NCBI GenBank assembly: GCA_033853695.1
Contig: JAWOLH010000023.1
Location: 22,215-86,214 of the forward strand
Length of the DNA stretch: 64,000 nt
DNA from: Gemmatimonadales bacterium
GTDB lineage: Bacteria; Gemmatimonadota; Gemmatimonadetes; Gemmatimonadales; GWC2-71-9
Direction of reading: 5' to 3'
In this document: one piece after another, positions 1-64,000 of the stretch
Layout: each line of letters begins with the position of its first letter
Numbering within the stretch: position 1 is the stretch's first letter
The notes under the pieces: generated by a model
The model's database searches: none
What the model saw: only the letters and a program-made list of their open reading frames with translations
Told to the model about the DNA's origin: nothing
Program-made: the position numbers and the translations under genes

Positions 1-1524
1 CGCGCCCTTGCCGCCGAGGCGCTTCTGCAGAGCGGACCAGGTGCCCTGCAGGTAACTCTTGAACGTTCCGCCCTTGCCCGAAACCTGCAGCAGCACATCT
101 CCGGTGTGCTTCGTCCCGTCGAAGACCGGCATCATCGCCGGCTGTTGCAGCGCGTACACGCCGGCGCGCGGCCGGCTGTCGTTCCATTGCTCGAGGGGAT
201 GGAGGTCGGGGAGCACGAGGTCGGAGCCCGCGGCGGTCTCGTCGAGGTACGACGAGAAGCTGACCCGGAAGCCCGCCTTCCCCCACGCCTGCGCGAACGA
301 CCCGCCGAGTGTGTGCATGGGGTTCGCGCCGTGCACCAGCAGGAGGGCGACGCGGCCGCCCGCCAGGTCGGTCGTCAGAGTGGCCATGTCGGCGTGCTGG
401 CCCGCCAATCCCTGCGCCAGATCGGCCCCGAACTTCACGGTCTTTCCGACGGCACCGGCGACGTAGTTCAGAACGTTGACCGCGGCGACGATCTCCCGGC
501 CGTTCGGGTAGTGTGTCGCCATCCCGCCCGTGACGGCGAGCGGTGCGGACGTCCTGGTGAACTCCGTTGCGAGACGTTCGATGACGGGCAGGTCCACACC
601 GATCGCTTTGGCCACGTCGGCCGCGGCCGGCAGCCCGAGGCGCGCCGCATCGGGGGGGACGTTCCCCAGGCGCTTCGACACGATGACCTGCGCCATCGCA
701 AGCGCGAGCATCCCTTCGGTCCCGGGATTGATCGCGATCCATTCGTCGGCGATCAGCCCCGTCTGCGGCAGGCGTGGGCCGACGAACACGAACTTGGCCA
801 TCGACGCATTCTGGCCCGACTCGAAGCTGTGAGACCGGGTGAAAGCGTTCTGAAATCCGACGGGCGAGAGCCACGTCTCCATGAAGTCGGCGCCGAACGA
901 CATGATGTAGCCGGCGGCGGCGAAGTCGTAGGTGGGGATCGTCGCGTCGCCGAAGGCGAGGCGGTTCCCCTCCCGCAGCGCCTCGAAGGCGAACGGCTCG
1001 TAGGTGACGTGCCGGCCACCCACCTGCTGCATCCATTCGTCCACCAGCTCGCCGAAGCTGCCGGTCTCGACGCCGGTGACGAACACGATGCCCTTGCCGC
1101 GCGCCGCCGCGACCTGCTGCTGCAGCGCGGCGATCGCCTTGTCCCAGGTGGTCGGCTCGAGGATACCGGCGGCGTTGCGCTGCAGCGGGCCAGTGATGCG
1201 ATCGGGGTTGTAGAGTCCCTGCAGCCCCGCCTGGCCACGCGCGCACAGGTGGCCGTGATTCACCGGTGAGTCGGGGTTTCCTTCGAGCTTGATGGCGCGC
1301 CCTTCGCGGACCTTGACGTGCAGGCCGCACCCCGCGCCGCACTCACGGCACGTGCTGGCGTACCACGTCGCGAGACCGGGCGTCTGGTCTTCGGGAGGAA
1401 TGACGTAGGGAATGAGCTTCTCGGTAGGCTCCGGACCGATTCCGCATCCCGTCAGCGCGGCGGCACCGCCCCCCGCCACGCCCAGCACCTTGAGGAACCG
1501 CCTCCGATCCATCCCGTCGCTCAT
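1..1524 (-). CDS. TAT-exported molybdopterin oxidoreductase-like subunit (ActB/QrcB-like, alternative complex III); runs off the window edge
   Basis: Not in the ORF track (no stop in window). Manual translation from ATG 1524 gives MSDGMDRRRFLKVLGVAGGGAAALTGC (TAT motif plus lipobox) then KLIPYVIPPE..PG.ATWYASTCRECGAGCG..VREGRAIKLEGNPDSPVNHGHLCARGQAGLQGLYNPDR. It lies directly downstream of a pentaheme cytochrome. Confidence 0.85.
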   Translation of the reverse strand, partial: MSDGMDRRRFLKVLGVAGGGAAALTGCGIGPEPTEKLIPYVIPPEDQTPGLATWYASTCRECGAGCGLHVKVREGRAIKLEGNPDSPVNHGHLCARGQAGLQGLYNPDRITGPLQRNAAGILEPTTWDKAIAALQQQVAAARGKGIVFVTGVETGSFGELVDEWMQQVGGRHVTYEPFAFEALREGNRLAFGDATIPTYDFAAAGYIMSFGADFMETWLSPVGFQNAFTRSHSFESGQNASMAKFVFVGPRLPQTGLIADEWIAINPGTEGMLALAMAQVIVSKRLGNVPPDAARLGLPAAADVAKAIGVDLPVIERLATEFTRTSAPLAVTGGMATHYPNGREIVAAVNVLNYVAGAVGKTVKFGADLAQGLAGQHADMATLTTDLAGGRVALLLVHGANPMHTLGGSFAQAWGKAGFRVSFSSYLDETAAGSDLVLPDLHPLEQWNDSRPRAGVYALQQPAMMPVFDGTKHTGDVLLQVSGKGGTFKSYLQGTWSALQKRLGGKGA

Positions 1525-1544
1525 ATCGTCTCGCCTGGTCGTGC

Positions 1545-2132
1545 CTAGTAGTGACACAGCGAGCAGTCACGGCTCACGTTGCGCGCCATGTGACAGCTGA
1601 TGCACCAGCCCATTTTCAGCGTCGACACCTGGGAGATCTGCGTCATCCCGTTCACGGCACCATGACAGTTGGCGCAGGACTCCGGCCCCGTGCCGAGCAC
1701 CTTGATGTGCCGCATGTGCGGGAAGTGCACAAAGCCGGGCAGCCAATACACGCGGATCCACTGCGGCGCTGTGCGGTCGCTCCACGCCTTGCGCACTTTG
1801 GCGATCTCCGCCTGATGCGCCGGCGTCGTTCCCCCGATGATCTGATGGCAGCCGAAGCAGGTGCGCAGCGCGGGCATCCCCGGCTCGCTCGAGACCGCCA
1901 CGGTGTTGTGGCAGTACATGCAGGGGATCCGATCCTGGCCGGCGTGGATATCGTGACGGAAGAAGATCGGCTGACGGGGGCCGGGGAGTCGCGAGGTGTC
2001 GGTGATGATTGGGGCCCGGTAGCCCGGCGTGCCCGGCGCGGGCTGGGCGGCTTGAGCGGCGAGGGAGCCGCCAGCCACGGCGATCATCAAGAGTATTCCG
2101 CTTGTGGTCCTGCGCCCTCTCGTCGTCGCCAA
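1545..2132 (-). CDS. Pentaheme cytochrome c (cytochrome c3/c7 family, ActA/QrcA-like)
   Basis: Five CxxCH motifs (CMYCH, CFGCH, CANCH, CISCH, CSLCH), the ActA-type segments QPIFFRHDIHAG, WIRVYWLPGFVHFPH and TLKMGWC, and an N-terminal hydrophobic signal. Confidence 0.9.
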   Translation of the reverse strand: MATTRGRRTTSGILLMIAVAGGSLAAQAAQPAPGTPGYRAPIITDTSRLPGPRQPIFFRHDIHAGQDRIPCMYCHNTVAVSSEPGMPALRTCFGCHQIIGGTTPAHQAEIAKVRKAWSDRTAPQWIRVYWLPGFVHFPHMRHIKVLGTGPESCANCHGAVNGMTQISQVSTLKMGWCISCHMARNVSRDCSLCHY

Positions 2133-2246
2133 GGCGGTGGCCTCGATCTCGAACCCGGGTATGGTGGGGCAAACGGCAACTGCACGGCAACAGCTTGCGG
2201 GCGCGAGGAATGTAGCGCGCCCGCCGAATGCCGCACAAGTCCCGGA

Positions 2247-2708
2247 TCAGTCGGAGCGCGACAGCAGGTGATGCTTCAGGCGGATGACGTCGACGAAACC
2301 GTCGACCGACTCGAGATCGGGAAACTCCATCCAGCACCAGCGCACGCCGTCTACCACCTCACCGTCGCGCACGGCGTGTTTCACCGCGCGCCCCACGCCG
2401 TCGGCGAGCACGAGCTCCTGCTCTTCGCTGTCGGTCAGCACGAACGTCCCGCTCACCCCCGATTCCATCGGATGCAGAAAGCCGAGTTTGCGGCCGCCCA
2501 CTTCGTACATCCACACCCACTTCCAGGCGATCCCCATGAACACGACCTGCTCGGTAACGTGGCGCAGCGAGCGGATCCCTTCGCGCGCCCGTTTGAACCG
2601 TCCGGCCGCGAGTTTGGGAAGATCGCGGCTGGGGGAATCCGATTTCGGCCTGGCGCGGGGACTCTTGTAGAGATTGGTCGCCCAATACTCAGTCGGCTGT
2701 CGGGACAT
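2247..2708 (-). CDS. Hypothetical protein, possibly DUF3788-like
   Basis: 153 aa ORF filling the intergenic space, with WKWVWMYEVGGRKLGFLHP and a C-terminal DVIRLK pattern; family assignment is tentative. Confidence 0.55.
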   Translation of the reverse strand: MSRQPTEYWATNLYKSPRARPKSDSPSRDLPKLAAGRFKRAREGIRSLRHVTEQVVFMGIAWKWVWMYEVGGRKLGFLHPMESGVSGTFVLTDSEEQELVLADGVGRAVKHAVRDGEVVDGVRWCWMEFPDLESVDGFVDVIRLKHHLLSRSD

Positions 2709-2818
2709 GTCGTGCCTCGGCTGTCGGCTGCGGTGATGTGATCTGAGACGGCTGAATTTGCGCCACAGAACTTATCCGCGTCGTCAACCGGCAGCGCATC
2801 ATCATGCCACGTAGTCAG

Positions 2819-3961
2819 TTATGCCTTGAGCACTCGGAGCGAGCGTGCGGTATCCCGAAACCGGGCCGGGTCCAGCAGCCGGGCGATCGATTGCTGCGGC
2901 ACCGCCATGCGGCCGTCCTTTCCCATCCTCAACTCGATGACATCGCGATCCCGGCCGAACCAGCGCGCGCTGGGCTCCAGGTCGGATGGGTAGACACACA
3001 GCGGCAGCGCCGCGACCGCGAGCGGCGCCTGGGAGCCGATACCGGATTCGGGCATCGTCCCGGCCCACAGTCTGGCACCGAAGCCGAGCGCGATGCGGTA
3101 GATCCGGCACATCTCCGCGAGCCCGCCGACGCGGTGCACCTTGATATTCCAGACGCTCGGCCCTTCGAGCTCGACCATCTGCCGCGCGTGGCTCGCACTC
3201 TTGAGCGTTTCATCGAGACAGATCGGCGTCTGAAGCACGCGACCGAGACGCGCATGGCCGATCAGCTCGTCGGGGGCGAGCGGCTGCTCGATGTAGAGGA
3301 GCCCAGCCACATCGAGCTGCTTCAGCTCGCGCTCGTGGGCCGGCCATTCGTAGGCACCATTGGCGTCGACGGTGAGGGGAAGCTCGGCGCCCGCCATGCC
3401 AAGGCGAGCGGCACGCACGGCCTCCGCATCCCAGCCCGGCATGACTTTGATCTTGACGCGACGGTAGCCGCGCGCCACCGCCTCCTCCACCCACCGCGCC
3501 AGCGTTCGAGGATTGCGATCTTCCGGAATTCCCAGCGCGACTCCGCAGGCCACGTTCGTCGCCGCGGTCACATCGAGCCGCGCCGCGAGCACCGCCGCGA
3601 CACCGGTGTTTCGTCGGTGCGCTTCCAGATCCCACGCGGCCGTCTCGATTCCGGCGCGGGCGAACGGGTTCCCGCGGACGCCCTCGCGCAGGGCGGCATC
3701 GACGCCCTCGGGATCCTGGAACTCCCGACCCACGATCCGCGGCAACAACACGCGCTCGACCAGATCACGCGCGCTCGTCAGGGTCTCCTCGGAATAGAAC
3801 GGCAGCTCGAAGGGGGGCGACTCGCCGAACCCGGTGTGTCCCGCGTCGTCGTGCAGCAGGACGATGAGGGAGCGCCGTTCTCGCATGATGCCGCCCGAGA
3901 TGATGAACGGCTCCGCCAGCGGCAGGACGAGCTCGAACAGCTCAGCGCCGGAAATGCGCAT
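2819..3961 (-). CDS. o-succinylbenzoate synthase / N-acylamino acid racemase-like enolase-superfamily enzyme
   Basis: KIKV, VDANGAY, IEQP, LDE, WNIKVHRVGG, GTMPESGIG and YPSD motifs; start moved to MRISGAELF at 3961. Confidence 0.88.
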   Translation of the reverse strand: MRISGAELFELVLPLAEPFIISGGIMRERRSLIVLLHDDAGHTGFGESPPFELPFYSEETLTSARDLVERVLLPRIVGREFQDPEGVDAALREGVRGNPFARAGIETAAWDLEAHRRNTGVAAVLAARLDVTAATNVACGVALGIPEDRNPRTLARWVEEAVARGYRRVKIKVMPGWDAEAVRAARLGMAGAELPLTVDANGAYEWPAHERELKQLDVAGLLYIEQPLAPDELIGHARLGRVLQTPICLDETLKSASHARQMVELEGPSVWNIKVHRVGGLAEMCRIYRIALGFGARLWAGTMPESGIGSQAPLAVAALPLCVYPSDLEPSARWFGRDRDVIELRMGKDGRMAVPQQSIARLLDPARFRDTARSLRVLKA

Positions 3962-5105
3962 CTGGAATGTCGAGGAAATGCAGCTCGCCGTTGCGGCGGT
4001 GCACCAACCCGCGCCGCTCGAACCGGTCGAGCTCGGCGAGCACTCCGTCCTCGGGATGAAACAGCAGCTGATGGAGCACGCGCTGGGTGCGCGAGCCGCT
4101 GCGCGCGGCATACTCATCGAGCGGCAGCTGGAACATGGTGTGCAGCTGCACCGCTTCGCATCCCGCGTGTGCGTAGGCGAGGATATCGCGACCCGAATTG
4201 ATCCCGCCGGTGCCGCACAGGCCGGGAAGGAGCTGCGCCCCGGGGTCCCGGCCGAGCCAGACGAAGCTCTCGAGCACACGCACGTTGCGATCGAAGAGAT
4301 CGCGTCCGCCGTAGGCGACCCCCTGCACCGGGTCGAACAGCCGGTTGAAGACCACTTGGGCATCAGCGTCGGCGGCGGCCAGCATCATCTCATGCTGGAA
4401 GCCTTCCTCGAAGCGGGCGTTCATGAGCTTCACGGAGACGCGCGTCTCGATCGGTGATGTCCGGCGGATGAGATCAGGCACCTCTCGCAGCCAGCGCAGA
4501 ATTTGCGCGCGGTCCTCGGCGAGCGAATCACCGGCGAGCGTCGGCGAGAAGTCCTTCTCCAGGAGCAGCGGCGGCTCGTCCCAGGCCTCCGCCAGGCGCG
4601 ACGTCGTATAGCGATACTCGGACTCGACGAACGGCACACCGAGCCGCGGAAGGTGATACTTGACCGACGGGATCACGAGGAGCTCGCCCGAGCGGGTGAG
4701 GTCCCGGCCCGCGCGCACGAGATCGAGATAGTCGTCGAACGAGCGGTCCCACCCCCGCCCCTTCCACGTGACCGTCCACCCGCGGTCCACGCCCGACACG
4801 CGGCGTCGCTCCACTTTCATTTTCGTTTCGTGGATCGCCCATGCCGCCATCGACTGGACGCCGGCCTCGTCCTGCGCAATCAGCGTCTTGAGCACGACGA
4901 ACGCGAGGCCTGCAGCGCGGTCTTCCTCGAGCTGGCGCTCATTGAGAGAGAGCTGACCCGACCCCTTGCCGATCGGGTGGGGCAGCGTTTGTCCGAGATA
5001 CCGGGCCGTCAGATCGATGCGGTAGGTCTCCCGCACGTAGGCGGCAAAGTCCCGCGGCAGATCGTCTTTGAACCGCTCGAAGTCAGCGACGAGCCGCGCG
5101 CGCAT
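3942..5105 (-). CDS. Divergent dihydroorotate/dihydropyrimidine dehydrogenase-like FMN TIM-barrel protein
   Basis: YLGQTLPHPIGKGSG, VVLKT, DFSPT, VSVKL, VVFNR, GTGGINSG and AGCEAVQL align by eye with the DHODH barrel motifs. Confidence 0.65.
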   Translation of the reverse strand: MRARLVADFERFKDDLPRDFAAYVRETYRIDLTARYLGQTLPHPIGKGSGQLSLNERQLEEDRAAGLAFVVLKTLIAQDEAGVQSMAAWAIHETKMKVERRRVSGVDRGWTVTWKGRGWDRSFDDYLDLVRAGRDLTRSGELLVIPSVKYHLPRLGVPFVESEYRYTTSRLAEAWDEPPLLLEKDFSPTLAGDSLAEDRAQILRWLREVPDLIRRTSPIETRVSVKLMNARFEEGFQHEMMLAAADADAQVVFNRLFDPVQGVAYGGRDLFDRNVRVLESFVWLGRDPGAQLLPGLCGTGGINSGRDILAYAHAGCEAVQLHTMFQLPLDEYAARSGSRTQRVLHQLLFHPEDGVLAELDRFERRGLVHRRNGELHFLDIPDAHFRR

Positions 5106-5961
5106 CGTGCACCGCCTGGAACACCGCGTCGCGCTGGGATTGCGGCAGCGAAGGACCCCAGGGGTCATCGCTGGCGTCCGGCGACAGCACGCCTTCGGCG
5201 ACCATCGCCCACAGCATTCGCTGGATGTACCCGTCCATCGGGGGAATGAACGTCTGCTGGGAGAACCGATCGAGGACGTTCGAAAGCTGCAGGAAGTCGC
5301 CGCCGGCCCCGGCGGCATGTGCGCGCAGTAACGCACACTGCAGGTCGGTCAGGGCCGCCCCCATCCCGACGAGCGCGCACTGGCCCCCGAGCATCAGCGA
5401 GTAGCCGAGGAACCGATCCTCGCCGGTGATCACCAGTTTGCCCGGATGCTCCCGCACCAGGGCGACGATGCGCTGAAACGTCATGACGGAATCGAGGGTT
5501 GCCACCTTGATGCCGATCACCTCCGGCAGCGCGAGAATCGCGTGCAGTGCGGCATCGCCGTACGGCACCCCGCCGGCGGCCTCATAGAGATAGAACGCGA
5601 TCACCGGGAGCTCCGCCCCGAGCGCCGTGTGCCACCCGGCCGGATCCTTGGCCTGTGGAAAGGCGAGGAGCGCATCGGCACCGCCCGCCTTCGCCTGCTT
5701 GGCCATCTCGAGGCTCGAGGCCCCCGCGATCACCAGGCGGTTGGGCAACGCGGCGCGCCACGTCTGCAGCACGATGCGGCGCTCGTCCACGGAGAGGTGG
5801 GTACCGCGGCCGGTATGCGCCCACACAGCGACGCCGGCAATATCCTGCGTCGCCATCCAGCGGGCATACACGTGCTGTGCGTCGGCGGCGAGCGTCTTTC
5901 CCCGGAACGGGACCGGCACCGCCGGCACGAGCCCGCCCTCGAGTCGCCGCGCGATCGTCAT
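5083..5961 (-). CDS. Dihydrodipicolinate synthase (class I aldolase) family protein
   Basis: GLVPAVPVPF, AHTGRG, GADALL, FYLY, VIGIKVA (Schiff-base Lys) and ITGED motifs. Confidence 0.85.
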   Translation of the reverse strand: MTIARRLEGGLVPAVPVPFRGKTLAADAQHVYARWMATQDIAGVAVWAHTGRGTHLSVDERRIVLQTWRAALPNRLVIAGASSLEMAKQAKAGGADALLAFPQAKDPAGWHTALGAELPVIAFYLYEAAGGVPYGDAALHAILALPEVIGIKVATLDSVMTFQRIVALVREHPGKLVITGEDRFLGYSLMLGGQCALVGMGAALTDLQCALLRAHAAGAGGDFLQLSNVLDRFSQQTFIPPMDGYIQRMLWAMVAEGVLSPDASDDPWGPSLPQSQRDAVFQAVHDARAARR

Positions 5962-6737
5962 CGCTTCCGGCCTCGCGCCGCTCCGGCGTTTCCGAATTCG
6001 ATCGCCGCGCGCTCGTCGGGAGTGACGTCGAGCAGGTCGAGCTTCGCGACCGCAGCTTCCGGCAGGCGCAGCGGCTGCCCCGTGCCGAACACGAATCGAT
6101 CGGACCCGATCGTGCGCACCAGCGTCGCGAGGTGCTCCTCCGGCGGCCCCCAGATCCAGCTGATGTCCCACCAGACGCGGCGCGCGTCGTCGGGCGTTGA
6201 GCCGAAATGCACCTCCTCGATGAAGCCGCGATCGGCGTGGGTTACGACGAGTCGCACCGCGGGAGCGCTGCGGATCAACGCCCGAACCGCGGCGGCGGGC
6301 AGCTCCGGCGTGACGTCGTTGGGATGGCGTTGCCGGGCATCTTCGAGCCGCACGGCGAGCAGTAGTGGGCGCCCGGCCGCGCCGGCTGCCGCCGCCAGCG
6401 CAACCATCTCGGCGCCGGATGGCGCGAGCGCGAAATAGCAGGGATCGCAGCGGATCGCCGGCGCGCCCCGGGCCACCGCCTCGCGCAGCACGTCGGGCCA
6501 GTCGGCGAGTCCCGGGTGTACCGCCGGCACCGGGTGTAGCCGTGGAAACTCGCGGCAGGTGTCGTAGAGCCACGCGTTGCCCGCGGTCGGATCGCGCCAG
6601 AACAGGCCGGGGAGGTGCGTCACCCATGCTTCGTCGACCGCCACGCGATCCATCGCCGCGAGCACGTCCTGGGGGGAGGTGCCCGGCACCTTGGCAAACG
6701 GGTAGCCGCCGAGGAAGGCGTTGACGTCGATGCGCAT
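5958..6737 (-). CDS. Amidohydrolase_2 family protein with degenerate metal site
   Basis: MRIDVNAFLG (HxH replaced by NxF), LVVTH, WDISW, IGSDRFVFGTGQP and FGNA. Confidence 0.75.
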   Translation of the reverse strand: MRIDVNAFLGGYPFAKVPGTSPQDVLAAMDRVAVDEAWVTHLPGLFWRDPTAGNAWLYDTCREFPRLHPVPAVHPGLADWPDVLREAVARGAPAIRCDPCYFALAPSGAEMVALAAAAGAAGRPLLLAVRLEDARQRHPNDVTPELPAAAVRALIRSAPAVRLVVTHADRGFIEEVHFGSTPDDARRVWWDISWIWGPPEEHLATLVRTIGSDRFVFGTGQPLRLPEAAVAKLDLLDVTPDERAAIEFGNAGAARGRKR

Positions 6738-7537
6738 CAGTCGCCGGGAAAACTGCGGGGGGGGAAGATGCGGGCGGCGTTCTTCCACGCCACGAGCTCG
6801 AAGTCCGCCGGAGACAGCAGGTGTTTCAGGTACCTCAGTTTTGCCCACCCGGTGTCCATCGTGATGTCGGACCCCCAGAGCAACCGCCCGGCGCCGACCG
6901 CCGCAACACACGCCTCGAGCATGCCGCCGTCCACGCCGCTTCCCGAAAGATCGAGGTAGACGTTCGGCTGCGCCGGGGCGACGGCGAGGGTATGCCGCCA
7001 ATCACCACCACCGGCGACGTGCGCGAGGATGAATCGGACCTCGGGATGCCGCGCCGCGAGGCGGCACAGCTCGGCCCCGTCGGACGCCTCCTGCCCCGGC
7101 CAGTCGCGCCGGCGCCCCTGCCAGATGTGCTGCAGAATGGGGAGGCCGTGAGCGCGCGCCGTCTCGCAGATCGCGTCGAGGAGCGGATCGTCGGCGCGCC
7201 GGCTGGCGGCGAGCTTCACGCCGATCAACCCGGCCGACCGGCAGCGTGCGATCTCGGCCCGGGCATGCTCCTGATAATTCGGGTTGACGCAGGCGTAGCC
7301 GCGGATGCGGGCTCCATGCTCCCGCTGCAGCGCCATCGTGAAATCGTTGCCGTACACGACATCATCGGGAGAAGGAAAGTAGGTTGGTGAGGTGAGCCCG
7401 AAGGTGCCGAGGGTCGATGTGACGTGCACGGCGATCCCGATGCGCTCGCCGGCGCGCAGCCGGCTGGCGTTGTACGCCCGCCAGTCGGGCCTGAGGCTCC
7501 GCTCGGGAAAGAAGTGCGCGTGGACGTCTATGAGCAT
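6737..7537 (-). CDS. Amidohydrolase_2 family metal-dependent hydrolase
   Basis: IDVHAH, ILQH, FILAHVAGG, NVYLDLSGS, LLWGSD and NAARI. Confidence 0.9.
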   Translation of the reverse strand: MLIDVHAHFFPERSLRPDWRAYNASRLRAGERIGIAVHVTSTLGTFGLTSPTYFPSPDDVVYGNDFTMALQREHGARIRGYACVNPNYQEHARAEIARCRSAGLIGVKLAASRRADDPLLDAICETARAHGLPILQHIWQGRRRDWPGQEASDGAELCRLAARHPEVRFILAHVAGGGDWRHTLAVAPAQPNVYLDLSGSGVDGGMLEACVAAVGAGRLLWGSDITMDTGWAKLRYLKHLLSPADFELVAWKNAARIFPPRSFPGD

Positions 7538-7552
7538 GAGGCAGGTTCTCCG

Positions 7553-8719
7553 TTAAGCGACCGCTCTCAGCGCCTCCCCCAGCGTCGCCAGGGCCTGGTC
7601 AACATCGGCTTCGGAATGCGCATACGAAACGAAGTTATACGCCGTCCGCTTGAACAGCAGCCCGCGCCGGGCACACTCGACCGCGACCCGGCTCGAGAGG
7701 TCCTCGTTGGCGAAGTGCAGGAAGCACATCTCCGCGATGCCCTCGACGCTCGTCGCGACGTGGCGGTGCTCGTGCTGCAGGCGATGCAGCCCGTGCAGCA
7801 GCCGCGTGCCGACGCGATGCAGGTGCGCGCAGACCGGTTCCGACTCGTACACCTCGAGCGTCGCGAGCGCCGCGGCGAGTGCCACCGATTCCGTCGCCAG
7901 CGTCGACGAGATCCATGTACGGTTGACCGCCGCCATGACTTCCGCCCCGCCGCCCACTGCCGCCAGCGGAAACCCGTTGGCGAAGGCCTTGCCGATCACA
8001 GCGATGTCCGGCACCACGCCGTAGCGCTCCGCGGCGCCGCCGATCGCCAGCCGGAACGCGGTCTTGATCTCGTCGAAGACGAGCACCGCCCCAGCATCCC
8101 GGGTTTCGGCCCGCAGCGTCTCGAGCCACTCGCGCGACGGCTCGGTCACCACCAGCGGCTCGATCACTACCGCGGCGAGCCGGTTGCCGCGGTAGCGGAT
8201 CATTTCGCGCGCCCGCGCGGCGTCGTTGAACGGCAGCTCGGCGAAGACGGCGCGCGTGCCCTGCGGCACCCCTTCGGTCCGTCCCTGGCACCAGTCGAGC
8301 CAGCCGTGGTACCCGCAGGCCAGGATCTCCTCGCGTCCCGTAAAGACGCGGGCGATGCGCACCGCGGCGGCGACGGCTTCGGCTCCGGTCTTGAGGAACC
8401 GGATACGCTCCATCCACGGCATCCGCCGCGCGAGCGCTTCGGCGAGGTGCTCTTCCTCGACCGGCGGCAGCGGACCCACCGTGCCAGCGGCGATGGCAGC
8501 CGTCGCCGCCCTGCTCACCGCGGGATGGCCGTAGCCGAGACCCACGGCGCCGAGCGCCATCACGAAGTCGAGGTACTCGCGACCCGCCTCGTCCCAGACG
8601 CGGGCGCCGGCCGCGCGGCTGAGGCGCGACGGCAGCCCCTCGTCCGCTGCAGCCCCGAACAGCGCCTCGGGACGCTTACTCCCGGTCGACGTGAATCCCG
8701 GAACGCGCCAATCGGTCAC
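7553..8719 (-). CDS. Class III PLP aminotransferase (glutamate-1-semialdehyde aminomutase-like)
   Basis: GARVWDEAGREYLDF, KTGAEAV, YHGW, LVFDEIKTAFR and DIAVIGKAFANGFP. Confidence 0.9.
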   Translation of the reverse strand: MTDWRVPGFTSTGSKRPEALFGAAADEGLPSRLSRAAGARVWDEAGREYLDFVMALGAVGLGYGHPAVSRAATAAIAAGTVGPLPPVEEEHLAEALARRMPWMERIRFLKTGAEAVAAAVRIARVFTGREEILACGYHGWLDWCQGRTEGVPQGTRAVFAELPFNDAARAREMIRYRGNRLAAVVIEPLVVTEPSREWLETLRAETRDAGAVLVFDEIKTAFRLAIGGAAERYGVVPDIAVIGKAFANGFPLAAVGGGAEVMAAVNRTWISSTLATESVALAAALATLEVYESEPVCAHLHRVGTRLLHGLHRLQHEHRHVATSVEGIAEMCFLHFANEDLSSRVAVECARRGLLFKRTAYNFVSYAHSEADVDQALATLGEALRAVA

Positions 8720-9428
8720 GGTACTTCACCACCTCGATCGCCATGGCGCGCAGCAGCTTCGCCTCGCGCTGGTCGAGCGGGACGCGGTGCACGACCTCGC
8801 GCACCGTCCGCATCACATGCTCGCGGTCGCGCACCTTGAAGAATGCGATCGCCGCAAGCGCCTGCTCGGCATCGGTGAAGAAGCGCTCGATCTCCGCGAC
8901 CGTCGCCGGCTCGGCAGGCCGTCGCGGCGCCTTGAACGGCCGTGCCTCATCGCCGCGGGCGACGGCCAGCTCGTACAGCATCACGACGACGGCGTGCCCC
9001 AGATTCAACGACGGATACGATGGGGACGACGGGATCGTCACGATCCGGTGGCAGCGATCGAGATCCTCATTGGACAGCCCTTTGTCTTCACGCCCGAACA
9101 CCAGCGCCGCGGGAGTGCTCGCGGCCGTGGCGAGGATCTCCGCCGCGGCGACCCGGGGTCGCTGCAGATTGCGCTTCGCCGAGCGTGGCCGGGCGGTGCA
9201 ACCCGTGACGTGCGTGCAATCGCCGAGAGCAGTCTCGAGCGAATCGAACAGCGCGATGCGAGAAACCACGTCGTGCGACTGGTGCGCGATCCCTTCGATG
9301 CGATAGCCGTCGTACGCGCGCGGATTCACGAGCCGCAGGTCCTGAAATCCGAAGTTCTTCATCGCGCGCACGACATGGGCGATGTTGACCAGATCCTGGG
9401 GCTCATGCAACACGACGATGATGCTCAT
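8676..9428 (-). CDS. trmJ: SPOUT tRNA/rRNA methyltransferase, TrmJ/LasT family
   Basis: VVLHEPQDLVNIAHVVRAMKNFG, LVFGREDKGLSNE and YPSLNLGHAV. Confidence 0.85.
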   Translation of the reverse strand: MSIIVVLHEPQDLVNIAHVVRAMKNFGFQDLRLVNPRAYDGYRIEGIAHQSHDVVSRIALFDSLETALGDCTHVTGCTARPRSAKRNLQRPRVAAAEILATAASTPAALVFGREDKGLSNEDLDRCHRIVTIPSSPSYPSLNLGHAVVVMLYELAVARGDEARPFKAPRRPAEPATVAEIERFFTDAEQALAAIAFFKVRDREHVMRTVREVVHRVPLDQREAKLLRAMAIEVVKYRDRLARSGIHVDRE

Positions 9429-12184
9429 CCCACCAGCTCCAGGATGCCGTGCCGCCGCGGGTCCTGCCGGTCACCGCGCAGCCACACCCACCCGCCCCCG
9501 CCGCTCCAGGCCAGCTGTCCGACCCGGCGCTCGCGCCCCGGAGCCATCTCGTTGACGATCACATCGAACCCCACGCGTCCCCCGACGTGCGTCAGCAGCC
9601 CCTCGGGCCACGCGATCGCCAGTGTCACGCAATAGCCCTCGCTCGTCCTGCGCCACGCTCCCCGTACGCTGTGTGCGTCGCCCGCGGCATCGGAGACGAC
9701 ACGCGTACGGATCGCCGATCCGCCCGGATCGGGCACCACGAGATACCCCCAGGACGTCCCTCCGTCCCCGACCTCGGACGCTTCCGAGAGATAGACCTGC
9801 ACGCCATCCGAATGGATGTCGTCCGGCTCGTTGTCGAGCCGCAACGGTGGCGCTTCGGCTGAACGGAACTCGAGCTCCTGCTTGTGCACGACGATCGCCA
9901 GGTAGAGCGCATCGTCGTCCCAATTCGCGAACACGCGCGCGGCAAAATCCTCGGGGCCGGAATACGGCTCCTCGCTGCGACGATACTGGTCTTCGAGCTC
10001 CAGGAGCAACGGCTCCGCCGGATCGAACCCCTCGAGTGACCCGTCGAGAGCGGGAGGCGCCGGTACGCGCAGCGCGGCGGCCGTGGGGCGAACCGCGGGC
10101 TCGAGGTCGAGCATGGCACCGGGCTGTTGCGGTGCTCGCACCGTGGCGAGACCGATCCGGCTCCCGCCCTGCTCGATCGTCCACTCGTTGCCCGCGAACC
10201 GATGGCGCTCGGTGCCGCTCGGGGTCTTGATCTCCACGAGATCGCCGCTCAACCGCATCCCAAGCACCGCGGTACCGCGCTTTCCATATTCCAGCACCGT
10301 CACGAATCGGGCGTTGCGGGCGCGCACCCGCTGGAGGTAGAACGTCTCGCGCGCGGCGCGATCCGGCCTTCCCGGACGCTCGGCCCTCAAGAGCTCGCCG
10401 GCAAACAGGAAATGCGCCGTCAGTGATCGGCTGCCGGCTGTCAGCTCCAGCACTACCGGAGCGGCCTCCGTTTCGACGCGCTCGACGCGACTCACAAACT
10501 CGTCCAGGAGCTCCGCATCCCTCCACCGCCCGCCCTCGACCTCGCCGCGACCGGCGAAGTGCCACGCCAGTTCGAGCAAACGCTCCTCGCGACCCGCGAG
10601 CTCGATCACATCGAGCGTGTAGCGCTCGCCCATGACGACGGTTCGCGTCAGTGGCCCGAATCGGCCTCGCGCCCACCCCCAGTCCCGTACGGCATCAAAC
10701 CCTTCGATCGCCGCCTCTGCGAGCGGCTGTGACTTCCCGTCGAGGCGGGGCGCGTTATGCGCCAGCGTGGAGCGGTACCAGAACAACTCCCGGGTGACGT
10801 AAGATCCCGTCCCGAGATCGGGGAGCCAGTACACGCCGTCGCCGTGCAACGTGAGATTCAGCCGATCGGGATGACCGTGCCCGCCGCCCGTCGCCCCGCA
10901 TTCTAGACTCGCGTAGCGCCCTCCGATTCGCAGCACCGCGAGCCCCTGCCCTTCGAGAAACACGCTCGGCAGAGCGGTCGGCGATCCGGATGCCGGGAGC
11001 TCGGGGAGCATCTCGAGCAGCGACCACCAGGAGAGCTGCCGGCGGGAATGGGAGGTGGGTGCCGGGTCCACGGGTGCGTCGTGCAGGTACGACTCGAACA
11101 CTTCTTCGTGAACCGGTCCGGTCGCGTAGAGGGCCCCGAGCCATGCGCCCAGATCCGACGCCGTCTGCGCCGCCTCCCGCTCCGCTCCCCCCAACCGCCC
11201 GAGGCCCACTTCCCACATCTCGAGGTACATCGGTTGGGCGAGGGAAATGCCGAAACGGGAATCCTTGCGAGCCGGAAAGGTGAAATCGGGCAGCGCCGTC
11301 AGCCCGGGGGCGCGCAGCGCTTTGGCGAGGGCATTGACCAGCGCGGGCTCCGCGTAGAAATCGACGCCGGCCTCGGCCGCCCAGATGGTGCCGGTGAGCA
11401 TGCCGCGCAGCGCGAAGAGATGATAGTTCTCGCCCTCGTACCAGAGACCGTCCTCCTGATATCCCCGCAGGTGGGCGATCAAACCCGTCTGTCCCTGGAT
11501 CGCGCGAGTCGCGAGGTCCTCGTCCTCGAACCACACCGCGATCGCGCACAGCGCCGCGTTGTTCCACGTCTGGCGATTGGAGAACCCCTCATCGAAATCC
11601 CCGATCAGGTTCGCCGCTTCGTCCGCGACGGTGGTGACCGCCCGGCGGGTCGCGTCATCGAACCACCCGGCTTCCCGGAGCAGGGTCGCCGCGGAGAGGT
11701 AGTTCAGGATCCAGATCGATTCGAGATAGGTCGAGAAGAAGAGTCGGCTGGGGCCGAGGACGTTATCCCGGTTCGGGTACAGGAAGTAGCGATCGCCATA
11801 CGCGCGCAAAATCTCGGCCGAGCGCCTCGCGGCGGGCTCGCCGCCATCGGCCAGCGCGCTGAGCGCCGCCAGCTCGACGGCACGCTCCATGACCCAGAGA
11901 TGCTGGAGCCGGGCCCAGGCTCGGTGATGCCGGGCGCCGGAGTGACGCGTGTGGCAGGTCGGACAGGTGTGCGCATCGGGACTCCACGGATCGAAGCGCA
12001 ACGTGGCGCCGTCCGCAGGACAGCGTCCCCCGTCGACGCTCAACAGCGCCTTGACCTCCGGAATGGACGGGAGCTGCTGCAGTACGCGCGCGTTGCGTCG
12101 AGCGATGTGCTCGGCCAGGGCCTGCAGATCGGCCGACTGCGCGATCACCTCGCGGCGCCCCGTCAGCACCTCGGCGCTCACCAT
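9425..12184 (-). CDS. Heparinase II/III-like polysaccharide lyase with C-terminal CBM9-like domain
   Basis: SNRQTWNN, DGLWYEGENYH, GGGHGHPDRLNL, DLGTGSY and WYRSTLAHN; C-terminal WDDDALYLAI..DGVQVY..GFDVIVN. Confidence 0.8.
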   Translation of the reverse strand: MVSAEVLTGRREVIAQSADLQALAEHIARRNARVLQQLPSIPEVKALLSVDGGRCPADGATLRFDPWSPDAHTCPTCHTRHSGARHHRAWARLQHLWVMERAVELAALSALADGGEPAARRSAEILRAYGDRYFLYPNRDNVLGPSRLFFSTYLESIWILNYLSAATLLREAGWFDDATRRAVTTVADEAANLIGDFDEGFSNRQTWNNAALCAIAVWFEDEDLATRAIQGQTGLIAHLRGYQEDGLWYEGENYHLFALRGMLTGTIWAAEAGVDFYAEPALVNALAKALRAPGLTALPDFTFPARKDSRFGISLAQPMYLEMWEVGLGRLGGAEREAAQTASDLGAWLGALYATGPVHEEVFESYLHDAPVDPAPTSHSRRQLSWWSLLEMLPELPASGSPTALPSVFLEGQGLAVLRIGGRYASLECGATGGGHGHPDRLNLTLHGDGVYWLPDLGTGSYVTRELFWYRSTLAHNAPRLDGKSQPLAEAAIEGFDAVRDWGWARGRFGPLTRTVVMGERYTLDVIELAGREERLLELAWHFAGRGEVEGGRWRDAELLDEFVSRVERVETEAAPVVLELTAGSRSLTAHFLFAGELLRAERPGRPDRAARETFYLQRVRARNARFVTVLEYGKRGTAVLGMRLSGDLVEIKTPSGTERHRFAGNEWTIEQGGSRIGLATVRAPQQPGAMLDLEPAVRPTAAALRVPAPPALDGSLEGFDPAEPLLLELEDQYRRSEEPYSGPEDFAARVFANWDDDALYLAIVVHKQELEFRSAEAPPLRLDNEPDDIHSDGVQVYLSEASEVGDGGTSWGYLVVPDPGGSAIRTRVVSDAAGDAHSVRGAWRRTSEGYCVTLAIAWPEGLLTHVGGRVGFDVIVNEMAPGRERRVGQLAWSGGGGWVWLRGDRQDPRRHGILELVG

Positions 12185-13194
12185 GCCCGCCCACCCTCCC
12201 ACGCGAATCCAAACGGCAGTACCGTGGCACCCGCGGCACGGGCGGCATCCGGCGCCGCCGTTCCCGGCGACTTCGCGAGAAAGAACATCGAGCCCCCCGC
12301 ACCGGCGCCCGCCGCCTTGCCGCCGAGCACTCCCGCTCCCCGCATCGCCTGCTCGAGGCGAGCCATCTCAGCGGTCTGCATCCCGGCGTCGAGCGCCTGC
12401 TGGCACTTCCAGTTCCGGGTCAAGAGCACACCAATTTGCGCGACATTCGCCGCCCGGAGGGCCTCCGCCATTGCCTCCGCGACATCCTTCATTTCGTCGA
12501 GCGCCCCCGTCACCGTTCGATCGCCGCGCTCGTACGCGCCCATGACCCGGGCAATCGTGTCCCCCGATACCCGCGAGCGGCCGGTGTAGCACAACACGAT
12601 CTGCCGCTCGAGGACGGTGGCGAACGCAGGATCGATGGTGATCGGCTCGATCCCGACGTCCGGATCGCGAAACGTCAACCGGTTGAATCCGCCCAGCGCC
12701 GCCGCCAGTTGATCCTGCCGGCCCCCCGGAATCCGGGCTTCGCGCGTCTCGAGCAACCACGCCTGCTCGGCCAGCTCGCGGGCATCGAGCCGCTCCTGCC
12801 GCGCTGCGGCGAGACACGCGACGAGCGCGACGTCCAGTGCCCCCGAGCTCCCCAACCCCGAGCCCGGCGGCACCTGCGCCCGGGTGCGCAAGGTGAGCGC
12901 GCCCTGCACCGGGAACATGCGCAGCCCTGCCTTCAGGAGGTTGAGCCTGCCGTCGAGGACCAGCCCATGGGAATTCGCGCACTCGACGGTCTCGCCCAGA
13001 TCCTCGGAGACGAGACGGACCAGCGTGCCTCCGAGCTCCAGCTCCGCGTCCACCTGCAGGGAGATCGCGGCGTTCACGACGACGCCGCCCGCGCGGGCCG
13101 AGAATGGCGGGACATCGGTCCACCCGCCCGCGAAGTCGAGCCGCACCGGGGCACTCGACCGGTAGCTCGTCGGAAGATCGGTGCGTCGGGTCAT
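12178..13194 (-). CDS. GHMP-family sugar kinase (HddA/fucokinase-like)
   Basis: APVRLDFAGGWTD, VPPGSGLGSSG, GGRQDQ and GKAAGAGAGG. Confidence 0.9.
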   Translation of the reverse strand: MTRRTDLPTSYRSSAPVRLDFAGGWTDVPPFSARAGGVVVNAAISLQVDAELELGGTLVRLVSEDLGETVECANSHGLVLDGRLNLLKAGLRMFPVQGALTLRTRAQVPPGSGLGSSGALDVALVACLAAARQERLDARELAEQAWLLETREARIPGGRQDQLAAALGGFNRLTFRDPDVGIEPITIDPAFATVLERQIVLCYTGRSRVSGDTIARVMGAYERGDRTVTGALDEMKDVAEAMAEALRAANVAQIGVLLTRNWKCQQALDAGMQTAEMARLEQAMRGAGVLGGKAAGAGAGGSMFFLAKSPGTAAPDAARAAGATVLPFGFAWEGGRAW

Positions 13195-14636
13195 CGGGCC
13201 GTCCACCATCGGTCGACACTCACCAGCTCGCCGCGCATGTCCATCGTCACTCCCCGCAGGCGCCGGTTCATGCCCTGCACGCCGCGCGCGTCATACAGCC
13301 AGGCCACGGGCGTTTGCGTCGCGAAATAGCGCTGGGCCAGGGCGGGGTCGGCCGGCGCCGCAACGCCGGCGACCTGGGCGATGTGCGTGAGATATCCGAG
13401 GCCCACGTCGCCCGGAATGCCCATCATCGCCGCATCGAACTCGTGCCGCGGGCCGTTCACCCGGGCCAGGTACGCCGACAGCTCGAGCTGTCGGATCGCC
13501 ACGTCGAACCCCGCCGCAGCCAATCGCGCCTGCACCAGCTGCTCCACGGCCGCCTCTCCACTGCCCACGGTCAACAGCTCGAACCGCGGCCGTCGACCCG
13601 CCAGCAATCGTCTCGCGGAATCCGGCGCAAACGGCGTGGGAACGGTAGGGACATACCCCGGCAGGAACGCGGGGACGGGACCGACCGCTCGTGTCCCGAA
13701 CCCGAAGAGAAAGCCACGGATGATCTCGTCCCGGTTAATCGCGAGATCGGCGGCGTGCCGCACCGTCGGATCATCGAACGGCGCGTGTCGTGTGTTGAAC
13801 ACCAGGCCGTACACGAAGATGAGCGGGTAGCTCACGACCGTGAGCGCCGGATCGCGGCGCACGAACTCGGCGTGTGCCGCATTGATCCCCGCGATGTCCA
13901 GCTCTCCCGACGTGAGCGCCGCCAACTTGGTCATCGGCTCGTCGACCACGACCACGATAAACCGCTCGAGGCGGGGCGGCCCCCCCAGGGCCTCGGGGAA
14001 GGCGGGGTTCCGGACAAAGACCCAGCGGCGGTGCGGCTCGTGTGCCACGAAGCGGAACGGGCCGTTGCCGACGGGATGGTCATTCCACGCAGCCAATCGC
14101 AGCCGTTCCCGCGGCACCGTGTCGAGGAGATGGGCCGGTAGAATGGCGAGGTCCGCGAGGACGTCCGGGACTCGGCCCTGAGCCTCGCGAAACCGGATGA
14201 CGATGGTCGAATCATCCGGCACCTCCACCCGGGAGACCGTCGCCAGGTCGGCGAGACGCGGATATCCGACCACGGGATCGCGGGCCGCATCGAGCGTCCA
14301 GGCGACATCCCGGGCGACCGTGGGGCGTCCATCGTCCCATGTGAGCCCGCGATAGAGCGAGAGGGTGAGCGTAGACCGATCCTCGGACCAGCGCCAGCTC
14401 CGGGCGAGGTAGGGCTCGATGTCGAGCGCCGAATCGTAGCGTACCAGGGTCGTGAGCAGCACGTAGCGCTGCACCTGCTTGGCCAGCGGATGCTCGGTGA
14501 GCAGCGGATTGATGCTCACGAGATCCGCGCCGGACGCGTAGAGCACCGTCGCGCCACGGCGCGTGGCGGCATCTGCGCACCCGCACCCCGCCGCCGCGAG
14601 CGCGGCGCACCCGACGGCCAGAATCGCACGCCGCAT
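13191..14636 (-). CDS. ABC transporter substrate-binding protein, family 5 (peptide/nickel)
   Basis: Lipoprotein-like signal, PYLARSWRWSED, TWDDGRP..ARDV and PVGNGPFRF. Confidence 0.9.
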   Translation of the reverse strand: MRRAILAVGCAALAAAGCGCADAATRRGATVLYASGADLVSINPLLTEHPLAKQVQRYVLLTTLVRYDSALDIEPYLARSWRWSEDRSTLTLSLYRGLTWDDGRPTVARDVAWTLDAARDPVVGYPRLADLATVSRVEVPDDSTIVIRFREAQGRVPDVLADLAILPAHLLDTVPRERLRLAAWNDHPVGNGPFRFVAHEPHRRWVFVRNPAFPEALGGPPRLERFIVVVVDEPMTKLAALTSGELDIAGINAAHAEFVRRDPALTVVSYPLIFVYGLVFNTRHAPFDDPTVRHAADLAINRDEIIRGFLFGFGTRAVGPVPAFLPGYVPTVPTPFAPDSARRLLAGRRPRFELLTVGSGEAAVEQLVQARLAAAGFDVAIRQLELSAYLARVNGPRHEFDAAMMGIPGDVGLGYLTHIAQVAGVAAPADPALAQRYFATQTPVAWLYDARGVQGMNRRLRGVTMDMRGELVSVDRWWTAR

Positions 14637-14682
14637 CCGCGTGGATTCTAGCGGGCCCCGGGGGAGGGCGCGAGATTGCGGG

Positions 14683-15660
14683 ATGCGGACGCTCGTCCAC
14701 CGGGCTCTCAGCGCCCTCGCCGTGGTGGCCGGTGTCCTCACGCTGACCTTCCTGCTGCTCCACGCCGCCCCCGGGGACCCCGCCGGCCTGCTGCTCGGCC
14801 CATCGGCGACGCCGGCGCAGATCGCCGCCGGCCGACACAGCCTCGGGCTCGATCGGCCGCTGGCGATCCAGTACGCGGAGTGGCTCGACCGCTTCGTGCG
14901 CGGCCAGTGGGGCACGAGCATCGTCACTGGCCGGCCGGTGCGCGAGATGCTCGGCGCCGCATGGCCGGCGACGGTGCGGCTCGTGCTCCTCTCCCTGCTT
15001 CTGAGCTACGGCCTTGGCCTGCTCTTGGGGGCGTGGCAGGCGGCGCGCGCCGGCAGTCGGCTCGACACGGGTCTCTCGGTCGTCAGCGTTTCGCTCGTCG
15101 CGCTCCCGGGATTCTGGCTCGGGCTGATGCTGGTGGCGGTATTCACCTATCTGTTGCGCGTGCTCCCGGCATTCGGCGCAGCGGGATTCGACGCCGACTT
15201 TCTCGGGCCGTGGGCGCGCGTCGTCGACGCCTTCCGTCACCTGGTGTTGCCGCTGGCTACGCTCACGCTGATCGGCATCGGCGCTGCTGCGCGCTTCGTC
15301 CGCGGATCACTGCTCGACGTGCTCGACCAGCCGTTCGTGGTCACCGCCCGTGCCAAGGGTCTCTCCGGCACCCGGGTCCTGCTGGGCCACGCACTGCGCA
15401 ACGCGGCCACACCCGTGATCACACTGCTCGGCCTTTCGCTGCCGGCGCTCTTCTCGGGCGCCGTGTTCGTGGAAGGGGTGTTCGCCTGGCCGGGGGTAGG
15501 CCGGGTGCTCGTGGAAGCGGTGCAGGCCCGGGACTATCCGGTCGTGATGGCGGGAACGGCGATCAGCGCGCTCCTCGTCGTGCTGGGAAACGTGCTCGCC
15601 GACGTCGGCGCCGTCGCGGTCGATCCGAGACTGCGCACGCGGGATCGCACCATCGCATGA
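14683..15660 (+). CDS. ABC transporter permease (OppB/DppB-like)
   Basis: APGDPA, GLDRPLAIQY, HLVLP, TARAKGLS..HALRNA, EGVFAWPGVG and RDYPVV. Confidence 0.92.
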   Translation: MRTLVHRALSALAVVAGVLTLTFLLLHAAPGDPAGLLLGPSATPAQIAAGRHSLGLDRPLAIQYAEWLDRFVRGQWGTSIVTGRPVREMLGAAWPATVRLVLLSLLLSYGLGLLLGAWQAARAGSRLDTGLSVVSVSLVALPGFWLGLMLVAVFTYLLRVLPAFGAAGFDADFLGPWARVVDAFRHLVLPLATLTLIGIGAAARFVRGSLLDVLDQPFVVTARAKGLSGTRVLLGHALRNAATPVITLLGLSLPALFSGAVFVEGVFAWPGVGRVLVEAVQARDYPVVMAGTAISALLVVLGNVLADVGAVAVDPRLRTRDRTIA

Positions 15661-16532
15661 GCGGCCTGTGGCGGGACCGGCGCAGCGCCTTCGGGATCGC
15701 GCTGCTCTCCATCGTGATCGCGACGGCACTGGCGGCGCCACTCGTGACTGCTGGAGATACGAATGTCCCATCCGAGATCGTCGCCACGCGCTTCCTCGCA
15801 CCGTTGTCGCAGGACGTCCACGGCGCGTTCCATCTTCTTGGCACCGACCGCATCGGCCGTGACGTGTGGACCCGGCTCGTCTACGGAGGCCGGATCTCCC
15901 TCGCCATCGGATTTCTGTCGGTCATCATCTCCGTGGCGCTCGGCGTGTTCATCGGTGGCCTGGCAGGCTGGTGGCACGGCTGGGCCTCGGCAGCACTCAC
16001 CGCCCTGACCGATTTCGCCCTCGCCCTGCCCCGGGTCGTCGTGCTGCTGCTGCTCACGGCGCTGTGGCGACCGAGCACGTCGCTCGTCATCCTGTTTCTC
16101 GGAATGACCGGATGGATGCCGGTCGCCCGACTCGTCCAGGGCGAGGTGCGGACGCTCAGCACGCACCCGTTCGTCGAGGGTGCGAAGGCCAGCGGGGCCC
16201 GGCCGTTCCGGGTGTTCTGGCGGCACGTCCTCCCGAGCGCCCTCACGCCGGTGTTCGTCACGGCGGCACTCGGCGTGGGAAACGCCATTCTCGTAGAAGC
16301 GGGGTTGTCCTATTTCGGCCTGGGCGTCCAACCGCCCACCCCCTCATGGGGCAACATGATCGCGTCGGGACGCGATACCCTGGTCAATGCGCCATGGGTG
16401 GCGGCGGCGCCGGGGGTGGTCTTGGCGGTCGTTGTAGTGAGCTGCACGCTGGTAGGGGATGGGTTGAGAGATGTGGTTGGTCGTCGGGCATCGGTGAACC
16501 CAAAGGCGTTATCGGTCGTCGATAATCGGTAA
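15657..16532 (+). CDS. ABC transporter permease (OppC/DppC-like)
   Basis: HLLGTDRIGRDVWTRLVYGGRISL, FVEGAKASGA and EAGLSYFGLGVQPPTPSWG; ATGA overlap with the upstream permease. Confidence 0.92.
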   Translation: MSGLWRDRRSAFGIALLSIVIATALAAPLVTAGDTNVPSEIVATRFLAPLSQDVHGAFHLLGTDRIGRDVWTRLVYGGRISLAIGFLSVIISVALGVFIGGLAGWWHGWASAALTALTDFALALPRVVVLLLLTALWRPSTSLVILFLGMTGWMPVARLVQGEVRTLSTHPFVEGAKASGARPFRVFWRHVLPSALTPVFVTAALGVGNAILVEAGLSYFGLGVQPPTPSWGNMIASGRDTLVNAPWVAAAPGVVLAVVVVSCTLVGDGLRDVVGRRASVNPKALSVVDNR

Positions 16533-17186
16533 CTCACCGGTGACCGACTTCACTCTTTCCAACACGTCCCCGCGAATCTCGTGTCCCCCTTCAAACCGCT
16601 CGATCCGGTACCCGATCCCCTGCTCCGTCAGCCGCTGCTCGTCTCGCGCCAGCACTTTGGGCGTGATGAACTGATCGGTACTTCCGGCGACCAGCAGGAC
16701 AGCAGTGTGTTCCCACCGCTCGCGCACCAGCGCCAGATCAAGATCGGGGGGTACTTCCCCGCCCCAGAGAATGAGACGGTCGGCGTGAGCCCGGCCGAGC
16801 GCCAGCCAGCGGCAGGCGGTGGCCGTGCCCTGAGAAAATCCCAGCACGTGGATCGCGCCTGTAGGCCGACGCTCGCGTGTCACCTCAGCGTACACGGCGT
16901 CCAAGTAATGCACGTAGTCGTCGATTTCGGTGAGCCGATCTTCCCGGGTCATCCAACTCGCGCCGACCTTGTCACGCGCATCCCCCCCGAGATAGAAGCG
17001 TGACAGACCCTCGGGGGCCACGACCATCCGGAGGTCGTCGGCCAATGCAGTGAAATGCCGGAGGAAGCGTCCGGCGAGCTGACCGTAGCCGTGGAGCACG
17101 AACCAGATCTGGCGGGCGATCTTCGCGTCGGCCCCGATGGTGTAGTACCGGGCCGACCGTGGGACGCTGAGGTGGTGCTCGTCCAC
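16509..17186 (-). CDS. Phospholipase/carboxylesterase family alpha/beta hydrolase
   Basis: LHGYGQ, GASWMTREDR, GFSQG nucleophile elbow, D and GGH triad residues; GTG start at 17186. Confidence 0.85.
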   Translation of the reverse strand: MDEHHLSVPRSARYYTIGADAKIARQIWFVLHGYGQLAGRFLRHFTALADDLRMVVAPEGLSRFYLGGDARDKVGASWMTREDRLTEIDDYVHYLDAVYAEVTRERRPTGAIHVLGFSQGTATACRWLALGRAHADRLILWGGEVPPDLDLALVRERWEHTAVLLVAGSTDQFITPKVLARDEQRLTEQGIGYRIERFEGGHEIRGDVLERVKSVTGELPIIDDR

Positions 17187-19825
17187 TACCAGCGCACGAC
17201 GGTGGTGAACGTTTCGCGCGGCTCGACGGTGAATCGCACGACGCGTCCGTGGTCCTCCAACACGAGGGGCACGGGATCCCCTTCGTCCAGCCGGGCGCGG
17301 TGCGCACTCCGGACCGGATCGGCGAACCGCCATGCACCCGCCGCCCGTGAGTCTCCCGGATTGAAACAGCGCAGCACGGTCCCGTCTCCCCCGCCGGCGA
17401 CCGGCTTGAGCGCCGAGAAGACGAGTCCCGAGCCCTCCAGCGTCACCCCGCCCGTTGGTGCAGTGAGGCCGATCGCATCGCGAATCCACAACCCCCGCAC
17501 GGGAACGAACACCGACTCCCAGAGCCCTGGGAGCGCGTCGCCATCCGGGACGGACGCCACGGCCAGCTCGACCCGCGTCGGCCCCAGGCACTGCGCCCCC
17601 GGTGTGTCGGTCGGCCACGCCGCGTGCCCGGGGCGGCCCGGGAGATCACTGCGCGACAGCGTCCCGACGGCGCGGAGCAGCGTGACGAGAAGGTCCCCTG
17701 CGCCGGTCCGCTCGTATTCGAAGAATCCGGGCGAGAAGACCGCCACTCCACCAGACTCCCCCGGCACGGCGACGTAACGATGCGCCGGTGCGGTGCGCGG
17801 GGTCGCTTCGAGCGGGAGACCGGCATCGGAGACCGCGGCGAGCGATTGCAGACTGTGACCGAATTGCGTGCCCACGATGGCGGGACGTTGTGACCCGGTC
17901 GGGATGCGTGCCCGTAGCCGGTGATCGGTCGCCTGGTTGTCGATGTCGAGGATGCACCGTACGACCGGACTGTCCGCATGCAGCATGACCGTCATCCGCA
18001 CTGCGACCCGGCCCTGCTTCCTGCCGATCCCCCTCCCACCGCTGAACCTCCAGCGCGTCTCGAGCCCGGCGACGAGGGGACCGGCGGCCACGCGCCGTAC
18101 GCGGATCGGGCCGGGACTGCGCACCATCCGATCGCGCGCCACCGGCCAGAAGGTATACGTATCGCCGGCGTCTCCCTCGCTCTCGAGCCGCAGCACATCG
18201 AGCCACCGCGCGCCACTCGCGCGGTCGTACAGGAGCAGTGCCCCGGTGCGATCGAGCGTCACCACCACATGGCGGTTCACGAGCGAGCGAGCCTGTACTA
18301 GCGCGGCATCCTCGGCGCGCGCCGCCTGTGGCGCTCCGGGGGTGAGGATCGCGGTGCCGAATCCGGGGATCGGAGGCGCGCGCAAGGCGATCCGCACCCG
18401 GTCCACTTCGTCCTGATCGGGATAGTGTCGCCGAGCATCGAGCCGCTCCTGACCGGTGCGCCGGTCGAGCACCTGGAGCGGGATCGGAACGCCATCGGGT
18501 CCGTGCAGCGAGAACGGCTGGGCACCGCGACCCTCGCGCGGCGCGCGCCCGCCCGGCGGCCCGACGAGCACATCGCGCCGGAAGAAGGTGCAGTCCGCGA
18601 TGACGACGCCATCGCGCGCGCGGGGAGCCGGGTTCCAGAGCACGAGGGCGGGAGACTGTGTCACCCCCTGCTCGCGCGCGCGATCGGGATCGTGCCCGAC
18701 GAGATCGAATGCGGCGCCGCGGACGACCTCGTCCGCGTACGTCTGCGCATCGTCGAGTCGCACCGCCGCCTCGCGGGCCACGACGTCGCTCGTCGTCCCG
18801 CAGATCGTGTCGTGAAACTGGCACTGCAGGAGGGTGCGCCACGCCTGCGCGAGCGCCGGCCGGTAATCGCATCCCCGCTGCCGCGCGAGCGCGGCGAGGG
18901 GCTCGGCGGCGCGCGTGAGCCACAGCTCGACGAGCGACATGCGGCGCTTGAGGGGGGCCCGCGTCCCATGCACGCCCTGCAGGGACCATGTGTATCCGGG
19001 CGCGGAGCGCAGCGGACCGGTCAGGACCGGCGCTTCGCGGAATTCGCTCGCCGCGGCGGCGAAGAATTCGTCGAGCCGGGAGACCCGCACGGTGTTGGGC
19101 CGCTCGATCTCGCTCAACTGCTCCTGCAGCCGCGATACATCGAGGGGAGCGGCGTGATGGTCGGCCCCGATGAACACCGGAATCTCGCGCCCCGCAGCGC
19201 GGGCGATCAGCTGGCCACGCACCCACGCCCATGCCTCTTCGATCGAACCCGATTCGCTCGCCAGATCCACGCCGATCTCGTATCCCGACGGAGGGAGGTG
19301 CCACAGCCGCACTTCGGCGCCACTCGGGCCGCGCCAGCGAAACCGGTCACCCTGCTGACCGGGCGCACCGCCCAGTCCGCGCCATAGCACGACGGCGTCG
19401 ATCCCCGTGCCGCGCGCCAGCTCGGGCAAGCACTCCGGGTGGCCGAACGCATCGGGCGAATACAGGACGCCGAGCCGTCCTCCCCACCCCGTCGCATCCA
19501 TGGCGCCGATGAGCAGGTTACGCACCAACGACTCCCCGGAGGAGATCTGCTCATCGGCCAGGACGTACCAGGGACCGACCTGCAAACGCCCCGCCCGGAC
19601 CAGAGCCCGGACCTCCTCCGCACGCTCGGGCCGAGCCCGGGCGTAGTCCTCGAGCAGGACGGTTTGGCCGTCGAGCAGAAAGCTCTTGAATCCCGGATCG
19701 TCACCGAGCCGCTCGAGCAGGTCGTCCAGCATGCCCACGAGCCGGGCGTGCAACGCGGCCCGCGGCAGGTGCCACTCCCGGTCCCAGTGAGTGTGGAATA
19801 TCAAATGAAAGGTGAGGGGGGCCAT
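17186..19825 (-). CDS. Glycoside hydrolase family 38 alpha-mannosidase (MngB-like)
   Basis: HTHWDREW, FLLDGQ, VGPWYVLADE, PDAFGH, QFHDTICG and TLLRAVG. Confidence 0.92.
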   Translation of the reverse strand: MAPLTFHLIFHTHWDREWHLPRAALHARLVGMLDDLLERLGDDPGFKSFLLDGQTVLLEDYARARPERAEEVRALVRAGRLQVGPWYVLADEQISSGESLVRNLLIGAMDATGWGGRLGVLYSPDAFGHPECLPELARGTGIDAVVLWRGLGGAPGQQGDRFRWRGPSGAEVRLWHLPPSGYEIGVDLASESGSIEEAWAWVRGQLIARAAGREIPVFIGADHHAAPLDVSRLQEQLSEIERPNTVRVSRLDEFFAAAASEFREAPVLTGPLRSAPGYTWSLQGVHGTRAPLKRRMSLVELWLTRAAEPLAALARQRGCDYRPALAQAWRTLLQCQFHDTICGTTSDVVAREAAVRLDDAQTYADEVVRGAAFDLVGHDPDRAREQGVTQSPALVLWNPAPRARDGVVIADCTFFRRDVLVGPPGGRAPREGRGAQPFSLHGPDGVPIPLQVLDRRTGQERLDARRHYPDQDEVDRVRIALRAPPIPGFGTAILTPGAPQAARAEDAALVQARSLVNRHVVVTLDRTGALLLYDRASGARWLDVLRLESEGDAGDTYTFWPVARDRMVRSPGPIRVRRVAAGPLVAGLETRWRFSGGRGIGRKQGRVAVRMTVMLHADSPVVRCILDIDNQATDHRLRARIPTGSQRPAIVGTQFGHSLQSLAAVSDAGLPLEATPRTAPAHRYVAVPGESGGVAVFSPGFFEYERTGAGDLLVTLLRAVGTLSRSDLPGRPGHAAWPTDTPGAQCLGPTRVELAVASVPDGDALPGLWESVFVPVRGLWIRDAIGLTAPTGGVTLEGSGLVFSALKPVAGGGDGTVLRCFNPGDSRAAGAWRFADPVRSAHRARLDEGDPVPLVLEDHGRVVRFTVEPRETFTTVVRW

Positions 19826-21141
19826 CAGTGCGGGACCGTGGCCAGCTGCTCCACCTCCTCGGGACGCGACAGGTGCACATGGCAGACGCGCCGTTGACGC
19901 CCGAGGAGCGCCCGCACGTCTCCGATCGCCTGCGCCCGCTCGAGGCGACCGAACGTCGTCTGCATCGTGGGGATGTCGATATCGGTGACGGGGTCGGCCG
20001 TCACGACGAGGAACAGGCCCGTGTTGGGCCCCCCCTTGTGCAGCTGCCCCGTTGAATGGAGGTACCGCGGCCCGAACGCCGCGGTCGTGACGACGCCGAG
20101 CGCCTGTCCCCATGCCCGGCGCACATGCTGCAGGGCAGTGTCGAGCTCAGGCCTCGGAGGGAGATAGGCGAGTACCGCCAGGTAGTCGCCCGCCCGCGCC
20201 GCGGCTTTGAGCTCGGATGGGGTGAGCGTGCGCGGCGCATCCTCGCCCTTGCCGCCGGCAGCCAGCTCGCGGCGGGCCAGGGCTTTCGCCTCTTCGACGT
20301 CCGGCTGGTCGAAGGGGTTCACGCCGATCCGGTCGCACAGCTCCCAAGTGGCGTATTCCCAGCGCAGGAACTCCTTCCCCAGGTCGAGCGGATCGGACGA
20401 GAACTCGCTCACCGTCTGGAGATCGAGCCCGGCCCTCCCGGGATCGCCCACCACCGGCACGATGCCCCGGCCATTCTTGCCCGAGCTCTCCGCGATCAGC
20501 TGCTCGATCCAGGCGGCGAGACTCACCACCGGCTCCGGCGGACGCAGCGCGAGCTTGTCGATGCCGGTCGCTGCCGCCGAGGCGATCGCTGCTCCCAGCG
20601 CGCGCGCCGCCGGCAGATCGGCGGTGCGGGCGCGCTCGAGCAGCGTGGCGCCGTCTATTCCAGCGAGGGCCGCGGGAAGCATCCCGACGACGGTCAACGC
20701 CGCGTAGCGTCCTCCGACATCCGCAGGATGCGCAAATACCTCGCGAAACTTCCGGTCACGCGCGAGCTGTTCCAGCGGGGAGCCAGGATCGGTGACGGCG
20801 GCGAATTGGTCCGGCCGAGCCCGCGCGGAGAAGTAGCGATAGGCGGCGAGCGTCTCGACGGTCGAGCCCGACTTGCTGACAATCAGAAAGAGTGTGCGAT
20901 CGATCGGATGGCGGCGCTCGGCGTCGAGCACGGCGGCGGGGTCGGTACTGTCCAGCACATCCAGATTCTGTCGCATGAAGCTCCGGGCGAGGACCGCGGG
21001 GGCGAGCCCCGAGCCGCCCATGCCGCAGACGAGGACGCGATCGAGCCCGTCGCGGCGCGCGGCGGCGGCAAAATGGGTCCACGCCGGCCAGAGATCGAGC
21101 GACGCCGGAACGGTCCGGGTCCAGCCAAGTCGGTCTTCCAT
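19825..21141 (-). CDS. pgi: Glucose-6-phosphate isomerase (PGI domain as in Tal-Pgi fusions)
   Basis: RLGW, GMGGS, VSKSGSTVET, VGGRY, EQLIAESSGK, NPFDQPDVEEAK and HSTGQLHKGG. Confidence 0.88.
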   Translation of the reverse strand: MEDRLGWTRTVPASLDLWPAWTHFAAAARRDGLDRVLVCGMGGSGLAPAVLARSFMRQNLDVLDSTDPAAVLDAERRHPIDRTLFLIVSKSGSTVETLAAYRYFSARARPDQFAAVTDPGSPLEQLARDRKFREVFAHPADVGGRYAALTVVGMLPAALAGIDGATLLERARTADLPAARALGAAIASAAATGIDKLALRPPEPVVSLAAWIEQLIAESSGKNGRGIVPVVGDPGRAGLDLQTVSEFSSDPLDLGKEFLRWEYATWELCDRIGVNPFDQPDVEEAKALARRELAAGGKGEDAPRTLTPSELKAAARAGDYLAVLAYLPPRPELDTALQHVRRAWGQALGVVTTAAFGPRYLHSTGQLHKGGPNTGLFLVVTADPVTDIDIPTMQTTFGRLERAQAIGDVRALLGRQRRVCHVHLSRPEEVEQLATVPH

Positions 21142-21181
21142 ATGGCCCGCTAAGCTAACGCTTACTACCTTTGCCCCCAAC

Positions 21182-23677
21182 GTGATCTCGGGCCCGCGGC
21201 TCACTCGCTCGTTCCTCACGACAGCCGTCGCGCTGCTCGCCGTGCTGATGCTGGGCTACCTGGTGCACCCGCTGCGGGGGGCGGTGCTCGAGGCGACCGG
21301 ATGGACGCTGACCGCCGCCTTCCGCACGGCCGGCATCTGGCTGGCGTGGCGCGCCACGCTCGACGCACAGTGGAAACGGGCCTGGGGATGGCTCGCCATC
21401 GCGAGTGCGATCGACCTCGCGGCCCAGCTCTATGCCGACGCCGTGCTCCGGCAGGGTGGCCGGCTGACTGCCACTTCGCTGGCGGACGTCGGGTATCTCG
21501 CGGTGTATCCCTTCCTGTTTCTCGCGGCGTGGGACTTCCTGGCGACGCCGGAGCGGCGCCGCCCGACCGTAGAAATCCTGTTCGACTCGACCTTGCTCAC
21601 GCTCACGGTGGTCGCCTGGGCGTACGAGCTGTTCGTCGAGCCGATCCTGTCGGCGACGGGCAACGTCTCGGTGCTCGCCAGTGTGGCCTATGCCACCGGA
21701 GGAACGGCGCTCCTCTGGCTGATTGGCATGCTGCTGCTGCAACCCAGCTCGCTCCCGGTCGGCGGCTACCGCCTGGTGATCGGCGGTCTCGTGCTGTACG
21801 GCGTGTCGGACATCCTGCTGGGGATCATCGCCCTTCCTCACGCGAAGCAGCCCGGGGTCCTGCTCGATTTCGGGTGGAACGTCGCCAACCTCGTGCTCGG
21901 CCTGGCTGGGGCGCTAGCCGCTGCCCGGCCGGTCGCGACGCGACCCACCACGACTCCGGCCACGACCATTCTACCGCGCCTGCTCGCCGTCCTCGCGGGG
22001 TTCGCGGGCCTGCTCGCACTGTTCGTCCGCAATCTTCTCACCGGCGAGCGCGGGCTCGAAGACGTCTTGCTGCCGCTCGCCGGCGGCGTCGTGATCACCG
22101 CGCGGGTGGCCTATTCGCTGCTCGCCGATCGCCGCTACGAGACGGCGCTGGAGCGCGAGGTGGAGCGCCAGACCCATACGCTGATGGGCTCGCTGACCGC
22201 CGCCGCGTCTGCCGAGCGCAACCTGCGCCAGATCGTCGAGGCCTCGCCCGACCCTATCGTGCTGGTGAACCGGGACGGCCGCGTGCTCGAGTTCGCTCCC
22301 ACCGGCGGCTCGGCGCAGAGCTCGCGCACGGTATTCGACAGCGTCGACCCCGAAGCGACGGGACTCCTGCGCCAGCACCTCGACGCGGCGTTCTCGGGCG
22401 AGGTGCGGCGCTTCGAGATCCCGCAGCGCCACTCCGACGGTGGGCGCAACGTCAGCTCGGTCGTTTACGCCCCGATCCGCGAGCACGGCGAGATCACCAA
22501 GGTACTGGCCATCTCCCGCGACGTGACCGAGCTGCGCCGCGCGCAGAGCCAGCTGCAGCAAGCCGACAAGCTCGCGGCGATGGGCCAGCTGGTGAGCGGC
22601 GTCGCGCACGAGATCAACAACCCCGCCGCGATCATCTCCGGCTTCGCGCAGACACTGATGCTGGACGACTTGCGTCCCGATCAGCGGGAAATCGTCGAGA
22701 TGGTGCGGGACGAAGCGATGCGTATCGGCCAGATCACCACCAACCTCCTGGCCTTTGCGCGTATGAGCGGCCCCGAGCGCTCACTCGTGGACGTGAATGA
22801 GCTGGTGCGTCGGACCTACGCGTTGCGCGCCTACCACCTCAATACGCTGAACGTCAACGTGCAGATCGATCTCGATCCCGGCGATCCGCGCGTGTGGGCG
22901 AACGTGTCGGAGCTGCAGCAGATGCTCCTGAACTTCCTGATCAACGCCGAGCAGGCGCTCGAGGCGCATCAGGGGATGCGGAGCATCACCCTGCGCACGC
23001 GCGCCGACGCGAGCGAGGTCAGCATCGAGTGTCGTGATTCGGGGCCGGGCATCCCGGCGGACATCAAGAGCCGCATCTTCGACCCGTTCTTCACCACCAA
23101 ACCCGAAGGGGTCGGCACGGGACTCGGGTTGTCGATCTGTTACGGGATCGTGCGCAGCCACGGCGGGCGCATCTGGGTCGACTCGGAGCCAGGAAACGGA
23201 GCCGCCTTCCACGTGGTGTTGCCGCTCGACCTCCGCACGATGCCACGCCCCAGTGCCGCGCCGGCGGTGGGCGTCGCGGCGACGGAACCGCTGAGCGTGC
23301 TGGTGGTCGACGACGAACCGGGGATCCGCCAAGCGACGGCACGGTTCCTCAATCGCAGCGGGATGCAGGTGCGGGCGGTGAGCGACGGCGCGGAAGCGCT
23401 GCGCGCGCTGCGGGGGCAGGCGTTCGACGTCATCCTGTGCGACGTCCGGATGCCCGGCATGAACGGCCGTGACTTCCTGATCCGGCTGCGCGAGCACGCC
23501 CCGATGCTCGTCTCGACCCTGATCTTCGCGACCGGCGACACCCTCGACGCCGACACCGCGGCGCTACTCGCCGACGCCGGGGCGCCGTCGCTCGTGAAGC
23601 CCTTCGATTTCGACGCGCTGGAGCGGCTGGTCCGCGACGTTGCCGCAAAGGCAGAGCATCGAGCTGACTCTTACTGA
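21182..23677 (+). CDS. Membrane-bound hybrid sensor histidine kinase (multi-TM, PAS, HisKA, HATPase, receiver)
   Basis: About 9-10 hydrophobic segments, PAS region, GVAHEINNP H-box, N/G1/F/G2 boxes (NAEQA, DSGPG, FDPFFTTK, GTGLGL) and receiver VVDDE..CDVRMP..KPF. Start uncertain. Confidence 0.92.
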   Translation: MISGPRLTRSFLTTAVALLAVLMLGYLVHPLRGAVLEATGWTLTAAFRTAGIWLAWRATLDAQWKRAWGWLAIASAIDLAAQLYADAVLRQGGRLTATSLADVGYLAVYPFLFLAAWDFLATPERRRPTVEILFDSTLLTLTVVAWAYELFVEPILSATGNVSVLASVAYATGGTALLWLIGMLLLQPSSLPVGGYRLVIGGLVLYGVSDILLGIIALPHAKQPGVLLDFGWNVANLVLGLAGALAAARPVATRPTTTPATTILPRLLAVLAGFAGLLALFVRNLLTGERGLEDVLLPLAGGVVITARVAYSLLADRRYETALEREVERQTHTLMGSLTAAASAERNLRQIVEASPDPIVLVNRDGRVLEFAPTGGSAQSSRTVFDSVDPEATGLLRQHLDAAFSGEVRRFEIPQRHSDGGRNVSSVVYAPIREHGEITKVLAISRDVTELRRAQSQLQQADKLAAMGQLVSGVAHEINNPAAIISGFAQTLMLDDLRPDQREIVEMVRDEAMRIGQITTNLLAFARMSGPERSLVDVNELVRRTYALRAYHLNTLNVNVQIDLDPGDPRVWANVSELQQMLLNFLINAEQALEAHQGMRSITLRTRADASEVSIECRDSGPGIPADIKSRIFDPFFTTKPEGVGTGLGLSICYGIVRSHGGRIWVDSEPGNGAAFHVVLPLDLRTMPRPSAAPAVGVAATEPLSVLVVDDEPGIRQATARFLNRSGMQVRAVSDGAEALRALRGQAFDVILCDVRMPGMNGRDFLIRLREHAPMLVSTLIFATGDTLDADTAALLADAGAPSLVKPFDFDALERLVRDVAAKAEHRADSY

Positions 23678-25647
23678 ATCCCGAGCTTCTGCTTGAGCTC
23701 CGGCGGCAGGAGCGGCACCGCATGCCGGATCGGCACCGACAGCGCAAACCCCGGTGCCTGCGGCAAGCCTGCCCGATGGATGGAAATCACTTCTCCGTTG
23801 GCGTTGAAGACCGGGCTCCCCGACGACCCACCGACGGTCATGCCGTCGAACTGGATGACGTCGTCGGTGACGCGCGAGATGATCCCCGCTGTCATCGACG
23901 TCCGGACCACCGTGGAGCGGTAGCGCGCGAATCCCGCGCCGGCGGGATACCCGATCAACGCCGCCGGCTCGCCCTGTCGGACTTTCGTCCCACCCCAGTC
24001 GATGGCCGTGAGATAGGGTCCCTGATACCCTCGAATCTTGATCAGGGCGATGTCGCGGTCCTGCGAGGTGATGACGACATCGGCGTACCGGGAGGCGGAC
24101 TGGTCTGCCATGGTCACCCACGTCGTGTCCGGTTTCGGATATCCGCTGTCGGTCACCACATGCCAATTCGTGAGCATGTATCCGTCCGCCGAGATCACGA
24201 ATCCAGACCCGTTGTAGTAGTTCTTCCCGAAGCTCGTGGTGATCAACCCGACCGCCCCCTGATTCTGCTGCGCGATCGTGGCGAAGTCGGTGCCGCGCAC
24301 CGCGCGCATCCGCGCGTCGAGGCTCGCGGTCTGGGCCTCGGCGACGCTCACCTGCTTCCGCAGGCTGTCGATCGCGCTCGATGACGGCGCGCTCTTCTGC
24401 GCCTCGGTGAGCTGGTCCCGCAGGCGCTGCAGCTCGCGCTCCGAGGCCTGACGCTGCGTCTCTCCCGCCGCGAGCTGCTGCCCCAGGGCGCTCTGGGCAC
24501 GGGACAGCGCCTCGCTCAATTCATTGGTGCGCGCCTGGGCCGATTCGAGCTGCACGCGCAGGCTGTCCACCGTCGACGCCGGAGCGGCCTGCGACCGGGC
24601 CGAGTCGAGCGCCTGGCGCAACCGTTCGGCCTCGGCGCGGGAGGAGTCCTCCGCGCTGCGCCGGGCCACCTCCGTTTGGGCGACCTGTTGGGAGAGCAGC
24701 CGGTAGACGCCGAACACGCCGGCGCCGAGCACGAGGACGAGCACGATGACCGTCGCCGTGATCCAGCGAAACTTGCGGCGCGAATCCTTCCCCACCTCGG
24801 CCGCCACCGCCTTGAGAAACGCCGTCGAGCCTCGGCCGCCGCGGCGCCGTTCCTCGCGCGCCTGCTCGAGCGCCGAATTGATCAATCCCATCACCGTCTT
24901 CTGCCCCATCGCTTCCGCAGGCGCGGGCGGCCGCACCGCCGCCTTCATCGGGCCGGTCCCGATTCCCTCCACCACGAGCACCGGCCCGCCGGGTCCGAGC
25001 GTGATGCGGTCGCCGAGCCGTACGGGCATCGGATCCTGGATGCGGTCGCCGTTCAGAAACGTTCCGTTCTTGCTCCCGACGTCGCGCAGCGACAGTCCCC
25101 CGGACGGACCGACGCTCAGTTCGGCGTGAACCCGGGAGACGATGCCTTCGCCGCCCTCGACCGGACGAACCTCGCACTCCTTCCCCCGCCCCAACCGGAT
25201 GCGCGTTCCCTTGGCCTCGAACCGCTTGCCGGTGGCGGTCGCGATCAGGGTGATCCCGTAGGGGCGGGCTTCGGGAGGCCGCGGCGATGGCGCGGAGGAC
25301 AGATCGTACGCGGGATGTTCGGCGAGGGTGGCCCCGACGATCTCGCTCGTGGCGACGACGGCGAGCCGCGGGCCCGTTTCACCGAGGCGGATCTCGTCCC
25401 CCGCTGCGAGGTTCGACTGGTCCTGCACCCGCTGCCCGTTCAGGTAACTCCCGTTGCGGCTCCCGAGGTCGACCAGCACCCAGCCGCCATCCTGATGACG
25501 GAGCTCGGCGTGACGGGTGGAAACGACGCGGGCATCGTCCCCCGAGAACGCCACGGTCGAGGCGGGATCGCGCCCCAGACTCGCGACCGGGTCGCGCACC
25601 TCGAGAATCTTCCCGCTGGTGAGCAGCTGAAGCTTCAGATAAGGCAT
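23671..25647 (-). CDS. FHA-FHA-TM-coiled-coil-trypsin-like serine protease
   Basis: Two FHA motifs (GR..VSTRHA..GSRNGSYLNG; GR..VSRVHA..GSKNGTFLNG), one TM helix, Q/A-rich coiled coil, and triad TNWHVV / DIAL / GGSSGSP. Confidence 0.9.
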   Translation of the reverse strand: MPYLKLQLLTSGKILEVRDPVASLGRDPASTVAFSGDDARVVSTRHAELRHQDGGWVLVDLGSRNGSYLNGQRVQDQSNLAAGDEIRLGETGPRLAVVATSEIVGATLAEHPAYDLSSAPSPRPPEARPYGITLIATATGKRFEAKGTRIRLGRGKECEVRPVEGGEGIVSRVHAELSVGPSGGLSLRDVGSKNGTFLNGDRIQDPMPVRLGDRITLGPGGPVLVVEGIGTGPMKAAVRPPAPAEAMGQKTVMGLINSALEQAREERRRGGRGSTAFLKAVAAEVGKDSRRKFRWITATVIVLVLVLGAGVFGVYRLLSQQVAQTEVARRSAEDSSRAEAERLRQALDSARSQAAPASTVDSLRVQLESAQARTNELSEALSRAQSALGQQLAAGETQRQASERELQRLRDQLTEAQKSAPSSSAIDSLRKQVSVAEAQTASLDARMRAVRGTDFATIAQQNQGAVGLITTSFGKNYYNGSGFVISADGYMLTNWHVVTDSGYPKPDTTWVTMADQSASRYADVVITSQDRDIALIKIRGYQGPYLTAIDWGGTKVRQGEPAALIGYPAGAGFARYRSTVVRTSMTAGIISRVTDDVIQFDGMTVGGSSGSPVFNANGEVISIHRAGLPQAPGFALSVPIRHAVPLLPPELKQKLGIQ

Positions 25648-25679
25648 CGCTACGACGTCATCCGAGGAACGACGGACCT

Positions 25680-25919
25680 TCAGGACAAGTGGTCTTCGGG
25701 CGGCTCTTCCCGGCGATCTCCCGGCACCCGGCGCGGATCGTCACGCCGATCGACGCCCGAGCGACGGTCGAAGCCGTTGCGGTGATCCACGGCCACCTCC
25801 ATCACAGTCCTGCGTCGCTCTGTTCGCCCGCGCCGATCGACACCGGACCGACGATCCATGAGGGTACGCCGTTCCGTGGTGCGCCGCCGCTCACGGGCCT
25901 GCCGGACCGAGGTTGGCAC
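25680..25919 (-). CDS. Small Arg-rich [D/E]RR-repeat protein
   Basis: MPTSVRQARERRRTTERRTLMDRRSGVDRRGRTERRRTVMEVAVDHRNGFDRRSGVDRRDDPRRVPGDRREEPPEDHLS; fills an intergenic gap and is co-oriented with the FHA protease. Start (GTG 25919) uncertain. Confidence 0.65.
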   Translation of the reverse strand: MPTSVRQARERRRTTERRTLMDRRSGVDRRGRTERRRTVMEVAVDHRNGFDRRSGVDRRDDPRRVPGDRREEPPEDHLS

Positions 25920-26041
25920 GTCGCCAAACCTACACCGCCCGCCCGACCTGGCTAGTGCCGTTTCCGACCGCATCCCCCAGCCTGTGTGTGCATGACGGAT
26001 CCACCAGAACGGCACTCGTCCGCTGTCTTATCTTGCGCGCA

Positions 26042-27121
26042 GTGGACAATCTGGCCCACACCCTCGTCGGCGCCGCCATCGGGCGTGCCGCCGGCCGGGA
26101 CAAGATCCCCGCGGCCGGGTGGATCGGTGCCGTCGTGGCCAACGCACCGGACTGGACCGAGCTGCTGATCGGGCTTCGTTCGGATCGCGCCGACGGCGGC
26201 TATTACACGTCGCATCGCGGCATCACGCATTCGTTCTTCGGGGCCGCGGTCGAGACGGTGGCGATCACGCTCGCCATGTGGGGAATCTTCGCGCTGGTCC
26301 GTCGCCGCGCGCCGCAGCGCACGATCGACCCGGCCACCCTGTTCCTGCTCGTCTTCCTCGCCATCGCCAGCCACCTCTACATGGACTGGCAGGGCTCGTA
26401 CGGGCTGCGGCCGTTTCTTCCGTGGAGTGGGCGCTGGTACTACGGTGACTGGGTCGCGATCGTCGATCCGGTCTACTGGCTCGTTCCACTCGCCGCCCTC
26501 GCCTGGGGTGCGAAGCGTCACTGGCGCGACCTGACGCCGTTCGTGCTGATGGCCGGGATCATCCTCTGGCTGGTCCTCACCCATGCCGGCGTGGCCGCGT
26601 GGCTACGTTGCACCTGCGTCGTCCTGGCCGGAATCGGCGCGGTCGGATGGATCAAGCATTGGTTCGGGTGGGGCCGGCGCGGGCTCGTTGCGGCACTGGC
26701 GCTCACCGTGCTGGCGCTTTATACCGTCGCGCAGGCGGTGGCGAGTGTGCCGGCGAAGGCCGCGGCGCGCCAGGCGGCCGTGCAGCGCTTCGGCGCGGAC
26801 GCGCAGTCGGCCTCACTCACCGATGTCGGGCATCCGTTCACCTGGACGACGATCGTCGCCTCGCGGGACACCGTCGCGGGCACGACGTGGGCGATCCCGC
26901 GTCATCTCGCCGATCCCGCCGTCCGCGAGGCGCTGCGCATCTCACCGCCCGCCCGCTCGCTCGCAGGGTTTGCGCGGTTTCTCGCGGCCGAGGTCGATTC
27001 CGGCCCGCACGGCACGATCGTCACGCTGCGCGACATTCGCTTCGCCCGCCCGCCGTCCTTCGGGTGGGCGGTCGTGACCGTCCCGTTACCGACGACGCCT
27101 GAACCGCCCGGCGCGCGCTAG
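26042..27121 (+). CDS. Metal-dependent membrane hydrolase (YdjM/YbcI-like)
   Basis: MDNLAHTLVG, ANAPD, HRGITHS, SHLYMDWQGSYG and IVDP. Confidence 0.88.
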   Translation: MDNLAHTLVGAAIGRAAGRDKIPAAGWIGAVVANAPDWTELLIGLRSDRADGGYYTSHRGITHSFFGAAVETVAITLAMWGIFALVRRRAPQRTIDPATLFLLVFLAIASHLYMDWQGSYGLRPFLPWSGRWYYGDWVAIVDPVYWLVPLAALAWGAKRHWRDLTPFVLMAGIILWLVLTHAGVAAWLRCTCVVLAGIGAVGWIKHWFGWGRRGLVAALALTVLALYTVAQAVASVPAKAAARQAAVQRFGADAQSASLTDVGHPFTWTTIVASRDTVAGTTWAIPRHLADPAVREALRISPPARSLAGFARFLAAEVDSGPHGTIVTLRDIRFARPPSFGWAVVTVPLPTTPEPPGAR

Positions 27122-27133
27122 ATTCATCCCCGC

Positions 27134-28831
27134 GTGACTCTCGAGACCCCGTCCGCCGATCTGCTCGCCGGTATCACGACGGCCCTCGAGCCCGACTTCC
27201 GGCTCGACCATCTCGTTGCCATTTCACCGGAGCGCGCGATGTACCGCGCATGGGACCGCCGCCTGAAGCGCAGCGTCGCGGTGCGGGTCCATCTCATTCC
27301 CGAGTCGCCCGGGCGGGCGTGGTTCCTGCGCGAGAATGAGACGCTCGCGGCGTTGAATCACCCCGCGGTGCGGCACGTCTACCATGCGGGTGAGGTAGGA
27401 CCCTTCGCCTACCGCACGACGAACTGGATCGACGGCGAGAGCCTCGCCGAGGCGATGCGCCGTGGACCGCGGCCGATCCCCAGCGTCATGTCGCTGGTGC
27501 GCGACCTGCTGGGCACCCTCGAGCACGCCCACGCACGCGGGATCATCATCCGCCGCATCGTCCCGACGACGCTGCTGCTCGAAATCTCGGGACGGGGCGT
27601 GATCACCGATCTGCGCTATTCCAACTGGTGCCTGAATCACGTTCCCCCGGAGGACGAGGCGCAGCGGACGCCGTTCGTCGCGCCCGAAGTGCGCAAAGGA
27701 GAACCGGGAGAGCCGGCGACCGACGTGTACGCCGTCGCCGCCATCGTCTACTATGCCCTCACGGGGACCGAGCCGGCGGCGGAGTCCCCGGTCCCACCGC
27801 GATCGCTGCGCCCGGCGATCCCGCAGGCCGTCGAGCGGGTGATCATGCGCGGCCTGCGGCGCGAGCCGCGGGAGCGCTACTTCACGGCGACCGAGATGCT
27901 CGAGGACTTCGTCAGCGACGCCGGCATGTTCCACGAACCGGCCGTCGCCCCGGCGACGATGGAGAAGGACTTCGAGCGCCGGCTGCGGCGCGCCCTGGGC
28001 GACGACTACGAGCTGTTGAACGAGATCGGGTCGGGGGGATTCGGCCGGGTCTATCGGGCGCGGGACCTGGGGCTGGAGCGTGAAGTCGCGATCAAGGTCT
28101 TGCATCCGCAGCTCACCGCGGACCCGGGGGTGATGGAGCGGTTTCGTCGCGAGGCGCAGCTCGCCGCGCGGCTGCGCCACCCCAACATCGTGAGCGTGTA
28201 CGACATTCAGAGCCGCGCCGGGCTGCAGTGGTACGTCATGGAGCTCGTACCGGGGGCGAACGTCGCGCAGCTCGTGAATCGGGAAGGACCGTTTCCAACC
28301 CAGAAGACCGAGCGCATGCTGTTCGAGGCTCTGTCGGCGCTCGAGCACGCTCACAGCCTGGGCCTCGTGCACCGCGATATCAAGCCGGAGAACATGCTGA
28401 TCGAGCCGGACGGCCGGCTGCGGATCACCGATTTCGGCCTGGCGCTGGCGCTGCGCGGTGAGCGGTTCGCGGGGGCGACTTCGCGCAGCGGCACGCCGCA
28501 ATTCGCCGCCCCGGAGCAGCTGCTCGGCGAGCGCGTCGAGCAGCGCGCCGACCTGTACTCGCTCGGTGCGGTCGCCTACTTCACGCTGCTCGGCCGGCCG
28601 CCCTTCGAGGGGTTGACCCCCGAGGCGATTCTCGCGAAGCAGACCGTGGACGCCCTGCCTTCATTGCGGGAGTCGCGCCCCGACGTGTCGCGCGAGCTCG
28701 AGGATGTGCTGCGGCACACGGTGGTGTGCGACCCGTCGCAGCGCTACCCGACCGCGGCCGCGCTACGACAGGCGCTGGAGCATGCGACCGGAGGGATCGT
28801 AAAGCGGGTCTTGGGGTGGCTCAGGGTCTGA
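27134..28831 (+). CDS. Tandem Hanks-type protein: N-terminal pseudokinase plus C-terminal Ser/Thr kinase
   Basis: Domain 2 has IGSGGFGRVY, VAIK, HRDIKPEN, DFG and APE. Domain 1 has VAVR, IRRIVP, TDLR and APE. Confidence 0.9.
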   Translation: MTLETPSADLLAGITTALEPDFRLDHLVAISPERAMYRAWDRRLKRSVAVRVHLIPESPGRAWFLRENETLAALNHPAVRHVYHAGEVGPFAYRTTNWIDGESLAEAMRRGPRPIPSVMSLVRDLLGTLEHAHARGIIIRRIVPTTLLLEISGRGVITDLRYSNWCLNHVPPEDEAQRTPFVAPEVRKGEPGEPATDVYAVAAIVYYALTGTEPAAESPVPPRSLRPAIPQAVERVIMRGLRREPRERYFTATEMLEDFVSDAGMFHEPAVAPATMEKDFERRLRRALGDDYELLNEIGSGGFGRVYRARDLGLEREVAIKVLHPQLTADPGVMERFRREAQLAARLRHPNIVSVYDIQSRAGLQWYVMELVPGANVAQLVNREGPFPTQKTERMLFEALSALEHAHSLGLVHRDIKPENMLIEPDGRLRITDFGLALALRGERFAGATSRSGTPQFAAPEQLLGERVEQRADLYSLGAVAYFTLLGRPPFEGLTPEAILAKQTVDALPSLRESRPDVSRELEDVLRHTVVCDPSQRYPTAAALRQALEHATGGIVKRVLGWLRV

Positions 28832-28900
28832 GCAGAACGTCCCTGGCGTGAAATCCAAGGTAGTATTGTAGGGCGTCTCTCACGCTGGGAGGTCACCACA

Positions 28901-29287
28901 ATGCGACTCACCATGGTCGGCTGCCTCGCGCTCACGCTCGCCGGTTGCGGCGGTCTGTCGATGACGTCCGCGACGGGGAACGGTGGCGGGACTGGCTCGG
29001 GTCCTACCGCGTCGGTCACCATCCAGGACTACGCGTTCACCCCCTCCACCATCACGATCCAGACGGGCACGACCATCAACTGGGTGAACAACGGGCCCTC
29101 TTCTCACAGCGTGACGAGTGATACGACGGGCCAGTTCGACAGTGGCGCGCTGGCGGCGCCCATGGGCAACGGCTACGGCGGGATGACGAGCGGCGGGCTG
29201 TTCCAGATGAAGTTCACGACGCCGGGCACCTACAAGTATCACTGCATGTTCCACGCGTCGATGCACGGGACGATCACGGTACAGTAA
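28901..29287 (+). CDS. Plastocyanin/azurin-family blue copper lipoprotein
   Basis: Lipobox LAGC; HSVTSD and YHCMFHASM provide His/Cys/His/Met type-1 Cu ligands. Confidence 0.9.
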   Translation: MRLTMVGCLALTLAGCGGLSMTSATGNGGGTGSGPTASVTIQDYAFTPSTITIQTGTTINWVNNGPSSHSVTSDTTGQFDSGALAAPMGNGYGGMTSGGLFQMKFTTPGTYKYHCMFHASMHGTITVQ

Positions 29288-30319
29288 TTACCGCCAGCGG
29301 AAGACCTTCACCGCCACGCCGAAGCTCACGAGCCCCCAGACGCAGACGATCGCGATCGAGGGGCTCACGCGCGTCAGCGCCGCGCCGTCGATCATCACCG
29401 CGCGTAGCGCGTCGTTCAACGCCGTCAGCGGCAGCGCCCTGACGAACGGCTGCATGGCGTCGGGAAACCGGGCATACGAGAAGAATGTCCCCGACAGAAT
29501 CCACATCGGCAGCATCACGAGGTTCATGAGCCCCGAGACTGCCTCCACCGTCCTTGCCCGGCTCGCGACAAGCAGCCCCAATCCCGAGAACGAGAACGCG
29601 CCGAGCAGCACGACGGTCGTGAGACCCGCCAGCGTGCCATGGACGCCGACGCGGAACACCCACCACCCGAACCCGATCAGCGCGCCGACCTCGACGACGA
29701 GGAACACGAGGCGCGACAGAACGTAGCTGAGGAGGTATTCGCTCTTCTTCATCGGTGTCGCGAGAAACCGCTTCAGCAGGCCCTTGGTCCTCGCCTGCAC
29801 GACCGAAAACCCCACGCCCCACAGGCCGCTGCCCATCAGATTCATCCCGAGGAGCCCGGGAATCAGGAAGTCGATGTAGCGCGACCCCTGCTCGACCACG
29901 CGATCGTCGCGTACCACCACCGGATCGGCCCGCCCCCGGGCACGCTGCAGCGCCTCATCGACCTCGAGTCGAGCGAGGCGACTCTCCGTGCGGGTCGAAT
30001 CGTAGCGATAGGTGAGCGGCTCACCCGGAACGACGAGCAGGGCGATCCGCCCCGTGCGCAGCTCGGCCCGCGCCTCGGGGCTGTCGAGCACAGCGGCCGA
30101 AAGGCCCGGAGCGGAATCGAGCACACGCGCGGCGACGCTGTCCCCAGGCCCGCGCTCCACACCCACCCGTAGCTCGCCCGGTCCGCGATTCTTGAACGCG
30201 ATGCCCAGGGCGAAGGCGAGGACGATCGGGAAGCCGAACACCCAGAAGATCGCCTCGGGCTCCCGGTAGAATCCGCGCACCCAGGCGAGTGTCAGCTGGA
30301 CGAGCGAGCGCTCAGTCAT
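29288..30319 (-). CDS. ABC-2 type exporter permease
   Basis: REPEAIFWVFGFP, RYIDFLIPGLLGM, LKRFLATP and LSGTFF. Confidence 0.9.
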   Translation of the reverse strand: MTERSLVQLTLAWVRGFYREPEAIFWVFGFPIVLAFALGIAFKNRGPGELRVGVERGPGDSVAARVLDSAPGLSAAVLDSPEARAELRTGRIALLVVPGEPLTYRYDSTRTESRLARLEVDEALQRARGRADPVVVRDDRVVEQGSRYIDFLIPGLLGMNLMGSGLWGVGFSVVQARTKGLLKRFLATPMKKSEYLLSYVLSRLVFLVVEVGALIGFGWWVFRVGVHGTLAGLTTVVLLGAFSFSGLGLLVASRARTVEAVSGLMNLVMLPMWILSGTFFSYARFPDAMQPFVRALPLTALNDALRAVMIDGAALTRVSPSIAIVCVWGLVSFGVAVKVFRWR

Positions 30320-31259
30320 CGCGGATGTGGCGCCCGGTGAGGGACACAAATACGTCCTCCAGCGACGCGTGATGCGTCGTGAGCGAAGCGAGGTGGTGTC
30401 CGCGCCGCTCGAGCAGACCCATCACGGCAGGCAGGGCCTGATGCAGCTCGGTGACGGTGAGGGAGAAGAGCCCGTCTTGCTGTCGCAGGGCCTGGACCCC
30501 GGTCAGGGCGCCGAGATCGGCATCGAGGCCCTCTCCGGGCTCAGCCAGCGTGAACTCGACGACGTGCTCCGCGCCGAGGCTCGCGATCAGCTCACGCGGG
30601 GAGCCGAGCGCGATCACCTTGCCATGATCGAGAATCGCGACCCGGTCGCACAACCGCTCCGCCTCTTCCATGTAATGGGTGGTGAGCAACACCGTGTTGC
30701 CGCGCGCGCGGAACGTCTCGATCACGTCCCACAACTGCCGGCGCGACTGTGGATCGAGGCCCGTCGTCGGCTCGTCGAGGAACAGGAGCTCGGGTCGGTT
30801 GACCAGCGCGCAGGCGACGGCGAGCCGCTGCTTCTGCCCACCCGACAACTTGCTGTACCACGCCCGGCGCTTCTCGCCCAGCTCCACCAGCGCCATGACG
30901 TCTTCGACGTCTTGGGCCTGCCGGTAGAAGCTCGCGAACAAGCGGATCGTTTCTTCGACAGAGAGCTTTTCGGGAAGCTTCGTTTCCTGCAGCTGGATGC
31001 CGAGCCGCTCGCGCAACCGCCGATCCGATGCGCCCCCGGTCCACCGCTCCCCCAGCACCTCGACGGCCCCCGCATCGGCGGGCGTCAGGCCCTCGAGGAT
31101 TTCGACGGTCGTCGTCTTCCCCGCCCCGTTCGGACCGAGCAACCCGAAGCACTCGCCCGCCTGGACTACGAGGTCGAGCCCGGCGACCGCAGTGAGCTCG
31201 CCATAGCGCTTCACGAGGCCGGCGCAGCGCACCGCCGGAGGCCGCGCTGCCGCCGTCAC
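30312..31259 (-). CDS. ABC exporter ATP-binding protein
   Basis: GPNGAGKTT, LSGGQKQR, LFLDEPTTGLD and TTHYMEEAE. Confidence 0.95.
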   Translation of the reverse strand: MTAAARPPAVRCAGLVKRYGELTAVAGLDLVVQAGECFGLLGPNGAGKTTTVEILEGLTPADAGAVEVLGERWTGGASDRRLRERLGIQLQETKLPEKLSVEETIRLFASFYRQAQDVEDVMALVELGEKRRAWYSKLSGGQKQRLAVACALVNRPELLFLDEPTTGLDPQSRRQLWDVIETFRARGNTVLLTTHYMEEAERLCDRVAILDHGKVIALGSPRELIASLGAEHVVEFTLAEPGEGLDADLGALTGVQALRQQDGLFSLTVTELHQALPAVMGLLERRGHHLASLTTHHASLEDVFVSLTGRHIRDD

Positions 31260-31630
31260 GTAGAGTCCCGCTTATCCTCGATGGGGGTCTGGGCCTGCAC
31301 GAGGGCCCGGTCGAGTTGGAACGCCAGGCTCGCCACGCCATCCTTCAACCCGCGAATCTTCATCAAGAGGCCGGTCGAGCGGTTCGCCATCGTGGCGAGG
31401 CCGCCCGCGACGTCCGCGACTGTTCCGATGTTCGCCCCGATGGCGCGCTGGCGCATCCGGGAGAGCTCGCGCGCGATCCGGGCGCACATCTCCTGGAGGA
31501 CCTGGGGACGCGCCGCACGATTCGCTTCCAGCTCCCCCACCAGCTTCTTGACCAGGTCCACGGTCTTCAGAAACCCGGTGATCTGGTCGATACGCTGCAG
31601 CTGAATCGGGGTCAGCTTCGCTTCGGCCAT
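31256..31630 (-). CDS. Hypothetical all-helical protein
   Basis: 124 aa ATG ORF with normal composition and a GTGA overlap with the ABC ATPase gene. Confidence 0.7.
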   Translation of the reverse strand: MAEAKLTPIQLQRIDQITGFLKTVDLVKKLVGELEANRAARPQVLQEMCARIARELSRMRQRAIGANIGTVADVAGGLATMANRSTGLLMKIRGLKDGVASLAFQLDRALVQAQTPIEDKRDST

Positions 31631-31644
31631 GGGAAAAGAAGATA

Positions 31645-31672
31645 TTGCGTATCCCGGGCCGTGTAGTAGGAT
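31645..31672 (+). promoter_or_regulatory. Putative sigma70 promoter for a candidate small RNA
   Basis: TTGCGT (31645-31650), 16 nt spacer, TAGGAT (31667-31672); no plus-strand protein gene follows. Confidence 0.4.
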
Positions 31673-31678
31673 TGAGTG

Positions 31679-31775
31679 GGTGGTGTGGGGGTTGAGGCAC
31701 GTGTACGTGGTGACGCGGCGTCCGTCCCTTTACTGGCGCGCACCAAGTATAGTGCCGCACCCCCACACTCTTTTT
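31679..31775 (+). ncRNA. Candidate ~95 nt long-hairpin small RNA (unassigned family)
   Basis: Nested complementary arms GTGTGGGGG/CCCCCACAC, GGCAC/GTGCC, TGTAC/GTATA, TGGTG/CACCA and CGCG/CGCG around a C/T-rich loop, followed by TCTTTTT. Confidence 0.45.
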
Positions 31776-31853
31776 CGTCGGCCCTTCCTGCGCGATCTAC
31801 TCCGTCCCCTGATCCAGCCCCGTTCCAGCGGCCGCACGTCGCACGTCAGGACG

Positions 31854-33440
31854 TCACCGCGTGTCGATGGCCTCGGAGAGCACGCGGCCGTCGACGACCG
31901 ACAACGGCGACAGCCCGAGGATGCGTGCCAGCGTGGGGGCGATGTCCACCGTATTGACGCGATCGCCGTAGATGCCGGTGCGCAGCCCGGCGCCCCACAA
32001 GATGAGGGGAACGTGCGCATCGATATCCGTCGGCTGCCCGTGCTCGGCGATCTGGAGCCCGCCCCCGTACGCCCACGCATTCCAGTCAGCCAGCGTCACC
32101 ACCAGCGCTATCCCTGCGTCGGGCGCAATCTCGTGGCGCCAGCGCCGGGCGATCGGGTCCTCGGTGGTGTCGGCGGCGGCAATGGCGGCGGGTGTATCCA
32201 CGCGCGCGACGCCCGATACGGCCCGGATGCGGCGCGCGACCTGATCGATGATGCTGTCGGGTCGGAACCCCATGGCGGCGAGACGGCCATTGTCACGCAA
32301 GAACAGGAGGCCCGTGTCGAACTCGAACCAGTCGCGTGGCGCCGTCGAGCCGGTCTCGTGATCGAGCAGCTGGTTCACCGCCGTCACGAGGGTATCGATG
32401 CTCACAAACTGGGCCTGCGCGTGCCCATGCAGACGAGAGAAATCCGGATACGACGTCACGCCGTGATCGGAGGTGAGCACGATGAGCAGCTTGTCCCGGC
32501 CGTAGCGGTCGAACAACCGGTCGAGAAACCACCCGAGATAGCGATCGAGCCGCAGGACTTGATCATGGATCTCGCGAGAATCGGGACCGTAGGCATGTCC
32601 GATGGCATCGGTCGTGGACAGACTCACGGCGAGCAGGTCGGTCACACTGCCGCGACCGAGCCGCATCGCCTCGGCTCCCGCGAGGGCGAACGCGAGAGTG
32701 AGCGAATCCATCGACGACATGGCGGGATACAACAGGGCCGCCCGTCCGCTGTCGGTGGGCAGGTGATGCGGAAAGGTGACGTCGTGACCGAAGTTCTCCC
32801 ACGGTTCGCTGTCGGGCTCGGCGTAGGCCGTGTCGGGCAGTAGCAGGCGGTACTCGTGCCCGGCCGCTTTGAACGGGATGGCCAATGCGTCGAAGGCACG
32901 TACCCAGGTGGGGAGCGTGTCGCGATAGTACGTACTGGTCGTGAAGATGCCGGACTGATACCAGTACACGTCCTGTCGCGCCGTGCCGATCGGGAGGATC
33001 GCGCCGCGGTCCTTGCGTGACACCGAGAGCGCCCGGCTCGCGGGCTCGGCGGCGTGCAGCCAATCGAACAGCGCCGTACCGTGGAACCGCCACGGCGACG
33101 CGCCGGGATCGCCGGTTACGAGGAGCTTGGTAGTGGTGTCGGTCACACCGAGTGGGTTGGTGAGAATCCCGGTATGGGCCGGCCACCGGCCCGACAGGAT
33201 GGTCGAATGCCCGGGAGCGGTCTCAGTGACCCCGTGATCCTCGAATGCATTGGTGAACACGGCGCCGGACTGCAGCAAGCGGAAACCGCCTGTGAGCTGG
33301 CCGCGCCAGCGGGTCAGATAATCGGCGCGCATCTGATCCACCGTGATTACGACGACGAGTTTGGGCTTCACGGGATCGGGATCGCCCCGGTGACCGGGGA
33401 GACCGGCGCAGAGAGACAGAACGGCGGCGATGATGGTCAT
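31854..33440 (-). CDS. Alkaline phosphatase family protein (PafA/PhoV-like)
   Basis: VVITVDQMRADY, TETAPGH (Thr nucleophile), SRKDRGAILP, DAIGHAYGP, TSDHG and EHG; signal peptide. Confidence 0.92.
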   Translation of the reverse strand: MTIIAAVLSLCAGLPGHRGDPDPVKPKLVVVITVDQMRADYLTRWRGQLTGGFRLLQSGAVFTNAFEDHGVTETAPGHSTILSGRWPAHTGILTNPLGVTDTTTKLLVTGDPGASPWRFHGTALFDWLHAAEPASRALSVSRKDRGAILPIGTARQDVYWYQSGIFTTSTYYRDTLPTWVRAFDALAIPFKAAGHEYRLLLPDTAYAEPDSEPWENFGHDVTFPHHLPTDSGRAALLYPAMSSMDSLTLAFALAGAEAMRLGRGSVTDLLAVSLSTTDAIGHAYGPDSREIHDQVLRLDRYLGWFLDRLFDRYGRDKLLIVLTSDHGVTSYPDFSRLHGHAQAQFVSIDTLVTAVNQLLDHETGSTAPRDWFEFDTGLLFLRDNGRLAAMGFRPDSIIDQVARRIRAVSGVARVDTPAAIAAADTTEDPIARRWRHEIAPDAGIALVVTLADWNAWAYGGGLQIAEHGQPTDIDAHVPLILWGAGLRTGIYGDRVNTVDIAPTLARILGLSPLSVVDGRVLSEAIDTR

Positions 33441-33449
33441 GCTGGAAAG

Positions 33450-34658
33450 CTAAGGCGAAGCCGCAGCTTCGGGGACGGGGGTACCGTGCCGCACACGCCA
33501 CGAGAGCCCGAGCACGACGGCGACGATCAGGGCGGCGATCCAGAACGGGACGCCGTGTCCGAACACCTGGTACACCACCGTCGCCCCGATCGGCCCGATG
33601 ATGCTCATGATCCCGCGAAACGTCTGTTGTACCCCCATCGTGAGCCCCAGCTCGTGCTGCTCCGTCCGCTGGCTCACGAGCGATGAGGTGGCGGGGAAGA
33701 GAAACGCGGTGCCGCCGGGAACCAGCAACAGGCATAGTACGAATACCGGAAACACCTTCGGGAGCGGCAGCAGTAACAGCCCCACGACAAGCAGGAAGGC
33801 GCCGACCCGCAGCGTGCGCACCTCGCCGATCGCGGCATTGAGCCAGCCGACCGGCCCCACCCGCAGCACGAAGCCGACCACACTGAACACGGTATAGACG
33901 AAGCCGACGTTCTTCTCCGTGAATCCGAAGGTGTCGATCAGGTAGAGCGACATCACCCCGATCACCACGTTGAGCGCCAGCATGCCGACGGCGTAGATCC
34001 AGATCATCTCCGACACCGGACGACCGGGATGGCGCACCACTTCCCACAACGCGTTCGCGATCGGTCGCTCGCGCGGCGCCACGAAGCCGCCATTCGCGGT
34101 CGCGACCTCGGGCCGCGGCACGCGCGACTCGGGTAGCCAGCGCCAGGCGAAGACGATGTTCACGAGGCAGAGACCCGCCGCGACGAGCCCCGGTGCGGCC
34201 GGGCCCAGGTTGGCGGCCAGGGAGCCGAGGACCGCTCCGATGCTCACGCCCGCGCTGGTCGCCGCCGACAGCCATCCCAGCGCCTTGGCGCGCTCACTCG
34301 GCTCCATGGTGTCCGCGACATACGCCTGCGCCACACCGGTCGTCCCCCCCCCGAGCCCCTGTACTGTGCGACACACGAACAGCAACCAGAGGCTGCGGGC
34401 GAATCCGAAGACGAGATAGGCGAAAAACGCCCCGGACAACCCCGCGAGCAACGCGGGCCGCCGGCCATACCGGTCGGAGACCCGACCCCAGATCGGTGAG
34501 GACAGGAGCTGCGCGATTGCGAACGCCGAGAACAGCACCCCGATGACCCAATCGGGAGCCCCGAAACGGCGGGCGTACGGCGCGAGCAGCGGGGCGATGA
34601 TCATCAAGCCGATCATGTCCACGAAGCAGACGGCGATCAGCAGCCACAGCCGCTTCAT
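33450..34658 (-). CDS. MFS transporter (TetA/DHA1-like)
   Basis: GRVSDRYGRRP motif A, WLPES and about 12 TM segments; start MKRLWLL at 34658. Confidence 0.9.
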   Translation of the reverse strand: MKRLWLLIAVCFVDMIGLMIIAPLLAPYARRFGAPDWVIGVLFSAFAIAQLLSSPIWGRVSDRYGRRPALLAGLSGAFFAYLVFGFARSLWLLFVCRTVQGLGGGTTGVAQAYVADTMEPSERAKALGWLSAATSAGVSIGAVLGSLAANLGPAAPGLVAAGLCLVNIVFAWRWLPESRVPRPEVATANGGFVAPRERPIANALWEVVRHPGRPVSEMIWIYAVGMLALNVVIGVMSLYLIDTFGFTEKNVGFVYTVFSVVGFVLRVGPVGWLNAAIGEVRTLRVGAFLLVVGLLLLPLPKVFPVFVLCLLLVPGGTAFLFPATSSLVSQRTEQHELGLTMGVQQTFRGIMSIIGPIGATVVYQVFGHGVPFWIAALIVAVVLGLSWRVRHGTPVPEAAASP

Positions 34659-36283
34659 CGTCTCGCTCCGATGCCGAGCACCAGCGCGCTGGCGACCATC
34701 AACACGACGCCGAATGCCGCCGCGACCCCGATCTCGTTCACCCGCAGCGCGGCGTTGATCTCCATCGAGATCGGCCGGTTGCGATACGTGTACAGGAGGA
34801 TCGACGTCACGAAGTCGCCCAACGCACCGACAAATGCGAGGCTCGCCCCGGCCGCGAGCGCGGGCTTGAGCTGCGGTAACGTCACGCGGCGCAGCGTGCG
34901 CCACGGCCCCGCTCCGAGACTCGCCGCGGCCTCCTCGAGCGTCGGGTCGAGCTGGCGAAACCCCGCGAGAATCGCGCGACCCGTCACCGGCAATCCGCGC
35001 ACCAGGTAGGCGAGCGGCAGGATCAGGACACTCCCCACGAGAATCCAGCGCAGGGCGAGCGGAGCGGACACGCTGAACGCCGTCGCCAGCGCGACGGCGA
35101 AGACCGTTCCGGGAAGCGCCCACGGGATGGCGAGCATCCCCTCGATCCAGCCACGCAGCCGGACGCGGCGGCGCACGACCAGCCACCCGGAGGCGAGCGC
35201 CACCGCAACGGCCCCGGTCGTGCTGGCGAGCGCCATCCAGAAGGAGTTGAGGAGCGGCTCCAATCGTTCCGGCTCGGAGAACAGGCGACGATAGTTGTCG
35301 AGCGCGAGGACGGGAGGCAAGGTCTGCGTGGTCCAGGTCGCGTAGGGAACGAGAGAGACGAGGATCAGCGTGAGGTGAGGCAGGAGCAGCGAGACGGCGA
35401 GCCCCCACCCGGCGAGCGTCGCCGCCACGCGTACCAGGGGCCGGCGCAGCATCCGGCGGCGCGGCGCAGTCCCCTTCCCGAGACCAACGAGGATCGCCTC
35501 GCCCTCCGTGCGCCGCAACAGCACGAGGCCCAGCAGCGCGACGAGCGCGAGCGCCATCGTTTCGACGGTCGCCAGCCCCAGCTCCCCATTCTGCTTCGAG
35601 GCGAAGATCTGCGTCGTCATGACGCGAAAGCCGCCCCCGAACACGTACGGCGCGCTGAACGAGCCAAGCGAGGTCATGAAGGTCAGCAACGCCGCGCCGG
35701 CGAGCGACGGGCGGAGCAGCGGCAGCACCACGCGCCCGAGCGTGCGCAGCCGGCCGGCCCCGAGCGCCTGGGCCGCCTCAAGCATCGCGGCATCGAGCCG
35801 GGCAAGCCCCGCGCGGGCGAAAAGATAGAAATAGACGTACATCGAATAGGCGTGGACGAGGAGAATCGCTCCCGCCCCCTGAAGCCGCCACGGCGACTGT
35901 GACAGCCCGAGGAGCGATTGCAGGAACCGCGCGACGAACCCCGACTCCCCATAGAGAAACAGAAAGGCGATGACCCCGACGAACGGCGGCAGCACGGCCG
36001 GGAGCGCGATCAGCGCGCCCAGAAGCTTCCGCCCCGGAAACTCGAACCACTCGAACAGGAAAGCCAGCGGCACGCCGACGAGTGCGGCCAGGGCCACGCT
36101 CGCCAGTGAAATCCAGACGCTGGCCCACAGCGCGCTCCATTCGCCCGCGCGGGTCGCGAAGCTCCGCAGCGCATCGCCGTGCAACCCGTCGAGAACGAGC
36201 AGCACGATCGGATAGAGGACGAGCCACGTCAGGAGCACGGCCAGGACGAGCGCCGCCGCGCCACCGCGCGGGCGCCGCGTCAT
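34655..36283 (-). CDS. Fe3+/thiamine/sugar-phosphate-type ABC permease (FbpB-like, duplicated)
   Basis: Two EAA loops (LEAAQALGA and LEEAAASLGA). Confidence 0.92.
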   Translation of the reverse strand: MTRRPRGGAAALVLAVLLTWLVLYPIVLLVLDGLHGDALRSFATRAGEWSALWASVWISLASVALAALVGVPLAFLFEWFEFPGRKLLGALIALPAVLPPFVGVIAFLFLYGESGFVARFLQSLLGLSQSPWRLQGAGAILLVHAYSMYVYFYLFARAGLARLDAAMLEAAQALGAGRLRTLGRVVLPLLRPSLAGAALLTFMTSLGSFSAPYVFGGGFRVMTTQIFASKQNGELGLATVETMALALVALLGLVLLRRTEGEAILVGLGKGTAPRRRMLRRPLVRVAATLAGWGLAVSLLLPHLTLILVSLVPYATWTTQTLPPVLALDNYRRLFSEPERLEPLLNSFWMALASTTGAVAVALASGWLVVRRRVRLRGWIEGMLAIPWALPGTVFAVALATAFSVSAPLALRWILVGSVLILPLAYLVRGLPVTGRAILAGFRQLDPTLEEAAASLGAGPWRTLRRVTLPQLKPALAAGASLAFVGALGDFVTSILLYTYRNRPISMEINAALRVNEIGVAAAFGVVLMVASALVLGIGARR

Positions 36284-37263
36284 CTCACCGGCTCGGAGAA
36301 ACGCAGCGTCCGGCCGGCGCCGACGGACACGTGGTCCCCGACCCGCGCCGCGTCAGGGGCCGCCTCGATCTCGAGCCGCTCGCCGCTCTCGATCGCAACC
36401 GTGAAGAACGCCGTGGACCCCGTGTACCGCCGCTCCGCGACGATCCCCTTCAGTCCATTGGCGCCGAAGCGCAGTTGCTCGGGACGGACGAGCACGACCT
36501 GCGCTGCCGCCGCTCCCAGCGCGCGCGCGGCCGCTCCACGCAACACATTCGCACGCCCCACGAACATCCCCACGAAGAGACTCGCGGGTCGTTCATAGAG
36601 ATCCTCCGGCGTGCCGACCTGCTCGAGCCGGCCCGCCTGCAGCACCGCGATCCGGTCTCCCAGATCGAACGCCTCTTCCTGCTCGTGCGTCACGAACACG
36701 GCGGTGATGCCGATCCGCTTCACGAGCTGCCTCAGCTCGCGCCGGGTCCGCTCGCGCAGCGAGGGATCGAGGTTGGACAGAGGCTCATCGAGCGCCAGCA
36801 CCCGTGGCGCGGGAGCGAGCGCCCGCGCCAGCGCCACCCGCTGCTGCTGGCCCCCCGAGAGCTCGTGGACCTTGCGCCGCTCGAATCCCGCCAGATCGAC
36901 GAGCGCGAGAGCGTCCCGCACTTTGCCGTCGACCGTGGCCCGCTCTCCACTTCCCGCGAGACCGAACGCCACGTTCTCGCCGACGTCCAGGTGGGGGAAC
37001 AACGCGTAGTGCTGGAACACCATCCCGACGCGGCGTCGCGCCGGCGGGACCGCCGTCACGTTTTCGCCTTCGATCGCGACCCGCCCGGCGTCGGGGCGCT
37101 CGAACCCGGCGAGCATCCGCAGCAACGTCGTCTTCCCGCTCCCCGAAGGCCCGAGCAGAGCCAGGATCTCACCGCGCGCGATGTCGAGCGAAACGGGACC
37201 GATCGTGACGGTGTCGCTGAACTGGACGCGGAGCTGATCGAGGGTGAGGAAGTCAGCGGCCAC
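36280..37263 (-). CDS. ABC transporter ATP-binding protein (FbpC/PotA-like)
   Basis: [36 protein letters not shown] and C-terminal TOBE-like region. Confidence 0.95.
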
Positions 37264-38272
37264 CCTTCCCCCGCACCTGACTATCCCAGTAGGTCATCCA
37301 TGACGGGCCCCGGCGGGCAAGCAGGTCCCAATCCATGTCCGCCTCGACCATGTGGGCCCGCACGTCGCGCGCCCAGGCGGGCAACGAATCGACGGGCAGA
37401 TCGCTGCGGGCGGGAAGGCGATAGACCTCCCGGGCCGTCAGCAACTGGACCTCCGCCGTCCCCACCCATGCGACGAAGGCGCGCGCCGCGGCTTCGTGCG
37501 GGGCGTTGCGGATCACGCCGATCCCGTCTTCGATCACGGGCGTCCCGCTGCGGGGGAACACATAGCCGAGCGGCAACCCCTCGCGCGTGCTGAGCTGGAT
37601 ATCAGGGAGATCCCAAATCGTGACCAACCCTTCCTGGCGCACGATCTTCTGGTCGAGCAGCGGCCCGTTCAGGACGTATTCCTTGGTTTGCGCGTCGAGC
37701 CGGCGCAGCCACGCGAATCCCGCGCCGGTATCGCCGGTCTGCTTCAGGCTGCGCTCGATGATCATCCCCCACACGGCGCGCATCGTGCCCGAAGCGATCG
37801 GATCGCGGATCAGGATCTTGCCGCGCCATTTCGGATCGAGCAGCGCGTCCCAATCCTGCGGTGCGTCGTTCGGCTTCACCGCTTGCGCGGCATAGACGAT
37901 CACCGCCGGCGTCTGGTAGCACGAGAAATAGAAATCCCCCGACCCTCGCCCATGCGGCGGAATGGCGTCCGCCCAGGCGGGCCGGAACGCTTCCAGCAAC
38001 GAATCGCGGGCGCCCATCGCGAAGATCGTCCCCGGGCCGCCGAACCAGACGTCACCCTGGGGATTGGCGCGCTCGGACCGGACCCGGTCGTAGACCTCCT
38101 GCGATCCCATGTCGAGCCAGCGGATGTCGATGTCGGGATGGAGCTGCTCGTAGCGGGTCTTGAGGAGGGTCAACAGATCACGGCCATGCGGTGTGTAGAT
38201 GACCAGGGGCGTCCTTCCGGCTCCGGTACACGCCGCGAGCAGCAGCACACCGACCACGCCCCTACGGAACAT
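37253..38272 (-). CDS. Extracellular solute-binding lipoprotein (FbpA/AfuA-like)
   Basis: Lipobox LAAC, ERANPQGDVWFGG and PQDWDALLDPKWRGKI..DPIASGT. Confidence 0.9.
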   Translation of the reverse strand: MFRRGVVGVLLLAACTGAGRTPLVIYTPHGRDLLTLLKTRYEQLHPDIDIRWLDMGSQEVYDRVRSERANPQGDVWFGGPGTIFAMGARDSLLEAFRPAWADAIPPHGRGSGDFYFSCYQTPAVIVYAAQAVKPNDAPQDWDALLDPKWRGKILIRDPIASGTMRAVWGMIIERSLKQTGDTGAGFAWLRRLDAQTKEYVLNGPLLDQKIVRQEGLVTIWDLPDIQLSTREGLPLGYVFPRSGTPVIEDGIGVIRNAPHEAAARAFVAWVGTAEVQLLTAREVYRLPARSDLPVDSLPAWARDVRAHMVEADMDWDLLARRGPSWMTYWDSQVRGKGGR

Positions 38273-40733
38273 GCCTCGCCCCAAGGCCTAACAAGTTCGC
38301 GAACAGTCGATACGCCCCGACGACGCCCACGGGCAGCTGCCGGAAGAAGCTGAGTCCCGTGTAGACGTACGTGCCTCGGCCCAGCGGCGCGACGAGCATT
38401 CCTCCCTCGAGCGGTGGACCACCGGAATCATGCATCTCGAGCATCGGGACGTAGGTCGAGTCCCAGTCGTGCGCGAAGTAGAGCCCGCGCTCCTGTACCC
38501 ACCCCTGCCAATCCTCGGGCTCGATCGCGTTGGGCACGCGGAACAGCGGAGCGGAGGGCTGGAGCAGCGTCACCGGGGCGGCCTCGTCCGTGACCCGGTC
38601 GTGCGGCTGGGCAATCGTCATTCGATACGGCGCGAATCCGCCGCTGATGAACGGGTACTGCTGGTATTGCACGATCACGAGGCCGCCGCTGCGGGCGTAG
38701 TCGAGCAGACGCCCGTTCGACCGCACGAGCGCCCGATCGGTCTCGTACGCCCGGCTTCCCACCACGATCGCGTCGAACCTCGAGAGATCGCCCCGCTCGA
38801 GCGAATCGGCGTCGAGCAGGACGATCGGCACGCCGACCTCCTGCAGCGCCTCGGGCACGCGATCCGACGCGCCGCGGATATAGCCGACGCGCGCCAGACC
38901 CGGGAGGAGAATTCTCGCGACCTCGATCTCCACCGTCGAGGGATGCACCGAGGGGCGCGGGCGAATGTGCGGGTAGTCGATGATCGACAACGCGCCCTCG
39001 CTCACGTGGCCATCTGCGCCCGTCACGCTCGCCTTGAGCGTGAAGCTCCCGGCGGCAGCCGCGGCCGGGAGGCGTACCGTGAACACCGCGCTTCGCTCTT
39101 CGTCCTCGCGGCTGAAACTCAAGGACTCGGGTCGTACGGGCGACCAGGACGCGGGGACCGAGAGCCGGACGACCCCTGTCGCGGCGCCACGCGACCGGTT
39201 GGTGACCGTCACGGTGATCGTGCGGGCGGCGCCGGTGGATCCGTCGATCGGCCAGACGATCATCGCGGGCGACACGGCGACGTCGAACGGCTGCGTGACG
39301 AGAATCGGCCGCCGGATTTCGCCGACGGCCTGGTCGCGGTAGCGGTAGGCGACTTCACGGTCGAGGGTGACCGCCGTTCCAGCGATCGTGGCGCGCACAT
39401 GCGCGACGAGCGGCGGCGGCTCGAACGGCAAGCCGCGAACGTCGGCGGGCACTCCGCTCCAGTCGTAGAGCGCGCCGGTGAGCGGCCGGCGCAGGAAGTA
39501 CGGCTGCGACCGTGGCGCATCGGTGGGGATCGTAACGGCGAAGTGGCGCACCACGATCGCCCCCGGAGCAACGCTGCCGCTCGGCGGCTCGAGCCGGTCG
39601 ACTTGCCAGCCGGGCGGCGCCGAGAACTCCACGGCACTGAATGCCATCGGCGCGGATCCCGTATTCCAGAGGCTGACCTCGACCTGGAGTCGCTGCTCCG
39701 CGATCACGATGCCATCATCGGCGGTGCCGTCGATGATCACGCCGGCCGCCTCCGCGATCGCGGCGTCGAGAATCGCGCGCTGCTCGTCGTCTCCGGAACG
39801 AAGCGCCCCCGCGGCCCGACCGAGAAGCGGCACGATCCGCTCCGGAGCGTACGGGGTGAGCGCCGCGCGCGCAGAATCGATCAGGGCCGGGTAGCGTGTT
39901 CCGCCGGGCCAGGCGGTGTCGACCCCCGCGAACATTCCGACGGCATTCCCGACCTTCGACTCGACCAGCATGGAGCGCGAGAAGGCGGGCCCCATCCGCT
40001 GCAGTTGCCCCATGTCCTGCGAGCGATGCCGGCTGCGTCCCGCCATCGCGATCTGGAAGTATGACTGGCCCACGAGCGGATCGAGGACGCCGGTTGGAAT
40101 CGTGAGCGTCGTCCCCGCGGTGTCGAAGTTCGTCGACCGGTACAGCTTTACCGGCCCCCAGGTGGAGTCGCGCAACAGATCGAACGCCTGCCGGGCCAGG
40201 ATGCCTGCCGCCTGATGGTTGCCATGCCCGTCGCGTGGAGTTCCGGAGAAGATCGATACGATGATCTGCGGCTTGAAGCGTCGAATCACGTCCAGGACGT
40301 CGTGCAGCACCGAGTCGTGCGGCCAGAAGCGGAACGTCTCCTCGGCGGTCTTGGAGAAGCCGAAATCGTAGGCGCGCGTGAAGAACTGGTGCGCCCCGTC
40401 GATCGAGCGTGCGGCGAGCAGCTCTTCGCTGCGGATGATCCCGAGCTCGGGCCCCAGCTCCTCGCCGATGAGGTTCTGGCCGCCCTCCCCGCGATTGAGC
40501 GAGAGATAGGCAGCCTGGGCGCCGAGTCCGCGGGACAACCACGTCAGGAGCTGCGTGTCTTCGTCGTCGGGGTGGGCGCCGATGACCAGCACGCGCTTGT
40601 TGGCACCGAGCTGGCGCAGCGCGTTGGCCAACGCCGCGACGCCGCCGGTGCCGGCGGGGGTGAGCTGCTGTGCCCGGGCGGCGCCGGCGGCGCCGAAGCC
40701 GATCGCCGCCAGAACGAGGAGCGCGCGTCGCAC
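38262..40733 (-). CDS. Secreted PIG-L/LmbE family deacetylase with NEW3-like and class I GATase-like C-terminal domains
   Basis: Signal peptide, GAHPDDED, RGEGGQN, DFGFSK, HGNH and RSRHRSQ; C-terminal YTGLSFFRQLP. Confidence 0.9.
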   Translation of the reverse strand: MRRALLVLAAIGFGAAGAARAQQLTPAGTGGVAALANALRQLGANKRVLVIGAHPDDEDTQLLTWLSRGLGAQAAYLSLNRGEGGQNLIGEELGPELGIIRSEELLAARSIDGAHQFFTRAYDFGFSKTAEETFRFWPHDSVLHDVLDVIRRFKPQIIVSIFSGTPRDGHGNHQAAGILARQAFDLLRDSTWGPVKLYRSTNFDTAGTTLTIPTGVLDPLVGQSYFQIAMAGRSRHRSQDMGQLQRMGPAFSRSMLVESKVGNAVGMFAGVDTAWPGGTRYPALIDSARAALTPYAPERIVPLLGRAAGALRSGDDEQRAILDAAIAEAAGVIIDGTADDGIVIAEQRLQVEVSLWNTGSAPMAFSAVEFSAPPGWQVDRLEPPSGSVAPGAIVVRHFAVTIPTDAPRSQPYFLRRPLTGALYDWSGVPADVRGLPFEPPPLVAHVRATIAGTAVTLDREVAYRYRDQAVGEIRRPILVTQPFDVAVSPAMIVWPIDGSTGAARTITVTVTNRSRGAATGVVRLSVPASWSPVRPESLSFSREDEERSAVFTVRLPAAAAAGSFTLKASVTGADGHVSEGALSIIDYPHIRPRPSVHPSTVEIEVARILLPGLARVGYIRGASDRVPEALQEVGVPIVLLDADSLERGDLSRFDAIVVGSRAYETDRALVRSNGRLLDYARSGGLVIVQYQQYPFISGGFAPYRMTIAQPHDRVTDEAAPVTLLQPSAPLFRVPNAIEPEDWQGWVQERGLYFAHDWDSTYVPMLEMHDSGGPPLEGGMLVAPLGRGTYVYTGLSFFRQLPVGVVGAYRLFANLLGLGARHVP

Positions 40734-41736
40734 TATCGGGAAAGGTACACGGTACCACCCTTCATAACGAACCGGACTCGCTGGAGTTCCGTGATGTCAC
40801 GGAGGGGGTCGCCGCCGACCGCGATGATGTCCGCGAACTGTCCGGGCGCCACCGATCCGAAATTGTCCTGCTGGCCCAGGACCTCGGCGGCGAGCGACGT
40901 GCCCGACTTGATCGCCTGCATCGGCGGCATGCCGTACTGGACATAGTACTCGAATTCCTTCGCCTCGTTGAGCTCGGTCCAAGGAAAGCCGCCCACGTCC
41001 GTCCCCATCACGATCTTGACGCCCTTCCTGAGCGCGCGTCCGAAGGCGGCCCGCTGGTGGTCGACCATCGGCTTCCACACGCCGCCCCGCGGATCCGCGA
41101 CGTAGTGCGACACCGTTCATCGACGATGGCCTTCGCCTCCTCGTCGGTGAGGTTCGCCCAGCTGGGCGGCATGGAATCGGGCGCGAAGTAGTAGCGGCGG
41201 TCGGCGTAGTACTTGATCCAGTTGGCGCCGTGCGCGACCTGCTCACGCACGGCAAGGCGGGCCCCATTGACGCCGTCGACGGCTGGACGCCGTGCGGCAG
41301 TTCGAGCTCCCAGTTGGTCGAGACGATGGGATACATCCCCGTCGGCGCCATGGCCCGCGTCGCCGCGAAGATGCGGGGACCGGGGACTTCACCGCGGTTT
41401 ATCGCGAGCTTCAGGTCCACGTCGCCATACATCGCTCCTTCGGTTTCGAGATCGCGCAGCGCCGTGAAGCCGTGCTCGAGCGACAGCCGCGCGTTGCGGG
41501 CTGCGAGGATCGATCATCTTGGCGTCGCCCGCCTGCGCCTGGATTTGCGCCAGGGGTCCGACCGCCGTCACGCGATCCCCCACGATCAGGATCCCCACAT
41601 TCGCCCGGGCTTGGTCGGACCGCCCCTCGATTAGCCGCCCAGCCTTGATGAAGATCCGTGAAGGCGGCGGCGTTGGCGCGTTCTGTGCAGCCAGTGGAGC
41701 CGCGAACATGCCGACGACCAAGACGATGCGGCGCAT
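40733..41736 (-). pseudogene. Disrupted secreted amidohydrolase (Xaa-Pro dipeptidase-like)
   Basis: Family segments lie in different frames: ..GDAKMID | ILAARNARLSLEHGFTALRDLETEG..PHGVQ | VDG..AVREQVAHGANWIKYY..KAIVDE | ..GVKIVMGTDVG..GSVAPGQFADIIAV. The HxH segment and the central His segment are missing. Confidence 0.8.
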
Positions 41737-41790
41737 GAAGATCTCCGGAGTGCGTTCGGGCGGGGCGAATTTAGTACATTAGTACTTGAT

Positions 41791-43662
41791 ATGACTACCA
41801 CGGCCGCCCCCCCCAAACCCAGCGTCAGCGCCGACGAAGCGCGCGCCGTCGCCGAGGCGGCACGCGAGGAGCAGTGGGCCGCGCCGAGCTTTGTGCGCGA
41901 CCTCTTCCTGGGCAGGTTGCGGATGGATCTGATTCACCCCTATCCGCTGCAGGACGCCGCCGAAGCCGAGCGAGCCAGGCCGTTCCTCGAGAAACTGCAC
42001 CGGCTCCTGGCGAGCGTCGATTCCGACAAGATCGACCGCGAAGGCGAGATTCCGCCGGAGGTCGTCCAGGGACTGAAGGACATCGGTGCGTTCGGTATCA
42101 AGATCCCGCGGGAGTACGGCGGCCTGGGTTTGTCGCAGCTGTCCTATATGAAGGCGATCGAGCTCGTGTCCTCCGTCGACGGCTCGATCACCGCTCTCCT
42201 GTCGGCCCACCAGTCGATCGGCGTGCCGCAGCCGCTGAAGATGTTCGGGAGCGAGGCGCAGAAGAAGAAATACTTCCCGCGCCTCGCGAAGGGCGCCGTC
42301 TCGGCGTTCGCGCTGACGGAGCCGAACGTCGGCTCCGATCCGGCGGCCATGGAGACCACCGCCGAACTCGCGCCGGACGGCGAAACGTGGATCCTGAACG
42401 GCGAAAAGCTGTGGTGCACCAACGGGACGATCGCCGAGCTCCTCATCGTCATGGCCCGGACGCCGTCGAAATTCATCGGCGGGAAGGAAAAGAAGCAGAT
42501 CACGGCGTTCATCGTCGAAGCGAACTCGCCGGGCGTTCAGGTGGCGCATCGGTGCCACTTCATGGGGTTGAAGGCGATCTACAACGGCGTCGTCACCTTC
42601 ACCAACGTGCGCGTGCCGAAGGAGAACGTGCTCTGGGGTGAGGGCAAAGGCCTGAAGCTGGCGCTCATCACGTTGAACACCGGTCGACTGACGCTGCCGA
42701 TCTCGGCGGTCGCCTGCGGCAAACGCTGCCTCGAGATCTCGCGCCAGTGGGCGGACGAGCGCGTTCAGTGGGGTCGGAAGATCGGCCAGCACGACGCCGT
42801 GGCCCAGAAGATCGGGACGATGGCGGCCAACACCCTGGCCATGGAAGCGGTCGCCGAGCTCTGCGGCGCGCTCGCCGACCGGGGCAAGTCCGACATCCGC
42901 CTCGAAGCGGCGATGGCCAAGCTGTACAACTCGGAAGCGGGCTGGCGCATCATCGACGACACCGTACAGGTGCGTGGCGGGCGGGGTTACGAGACGGCGG
43001 ACTCGCTGCGTGCCCGGGGTGAGAAGCCGGTGCCGGTCGAGCGTATCATGCGCGACTTCCGCATCAACCTGATCTTCGAGGGCAGCTCCGAGATCATGCA
43101 TCTCTTCATCGCCCGCGAGGCCGTGGACAAGCACCTCCAGGTGGCGGGCGACGTCGTGATGCCGGGGAAGACCGCGGGCCAGCGTCTCGCGGGTCTGATC
43201 CGCGCAGCGCTGTTCTACGGCTGGTGGTATCCGTCCCGCTGGATCGGATGGGGGTTCTGGCCCAAGTACGCCGAGTTCGGTCCACTCGCTGAACACGTGC
43301 GGTTCGTCGAGCGCGCTGCCCGTCGTCTCGCCCGCAACGTCTTCCATGCCATGATGCGGTTCGGCCCGAAGCTCGAGCTGCGCCAGGGCGTGCTGTTTCG
43401 TCTGGTGGACATCGGGTCGGAGCTCTTCGCCATGGCCGCGACTAGCGCCCGGGCAGCGCGACTGGTGCGCGACGATCCCACGGCCGGCGCGCACGCGGTC
43501 AAGGTCGCCGACGTCTTCTGCCGCCAGGCCCGGGGGCGCGTGAAAGCCAAGTTCCACGGACTGTGGCGCAATGAGGACGTACCGACGTACCGCATCGCGC
43601 AGGAAGTCCTCCGCGGCGAACATGCGTGGCTGGAGAAGGGGATGGTTCAACTGGAGTCGTAA
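41791..43662 (+). CDS. Acyl-CoA dehydrogenase (ACAD9/VLCAD-like)
   Basis: [39 protein letters not shown] and IFEGSSEI. Confidence 0.95.
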
Positions 43663-43728
43663 GCGTCACGGGACAAACCACAAGAACACTTACCAGACGG
43701 CGAAGCGACCAGTGGTGGTCAGAATCAA

Positions 43729-43759
43729 GCGGCCAGGCGCTCCCATGAGACCTGGCCGC
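43729..43759. terminator. GC-rich hairpin between convergent genes (possible terminator)
   Basis: GCGGCCAGG (43729-43737) pairs with CCTGGCCGC (43751-43759); no clear U-tract. Confidence 0.35.
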
Positions 43760-43774
43760 GCTGGTCTTCGGTCT

Positions 43775-44470
43775 TCAGGCCGCCTGATGAGCGATCATGA
43801 TGCTCTTCAGCCGTTCCGGGCTGTCTCCCACTGCATCACCATAGAGCGACGGGGTGCTCTCCTGGTCGGGGAGGACGTTCGGGCAGATGAACTCGTACTG
43901 CCGTGCCCGGATCCGCTCCATGGCCGAAGCGCTCGCCACCGGTGTCGCGATCGCGATGCGCCTGCCGCCGAGTTCCGCCACCGCGCGGGCGGCGGCCAGC
44001 ACTTTCCACGGGTAGAAGACCTGCCCATCGATCACGATGATCTGGCGGCCCTCGAACTTCTTGATCGGCCGCTGGGTCCGGTACAACACCAGGTCCCGCC
44101 GGACCCGTGCGCGGGACTCTTCGATGGCCGAGCCGAGCTTGTCGATCAGGTTCGCGCCGGGAGCGAATTCCGGGTCCATCTCCGTGGAGGACTCGGTCTC
44201 CGCGAGCGCCCCGATGGGAGCGAGGTTGGCCCCCAGTCGGATGAATGCCGACACGATGACGTCGAAGCTCGCCCCCATCGCCTTGGCGGCGTTCGCGGCG
44301 ATCTCCACCCCCTCGGGCGTGACGCCCAGCAGGAGGCACGAGATGTAGCCTTGCGACGCGAGCAGCGCGCCGAGGCTCGCCCCGGCGGCGGAGCGTGTGG
44401 GGTACAGGCTCTGGCGCGGCGGCGTGCGGGAGGGCGGTGCCGGAGAGGGTGGGTTGGGAGCCGGGCTCAC
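43775..44470 (-). CDS. Degenerate type I phosphoribosyltransferase-like protein
   Basis: YPTRSAAGASLG..LLGVTPEGVEIA..FDVIV..IGALAE..YR..EGRQIIVIDG..IAIATPVAS follows the small PRTase family layout. Confidence 0.7.
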   Translation of the reverse strand: MSPAPNPPSPAPPSRTPPRQSLYPTRSAAGASLGALLASQGYISCLLLGVTPEGVEIAANAAKAMGASFDVIVSAFIRLGANLAPIGALAETESSTEMDPEFAPGANLIDKLGSAIEESRARVRRDLVLYRTQRPIKKFEGRQIIVIDGQVFYPWKVLAAARAVAELGGRRIAIATPVASASAMERIRARQYEFICPNVLPDQESTPSLYGDAVGDSPERLKSIMIAHQAA

Positions 44471-44555
44471 TCTGGCAAAATACGAGAATTGCGCGTTCCG
44501 AACAGTGGCGGGGTATCTTTCCCCGCGATTTCTCAACTCAATACCCGAGCCCCAA

Positions 44556-45842
<1,287 letters not shown>

Positions 45843-45945
45843 GGCGTCAAGACAGACCCGTCGATGGTCAGCGTCGAGTGAGTACGTCGGGACCAACCGT
45901 ACGGCCTCACTCGACGTTTCTGGTTGACGATTTCTCTCGACGCGT
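45843..45945. repeat. Palindromic ~13-nt-periodic intergenic repeat, copy 1
   Basis: CGTCRR units near 45845, 45859, 45872 and 45885, then inverted TYGACG units near 45911, 45924 and 45937. Confidence 0.65.
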
Positions 45946-45953
45946 CCGTGATC

Positions 45954-47168
45954 TTACCGCCGCCGTGCCCCACTCCGTCCCCGGACCGTCAACGACGGCC
46001 GTTTCACGGCGGGCTCGAGCGATTTCGGCTGCAGCGGGGCAACCGACGGCTCAAACCCGGGGATCACTTCCCGCGGAAAGACCTGGCCCACCAGCTTCTC
46101 GATATCCGCCATCATGAGCCACTCGTCGGGTGACAGGAGCGTCAGCGCGAGCCCGCGGGCACCCGCCCGCGCCGTGCGGCCGACCCGGTGCACGTACGTC
46201 TCGGGATCGGCGGGCACGTCGTAGTTGACGACCATCCGGATGCCCTCCACGTCGATGCCGCGGGCGGCAATGTCGGTCGCCACCAAGATCTCGGCCGAGC
46301 CGGTGCGGAACGCGTCGAGGGTGCGGGTCCGGTGACTCTGCGCTTTGTCGCCATGAATCGCGTTGGATGTGATCCCGGAGCGCCGCAGGAACGTGACCAG
46401 CTTGTCGGCGCCGTACTTCGTCCGCGTGAAGATCAGCGTCTGGCCCGCGGGCTTCGCCTGCAGGATCGCCGCCAGTACATCGCGTTTCTTCAGTTTGTCG
46501 GCGGCGACGATGACGTGCTCGATCCCTTCGGCGGCCTGGGCGCGCCGTCCGATCTCCACAGAGGCATGGCCCGACAGCGCGCTGCGTGCCAGGGCGTCCA
46601 CCTCGGCTGAAATCGTCGCCGAGAAGAGCAGCGTCTGCCGCTCCTCGGGCAGCGCCCGCAGGATGCGCTTGACGTCGGGCGCGAAACCCATGTCGAGCAT
46701 GCGGTCGGCCTCGTCCAGTACCAGGACCTCGAGATGCGAATAGTCCACGTGGCCCCGTTCCATGTGGTCCAGCAGCCGCCCCGGCGTGGCGACGATGATG
46801 TCTACGCCGCGTGCCAGCGCCTTGGTCTGGGGCTCCATGCCTACACCGCCGTAGACGGCGGCGGCGCTGACCGACAGATGGCGGCCGTAGGTACGGGCGC
46901 TCTGCAGCACCTGCTCGGCCAGTTCCCGCGTGGGAACGAGGATGAGGGCGCGCAGCGCGTGTCCGCGCTTACCCCTGGCGAGACGCTGCAGGATCGGCAG
47001 CATGAATGCAGCGGTCTTGCCCGTCCCCGTCTGCGCCGATCCGATGACGTCGCGCCCCGCGAGGGCGAGCGGGATGGTTTCCTGTTGAATGGGGGTGGGG
47101 TGCTCATAGCCCTCTTCGAAGACGGCGCGCACCAATTCGGGCACGAGGCCCAGTGAAGCAAATGGCAT
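45954..47168 (-). CDS. rhlE: DEAD-box RNA helicase (RhlE-like)
   Basis: PTPIQ, AQTGTGKT, PTRELA, TPGRLLD, DEAD, SAT, HGDKAQ, ARGID and HRVGRTARAG. Confidence 0.92.
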   Translation of the reverse strand: MPFASLGLVPELVRAVFEEGYEHPTPIQQETIPLALAGRDVIGSAQTGTGKTAAFMLPILQRLARGKRGHALRALILVPTRELAEQVLQSARTYGRHLSVSAAAVYGGVGMEPQTKALARGVDIIVATPGRLLDHMERGHVDYSHLEVLVLDEADRMLDMGFAPDVKRILRALPEERQTLLFSATISAEVDALARSALSGHASVEIGRRAQAAEGIEHVIVAADKLKKRDVLAAILQAKPAGQTLIFTRTKYGADKLVTFLRRSGITSNAIHGDKAQSHRTRTLDAFRTGSAEILVATDIAARGIDVEGIRMVVNYDVPADPETYVHRVGRTARAGARGLALTLLSPDEWLMMADIEKLVGQVFPREVIPGFEPSVAPLQPKSLEPAVKRPSLTVRGRSGARRR

Positions 47169-47347
47169 AACGACGGAATACTCCTTGCCTGCACACACGC
47201 GCGCCCGCGGCGACCGAATGTCGCCGAGCAGCGTCGCTCTTCGTGTTGCGAACCTGGGGAATGAGACCGGGCGTGTGTTCAGCGCCGGTGCCCGCTCCTG
47301 AGCGGGACCGTCCTACGGAAGGATGCCAGCTCGCGGTTCAGACTGCG
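47169..47347 (-). promoter_or_regulatory. Long structured 5' leader of the helicase gene
   Basis: Several hairpins (CTCGC/GCGAG, CCCGCTC/GAGCGGG, GGCGAC/GTCGCC) and a long-range CACACG/CGTGTG pair ending just before the AAGGAG RBS. Confidence 0.5.
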
Positions 47348-47353
47348 AGGGGA

Positions 47354-47382
47354 AGGCTAACGGTGTCGAGGATAATCGTCAA
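47354..47382 (-). promoter_or_regulatory. Putative sigma70 promoter of the helicase gene
   Basis: Minus strand TTGACG-N17-TAGCCT. Confidence 0.55.
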
Positions 47383-47443
47383 GAGAGAGCGTCGAGAAGA
47401 GGCGTGCGACCGAACGTCCCTTCTCGATGCTCCCCTCGACGGT
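47364..47443. repeat. Palindromic ~13-nt-periodic intergenic repeat, copy 2
   Basis: GTCGAGGATAAT-CGTCAAGAGAGAG-CGTCGAGAAGAGG-CGTG... followed by TTCTCGATG-CTCCCCTCGACG. Confidence 0.65.
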
Positions 47444-47444
47444 G

Positions 47445-50400
47445 TTACTTGGCGGCGGTCGGTTCTTCTCCCCACCACCACATCGTCGGCAGCTTCTTCT
47501 CCCGCGGCCAGACCTCGTCGAGAGACGGTCCGTCGTAGAGGCGGCCGTTTTTCATCACGTAGTGAATCGTGTTCGTGTTGTGGATGTCCTGCATCGGATC
47601 ACCGTCGAGCACGATGAGGTCCGCATACTTCCCGGGCTCGATGGAGCCGATGTCCTTGTCCATGCCCAGGGCCCGCGCGCCGTCGATCGTGCCGACGCGG
47701 ATGACCTCGAGCGGCGTCATGCCGCCCGTGCTCATCGCCCACAGCTCCCAATGGCAGCCGATGCCGTCCATCTCGCCGTGGCACCCCATCCCGACGTTGC
47801 CGCCGGCCCGGAGCACCGCGGCGGCCGAGGCGGCGATCCGGTTGAACACGTACTGATCGTCGCGGAACCATTCGCGCCGCTGGAAGCGCTCATCGAGTAT
47901 CTCGTGCGGCACGAAGCGGCGCATCTTCGGATCGTCGTGCCCGTTGTAATGCTCGAAGTAGTAGTCCTCTCCGAACGGGCCGCCGTAATTGACGAGCAGC
48001 GTCGGCGTGTAGGTGATCCCCGACTGGACCGTGAGCTGAATCGCGTCCTGGTAGAGCGGCATGATCGGATAGCTGTGCTCGTGGCCCGGATAGCCGTCCA
48101 GCATCTCGGTGAGGTTCATCTTGAAGTCGAGCCCACCTTCGGTGGTGGGCATGAGGCCCAGCTCCCTCGCCGCCATGATCACCCACTGGCGCTGCTTGCG
48201 GTTCCCCACCATGTACTGCTTGATCCAGTGCGTGTGGTAGAACTCGCTGTAACGCTTCAGCGTGTTGCGGGCGTCGTCGAGACTCTGGAGATTCTCGCTC
48301 CAGAACACCCCCGGCCCGGTGTGATACAGCCGCGGCCCGATCAGCTCTCCCGTCTCGATCTGGTCGGCGTAGGTCAAGACGTCCGTCGTGGCGGTCTGCG
48401 GATCGCGTACCGTCGTCACTCCCCAGGCCAGATTGGCCAGGTACTTCCAGACCTGCGTCTGGTGCACGCCGAACTGCGCCCAGGGATGCGCATGGACGTC
48501 GACCAGGCCGGGGATGATCGTCTTCCCCGTCACGTCGATGATGCGGGCGTTGGCGGGCACGGTTCCCCCGCCCTGTGGACCGACCCACACGACTCGATCG
48601 TCGGTCACGATCACGTCGCCCTTGTCGATCACCTCATCACCCTTCATGGTGATCACCCGCGCGCCGCGCAGCACCACGGTCCCACGCGGCACGTCGCGCG
48701 GCACGCGAATCACGACGTCGGTCCGCAACCCTTCGTACGCGGGCAGCTTGGCGAGCGAATCCACACGGGCGCGCGCGGCCGAATCGGGCTTGGGGCGCGT
48801 CGTGTCCGCCTGCGCCTTCTTCAGGGAGTCGGCCCGGATCGAATCGGTGCGCGCCTTGAGCTTCTGGAGCGAATCGCCGACCGCGAGGTCCCAGCGGAAG
48901 AACGACGCCCCGATCGACCAGGTCGCCATTCTTCCATCGGCACTCCAGCCGATGAAGTCGCCGCCAATCCGGGTCAACCGCTTCACCGGGAACGCAGCGG
49001 CGTTCGGGTCCGAGACGTTCACCGTCGGCGTTTCGCCGCCCACCTCCGGCAGCATGACGAGGTAGACGTTGTTGCCTTGGAGCGCGACGACGCGGTCGGT
49101 GTCCGGACTGATGATGACCTCGTCCGCCGCATCGGGCTCGGCGCCGGGACTGGGATAGGTGTAGCCGTTCACCTTGATGTAACTGCGCCGGTCCGTGCCG
49201 TCCCAGCGGACCGAGACGAGCCCCGCCGTGTCGGCGTAGTAGTAGATCCGATCCGAGCTGCGCGCGAAGTGCGGCCGACCGACGCCGTCGTACGGGGTGA
49301 TGCGCGTCGGGGTGCCGCCGGCAGCGGGCACCCAGACGAGATCGTAGCCGGGCCCGAAGCGTTCGTTGATGCGCGCCTGGCGTGGCCCCTTTACGGCGAC
49401 GATGCGCTCGCCGTCCGGTGACCACACCGGCGAATCGTAGAACGCCGGGTCGGCCACGAGCCGCGTGCGCGATTTGCCGTCCGCGCGGACCTTCATGAGC
49501 GAGCCGCCGAGCCCTGAGGTCCAGGTCACGTAGGCCACCCATTGGCCGTCCGGCGACCACGTCGGCGCCTGCTCGTGCACGGTGTCGTCGGTGAGCCGGT
49601 GCGGCGTTCCCCCGAGGTCCATGACGTAGAGCTTGTCGAGCGCGCTGAAGGCGATCCGCTTGCCGTCGGGCGAGAGGCGCGCATCCCGGATCTGGCGAAT
49701 CTGGACCGCGCCGGTATCGACGTGATTTTCGAACCGCACGAGGGGCCCGAGCCGCTCGGTGACGTGCGCCGTGAACGGGATCTGGGTCGCCTGTCCCGAC
49801 GGGACCTCGATGCGCATCAGCTTGCCGCCGTACGACGTGATCAGGGCGCGCGAATCCGGGGTCCACGAGCTGCCCGGCTCGAGATCGCGGGTGAAGCGCG
49901 ATTCCTGGTCGTCGCGCGTCACGGGATAGGCGAGCCACTTCTCGTCGCCGGTGGCCAGGTTGCGGAGCCGCAACCCCGTCTCGGTGTCGTAGCGCGTCGC
50001 GTAGACCAGCCACTTGCCGTCGGGCGACGGGATGGGCCGCATCGCACTGCCGTAGAGATCGGTCTGAACGAACGTTTTCCCCGTCTGCCGGTCGTAGATC
50101 GCGACCTGCCACAGCGGGTATTTCAAGTCGTAGCCGAATCCGTTGCGATGCCTGGCGAACCAGACGTAGCGCGGATCAGAACCGAACGCCGCTCCCAGCG
50201 TGTTCCATCCCTGGCCGCCGAACAACCCGCCCTTCACGCCGGACTTGATCATCGCGGTGCCCGAGCCGCCGTCCTTGTGATAGAGCCAGAGCTCGTAAAT
50301 GCTCCCCAGCTCGCTGGTCCGCGAAGCGACGATGTAGTTGCCGTCGGGCGTCCATTCGGGGCTGGCGTACAGGTTCGTCAGACCCTTCGTGATGGGCTTG

Positions 50401-50822
50401 GCGTTCTTCCCGTCGGCGTCGCAGACCCAGACGTTTTCGGCACCACTGCGATCCGAAAGAAACACGATGTGCTTGCCGTCGGGGGAGTAGCGCGGCTGCG
50501 AGTCGAAGGCCGGGCCCCAGGTGAGCCTCGTCGCCTTGCCGCCGGCGATCGGCAGAGTATAGAGATCGCCGAGCAGCTCGAACACGATGGTCTGCCCATC
50601 CGGGGACAGATCGAGCGACATCCACGTTCCCTCCGACACATCGAACGCCACGGTGCGCGTGGGGACGAGGGGTAGCGAGTCGGTCTTGGGGAGCGAGTCC
50701 TTGGTGGTGTCCCGGGCGGTATCGGCGCGCCACGCCCACACGGCGCCGGGAGGAGTGGGTTCGGGGTGGAGCAGCACGGGTACAACGGCGGCGAGCACCG
50801 TCGCGGTCAGGACACTGCGCAT
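47445..50822 (-). CDS. Secreted TolB/PD40 beta-propeller-amidohydrolase fusion
   Basis: Signal peptide, repeated SPDG motifs, then IIPGLVDVHAH, GVTTVRDP, EHS and GSIEPGKYADLIVL. Confidence 0.92.
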   Translation of the reverse strand: MRSVLTATVLAAVVPVLLHPEPTPPGAVWAWRADTARDTTKDSLPKTDSLPLVPTRTVAFDVSEGTWMSLDLSPDGQTIVFELLGDLYTLPIAGGKATRLTWGPAFDSQPRYSPDGKHIVFLSDRSGAENVWVCDADGKNAKPITKGLTNLYASPEWTPDGNYIVASRTSELGSIYELWLYHKDGGSGTAMIKSGVKGGLFGGQGWNTLGAAFGSDPRYVWFARHRNGFGYDLKYPLWQVAIYDRQTGKTFVQTDLYGSAMRPIPSPDGKWLVYATRYDTETGLRLRNLATGDEKWLAYPVTRDDQESRFTRDLEPGSSWTPDSRALITSYGGKLMRIEVPSGQATQIPFTAHVTERLGPLVRFENHVDTGAVQIRQIRDARLSPDGKRIAFSALDKLYVMDLGGTPHRLTDDTVHEQAPTWSPDGQWVAYVTWTSGLGGSLMKVRADGKSRTRLVADPAFYDSPVWSPDGERIVAVKGPRQARINERFGPGYDLVWVPAAGGTPTRITPYDGVGRPHFARSSDRIYYYADTAGLVSVRWDGTDRRSYIKVNGYTYPSPGAEPDAADEVIISPDTDRVVALQGNNVYLVMLPEVGGETPTVNVSDPNAAAFPVKRLTRIGGDFIGWSADGRMATWSIGASFFRWDLAVGDSLQKLKARTDSIRADSLKKAQADTTRPKPDSAARARVDSLAKLPAYEGLRTDVVIRVPRDVPRGTVVLRGARVITMKGDEVIDKGDVIVTDDRVVWVGPQGGGTVPANARIIDVTGKTIIPGLVDVHAHPWAQFGVHQTQVWKYLANLAWGVTTVRDPQTATTDVLTYADQIETGELIGPRLYHTGPGVFWSENLQSLDDARNTLKRYSEFYHTHWIKQYMVGNRKQRQWVIMAARELGLMPTTEGGLDFKMNLTEMLDGYPGHEHSYPIMPLYQDAIQLTVQSGITYTPTLLVNYGGPFGEDYYFEHYNGHDDPKMRRFVPHEILDERFQRREWFRDDQYVFNRIAASAAAVLRAGGNVGMGCHGEMDGIGCHWELWAMSTGGMTPLEVIRVGTIDGARALGMDKDIGSIEPGKYADLIVLDGDPMQDIHNTNTIHYVMKNGRLYDGPSLDEVWPREKKLPTMWWWGEEPTAAK

Positions 50823-50868
50823 GGCAAGGGCTCCGGGAATGGGAACGACGGCGGGGCTAGAAACTGAA

Positions 50869-50953
50869 GGCGTCGAGAAGAGGCGTCAAGAGAAGGCGTC
50901 GAGAGCAGACGTCCTATTTTCGACGATTCTCCTAGACGCTCTCTCTCGACGCC
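50869..50953. repeat. Palindromic ~13-nt-periodic intergenic repeat, copy 3 (overlaps SURF1 3' end)
   Basis: GGCGTCGAGAAGA-GGCGTCAAGAGAA-GGCGTCGAGAGCA-GACGTC then TTCGACGATTCTCC-TAGACGCTCTCTC-TCGACGCC. Confidence 0.75.
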
Positions 50954-51606
50954 GTTTTCCGTAGCAGCACCATCACGCCGATGACGACAATGGTCGCAAA
51001 GCTGAACCACTGTATCGCATAGGAAAGGTGGGGGCCGCTGTCGAGCGTCGGCGGGCGCCAGCGCTTGAGGCCGGCGGGATGCGGCGCCGCGGTGTCGTCC
51101 AGCTGGAGCACGATGTCCAACACCGTGTACGGCAGTGAGTCCTTGAGCGCCGCGGGATTCACGTCGCCGCGATCGCGCGGCGCCGGCAAGGCGAGCCCAG
51201 TCACCTCCGCGGAGTCGCCCTCGCGGTAGCGGTCGGCATCCACATGCATCGCGTCCGGCGACGGCACCCAGCCGCGATCCACGAAAACCGCCGAGCCGTC
51301 GCTCAAGCGCAGCGGAGTGAGCAGTGCGACTCCGGGTGCTCCGTCGAACGTGCGGCCGGCCCACACCCGCTGGTGGGCGTAGTCGTAGCTGCCCCGCGCG
51401 CGCGCCCGGCGGTCTCGCAACGCTTCCGCCGCGAAGCGATGCTGCGGGAGCTCGACCGGCGGCTCCGCCCGGGCAGCCCGGATCGCCGCATTCTGATCCT
51501 TGCGCTCCGCCAGCCGGTGCAGCTGCCACACTCCGAGCCGGATGAACACCGCGGCGATCGCCAGCGCGACGATCGCGCCCGCCAGGTCGCGGCGTCGCAG
51601 ACTCAC
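50932..51606 (-). CDS. SURF1 family cytochrome oxidase biogenesis protein
   Basis: LGVWQLHR, LLTPL, VDRGWVP and HLSYAIQWFSFA. Confidence 0.92.
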   Translation of the reverse strand: MSLRRRDLAGAIVALAIAAVFIRLGVWQLHRLAERKDQNAAIRAARAEPPVELPQHRFAAEALRDRRARARGSYDYAHQRVWAGRTFDGAPGVALLTPLRLSDGSAVFVDRGWVPSPDAMHVDADRYREGDSAEVTGLALPAPRDRGDVNPAALKDSLPYTVLDIVLQLDDTAAPHPAGLKRWRPPTLDSGPHLSYAIQWFSFATIVVIGVMVLLRKTASRESV

Positions 51607-51854
51607 CGCTCACCCCGCCGCGTCAGCGCCAGCTTCGCAACCCGCGGCAACCGCTTGATCGCCGCTTCCCGCGATTGCGCCGCGCCGCGACTCGCCCGTC
51701 GCTCCGTGTACACGAGGTGCACCGGGAGCCGGCTGCGCGTGTATGCGCCGCCTTTCCCCGCCCGATGCGTGGCGATCCGGCGATCGAGGTCGTTCGTGAC
51801 ACCCGTATACAGCGATCCATCGCGGCACCGCAGCATGTACACGATCCAATTCAT
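51603..51854 (-). CDS. GIY-YIG nuclease family protein (YhbQ/UPF0213)
   Basis: VYMLRCRDGSLYTGVTNDLDRRIATH..GKGGAYTRSRLPV..E..IK. Confidence 0.9.
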   Translation of the reverse strand: MNWIVYMLRCRDGSLYTGVTNDLDRRIATHRAGKGGAYTRSRLPVHLVYTERRASRGAAQSREAAIKRLPRVAKLALTRRGER

Positions 51855-51951
51855 TCGGTTCAGTCTCATGCCCGGAGACACAGGAACAGTTCCCAGACGG
51901 CAATGTTGCCCAGTGGCTCCAAGAGTCAAGACCAGCAGGCCTCGTGTTTCT

Positions 51952-53247
51952 TCAGACCTGTTCCAGGGCCTGTCGGAGATCTGCAATCGTATCGTCCGGG
52001 TGCTCAATCCCCACCGACAAGCGGATCATCCGATCGCTGATGCCGGCGGCCCGTTTGGCCTCGGGGCTGACGTCGGCGTGTGTCATCGAATAGGGATGCT
52101 CGGCGAGCGACTCCGTGCCCCCCAGACTCACCGCCAGCTTGACGAGCTTCAAGGCGTTGAGGAAGCGGAACGCCTCGGGCTCGCCGCCCTTCACATCGAA
52201 CGAAACCATGGCGCCGGGACCGGAGCACTGGCGCCGGTACACGGCATACTGCGGGTCGCCGTCCCGCAGGTGCCCGAGATAGTAGACCCGCTCGATCTTC
52301 TCGTGCCCCGCCAGGAAATCGGCGACATAGCGGGCATTCTTCATCGCCGAAGTCATGCGCAGTTTGAGTGTTTCGAGGCTGCGCATCAAGAGCCAGCCGG
52401 TCCAGGGGTCGGCGAGGGTGCCGAAGAAGGTGCGCAGTGCCCGCACCGGCGCGAGCACCGCCCGGGCGCCGAGCGCCGCGCCGGCCAGCAGGTCCGAGTG
52501 TCCCCCGATGTACTTCGTGGCTGAATAGAGGACGATGTCCGCACCGTGGCGGAGTGGCTGCTGCCACAACGGCCCGAGGAAGGTGTTGTCGACGAGCACA
52601 AGAGGCCGCCGCCCCCCGGCGCCCCGTCGCTCGGCGAACTCGGCGCAGGCGGCGAGATCGACCAGCGCGTTCGTCGGATTCGCCGGCGTCTCGACGAGCA
52701 GCACGGAGACGGGATCGGTCGCGGCGATGCCGGCCGCGCCCAACGTCGCCGTGAGGTCATCGACGCCCGCACAGGCGTCGGCCCGAAACGGCACCGGGCG
52801 CACCCCGAACACCGGGAGCACGTGCTTCAGCAGGTGGTCGGTGCCGCCGTACAGCGGTGTACTGTACAGTACGACGTCGCCGGGATGGACTAGCGCCATG
52901 AGCGTCGTGGCGATCGCCGCCATCCCGGTGTTGAACACGGCGCACGCTTCGGCGCCGTCCCACAACGCCAGCCGCTCTTCCAGGATCTCGAGATCGGGAT
53001 TGTTGATCCGGCTGTAGATGAGGCCGGCGGATTCCGTCTCGCCCTTTTGCCGCAGGCCATAGGCGATCTCGAAGAACGCCTTCCCCTCCTCTGCCGTCTT
53101 GAAGACGAAGGTCGACGTCTGAAAGATCGGAGCCTTGAGCGCACCCTCGGACAGCTCCGGTTTGTACGCGTACGTCATCATCAGGCTTTCCGGGTGCGCC
53201 ACTTGCTTCAGACGCAACGAGGCTTCGGACAGGCGTTTTCGTCGCAT
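51952..53247 (-). CDS. Cystathionine gamma-synthase / methionine gamma-lyase family PLP enzyme
   Basis: PIFQTSTF, YSRINNP, GMAAI, YGGT, ETPANP, VDNTF, SATKYIGGHSD and AVSLGGTESL. Confidence 0.93.
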   Translation of the reverse strand: MRRKRLSEASLRLKQVAHPESLMMTYAYKPELSEGALKAPIFQTSTFVFKTAEEGKAFFEIAYGLRQKGETESAGLIYSRINNPDLEILEERLALWDGAEACAVFNTGMAAIATTLMALVHPGDVVLYSTPLYGGTDHLLKHVLPVFGVRPVPFRADACAGVDDLTATLGAAGIAATDPVSVLLVETPANPTNALVDLAACAEFAERRGAGGRRPLVLVDNTFLGPLWQQPLRHGADIVLYSATKYIGGHSDLLAGAALGARAVLAPVRALRTFFGTLADPWTGWLLMRSLETLKLRMTSAMKNARYVADFLAGHEKIERVYYLGHLRDGDPQYAVYRRQCSGPGAMVSFDVKGGEPEAFRFLNALKLVKLAVSLGGTESLAEHPYSMTHADVSPEAKRAAGISDRMIRLSVGIEHPDDTIADLRQALEQV

Positions 53248-53250
53248 GGA

Positions 53251-53679
53251 TTACTCGAGCGTCGCCTGGAGTGTGATCGCCAGATTGCCCTGCAGCGCTC
53301 TGGACACCGGACACGCCTGTTTCGCCGCCTGCGCGGCCTTTTGAAACGCCGCGTTGTCGGTCCCCGCGACCTTCCCTTTCACCGTCAGCGCCATCGTCGT
53401 AATCGTCGGCGCCCCGTCCACCGTCTCGATCGTACAGGCGGCATCGACGCTGACGCGCGTGGCGGGCGTTCCCGCCTTCTCCAGCCCGGCCGACAGGGCC
53501 ATCGCCAGACACGCGGCATGGGCGGCCGCGATCAACTCCTCCGGTGTAGCCCCCTTCGCACCCTCGAATCGCGTCTGAAACGAGTAAGGAGCCTGAAACG
53601 CCTGGCTCCCCGCCTTGAAAGTCCCGCGGCCGTCCTTGAGCTTTCCTTCCCAGACCGCGGACGCCCGGCTCGTTGTCAT
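53251..53679 (-). CDS. osmC: OsmC family peroxiredoxin
   Basis: WEGKLKDGRG, YSFQTRFE, PEELIAAAHAAC and CPVSRAL. Confidence 0.93.
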   Translation of the reverse strand: MTTSRASAVWEGKLKDGRGTFKAGSQAFQAPYSFQTRFEGAKGATPEELIAAAHAACLAMALSAGLEKAGTPATRVSVDAACTIETVDGAPTITTMALTVKGKVAGTDNAAFQKAAQAAKQACPVSRALQGNLAITLQATLE

Positions 53680-53777
53680 GACCCGTCTCCGTTTGGTATG
53701 TGGCCGGAATCTGGCGGGGCGTGAGCGGCCGCGCTACGCTTTCAACCAACACCCGTGTCGCAAGGAGCACTCGAGGA

Positions 53778-54239
53778 ATGGCCACCAAACGTGGAGCGGG
53801 GCAATCCGCTCCCCGCTCGACCCCCCGCCGGCGCCCCAAGCGCAAGACCCCGGAGACCTTTCGCGCGCGCGTGCTGACGCCTGCGCTGACCGTCAATGAC
53901 CTGAAACAGAGTCTCGCCTGGTACGAGACGGTCCTCGGCTTCACCGTGGAAGACCGCTGGGAAGAGGACGGCGCGCTGCGTGGCGTCGCGTTGAAAGCCG
54001 GCGCCACCCGTCTCATGCTCAACCAGGACGACTGGGCCCGGGGCCGCGAGCGGCTGAAGGGCGAGGGGTTCCGGCTGTGGTTCGACACCGCGCAGAACCT
54101 CGACGACCTGGCCGCGGAAATCACCTCCCGCGGTGGACGGCTCGATTACGAGCCGCGCGTCATGCCGTGGGGCGACCGGGCCTTCGCACTCACCGATCCG
54201 GACGGCTATCGCCTGACGATCGCGCAACTCGCTCGCTGA
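53778..54239 (+). CDS. VOC/glyoxalase family protein
   Basis: LTVNDLKQSLAWYETVLGF and MPWGDRAFALTDPDGY. Confidence 0.88.
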   Translation: MATKRGAGQSAPRSTPRRRPKRKTPETFRARVLTPALTVNDLKQSLAWYETVLGFTVEDRWEEDGALRGVALKAGATRLMLNQDDWARGRERLKGEGFRLWFDTAQNLDDLAAEITSRGGRLDYEPRVMPWGDRAFALTDPDGYRLTIAQLAR

Positions 54240-56177
54240 GTGGACAACGCGGCGGTTATCCGGGCGCTCGCGGACACGTTCGTCTCCGGGGGCGACGCCG
54301 TCCGTCTTGCCGAGCACCTGACCGAAACGATCGCCTCCCTGCCACGCCGATCCGACCGGGAGGATATCGCGCGGCTCCTCCACCTGCTCGAAAGCCGGAC
54401 GATGAATCTCGTGCTCGCGGGCTCGGCCCTGCCGTTCAGCGCGATGTCCCTGGCACAGCGGGAGCGCTACCTCGGTGCCTGGGCGACGAGTCGCATCCCG
54501 CTGCGGCGCAAGGGCTTCCAGGCCCTGAAGCGCATGACGACGGTGCTGTACTACACCTCGCGGCCACCCTCTGGCGCGAACAATCCGAGCTGGGCCAGAC
54601 TCGGCTACCCAGGCCCGCTGGCCCCCCCTCCCGCGACCTCGAAGGGCATCACCCCGCACACGATCTCGAACGACGAAACGTTGGCGTGCGACGTCGTCGT
54701 GGTCGGCTCGGGAGCGGGAGGCGGGGTCGTCGCCGGCGAGCTGGCCGCGCGCGGGCTGGATGTCGTCGTGCTCGAGAAGGGTGGGTACTACAACGAGGCC
54801 GACTTCTCGCACTACGAGGGGGAGACCCTGTCGCGCCTCTACGACGGTGGCGGCCTCCTCACCTCGGACGATCTCGGATTCGTCATTCTTCAGGGAAGCT
54901 GCCTGGGCGGCGGCACCGTCGTGAATTACACCACGAGTTTTCGAACGCCGGACGGCGTGCGGGAAGAGTGGGCTCGCGAACACGGACTGCCTCACTTCAC
55001 CTCGTTCGAATACACCCGGTCGCTCGACGCCGTCTCCCAGCGTATCGGGGTCACCGCTGATCAACACCGGCCCAGTGGACGCGACACGGCGATGCTGCGC
55101 GGCCTGGATGCGCTGGGCTGGCACCATGAGCCGCTGCCCCGGGACGTCCGTGGCTGTTCGGAAGGCGACGATTGTGGCTATTGCGGCTACGGCTGCCGCC
55201 GAGGTGCGAAGCAATCGACGCTCATCACCTACCTTCAGGACGCGCACGACCGGGGCGCCCGACTGATCGTCAACGCGACCGTGCGGCGTGTCAGCCTTGA
55301 GACCGGGCGGGCGGTGGGAGTCGAGGCGGTCGTGCGCTATCCGCAGGGACCCAGGCCGTTCAGCATCGCGGTGCGCGCCCGCGCTGTCGTTGTGGCGGGT
55401 GGCTCGGTGCACTCGCCAGCCCTGTTGCTGCGGTCGGGCGTCACGCTCCCCGCGCTTGGCCGCAACCTGGCGCTGCATCCCGGCGGCGCCGTCTTCGGGC
55501 TCATGCCGGAAGCGATCCGCCCGTGGACGGGCACGGTGCAGGCGCACTATTCCGACCAGTTCGCCGACCTCGACCGGGGGTACGGATTCAAATTCGAGAC
55601 GATTCCGGTACACCCTTCGCTATTCGCCCTCGCCGTGCCGTGGGAATCGCGACAACAGCACGTCGACGCGATGGCGGAGCTCGCCCACACGGCGCTCGTC
55701 GCGGTCCTGGTGCGCGACCGGGAGGGCGGTCGGGTCACGGTCGACGAAGACGGGCAGCCGGTGGTCTCGTATCGATTGTCGCCTTACGACGCGGCACATC
55801 TGCGGCGCGGGCTCAGCGAGGCGGCGCGGGTGCTCGAAGCCGCCGGCGCGCGCGCCATTTGGACTCCGCACGCGCAGACGATCGGCTACCGCCCCGATGG
55901 CTCCCCGGCTCCGCGCGACGCCTGGATCGCGGCGCTGGACCGCAGCGGCTATGGACCGAACCAGATTCAGCTCGCCACCTTCCATCAGATGGCGTCCTGC
56001 CGCATGGGCTCGAGCGCGCGCACATCGGTCGTCAACGCCGACCACCAGGTGTGGGGCGTGCCGGGACTTTACGTCGCCGATGCCAGCACCTTCCCGACGT
56101 CGTCGGGCGTGAACCCGATGCTGACGATCATGGCGATGGCTCATCGAGCCGCGGGAGTGATTGCCTCAACCCTGTAA
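54240..56177 (+). CDS. GMC oxidoreductase (long-chain fatty alcohol oxidase-like)
   Basis: VVGSGAGGG, LEKGG, LGGGTVVN, C..CGYC.YGC, HQMASCRMG and DASTFPTSSGVNP. Confidence 0.92.
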   Translation: MDNAAVIRALADTFVSGGDAVRLAEHLTETIASLPRRSDREDIARLLHLLESRTMNLVLAGSALPFSAMSLAQRERYLGAWATSRIPLRRKGFQALKRMTTVLYYTSRPPSGANNPSWARLGYPGPLAPPPATSKGITPHTISNDETLACDVVVVGSGAGGGVVAGELAARGLDVVVLEKGGYYNEADFSHYEGETLSRLYDGGGLLTSDDLGFVILQGSCLGGGTVVNYTTSFRTPDGVREEWAREHGLPHFTSFEYTRSLDAVSQRIGVTADQHRPSGRDTAMLRGLDALGWHHEPLPRDVRGCSEGDDCGYCGYGCRRGAKQSTLITYLQDAHDRGARLIVNATVRRVSLETGRAVGVEAVVRYPQGPRPFSIAVRARAVVVAGGSVHSPALLLRSGVTLPALGRNLALHPGGAVFGLMPEAIRPWTGTVQAHYSDQFADLDRGYGFKFETIPVHPSLFALAVPWESRQQHVDAMAELAHTALVAVLVRDREGGRVTVDEDGQPVVSYRLSPYDAAHLRRGLSEAARVLEAAGARAIWTPHAQTIGYRPDGSPAPRDAWIAALDRSGYGPNQIQLATFHQMASCRMGSSARTSVVNADHQVWGVPGLYVADASTFPTSSGVNPMLTIMAMAHRAAGVIASTL

Positions 56178-56205
56178 TCGGCCATCGGTCATCGGTCATC
56201 GGTAA
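56175..56205. repeat. Short heptamer tandem repeat (ATCGGTC)
   Basis: TAATCGGCCATCGGTCATCGGTCATCGGTAA just after the GMC stop codon. Confidence 0.55.
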
Positions 56206-56266
56206 GGTCGTCCCTGCGCGCAATACTGAACACCGGAGACCGACAACGCCTCACCAGGAGCACCGC

Positions 56267-58144
56267 ATGCTCATTCTGCTCACCGTCACTTCGTTGGCGT
56301 TCCAGCAGTCCGTCGCCGACACGTCCCCGTTCCGCGCGCTTCCGCTTCCTGCCGCCAATCGCGTGCGCTCGAGCTCGGGGGCGCCCGGGCCGGACTACTG
56401 GCAACAGGAAGCGAGCTACACGATCCGCGCGACCCTGGATACCGGGCCGAGTGTGATCACGGGCACGGAGACGATTCACTACGTGAATCACTCTCCTGAC
56501 GTGCTCGGGTTCGTCTGGATCCAGATCGAGCAGAACATCTTCGCCAAGAACAGCGTCACCTATCAGCTCAACCAGCCGCCGCTGCATTTCGCGGGGGGGG
56601 CGGTTTTCGATTTCACCGGCAAGGGCTTCATCGGCGGGATCACGATCGATCACTTCATGATCGGACCGAAAGAGCTGGCGCGTACCGAGTACGGGACCAT
56701 GATGCGCGTCGATCTCCCGGCGCCGCTCGCGCCCCGCGGCATGGTCGATTTCCACGTCGCCTGGCACTTCCCGGTGCCGCCGTATGGCGGCGGCCGCATG
56801 GGCCGCGTCGGCAACCGCCTGTACGAGATCGGCCAATGGTATCCGCGTCTCGTCGTCTACGACGACGTGAACGGGTGGAACCCCCTGCCCTACATCGGCG
56901 CGGGCGAGTTCTACCTCGAGTACGGCAACTACGATGTCACCCTCACGCTGCCGGCGGGCTATCTCGTCGCCGCGACGGGGACCGTCCAGAACCCCCTCGC
57001 CGTCTGGTCGCCGGCGATGCGCCGGCGTCTGGTGCAGGCGAAGACGGCGAGCGAGCGCGTACAGATCGTCACCAAGGACGAAGCGGCGGCCAACGGTGCC
57101 CGCGCAACAGCGGGCACGAAGGTCTGGCACTTCGCGGCGTCCACCGTGCGCGACTTCGCTTGGGCCGCGTCGCCCGATTTCCGCTGGGACGCCAGCACCT
57201 GGAACGGGATCCAGATCAACACGTTCTACCGGCCCACGGCGGCGCCGTGGGAAGAAGCGAACCGCATGGCGCGGTTTACGATTCAGCATTTCAGCGAGAC
57301 CTGGGGCATGTATCCCTGGCCCCACGCCACCACCGTCGAAGGGTTGATCGAGGGGATGGAGTACCCGATGCTCACCTTCGTCCCGTCGATCGAGAAGCGC
57401 GAGGACCAATTCTGGGTGCTGATGCACGAGTTCGGGCATCAGTGGTTCCCGATGACCGTCGGCTCTGATGAGCGGCGCTATCCCTGGATGGACGAAGGGT
57501 TCAACACGTTCATCGATTACGGGGCGGCGGAGGGCTACTTCAAAGGCACCGCGTACGGCGACACCGTGCGGCGCGAGCTGCTGACCGACTTTCAGGTGTC
57601 GGCCAAGCCGGGTGAGGAACAGCCACTCATCACCAAACCCGTCGAGCAGCGCGACCTCGGCTGGGGCGCCTACCAGAAGCCGGCACTGATGCTCACCGTG
57701 CTGCGCGACCAGGTATTGGGACGTGAGACGTTCGAGCGCGCGATGCGCGAGTACGTGCGCCGTTGGCGCTTCAAGCATCCGCAGCCGGCGGACTTCTTCC
57801 GCACCATCGCGAACGTGAGCGGCCACGATCTCGACTGGTTCTGGCGCGAGTGGATCTACACCACGGCCCGGCTCGACCAGGCGGTCGATTCGGTCCGCGC
57901 GGTGGGAACCGATTCGACCTATGTCTTCCTCGCCAACCGGGGCCAGATGGTGCTGCCCGTGACGCTCGAACTGCGCTACGGGGACGGGTCGACCGAGACT
58001 CGCACGCTGCCCATCGAGATGTGGAACCTGGGTGACCGCTTCACCGCCCGGCTCGCGACGGCGAAGCCGGTGGTGGGTGTCGTCATCGATCCGGCGGCGG
58101 TGTTGCCGGATGTGAATCGGGGGAACAACAGCTGGAACAAATAA
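56267..58144 (+). CDS. M1 family metallopeptidase (secreted)
   Basis: GAPGPDYWQQ, GMEYP, HEFGHQWFP..WMDEGFNT and YQKPA; AGGAG RBS upstream of ATG 56267. Confidence 0.93.
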   Translation: MLILLTVTSLAFQQSVADTSPFRALPLPAANRVRSSSGAPGPDYWQQEASYTIRATLDTGPSVITGTETIHYVNHSPDVLGFVWIQIEQNIFAKNSVTYQLNQPPLHFAGGAVFDFTGKGFIGGITIDHFMIGPKELARTEYGTMMRVDLPAPLAPRGMVDFHVAWHFPVPPYGGGRMGRVGNRLYEIGQWYPRLVVYDDVNGWNPLPYIGAGEFYLEYGNYDVTLTLPAGYLVAATGTVQNPLAVWSPAMRRRLVQAKTASERVQIVTKDEAAANGARATAGTKVWHFAASTVRDFAWAASPDFRWDASTWNGIQINTFYRPTAAPWEEANRMARFTIQHFSETWGMYPWPHATTVEGLIEGMEYPMLTFVPSIEKREDQFWVLMHEFGHQWFPMTVGSDERRYPWMDEGFNTFIDYGAAEGYFKGTAYGDTVRRELLTDFQVSAKPGEEQPLITKPVEQRDLGWGAYQKPALMLTVLRDQVLGRETFERAMREYVRRWRFKHPQPADFFRTIANVSGHDLDWFWREWIYTTARLDQAVDSVRAVGTDSTYVFLANRGQMVLPVTLELRYGDGSTETRTLPIEMWNLGDRFTARLATAKPVVGVVIDPAAVLPDVNRGNNSWNK

Positions 58145-58149
58145 TCGAC

Positions 58150-58240
58150 ATTCGTCAGGGAAGGCGTCGCGAAGAGCCGTCAGGAGAATACGTGGTCTCT
58201 CGACGCCGGCTCTTGACGCTTCGTCTCGACGATTCTCTCA
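58150..58240. repeat. Palindromic ~13-nt-periodic intergenic repeat, copy 4
   Basis: CGTCAGGGAAGG-CGTCGCGAAGAGC-CGTCAGGAGAATA-CGTG then CTCTCGACGCCGG-CTCTTGACGCTTC-GTCTCGACGATTC. Confidence 0.7.
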
Positions 58241-59812
58241 TTGCGGTTCCGTCGGCAGCCCCAACGCCTCCCACAGCGTCCAGCCGCCGATCAACGCCCG
58301 CGCCTGGGGCCATCCCGCGCGCTGTAACGATCGCGCCACCCGGGCGCTTGTCGCTTCGTTGCTTCAGGCGCAGTACGCGACCAGCCACGCATTCCGGGGC
58401 AGCGCCAGCTCCGCGGCGCGCAGCGCGGCGTCGTCCGGCGGAATGCGAATCGCCCCCGCGGCCTTCACTGCACTCTCGACCCACGCCCCGTCCTTTCGTG
58501 CATCGAGGAGGACGACGGGTTCCCCTCTAGCCTGGAGCGCCCGCAGCTCGTCGAGTGTGATACGCTCCCCCGTCGCTGCCGCCGAACCGCTCCCGGAAGA
58601 GTCGACCGACGCGGGCACAGCGCCAGCCACCCGCGCCGGCGGCTTCGGTCCGATGAACATCAGCGCACCACCGTGGATCACGACCGACAGCAGCACGACG
58701 AGCGCCGCGTAAGGAAACAGCGCGTTGGCTCCCGGCACCCCCGCGAAGATCGGCAACAAGACATAGAGCAGCGCCGAGAGGCCGCGCGGTCCGTACCACA
58801 CGATGAGATGCCGGCTCTTTGCGTCCAGCCCGCGGCGCGGCAGCACGACGGCGAGGGCGAGCGTGCGGCCGAACAGCGCGACCAGCGAGAACAACGCGCT
58901 GCGCCAGCTCACGGCATCGAACGCCGTCCACATCGACGACGAACCGAACGCCACGAACGTGAGCAGCAGGAACATTTCCGCTGTCGCCTGGCCGTAATCG
59001 ACAAAGCAGTCGCACAGCTCGGCGTCGAATGCCGCCACGGTGAGTCCGGCGGCGAACGCCGCGAGCAGGCCGCTGCCGTGTATCGCCTCCGCCGCCGCGT
59101 ACGCGGCGAACGCGACGCCCAGGGCGTAGATCGACTCGTAGTCGCGCCGCACCCCGGTCCGGCGGCGGATGCCTTCGAGCAGCGCCACGCCGGTGAACCC
59201 GACGAGGGCGCCCACCCCCGGTCCCAGCACGACGAGATTGACCGCCAGCCGCCCCCACCCGGTGCTCGATCCCACCGTCGCACCGCTCTGGATCGCCATC
59301 GCCACCAGCACCAACGGGAGCAACACGATGTCGTTCAGGCCGCTCTCGAGGCGCAGCGCCTGCCGGGCGCTCGTGGGCACTCCTTCGCGCCTGAGCAGTC
59401 CCCGCATCAACACCGGGTCGGTCGAGGAGAGCGCGGCGCCGAGGATGACGGCGAGCGCGGGCGGCAGGCCGAGCAGCCCCCAGGCTGCACATCCCGTCAG
59501 CGCGGCGGCGAGCAGCGTCCCCGGCCCCAGCACCAGCGCCGCGAGTCGCGCCTGCCCTCGCAGGTCGCGCCAGGTGACGCCGACCGCGTCCATGAACAGC
59601 ACGAGGATCAGGCTGATCGTGCTGATCGTCTCCAGCACCGGGGACTCGAGACCCGTGTCGACGAGCCCTAACCCGTAAGGCCCGAGCACCGCACCGAGGA
59701 CGAGAAATAGCGCGACCTGCGGGAAGCGGGCGCGCTCGACGAACCCCGACAGCAGCGCGGCCACCATGATGACCACGCCCACGAGCGCGAGCGTGGAGAC
59801 GAACGGGGTCAC
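58238..59812 (-). CDS. CPA1 cation:proton antiporter fused to a rhodanese-like domain; probable selenoprotein (in-frame TGA at 58366-58364)
   Basis: Antiporter motifs LFMDA, LSSTDPV, ESGLND and GPRGL. C-terminal LLDAR..AAGAIRIP..LVAYCA-TGA continues in frame as SNEATSARVARSLQRAGWPQARALIGGWTLWEALGLPTEPQ-stop. Confidence 0.85.
58326..58363 (-). promoter_or_regulatory. Putative bacterial SECIS element
   Basis: mRNA after UGA: AGCAACGAAGCGACAA-GCGCC-CGGGU-GGCGC-GA-UCGUU. 5-bp upper stem with G-containing loop starting 22 nt after UGA, plus a lower stem (GCGA/UCGU or AACGA/UCGUU). Confidence 0.65.
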
Positions 59813-60831
59813 CGCTCTTCGGGAATGACGGTAATGCGGCGCCGCTCTCCGCGCCGCAGCACGGTGAGCGTCACCGCGAGGCCGATCCGGTCGGCGAGCA
59901 GCAGGCGATGCAGATCGTCGACGCCCGACACCGGCTCCTCGCCGAGCGCCACGATGATGTCGCCCGACACGAGCTCCCCGCGCTGAGCCGGTGACTCCGG
60001 CTCGACCGATTGCACCAGCACACCGGTGCCCGAGACGATGCCGTGACGCCGCGCCGACGCCGCGCTGAGGGTGATCTGCTGACCGGACACCCCGATAAAG
60101 GCACGGCGGATCCGGCCATCCTTGAGGAGTGCGCTCGCGACGACCTGGGCGGTGTTGACGCCGACCGCGAAGCACAGCCCCTGAGCCGGTAGAATGACGG
60201 CGGTATTCACCCCGACGACTTCGCCCCGGCTGTTCACGAGCGGTCCGCCGGAGTTTCCGGGGTTCAACGCGGCGTCGGTCTGAATCACGTCCTCGATCCG
60301 TCGTCCCGTACTGGAGCGCCAGGTGCGGCCCAGCGCACTCACCACGCCCGCCGTCACGGAGCTCTGGAATCCGTATGGGTTGCCGATGGCGATGACGAGC
60401 TGGCCGACGCGGAGCCGCCCCGAGTCGCCGAGCGGAGCGACGGGGAGATCCGATCCCGCGATGCGCAGCGCCGCGATGTCGGTATCGGGATCGTCTCCCA
60501 CAACCTGCGCGTCGAGTCGCCGTCCATCCGCGAGGGTCACACCGACGCGCCTCGCGCCGTGGACGACGTGGCTATTGGTGAGCACGAAGCCGTCCGGCGT
60601 GAATACGAATCCCGAGCCGCCACCGCCGCGCTCCTCCCGCCGGCCGGAACGAGCGCGACCGCCGGTTTCGACAGCGACAACCGCGGGACCGACCAGCTCG
60701 GCGGCGCGCACGACCGCCCGAGAATACGCATCGAGCAGCGCGTCGTCGGTGGCTTCCGCCGTGGCCGGTTCGCGGGACTCCGCCGGGCGAGCACCGTCGC
60801 CGGCGGCGAGCACGAGCAGCGGACGGGTCAT
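59809..60831 (-). CDS. HtrA/DegQ-like trypsin protease with PDZ domain (no evident signal peptide)
   Basis: GSGFVFTPDGFVLTNSHVV, DIAAL, IQTDAALNPGNSGGPL and PDZ ESPAQRGELVSGD; GTGA overlap with the antiporter start. Confidence 0.92.
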   Translation of the reverse strand: MTRPLLVLAAGDGARPAESREPATAEATDDALLDAYSRAVVRAAELVGPAVVAVETGGRARSGRREERGGGGSGFVFTPDGFVLTNSHVVHGARRVGVTLADGRRLDAQVVGDDPDTDIAALRIAGSDLPVAPLGDSGRLRVGQLVIAIGNPYGFQSSVTAGVVSALGRTWRSSTGRRIEDVIQTDAALNPGNSGGPLVNSRGEVVGVNTAVILPAQGLCFAVGVNTAQVVASALLKDGRIRRAFIGVSGQQITLSAASARRHGIVSGTGVLVQSVEPESPAQRGELVSGDIIVALGEEPVSGVDDLHRLLLADRIGLAVTLTVLRRGERRRITVIPEER

Positions 60832-60874
60832 GTCACCGCAAACACGCGAGCGCCGGACCCGGTTCCCTGAGGTG

Positions 60875-61105
60875 ACCTCGCTCGCACCGGATACGGCGGG
60901 TGCGCCACGGTGTACGACGGCGCCGGATTCTCGCCAGCTCGTCGAGGACGACCGCCACCGCACGCTCGAGCTGGGGATCGTGCCCCTGAATCACCAGCTG
61001 CGGCGTCATCTCCACCTGGATGTCTGGCGGCACCCCGACATTCTCGGCGTCCCATTCACCCGACGGGCTGAACAACGCGATGCGCGGCGCGTGACGGAGC
61101 CGCGA
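60875..61105 (-). pseudogene. Remnant C-terminus of a tricorn-like (S41) protease
   Basis: GSVT/APRIALFSPSGEWDAENVGVPPDIQVEMTPQLVIQGHDPQLERAVAVVLDELA/NPAPSY..HPPYP, with frame breaks near 61092 and 60930 and no upstream body. Confidence 0.7.
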
Positions 61106-61194
61106 ACGGAGCACGACGCAGCACGAGGCCTCCCGAGAATACGAACGGGGCCAAGCTACGGGGCCCCGTCCGATCACGCGAGCAGGGCGTGCGG

Positions 61195-62601
61195 CTAGTG
61201 GATACCACCCCCCACGAACTGCCTGACCAGGTCGCCGATCACGGCCTTCGCGTCGCCGAAGAGCATCCAGGTGTTGTCCTGTACGTACAGCTCGTTGTCG
61301 ATCCCTGCGAATCCCGGGTTCTTGCTGCGCTTGATCGCCAGGACTGTCTTGGCTTTATCGGCATCGATGATCGGCATGCCGTAGATCGGCGAGTCCTTGG
61401 CGTAGCGGGCCGCGGGATTCACGACGTCGTTGGCACCAATGACGAGTGCAACGTCGCACTGCGGCATTTCGGGATTGATCTCGTCCATCTCCGCCAACGC
61501 CGAGTAGGGAATGTTCGCCTCGGCGAGGAGGACGTTCATGTGCCCGGGCATCCGCCCGGCCACGGGGTGGATGGCGAACTTGACGGTGACCCCGCGCTTG
61601 GTGAGCTGATCGTAGAGCTCCTGTACTTTGTGCTGCGCCTGCGCGACGGCCATGCCGTATCCCGGGATGATGACCACGAGGTTCGCCTGCTCGAGCAGTT
61701 GCGCCGCGCCTTCGGGCGTCTCCTGCTTCCACACCTTTTGCTCGCCGCTCACCTTCGTCTTCTGCACGGTCCCGAAGGCACCGAACAGGACGTTTGTGAA
61801 CGAGCGGTTCATCGCCCGGCACATGATGATCGAGAGGATGAGGCCGCTCGAGCCGTCGAGCGCGCCGGCCGTGACCAGCAGCTTGCTGTTGAGGACGAAC
61901 CCCATCGCCACCGCGGAGAGCCCGGCATACGAATTCAGGATCGAGATCACGGTCGGCATGTCCGCGCCGCCGATCGGAACGATGAGCAGGATTCCGAAGA
62001 GCAGCGCCAGCCCCACGACGCCGAGAAACGCGTTGGACGCCCATGCCGCCGTCGGCTGGAGGACCACGAGGACACCCAAGACGATGGCTCCGGCCAGCAC
62101 CCCGAGGTTGACGACATTCTGGCCGGGATAGGTGACCGGGCGCTGCGGGATCCAGCGCACCTCCTGGAGCTTGCCCGTCGCCATGAGGCTGCCGGTGAAG
62201 GTGAGGAAGCCCAGGATCACCTCGGCCACGAGGGCGCCCATGCGGAAGGTCGTGATCTGGTCCGGGCTCTCGATCAGCCAGAGGTGGTATTCCGCCACCC
62301 CGACGAGCCCAGCCGCCAGTCCACCAAAGGAGTGCGACAACGCCGTCCGCTGTGGCACGGCCGTCAGCGGCACGAGCGAGAGCGGCACACCGAGCACGAA
62401 TCCGGCGCCGATGGCGAGCAGGATCCAGCCGTGATGGACGATCTGCGGCTGGATCCACGTCGCGCCGACCGCGACCGTCATGCCCACGACGCCCGCGATC
62501 ACACCGCGACGGGCGGTCTTCGGATCGTTCATCCAGTGCAGGGAGAAGATGAACAGGGCCGTCGCGGCGATGGCCGCGAACTGCATGAGGGAGGCCATCA
62601 T
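61195..62601 (-). CDS. pntB: NAD(P) transhydrogenase subunit beta
   Basis: HSFGGLAA, IGGADMP, NSYAG, MCRAMNRS, PGYGMAVAQAQ, IHPVAGRMPGHMNVLLAEA and GANDVVNPAA. Confidence 0.97.
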   Translation of the reverse strand: MMASLMQFAAIAATALFIFSLHWMNDPKTARRGVIAGVVGMTVAVGATWIQPQIVHHGWILLAIGAGFVLGVPLSLVPLTAVPQRTALSHSFGGLAAGLVGVAEYHLWLIESPDQITTFRMGALVAEVILGFLTFTGSLMATGKLQEVRWIPQRPVTYPGQNVVNLGVLAGAIVLGVLVVLQPTAAWASNAFLGVVGLALLFGILLIVPIGGADMPTVISILNSYAGLSAVAMGFVLNSKLLVTAGALDGSSGLILSIIMCRAMNRSFTNVLFGAFGTVQKTKVSGEQKVWKQETPEGAAQLLEQANLVVIIPGYGMAVAQAQHKVQELYDQLTKRGVTVKFAIHPVAGRMPGHMNVLLAEANIPYSALAEMDEINPEMPQCDVALVIGANDVVNPAARYAKDSPIYGMPIIDADKAKTVLAIKRSKNPGFAGIDNELYVQDNTWMLFGDAKAVIGDLVRQFVGGGIH

Positions 62602-62876
62602 TGTTTCTTGAACATCTTGAGCATGCGGTCCGTGATCAGGAAGCCGCTGACGATGTTCGTCATCGAGGCGAACAGGGCGACGGCTCCGAGGATGCGAATC
62701 ACCGTTGGGTAATCGGAGCCGGTCACAGTGAGCGAGCCGACCACCGCGATGGCCGAGATGGCGTTGGTCAACGACATCAGCGGCGTGTAGAGCAGCCGCG
62801 AGACCCGTCGAATCACGCCCAGCCCGATGAACGTGGCGAGCACGAACACGAACAACATCGACCAGTAGTCGCTCAT
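62598..62876 (-). CDS. pntAB: NAD(P) transhydrogenase subunit alpha, membrane part (alpha2)
   Basis: LLYTPLMSLTNAISAI and NIVSGFLITDRMLKMF. Confidence 0.93.
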   Translation of the reverse strand: MSDYWSMLFVFVLATFIGLGVIRRVSRLLYTPLMSLTNAISAIAVVGSLTVTGSDYPTVIRILGAVALFASMTNIVSGFLITDRMLKMFKKQ

Positions 62877-63964
62877 GACCGGAGCACCTTTCCGTCGTGG
62901 GTGACGCACGTCGCCTTGGTGATCTCGTCCGCCATGTCCGGCTCCAGCTTACCGTCTTTCACGACATGGCTCAGGAAAGTGGCGATGTTGCGGGAGTACA
63001 TCTGACTCGAGTGCAGCGGCAGCGTCGCGGGCAGGTTGACCGGCCCGATGATCGTGACCCCTTCCTGTGTCACCGTGGTCCCGGCCTGCGTCAGCTCGCA
63101 GTTACCGCCGGACTCGGCCGCTAGATCTACGATGACCGAGCCAGGGCGCATCCCACGTACCGCGGTCCGGGTCAAGAGGATCGGGGCGCGCTTTCCCGGA
63201 ATCGCAGCGGTCGTGATGACGACATCGACGTCCTTCACGCTCGCGGCGAGGAAATCCAGCTCGCGCTGGTGCTGGTCTGCCGAGAGCTCCTTGGCGTAGC
63301 CACCGGCGCCTTCCGCCTGCACCTGCTCGGCCATCACGAGAAACTTGGCCCCGAGGCTCTCCACCTGCTCTTTCACCGCCGGCCGCACGTCGAACGCCGA
63401 GACGATCGCGCCGAGCCGACGGGCGGTGGCGATCGCCTGCAGCCCTGCGACGCCGGCTCCCAGCACCAGCACGCGCGCCGGCGACAGTGTCCCGGCGGCC
63501 GTCACGAGCATCGGAAAGAACTTGGGAGTGGTCTCGGCGGCGAGGAGTACGGCCTTGTAACCTGCGGCGGTTGCCTGGGAGGAGAGGACGTCCATCGATT
63601 GGGCCCGGGTGATGCGCGGCAACAGCTCGAGGCTGAACGCCGTGACGCGACGCTGGGCCAGCTGCTGCAGCAGATCCGCGCTCGTCGCCGCCTGGAGCTG
63701 GCCGATCAGCGCCGCGCGCTCGCGCAGCTTCCCGACCTCAACGCCACTCGGCTTCTGCACCTTGCAGACGACGTCCGCGGACCACGCGTCGCCCGGCTTG
63801 GCGCCGGCCGTGCGGTAGGCGTCGTCTGGGAAGCCGGCGGCGCTCCCGGCTCCCGGCTCCACCAGAACCTCGTGACCGTCCTTCACCAATTTGGCGACCG
63901 TGTCGGGCACGAGCGCAACGCGGCGCTCGCCGGCAACGGTCTCTTTCGGGACCCCGAACTTCAT
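62873..63964 (-). CDS. pntAA: NAD(P) transhydrogenase subunit alpha, NAD(H)-binding part (alpha1)
   Basis: VPKETVAGERRVAL, PRITRAQSMDVLSSQ, GAGVAGLQAIATA, GGYAKE and DLAAESGGNCE. Confidence 0.95.
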   Translation of the reverse strand: MKFGVPKETVAGERRVALVPDTVAKLVKDGHEVLVEPGAGSAAGFPDDAYRTAGAKPGDAWSADVVCKVQKPSGVEVGKLRERAALIGQLQAATSADLLQQLAQRRVTAFSLELLPRITRAQSMDVLSSQATAAGYKAVLLAAETTPKFFPMLVTAAGTLSPARVLVLGAGVAGLQAIATARRLGAIVSAFDVRPAVKEQVESLGAKFLVMAEQVQAEGAGGYAKELSADQHQRELDFLAASVKDVDVVITTAAIPGKRAPILLTRTAVRGMRPGSVIVDLAAESGGNCELTQAGTTVTQEGVTIIGPVNLPATLPLHSSQMYSRNIATFLSHVVKDGKLEPDMADEITKATCVTHDGKVLRS

Positions 63965-64000
63965 CGCTGTCCTCGTGATGGCGGTGTGAAGAAGCTACAA

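What the first reader, a model, noticed from the sequence alone, without database searches (positions are those of the whole stretch)
58238..59812. Hidden selenoprotein: cation:proton antiporter fused to a CxU rhodanese-like domain
Seen: the ORF track ends the antiporter at ...WLVAYCA*, but that TGA (58366-58364) falls inside the active-site loop of a rhodanese-like domain. Reading through gives YCA-U-SNEATSARVARSLQRAGWPQARALIGGWTLWEALGLPTEPQ*, 41 more codons that supply the expected domain C-terminus (SAxVA..L...G....L.GG...W...GLP). Known: related rhodanese domains, such as those fused to DedA proteins, carry a YCxCPNE.S motif, so the TGA aligns with the second Cys, the classic signature of Sec recoding. 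Inference: this is a ~524 aa membrane antiporter carrying a selenocysteine redox or sulfur/selenium-transfer module, possibly redox-gated transport or chalcogen/metalloid handling. Standard annotation would truncate it. I know of no characterised CPA1-rhodanese selenoprotein but cannot confirm novelty.
Basis: partly seen in the sequence, partly recalled or inferred. Interest (0 to 1): 0.92.

Follow-up and report, generated by a model that had tools for sequence, protein, structure and literature searches.

The report
Selenocysteine antiporter-rhodanese fusion, mis-annotated as truncated
This is a real but routinely mis-annotated gene for a membrane ion exchanger whose tail domain carries the rare amino acid selenocysteine, encoded by a stop-like TGA codon that is conserved across several soil bacterial phyla.

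Summary
Window 58238-59812 (-) encodes a 524-residue protein. It has an NhaP/CPA1 antiporter domain (Pfam PF00999), a disordered linker and a rhodanese domain (PF00581) that spans an in-frame TGA at codon 483.

The TGA is very likely read as selenocysteine:
- The genome has tRNA-Sec, selA, selB and selD.
- 78 of the 80 best related loci, from several phyla, keep TGA at this column. The other 2 have Cys.
- 104 of the 120 closest database proteins stop exactly at ...YCA, and 16 read through with Cys.
- The codons after the TGA show coding periodicity.
- A 5-bp hairpin 16 nt after the UGA pairs in all 76 distinct sequences. It shows compensatory changes and frozen synonymous sites, and it meets the published bacterial SECIS constraints.

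The CxU rhodanese module is already a known predicted selenoprotein (NCBIfam NF041203, from Zhang & Gladyshev 2005). The fused domain scores below that model's cut-off. I found no description of the antiporter fusion in the literature searched.

Function is inferred, not shown. The most likely role is a cytoplasmic Cys/Sec redox or sulfane-sulfur switch regulating cation/proton exchange. A tethered catalytic role is the main rival. Whether Sec or Cys481 occupies the canonical catalytic position is unresolved.

Verdict: new variant of a known kind, interest about 0.6.

The parts
58238..59812 (-). Whole gene: 524-codon NhaP-type antiporter / rhodanese selenoprotein, including the final TGA stop (58238-58240)
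   Evidence: Translation with TGA=U. Orthologues begin at the same M/L/V-TPF... position.
59809..59812 (-). GTGA overlap: GTG start of the antiporter (59812-59810) overlaps the TGA stop of the upstream HtrA-like gene (59811-59809)
   Evidence: ORF list. Sequence GAAGAGCGGTGACCCC printed.
58658..59764 (-). Antiporter domain (Pfam Na_H_Exchanger, residues 17-385). It includes the TD motif (residues 131-132, nt 59417-59422) and the ND motif (residues 160-161, nt 59330-59335).
   Evidence: Pfam 157.4 bits against cut-off 26.2. phmmer alignment to PaNhaP 4cza aligns TDP and ES..ND. Foldseek top hits are PaNhaP and MjNhaP1. T131, D132, N160 and D161 are invariant in alignment A1.
58571..58654 (-). 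Linker, residues 387-414, variable in length and sequence
   Evidence: pLDDT below 50 over residues 387-414 in the full-length model. Length varies among orthologues.
58265..58558 (-). Rhodanese-like domain (Pfam residues 419-516), spanning the TGA
   Evidence: Pfam 37.1 bits, profile positions 1-101 of 102. AF2 domain model pLDDT 90.6. Foldseek gives 96 PDB matches at E<=0.001, all listed ones of rhodanese fold.
58370..58372 (-). Cys481 codon (TGC), invariant partner two residues before Sec
   Evidence: Invariant in 80 of 80 rows of A3 and 16 of 16 rows of A1.
58364..58366 (-). In-frame TGA = Sec483
   Evidence: TGA in 78 of 80 related loci and Cys in 2.
58327..58354 (-). SECIS-like stem-loop. 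The conserved upper stem is 58347-58343 paired with 58337-58333. The apical loop CGGGU is at 58342-58338. The lower stem seen in this window is 58354-58351 paired with 58330-58327.
   Evidence: Folds (-12.9 kcal/mol). Upper stem paired in 100% of cells in 76 distinct sequences, with 2 pairs showing compensatory changes. Lowest synonymous codon entropy in the gene.
59809..60963 (-). Upstream neighbour: HtrA-like serine protease (Trypsin_2 + PDZ). Context only, not part of the system.
   Evidence: Pfam. Found upstream in only 2 of 80 related loci.
61195..62601 (-). pntB (NAD(P) transhydrogenase beta). Directly upstream of the antiporter gene in close relatives.
   Evidence: Pfam PNTB 567 bits. 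pntB found upstream in 16 of 80 loci.

Best explanation
SHOWN BY SEQUENCE AND COMPARISON. The gene encodes one 524-residue polypeptide: an NhaP-type (CPA1) cation/proton antiporter, a flexible linker of about 30 residues, and a C-terminal rhodanese-like domain. The UGA at codon 483 is recoded as selenocysteine. The hairpin GCGCC-CGGGU-GGCGC starts 16 nt after the UGA, inside the coding sequence, and has the features of a bacterial SECIS element, which SelB with Sec-tRNA(Sec) would bind. The genome encodes tRNA-Sec, SelA, SelB and SelD. Without recoding the product would lack the last helices and strands of the rhodanese fold.

INFERRED. Sec483 and the invariant Cys481 (C-x-U) lie in the rhodanese active-site loop. 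Together they probably form a redox-active pair: either a reversible selenenylsulfide or a carrier of a sulfane or selenium adduct. By homology with NhaP, and by recall, the C-terminus is cytoplasmic. The domain is tethered there, in the position where other CPA antiporters carry regulatory domains. I therefore think it most likely acts as a sensor that adjusts K+/Na+:H+ exchange, and so cytoplasmic pH, in response to oxidants, electrophiles or reactive sulfur or selenium species. This would work like glutathione-gated KefC.

My odds that this is a Sec-recoded gene are about 0.93. My odds that the domain is regulatory rather than purely catalytic are about 0.45.
For: Sec machinery in the same genome:
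- tRNA-Sec scores 77.8 bits against Rfam gathering score 47. ARAGORN calls it tRNA-SeC with anticodon TCA.
- selB scores 305.9 bits against cut-off 242.
- selA scores 542.5 bits against cut-off 268.
- selD scores 399.8 bits against cut-off 125.
- A second gene, FdhA-like, has TGA in a ...CNRTUHAPSV... context.

Conservation of the TGA:
- 10 of 10 published full-length orthologues among 60 relatives carry it.
- 78 of the 80 best loci carry it. These are from Gemmatimonadota, Acidobacteriota, Binatota/'delta', Thermodesulfobacteriota, Myxococcota, Chloroflexota, Armatimonadota and Eisenbacteria.
- 16 of 16 domain-reaching matches carry it in 201 genomes of the phylum.

Cys/Sec pair:
- All 17 distinct Cys forms have Cys at the U column.
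- Cys forms are interspersed among Sec forms on the tree: at least 5 changes, of which at least 2 are forced by well-supported branches.

Translation continues past the TGA:
- Codon-position identity at codons +12 to +39 is 0.83/0.84/0.58. In the 30 codons before the TGA it is 0.72/0.78/0.53.
- T488, S489, R491 and G510 are invariant.

SECIS:
- All cells of the 5-bp stem pair in 76 distinct sequences. G-C to A-U occurs in 4 sequences and C-G to U-A in 3, with 0 broken pairs.
- Codons +6 to +10 have codon entropies 0.10, 0, 0.97, 0 and 0 bits. Other conserved columns of the same residues average 1.06-1.80 bits. Each of these five is the lowest in the gene.
- The loop is 5 nt with invariant G at positions 2 and 4, the spacing is 21 nt, and the MFE is -12.9 kcal/mol. 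This meets the four published constraints (quoted).
- The same hairpin follows the TGA in a DedA-rhodanese fusion and in two stand-alone relatives.

Regulatory reading:
- The domain is separated from the antiporter by a low-confidence linker.
- Structural neighbours of the membrane part include antiporters with C-terminal regulatory domains: SOS1, SLC9C1 and KefC.
- The same CxU module is also fused to a DedA membrane protein.
- No flanking gene is shared by more than 16 of 80 loci. The protein is therefore a self-contained unit.
Against: - There is no direct evidence of selenium incorporation or of expression. No RNA run was listed (see Tried and rejected).
- By energy alone the hairpin does not stand out from shuffles in this GC-rich DNA. 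The z-score is -0.15 for 67 nt and -1.55 for 30 nt. The support comes from covariation and synonymous-site constraint.
- Covariation is limited to 2 of 5 pairs and 7 cells. 'Pairs with a change on both sides' was reached by 79 of 500 shuffles.
- No Rfam family matched the region at E<=10 except two chance-level hits.
- The fused domain scores 83.9 bits against NF041203, below its cut-off of 115.
- Which residue sits at the canonical catalytic position is unresolved. Ungapped phmmer alignments to both domains of 6mxv put U483 on the catalytic Cys. hhalign against two canonical rhodaneses of the same genome and the AF2 secondary structure (strand ends at Y480, loop 481-486) put Cys481 there and U483 at +2.
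- The loop lacks the Gly and Arg of sulfurtransferase loops and carries a nearly invariant Glu.
- Nothing here tests regulation. The full-length model is only moderate (pLDDT 69.7) and no domain docking was assessed.
Confidence: 0.85

Rival explanations
1. This is a genuine selenoprotein, but the rhodanese domain is a working enzyme rather than a switch. It would be a membrane-tethered sulfur or selenium transferase, or a reductase of a chalcogen or metalloid oxyanion in the manner of the Acr2/Cdc25-type rhodanese fold. Its chemistry would be merely co-located with, or pH-coupled to, the antiporter.
For: The fold is that of rhodanese sulfurtransferases: Foldseek hits include TSTD1, GlpE, YgaP, persulfide dioxygenase-rhodanese and persulfide reductases. 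Sec usually replaces a catalytic Cys in selenoenzymes (review passages). Stand-alone forms of the same module exist (L034, L048), so the domain can act without the antiporter. NCBIfam also gives weak hits to the ChrE chromate-resistance rhodanese.
Against: The loop C-A-U-S-N-E-A-T-S lacks the Gly/Arg pattern of the canonical loops seen in the same genome, CHHGTRS and CQSGSRS. It carries an acidic residue, which suits anionic substrates such as thiosulfate poorly (inference). No partner enzyme is conserved next to the gene.
Confidence: 0.3
2. The C-x-U pair, with the neighbouring acidic residue, is a soft-metal or metalloid binding site (Hg, Cu, As or Se species). It would sense such ions or hand them over, and the protein would belong to a metal-stress response.
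For: [quoted passage not shown] C481, U483 and the nearly invariant E486 are conserved.
Against: No metal-resistance genes are conserved beside the gene. By recall, CPA1 antiporters move Na+/K+/H+ and not soft metals. There is no test here.
Confidence: 0.1
3. The TGA is a true stop. The protein would be a 482-residue antiporter with a half rhodanese remnant, and the downstream 41 codons would be a decaying or separately used sequence. Alternatively, read-through occurs by a near-cognate tRNA without Sec.
For: Gene callers in all sources end the protein there: 104 of the 120 closest database clusters do so. The hairpin energy is not exceptional against shuffles.
Against: The downstream codons keep coding periodicity and invariant residues across phyla. 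The Pfam domain is complete only with read-through. Cys forms read straight through. Synonymous sites are frozen exactly in the hairpin, and compensatory changes keep it paired. Full Sec machinery is present.
Confidence: 0.04
4. Sequencing or assembly error, or a recent nonsense mutation private to this assembly.
For: None beyond the a priori possibility in a metagenome-derived genome.
Against: The same TGA is present in 78 of 80 other genomes. Contigs of three runs of one study cover the site with 0 differences, but these may be the source samples and so are not independent.
Confidence: 0.01

Closest known systems
NCBIfam NF041203 rhodanese_LYCAU, 'rhodanese-related (seleno)protein'. [quoted passage not shown] First predicted by Zhang & Gladyshev 2005.
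   Same: Rhodanese fold, the ..YCAU.. motif with Sec two residues after a Cys, and the best NCBIfam match of the domain (83.9 bits, profile positions 17-125 of 126). The same SECIS hairpin follows the TGA in the two stand-alone CxU rhodaneses found in related genomes, which also score below the NF041203 cut-off.
   Different: The score is below the curated cut-off of 115 bits, here and in 61 of 61 relatives searched. The known family is a protein of about 126 residues with a single domain. Here the module is the C-terminal domain of a 524-residue antiporter.
NhaP-type CPA1 Na+(K+)/H+ antiporters PaNhaP and MjNhaP1 (PDB 4cz8, 4cza, 4czb)
   Same: Pfam Na_H_Exchanger. The TD and ES..ND motifs align. 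They are the best Foldseek matches (TM 0.56 normalised by query length, 0.68 by target length). The model shows two broken helices at residues 128-133 and 339-345, as expected for the fold.
   Different: About 20% identity. The archaeal proteins have no rhodanese domain and no Sec. NCBIfam K+/H+ antiporter equivalogs are not reached (133.7 bits against cut-off 355), so ion specificity is unknown.
KefC, and SOS1 and SLC9C1: CPA antiporters gated by a C-terminal cytoplasmic domain
   Same: The architecture is a CPA membrane domain followed by a cytoplasmic C-terminal domain, and they are structural neighbours of the membrane part. KefC gating by glutathione and its electrophile adducts is recalled knowledge, not tested here. 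It is the functional analogy I propose.
   Different: The regulatory domains are unrelated: KTN/RCK, cyclic-nucleotide-binding, or auto-inhibitory, and not rhodanese. None contains Sec. This is a works-like analogy only, not a claim of membership.
DedA(VTT)-rhodanese fusions with the YCxCPNE motif
   Same: The same rhodanese subtype is fused to the C-terminus of a membrane protein. In relative G032 it is a Sec form (LYCSUPNEATS) with the same hairpin.
   Different: The membrane partner is different (VTT/DedA rather than CPA1). It was not found in the window's own genome with the searches run.
E. coli YgaP, a membrane-anchored rhodanese
   Same: A rhodanese domain held at the membrane. Solved with S-nitrosylated and S-sulfhydrated catalytic Cys according to the PDB titles (5hbo, 5hbl). 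This shows that such domains undergo thiol modification.
   Different: It has the canonical single-Cys loop, a simple helical anchor and not a transporter, and no Sec.

Membership tests
Bacterial selenoprotein gene (Sec-UGA recoding) | In-frame UGA conserved among orthologues, with conserved coding sequence beyond it | tested here: met
   78 of 80 loci carry it, as do 10 of 10 published orthologues. Coding periodicity after the UGA is 0.83/0.84/0.58.
Bacterial selenoprotein gene (Sec-UGA recoding) | Cys-containing homologues with Cys aligned to the UGA (Cys/Sec pair) | tested here: met
   17 distinct Cys forms all have C at the U column.
Bacterial selenoprotein gene (Sec-UGA recoding) | bSECIS as quoted from PMC13188914 Fig. 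2 legend: loop 3-9 nt, upper stem 4-16 bp, G in the first two loop positions, 16-37 nt from UGA to the loop, MFE <= -7.5 kcal/mol | tested here: met
   Loop of 5 nt (CGGGU, G at position 2), stem of 5 bp, spacing 21 nt, MFE -12.9 kcal/mol. The bSECISearch program itself was not run.
Bacterial selenoprotein gene (Sec-UGA recoding) | tRNA-Sec, SelA, SelB and SelD encoded in the genome | tested here: met
   All four score over their curated cut-offs. ARAGORN calls tRNA-SeC with anticodon TCA.
Bacterial selenoprotein gene (Sec-UGA recoding) | Selenium actually incorporated at the UGA | not testable with these tools
   Needs 75Se labelling or mass spectrometry.
Rhodanese homology domain (Pfam PF00581) | Profile match over the gathering score, and the rhodanese fold | tested here: met
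   37.1 bits against 22.2. AF2 pLDDT 90.6. Foldseek gives 96 PDB hits at E<=0.001.
Catalytic sulfurtransferase rhodanese (canonical loop) | Six-residue loop C-x-x-G-x-R followed by S/T. This is a recalled motif. It is seen here in L133, L134 and 6mxv. | tested here: not met
   The loop is C-A-U-S-N-E-A-T-S, two residues longer, with no Gly or Arg. The register of the catalytic position is ambiguous.
NCBIfam NF041203 rhodanese_LYCAU (equivalog) | Whole-protein score at or above the curated cut-off of 115 bits | tested here: not met
   83.9 bits, 80.5 bits on DNA, and 0 of 61 relatives over the cut-off.
NCBIfam NF041203 rhodanese_LYCAU (equivalog) | (L)YCAU motif with Sec two residues after Cys | tested here: met
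   The motif here is VAYCAU. The model name carries the motif.
CPA1 / Na_H_Exchanger (Pfam PF00999) | Profile match over the gathering score. The TD and ND motifs of electroneutral CPA1 (their significance is recalled). | tested here: met
   157.4 bits against 26.2. TD and ES..ND align with PaNhaP and are invariant in A1.
NCBIfam K+/H+ antiporter equivalogs (NF003716 and others) | Score at or above the curated cut-off | tested here: not met
   133.7 bits against 355. Substrate specificity is therefore not assigned.

The most novel reading that the evidence does not exclude
The Cys481-x-Sec483 rhodanese domain is a selenium-based redox or persulfide switch that gates a K+/Na+:H+ antiporter. It would be a KefC-like stress valve built on selenocysteine. 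That would make it the first selenoprotein shown to regulate ion and pH homeostasis. It would be present in Gemmatimonadota, Acidobacteriota, Binatota, Chloroflexota and other soil phyla, and invisible in current annotation. Because the bacterial SECIS lies inside the domain's own coding sequence, the module can be carried as a unit onto different membrane proteins (NhaP, DedA).
Probability: 0.3. Interest if true: 0.8.

Novelty: new variant of a known kind. Interest (0 to 1): 0.62.

Why it matters
1. Annotation. In the closest 120 protein clusters of a database of 5.8 billion clusters, 104 entries stop at the Sec codon (including the window's own protein) and are named plain 'cation:proton antiporter' or 'NhaP' where a source names them. 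A whole family is therefore being truncated, and its selenium dependence missed, in abundant soil lineages.

2. Selenium biology. It adds an ion antiporter to the short list of transporter-linked selenoproteins. It also shows a Sec module, together with its in-frame SECIS, being reused on different membrane proteins.

3. Physiology. If the domain gates transport, it links redox, reactive sulfur or selenium status to cytoplasmic pH and cation balance. This is directly testable with U483C and C481S variants.

4. Method. It gives a clean example of RNA-structure constraint changing protein sequence. The paired A-to-T and A-to-V residue changes keep the SECIS stem intact.

Tried and rejected
Rfam scan of 58100-58500 at E<=10 gave only two chance-level hits, mir-995 and PyrR210. 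No curated SECIS family matched, which says little because bacterial SECIS elements are diverse.

The promoter and terminator scan of 58050-58330 found nothing.

Conserved gene neighbours were sought by all-against-all clustering of flanking ORFs in 80 loci. Nothing is shared by more than 16 loci. The top four clusters are the gene itself and its overlapping frames. pntB is upstream in 16 of 80 loci, HtrA in 2 of 80 and the M1 peptidase in 10 of 80, so this synteny is lineage-specific and I did not build a function on it.

Expression: the look-up of sequencing runs listed no RNA holder. Only DNA contigs of one study could be laid, and they may be the source samples.

The full-length AF2 model from a 16-row alignment was only moderate (pLDDT 69.7). 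I used it only for helix layout and the Foldseek family assignment.

A search with the domain against longer proteins, meant to find other architectures, returned almost only the truncated antiporter fusions plus one 277-residue Cys form, P0122.

No stand-alone NF041203 member was found in the window's genome.

I considered and rejected an alternative genetic code (TGA read as Trp or Gly). The upstream gene and this gene's own end use TGA as a stop, and homologues have Cys, not Trp or Gly, at the column.

Literature coverage:
- I read passages of PMC13188914, PMC9312934 and PMC1088965.
- All other papers were seen only as search listings.
- Zhang & Gladyshev 2005 (Bioinformatics) was not read.
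- The searches 'selenoprotein+antiporter+rhodanese' (7 papers, none relevant by title), 'rhodanese+NhaP' (0 papers) and 'selenocysteine+proton antiporter+in-frame' (3 papers, none relevant) are the basis for saying the fusion is not in print.
Full report
WHAT IS THERE

The table-11 ORF on the minus strand ends at ...WLVAYCA followed by TGA at 58366-58364. Reading 58238-59812 (-) with TGA=U gives 524 residues, with U at codon 483 and 41 further codons before a second TGA. Pfam finds Na_H_Exchanger at residues 17-385 (157.4 bits). It also finds a Rhodanese domain at residues 419-516 covering profile positions 1-101 of 102. The rhodanese domain is therefore complete only if the TGA is read through.

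The GTG start at 59812 overlaps the TGA stop of an upstream HtrA-like protease gene (GTGA). Orthologues begin at the same M/L/V-TPF position.

IS THE TGA DECODED AS SELENOCYSTEINE?

Machinery. The window's genome is G000, 3.69 Mb and 98.8% complete. It carries these components:
- tRNA-Sec: 77.8 bits against gathering score 47. ARAGORN calls it tRNA-SeC with anticodon TCA.
- selB: 305.9 bits.
- selA: 542.5 bits.
- selD: 399.8 bits.
A second gene, FdhA-like, has TGA in a ...CNRTUHAPSV... context.

Conservation. Three samples agree:
- Among 60 relatives, all 10 published full-length orthologues (55-72% identity) carry one TGA at the same column, followed by 41-52 conserved codons.
- A scan of species-representative genomes found 523 stretches encoding a relative. 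Of the best 80 kept, 78 have TGA and 2 have Cys: L096 from Gammaproteobacteria and L101 from Manganitrophaceae. The 78 come from Gemmatimonadota, Acidobacteriota, Binatota/'delta', Thermodesulfobacteriota, Myxococcota, Chloroflexota, Armatimonadota and Eisenbacteria (record titles, ranks).
- In an even sample of 201 genomes of the phylum, 20 have an orthologue at E<=1e-60. Sixteen of these matches reach the domain and all 16 carry the TGA. Four matches cover only the antiporter part (one of the 16 is from unpublished G102).

Cys/Sec pair and mis-annotation. Of the 120 closest protein clusters, 104 end exactly at ..[YF]C[ATS] and, where a source names them, are called NhaP or cation:proton antiporter. 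The other 16 are full length with Cys at the U column, in motifs such as YCACPNE, FCACPND and YCTCPNE. On a FastTree of 79 Sec and 17 Cys forms the states need at least 5 changes, of which at least 2 are forced by well-supported branches. One Cys pair is nested in a Gemmatimonadia Sec clade with 100% local support. The tree is unrooted, so the direction of change is not shown.

Translation past the TGA. Column identity by codon position at codons +12 to +39 is 0.83/0.84/0.58. For the 30 codons before the TGA it is 0.72/0.78/0.53. T488, S489, R491 and G510 are invariant in 80 domain sequences.

SECIS. A hairpin GCGCC-CGKGY-GGCGC begins 16 nt after the UGA.
- In 76 distinct sequences, 100% of its cells pair. 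G-C to A-U occurs in 4 sequences, C-G to U-A in 3, and wobble changes in 6. None is broken.
- These compensatory changes alter the protein in step: Ala-Arg-Val-Ala becomes Thr-Arg-Val-Val or Val-Arg-Val-Thr.
- Codons +6 to +10 (S A R V A) have codon entropies 0.10, 0, 0.97, 0 and 0 bits. Other conserved columns of the same residues average 1.06-1.80 bits. Each of the five is the lowest in the gene.
- The element meets the four constraints of the published bacterial SECIS model, quoted. The loop is 5 nt with G at position 2, the stem is 5 bp, the spacing is 21 nt and the MFE is -12.9 kcal/mol.

Against this, folding energy alone is unremarkable for this GC-rich DNA (z-scores -0.15 and -1.55). 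Only 2 of 5 pairs covary. No Rfam family matches. Contigs of three runs of one study show the TGA unchanged, but they may be the source samples.

Taken together I put Sec recoding at about 0.93.

WHAT KIND OF PROTEIN

Membrane part. It is closest to PaNhaP by sequence, with the TDP and ES..ND motifs aligned. By fold it is closest to PaNhaP and MjNhaP1, followed by SLC9C1, SOS1, NHE1 and KefC. The model is moderate (pLDDT 69.7) and shows two broken helices. NCBIfam K+/H+ equivalogs are not reached, so ion specificity is open.

Linker. Residues 387-414 are low-confidence and variable in length.

Domain. It models well (pLDDT 90.6) and is a rhodanese fold, with 96 PDB hits at E<=0.001. Its best NCBIfam match is NF041203 rhodanese_LYCAU, 'rhodanese-related (seleno)protein', at 83.9 bits. 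That is below the cut-off of 115, and none of 61 relatives reaches it.

Active-site loop. The loop C-A-U-S-N-E-A-T-S is two residues longer than the canonical loops of two ordinary rhodaneses in the same genome, CHHGTRS and CQSGSRS. The register is unresolved:
- Ungapped phmmer alignments to both domains of 6mxv place U483 on the catalytic Cys.
- hhalign and the modelled secondary structure (strand to Y480, loop 481-486, helix from 487) place Cys481 there and U483 at +2.
Either way both residues are invariant and lie in the loop.

HOW IT MOST LIKELY WORKS

Shown: one polypeptide, Sec-recoding signals, and a C-x-U pair in the rhodanese loop.

Inferred:
- The pair is redox-active, either as a selenenylsulfide or as an adduct carrier.
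- The domain is cytoplasmic. NhaP topology is recalled, not tested.
- It sits where other CPA antiporters carry regulatory domains.

I therefore favour a sensor that tunes cation/proton exchange in response to oxidants, electrophiles or reactive sulfur or selenium species (about 0.45). This is analogous to glutathione-gated KefC; that gating is recalled, and KefC appears here only as a structural neighbour. A tethered catalytic role (about 0.3) and metal or metalloid binding (about 0.1) are the rivals. No neighbour gene is conserved widely enough to help.

The same module, with the same hairpin, occurs in two other settings. It is fused to a DedA/VTT protein in G032, and it stands alone in G011 and G026. 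Because the bacterial SECIS lies within the domain's own coding sequence, the Sec module can be moved as a unit.

COMPARISON WITH WHAT IS KNOWN, AND NOVELTY

CxU rhodanese selenoproteins are a listed predicted family. The 2026 review calls it form 3 and ties it to NF041203, TKB26178.1 and Zhang & Gladyshev 2005. The 2022 review calls it COG0607 form 2. Neither review contains 'antiporter' or 'exchanger', and the 2026 review, the only one searched for them, has no 'CPA1', 'PF00999' or 'DedA' either. Three literature searches found no description of the fusion. NCBIfam release 20 has no model for it, and NCBI-named members are truncated. Supplementary tables of recent surveys could not be opened and might list it.

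I rate it a new variant of a known kind: a known Sec module in an undescribed, widespread antiporter fusion that is systematically truncated in annotation.

VERDICT

Interest is 0.62.

Noticed in passing
G000:C27:57122-60685 (L135), outside the window: An FdhA-like molybdopterin oxidoreductase gene has an in-frame TGA in the classic ...SCNRTUHAPSV... context. By eye, a GUCGUC-GGUCU-GGCGAC hairpin lies 12 nt downstream. It is a second likely selenoprotein gene in this genome.
   Followed up: partly
L041 832-1818 (+), relative G032:C29: A DedA/VTT membrane protein is fused to a CxU rhodanese (LYCSUPNEATS) with an in-frame TGA and the same hairpin. This is a second membrane-protein fusion of the Sec module. 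It also scores below the NF041203 cut-off (83.7 bits).
   Followed up: partly
L034 1468-1860 (-), relative G011:C48; L048 1480-1935 (-), relative G026:C122: Two stand-alone CxU rhodanese genes with TGA. The G011 copy is 83% identical to the window's domain and has an identical hairpin, but no antiporter part matched in that genome. This looks like a domain released from the fusion, or its source.
   Followed up: partly
window 59809-63964 (-): The gene order here is pntAA, (small ORF), pntB, HtrA-like protease, then the antiporter. In 16 of 80 related loci pntB lies directly upstream of the antiporter, and HtrA is there in only 2 of 80. The protease gene therefore looks like an insertion into a pnt-antiporter arrangement in this lineage.
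   Followed up: partly
Residue after the Sec/Cys column (window codon 484, nt 58361-58363): All 17 distinct Cys forms have Pro after the second Cys (C-x-C-P). Only 20 of the 78 Sec-form loci do; the rest have K, N, S, H, A, R, Q, M, V, I, T or L. This difference is unexplained.
   Followed up: no
P0040 (678 aa, database protein): A Cys-form relative carries two tandem rhodanese domains after the antiporter (FCTCPND and ICSCPDD).
   Followed up: no
L071 about 5440-5580: In one older MAG the reading frame after ...QQAGWP diverges into unrelated sequence. This is either a frameshift or rearrangement, or an assembly fault, in the C-terminal third of the domain.
   Followed up: no
G086, G158, G165, G213: Four genomes of the phylum sample have matches to the antiporter part only (query residues 4 to about 400, no stop). 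Whether they lack the rhodanese domain or carry a diverged one was not checked.
   Followed up: no
SECIS stem codons, e.g. L085, L099, L107, L110 and L088, L108, L066: Compensatory stem changes force paired amino-acid changes: SARVA becomes STRVV or SVRVT. In this case RNA structure shapes the protein sequence.
   Followed up: yes
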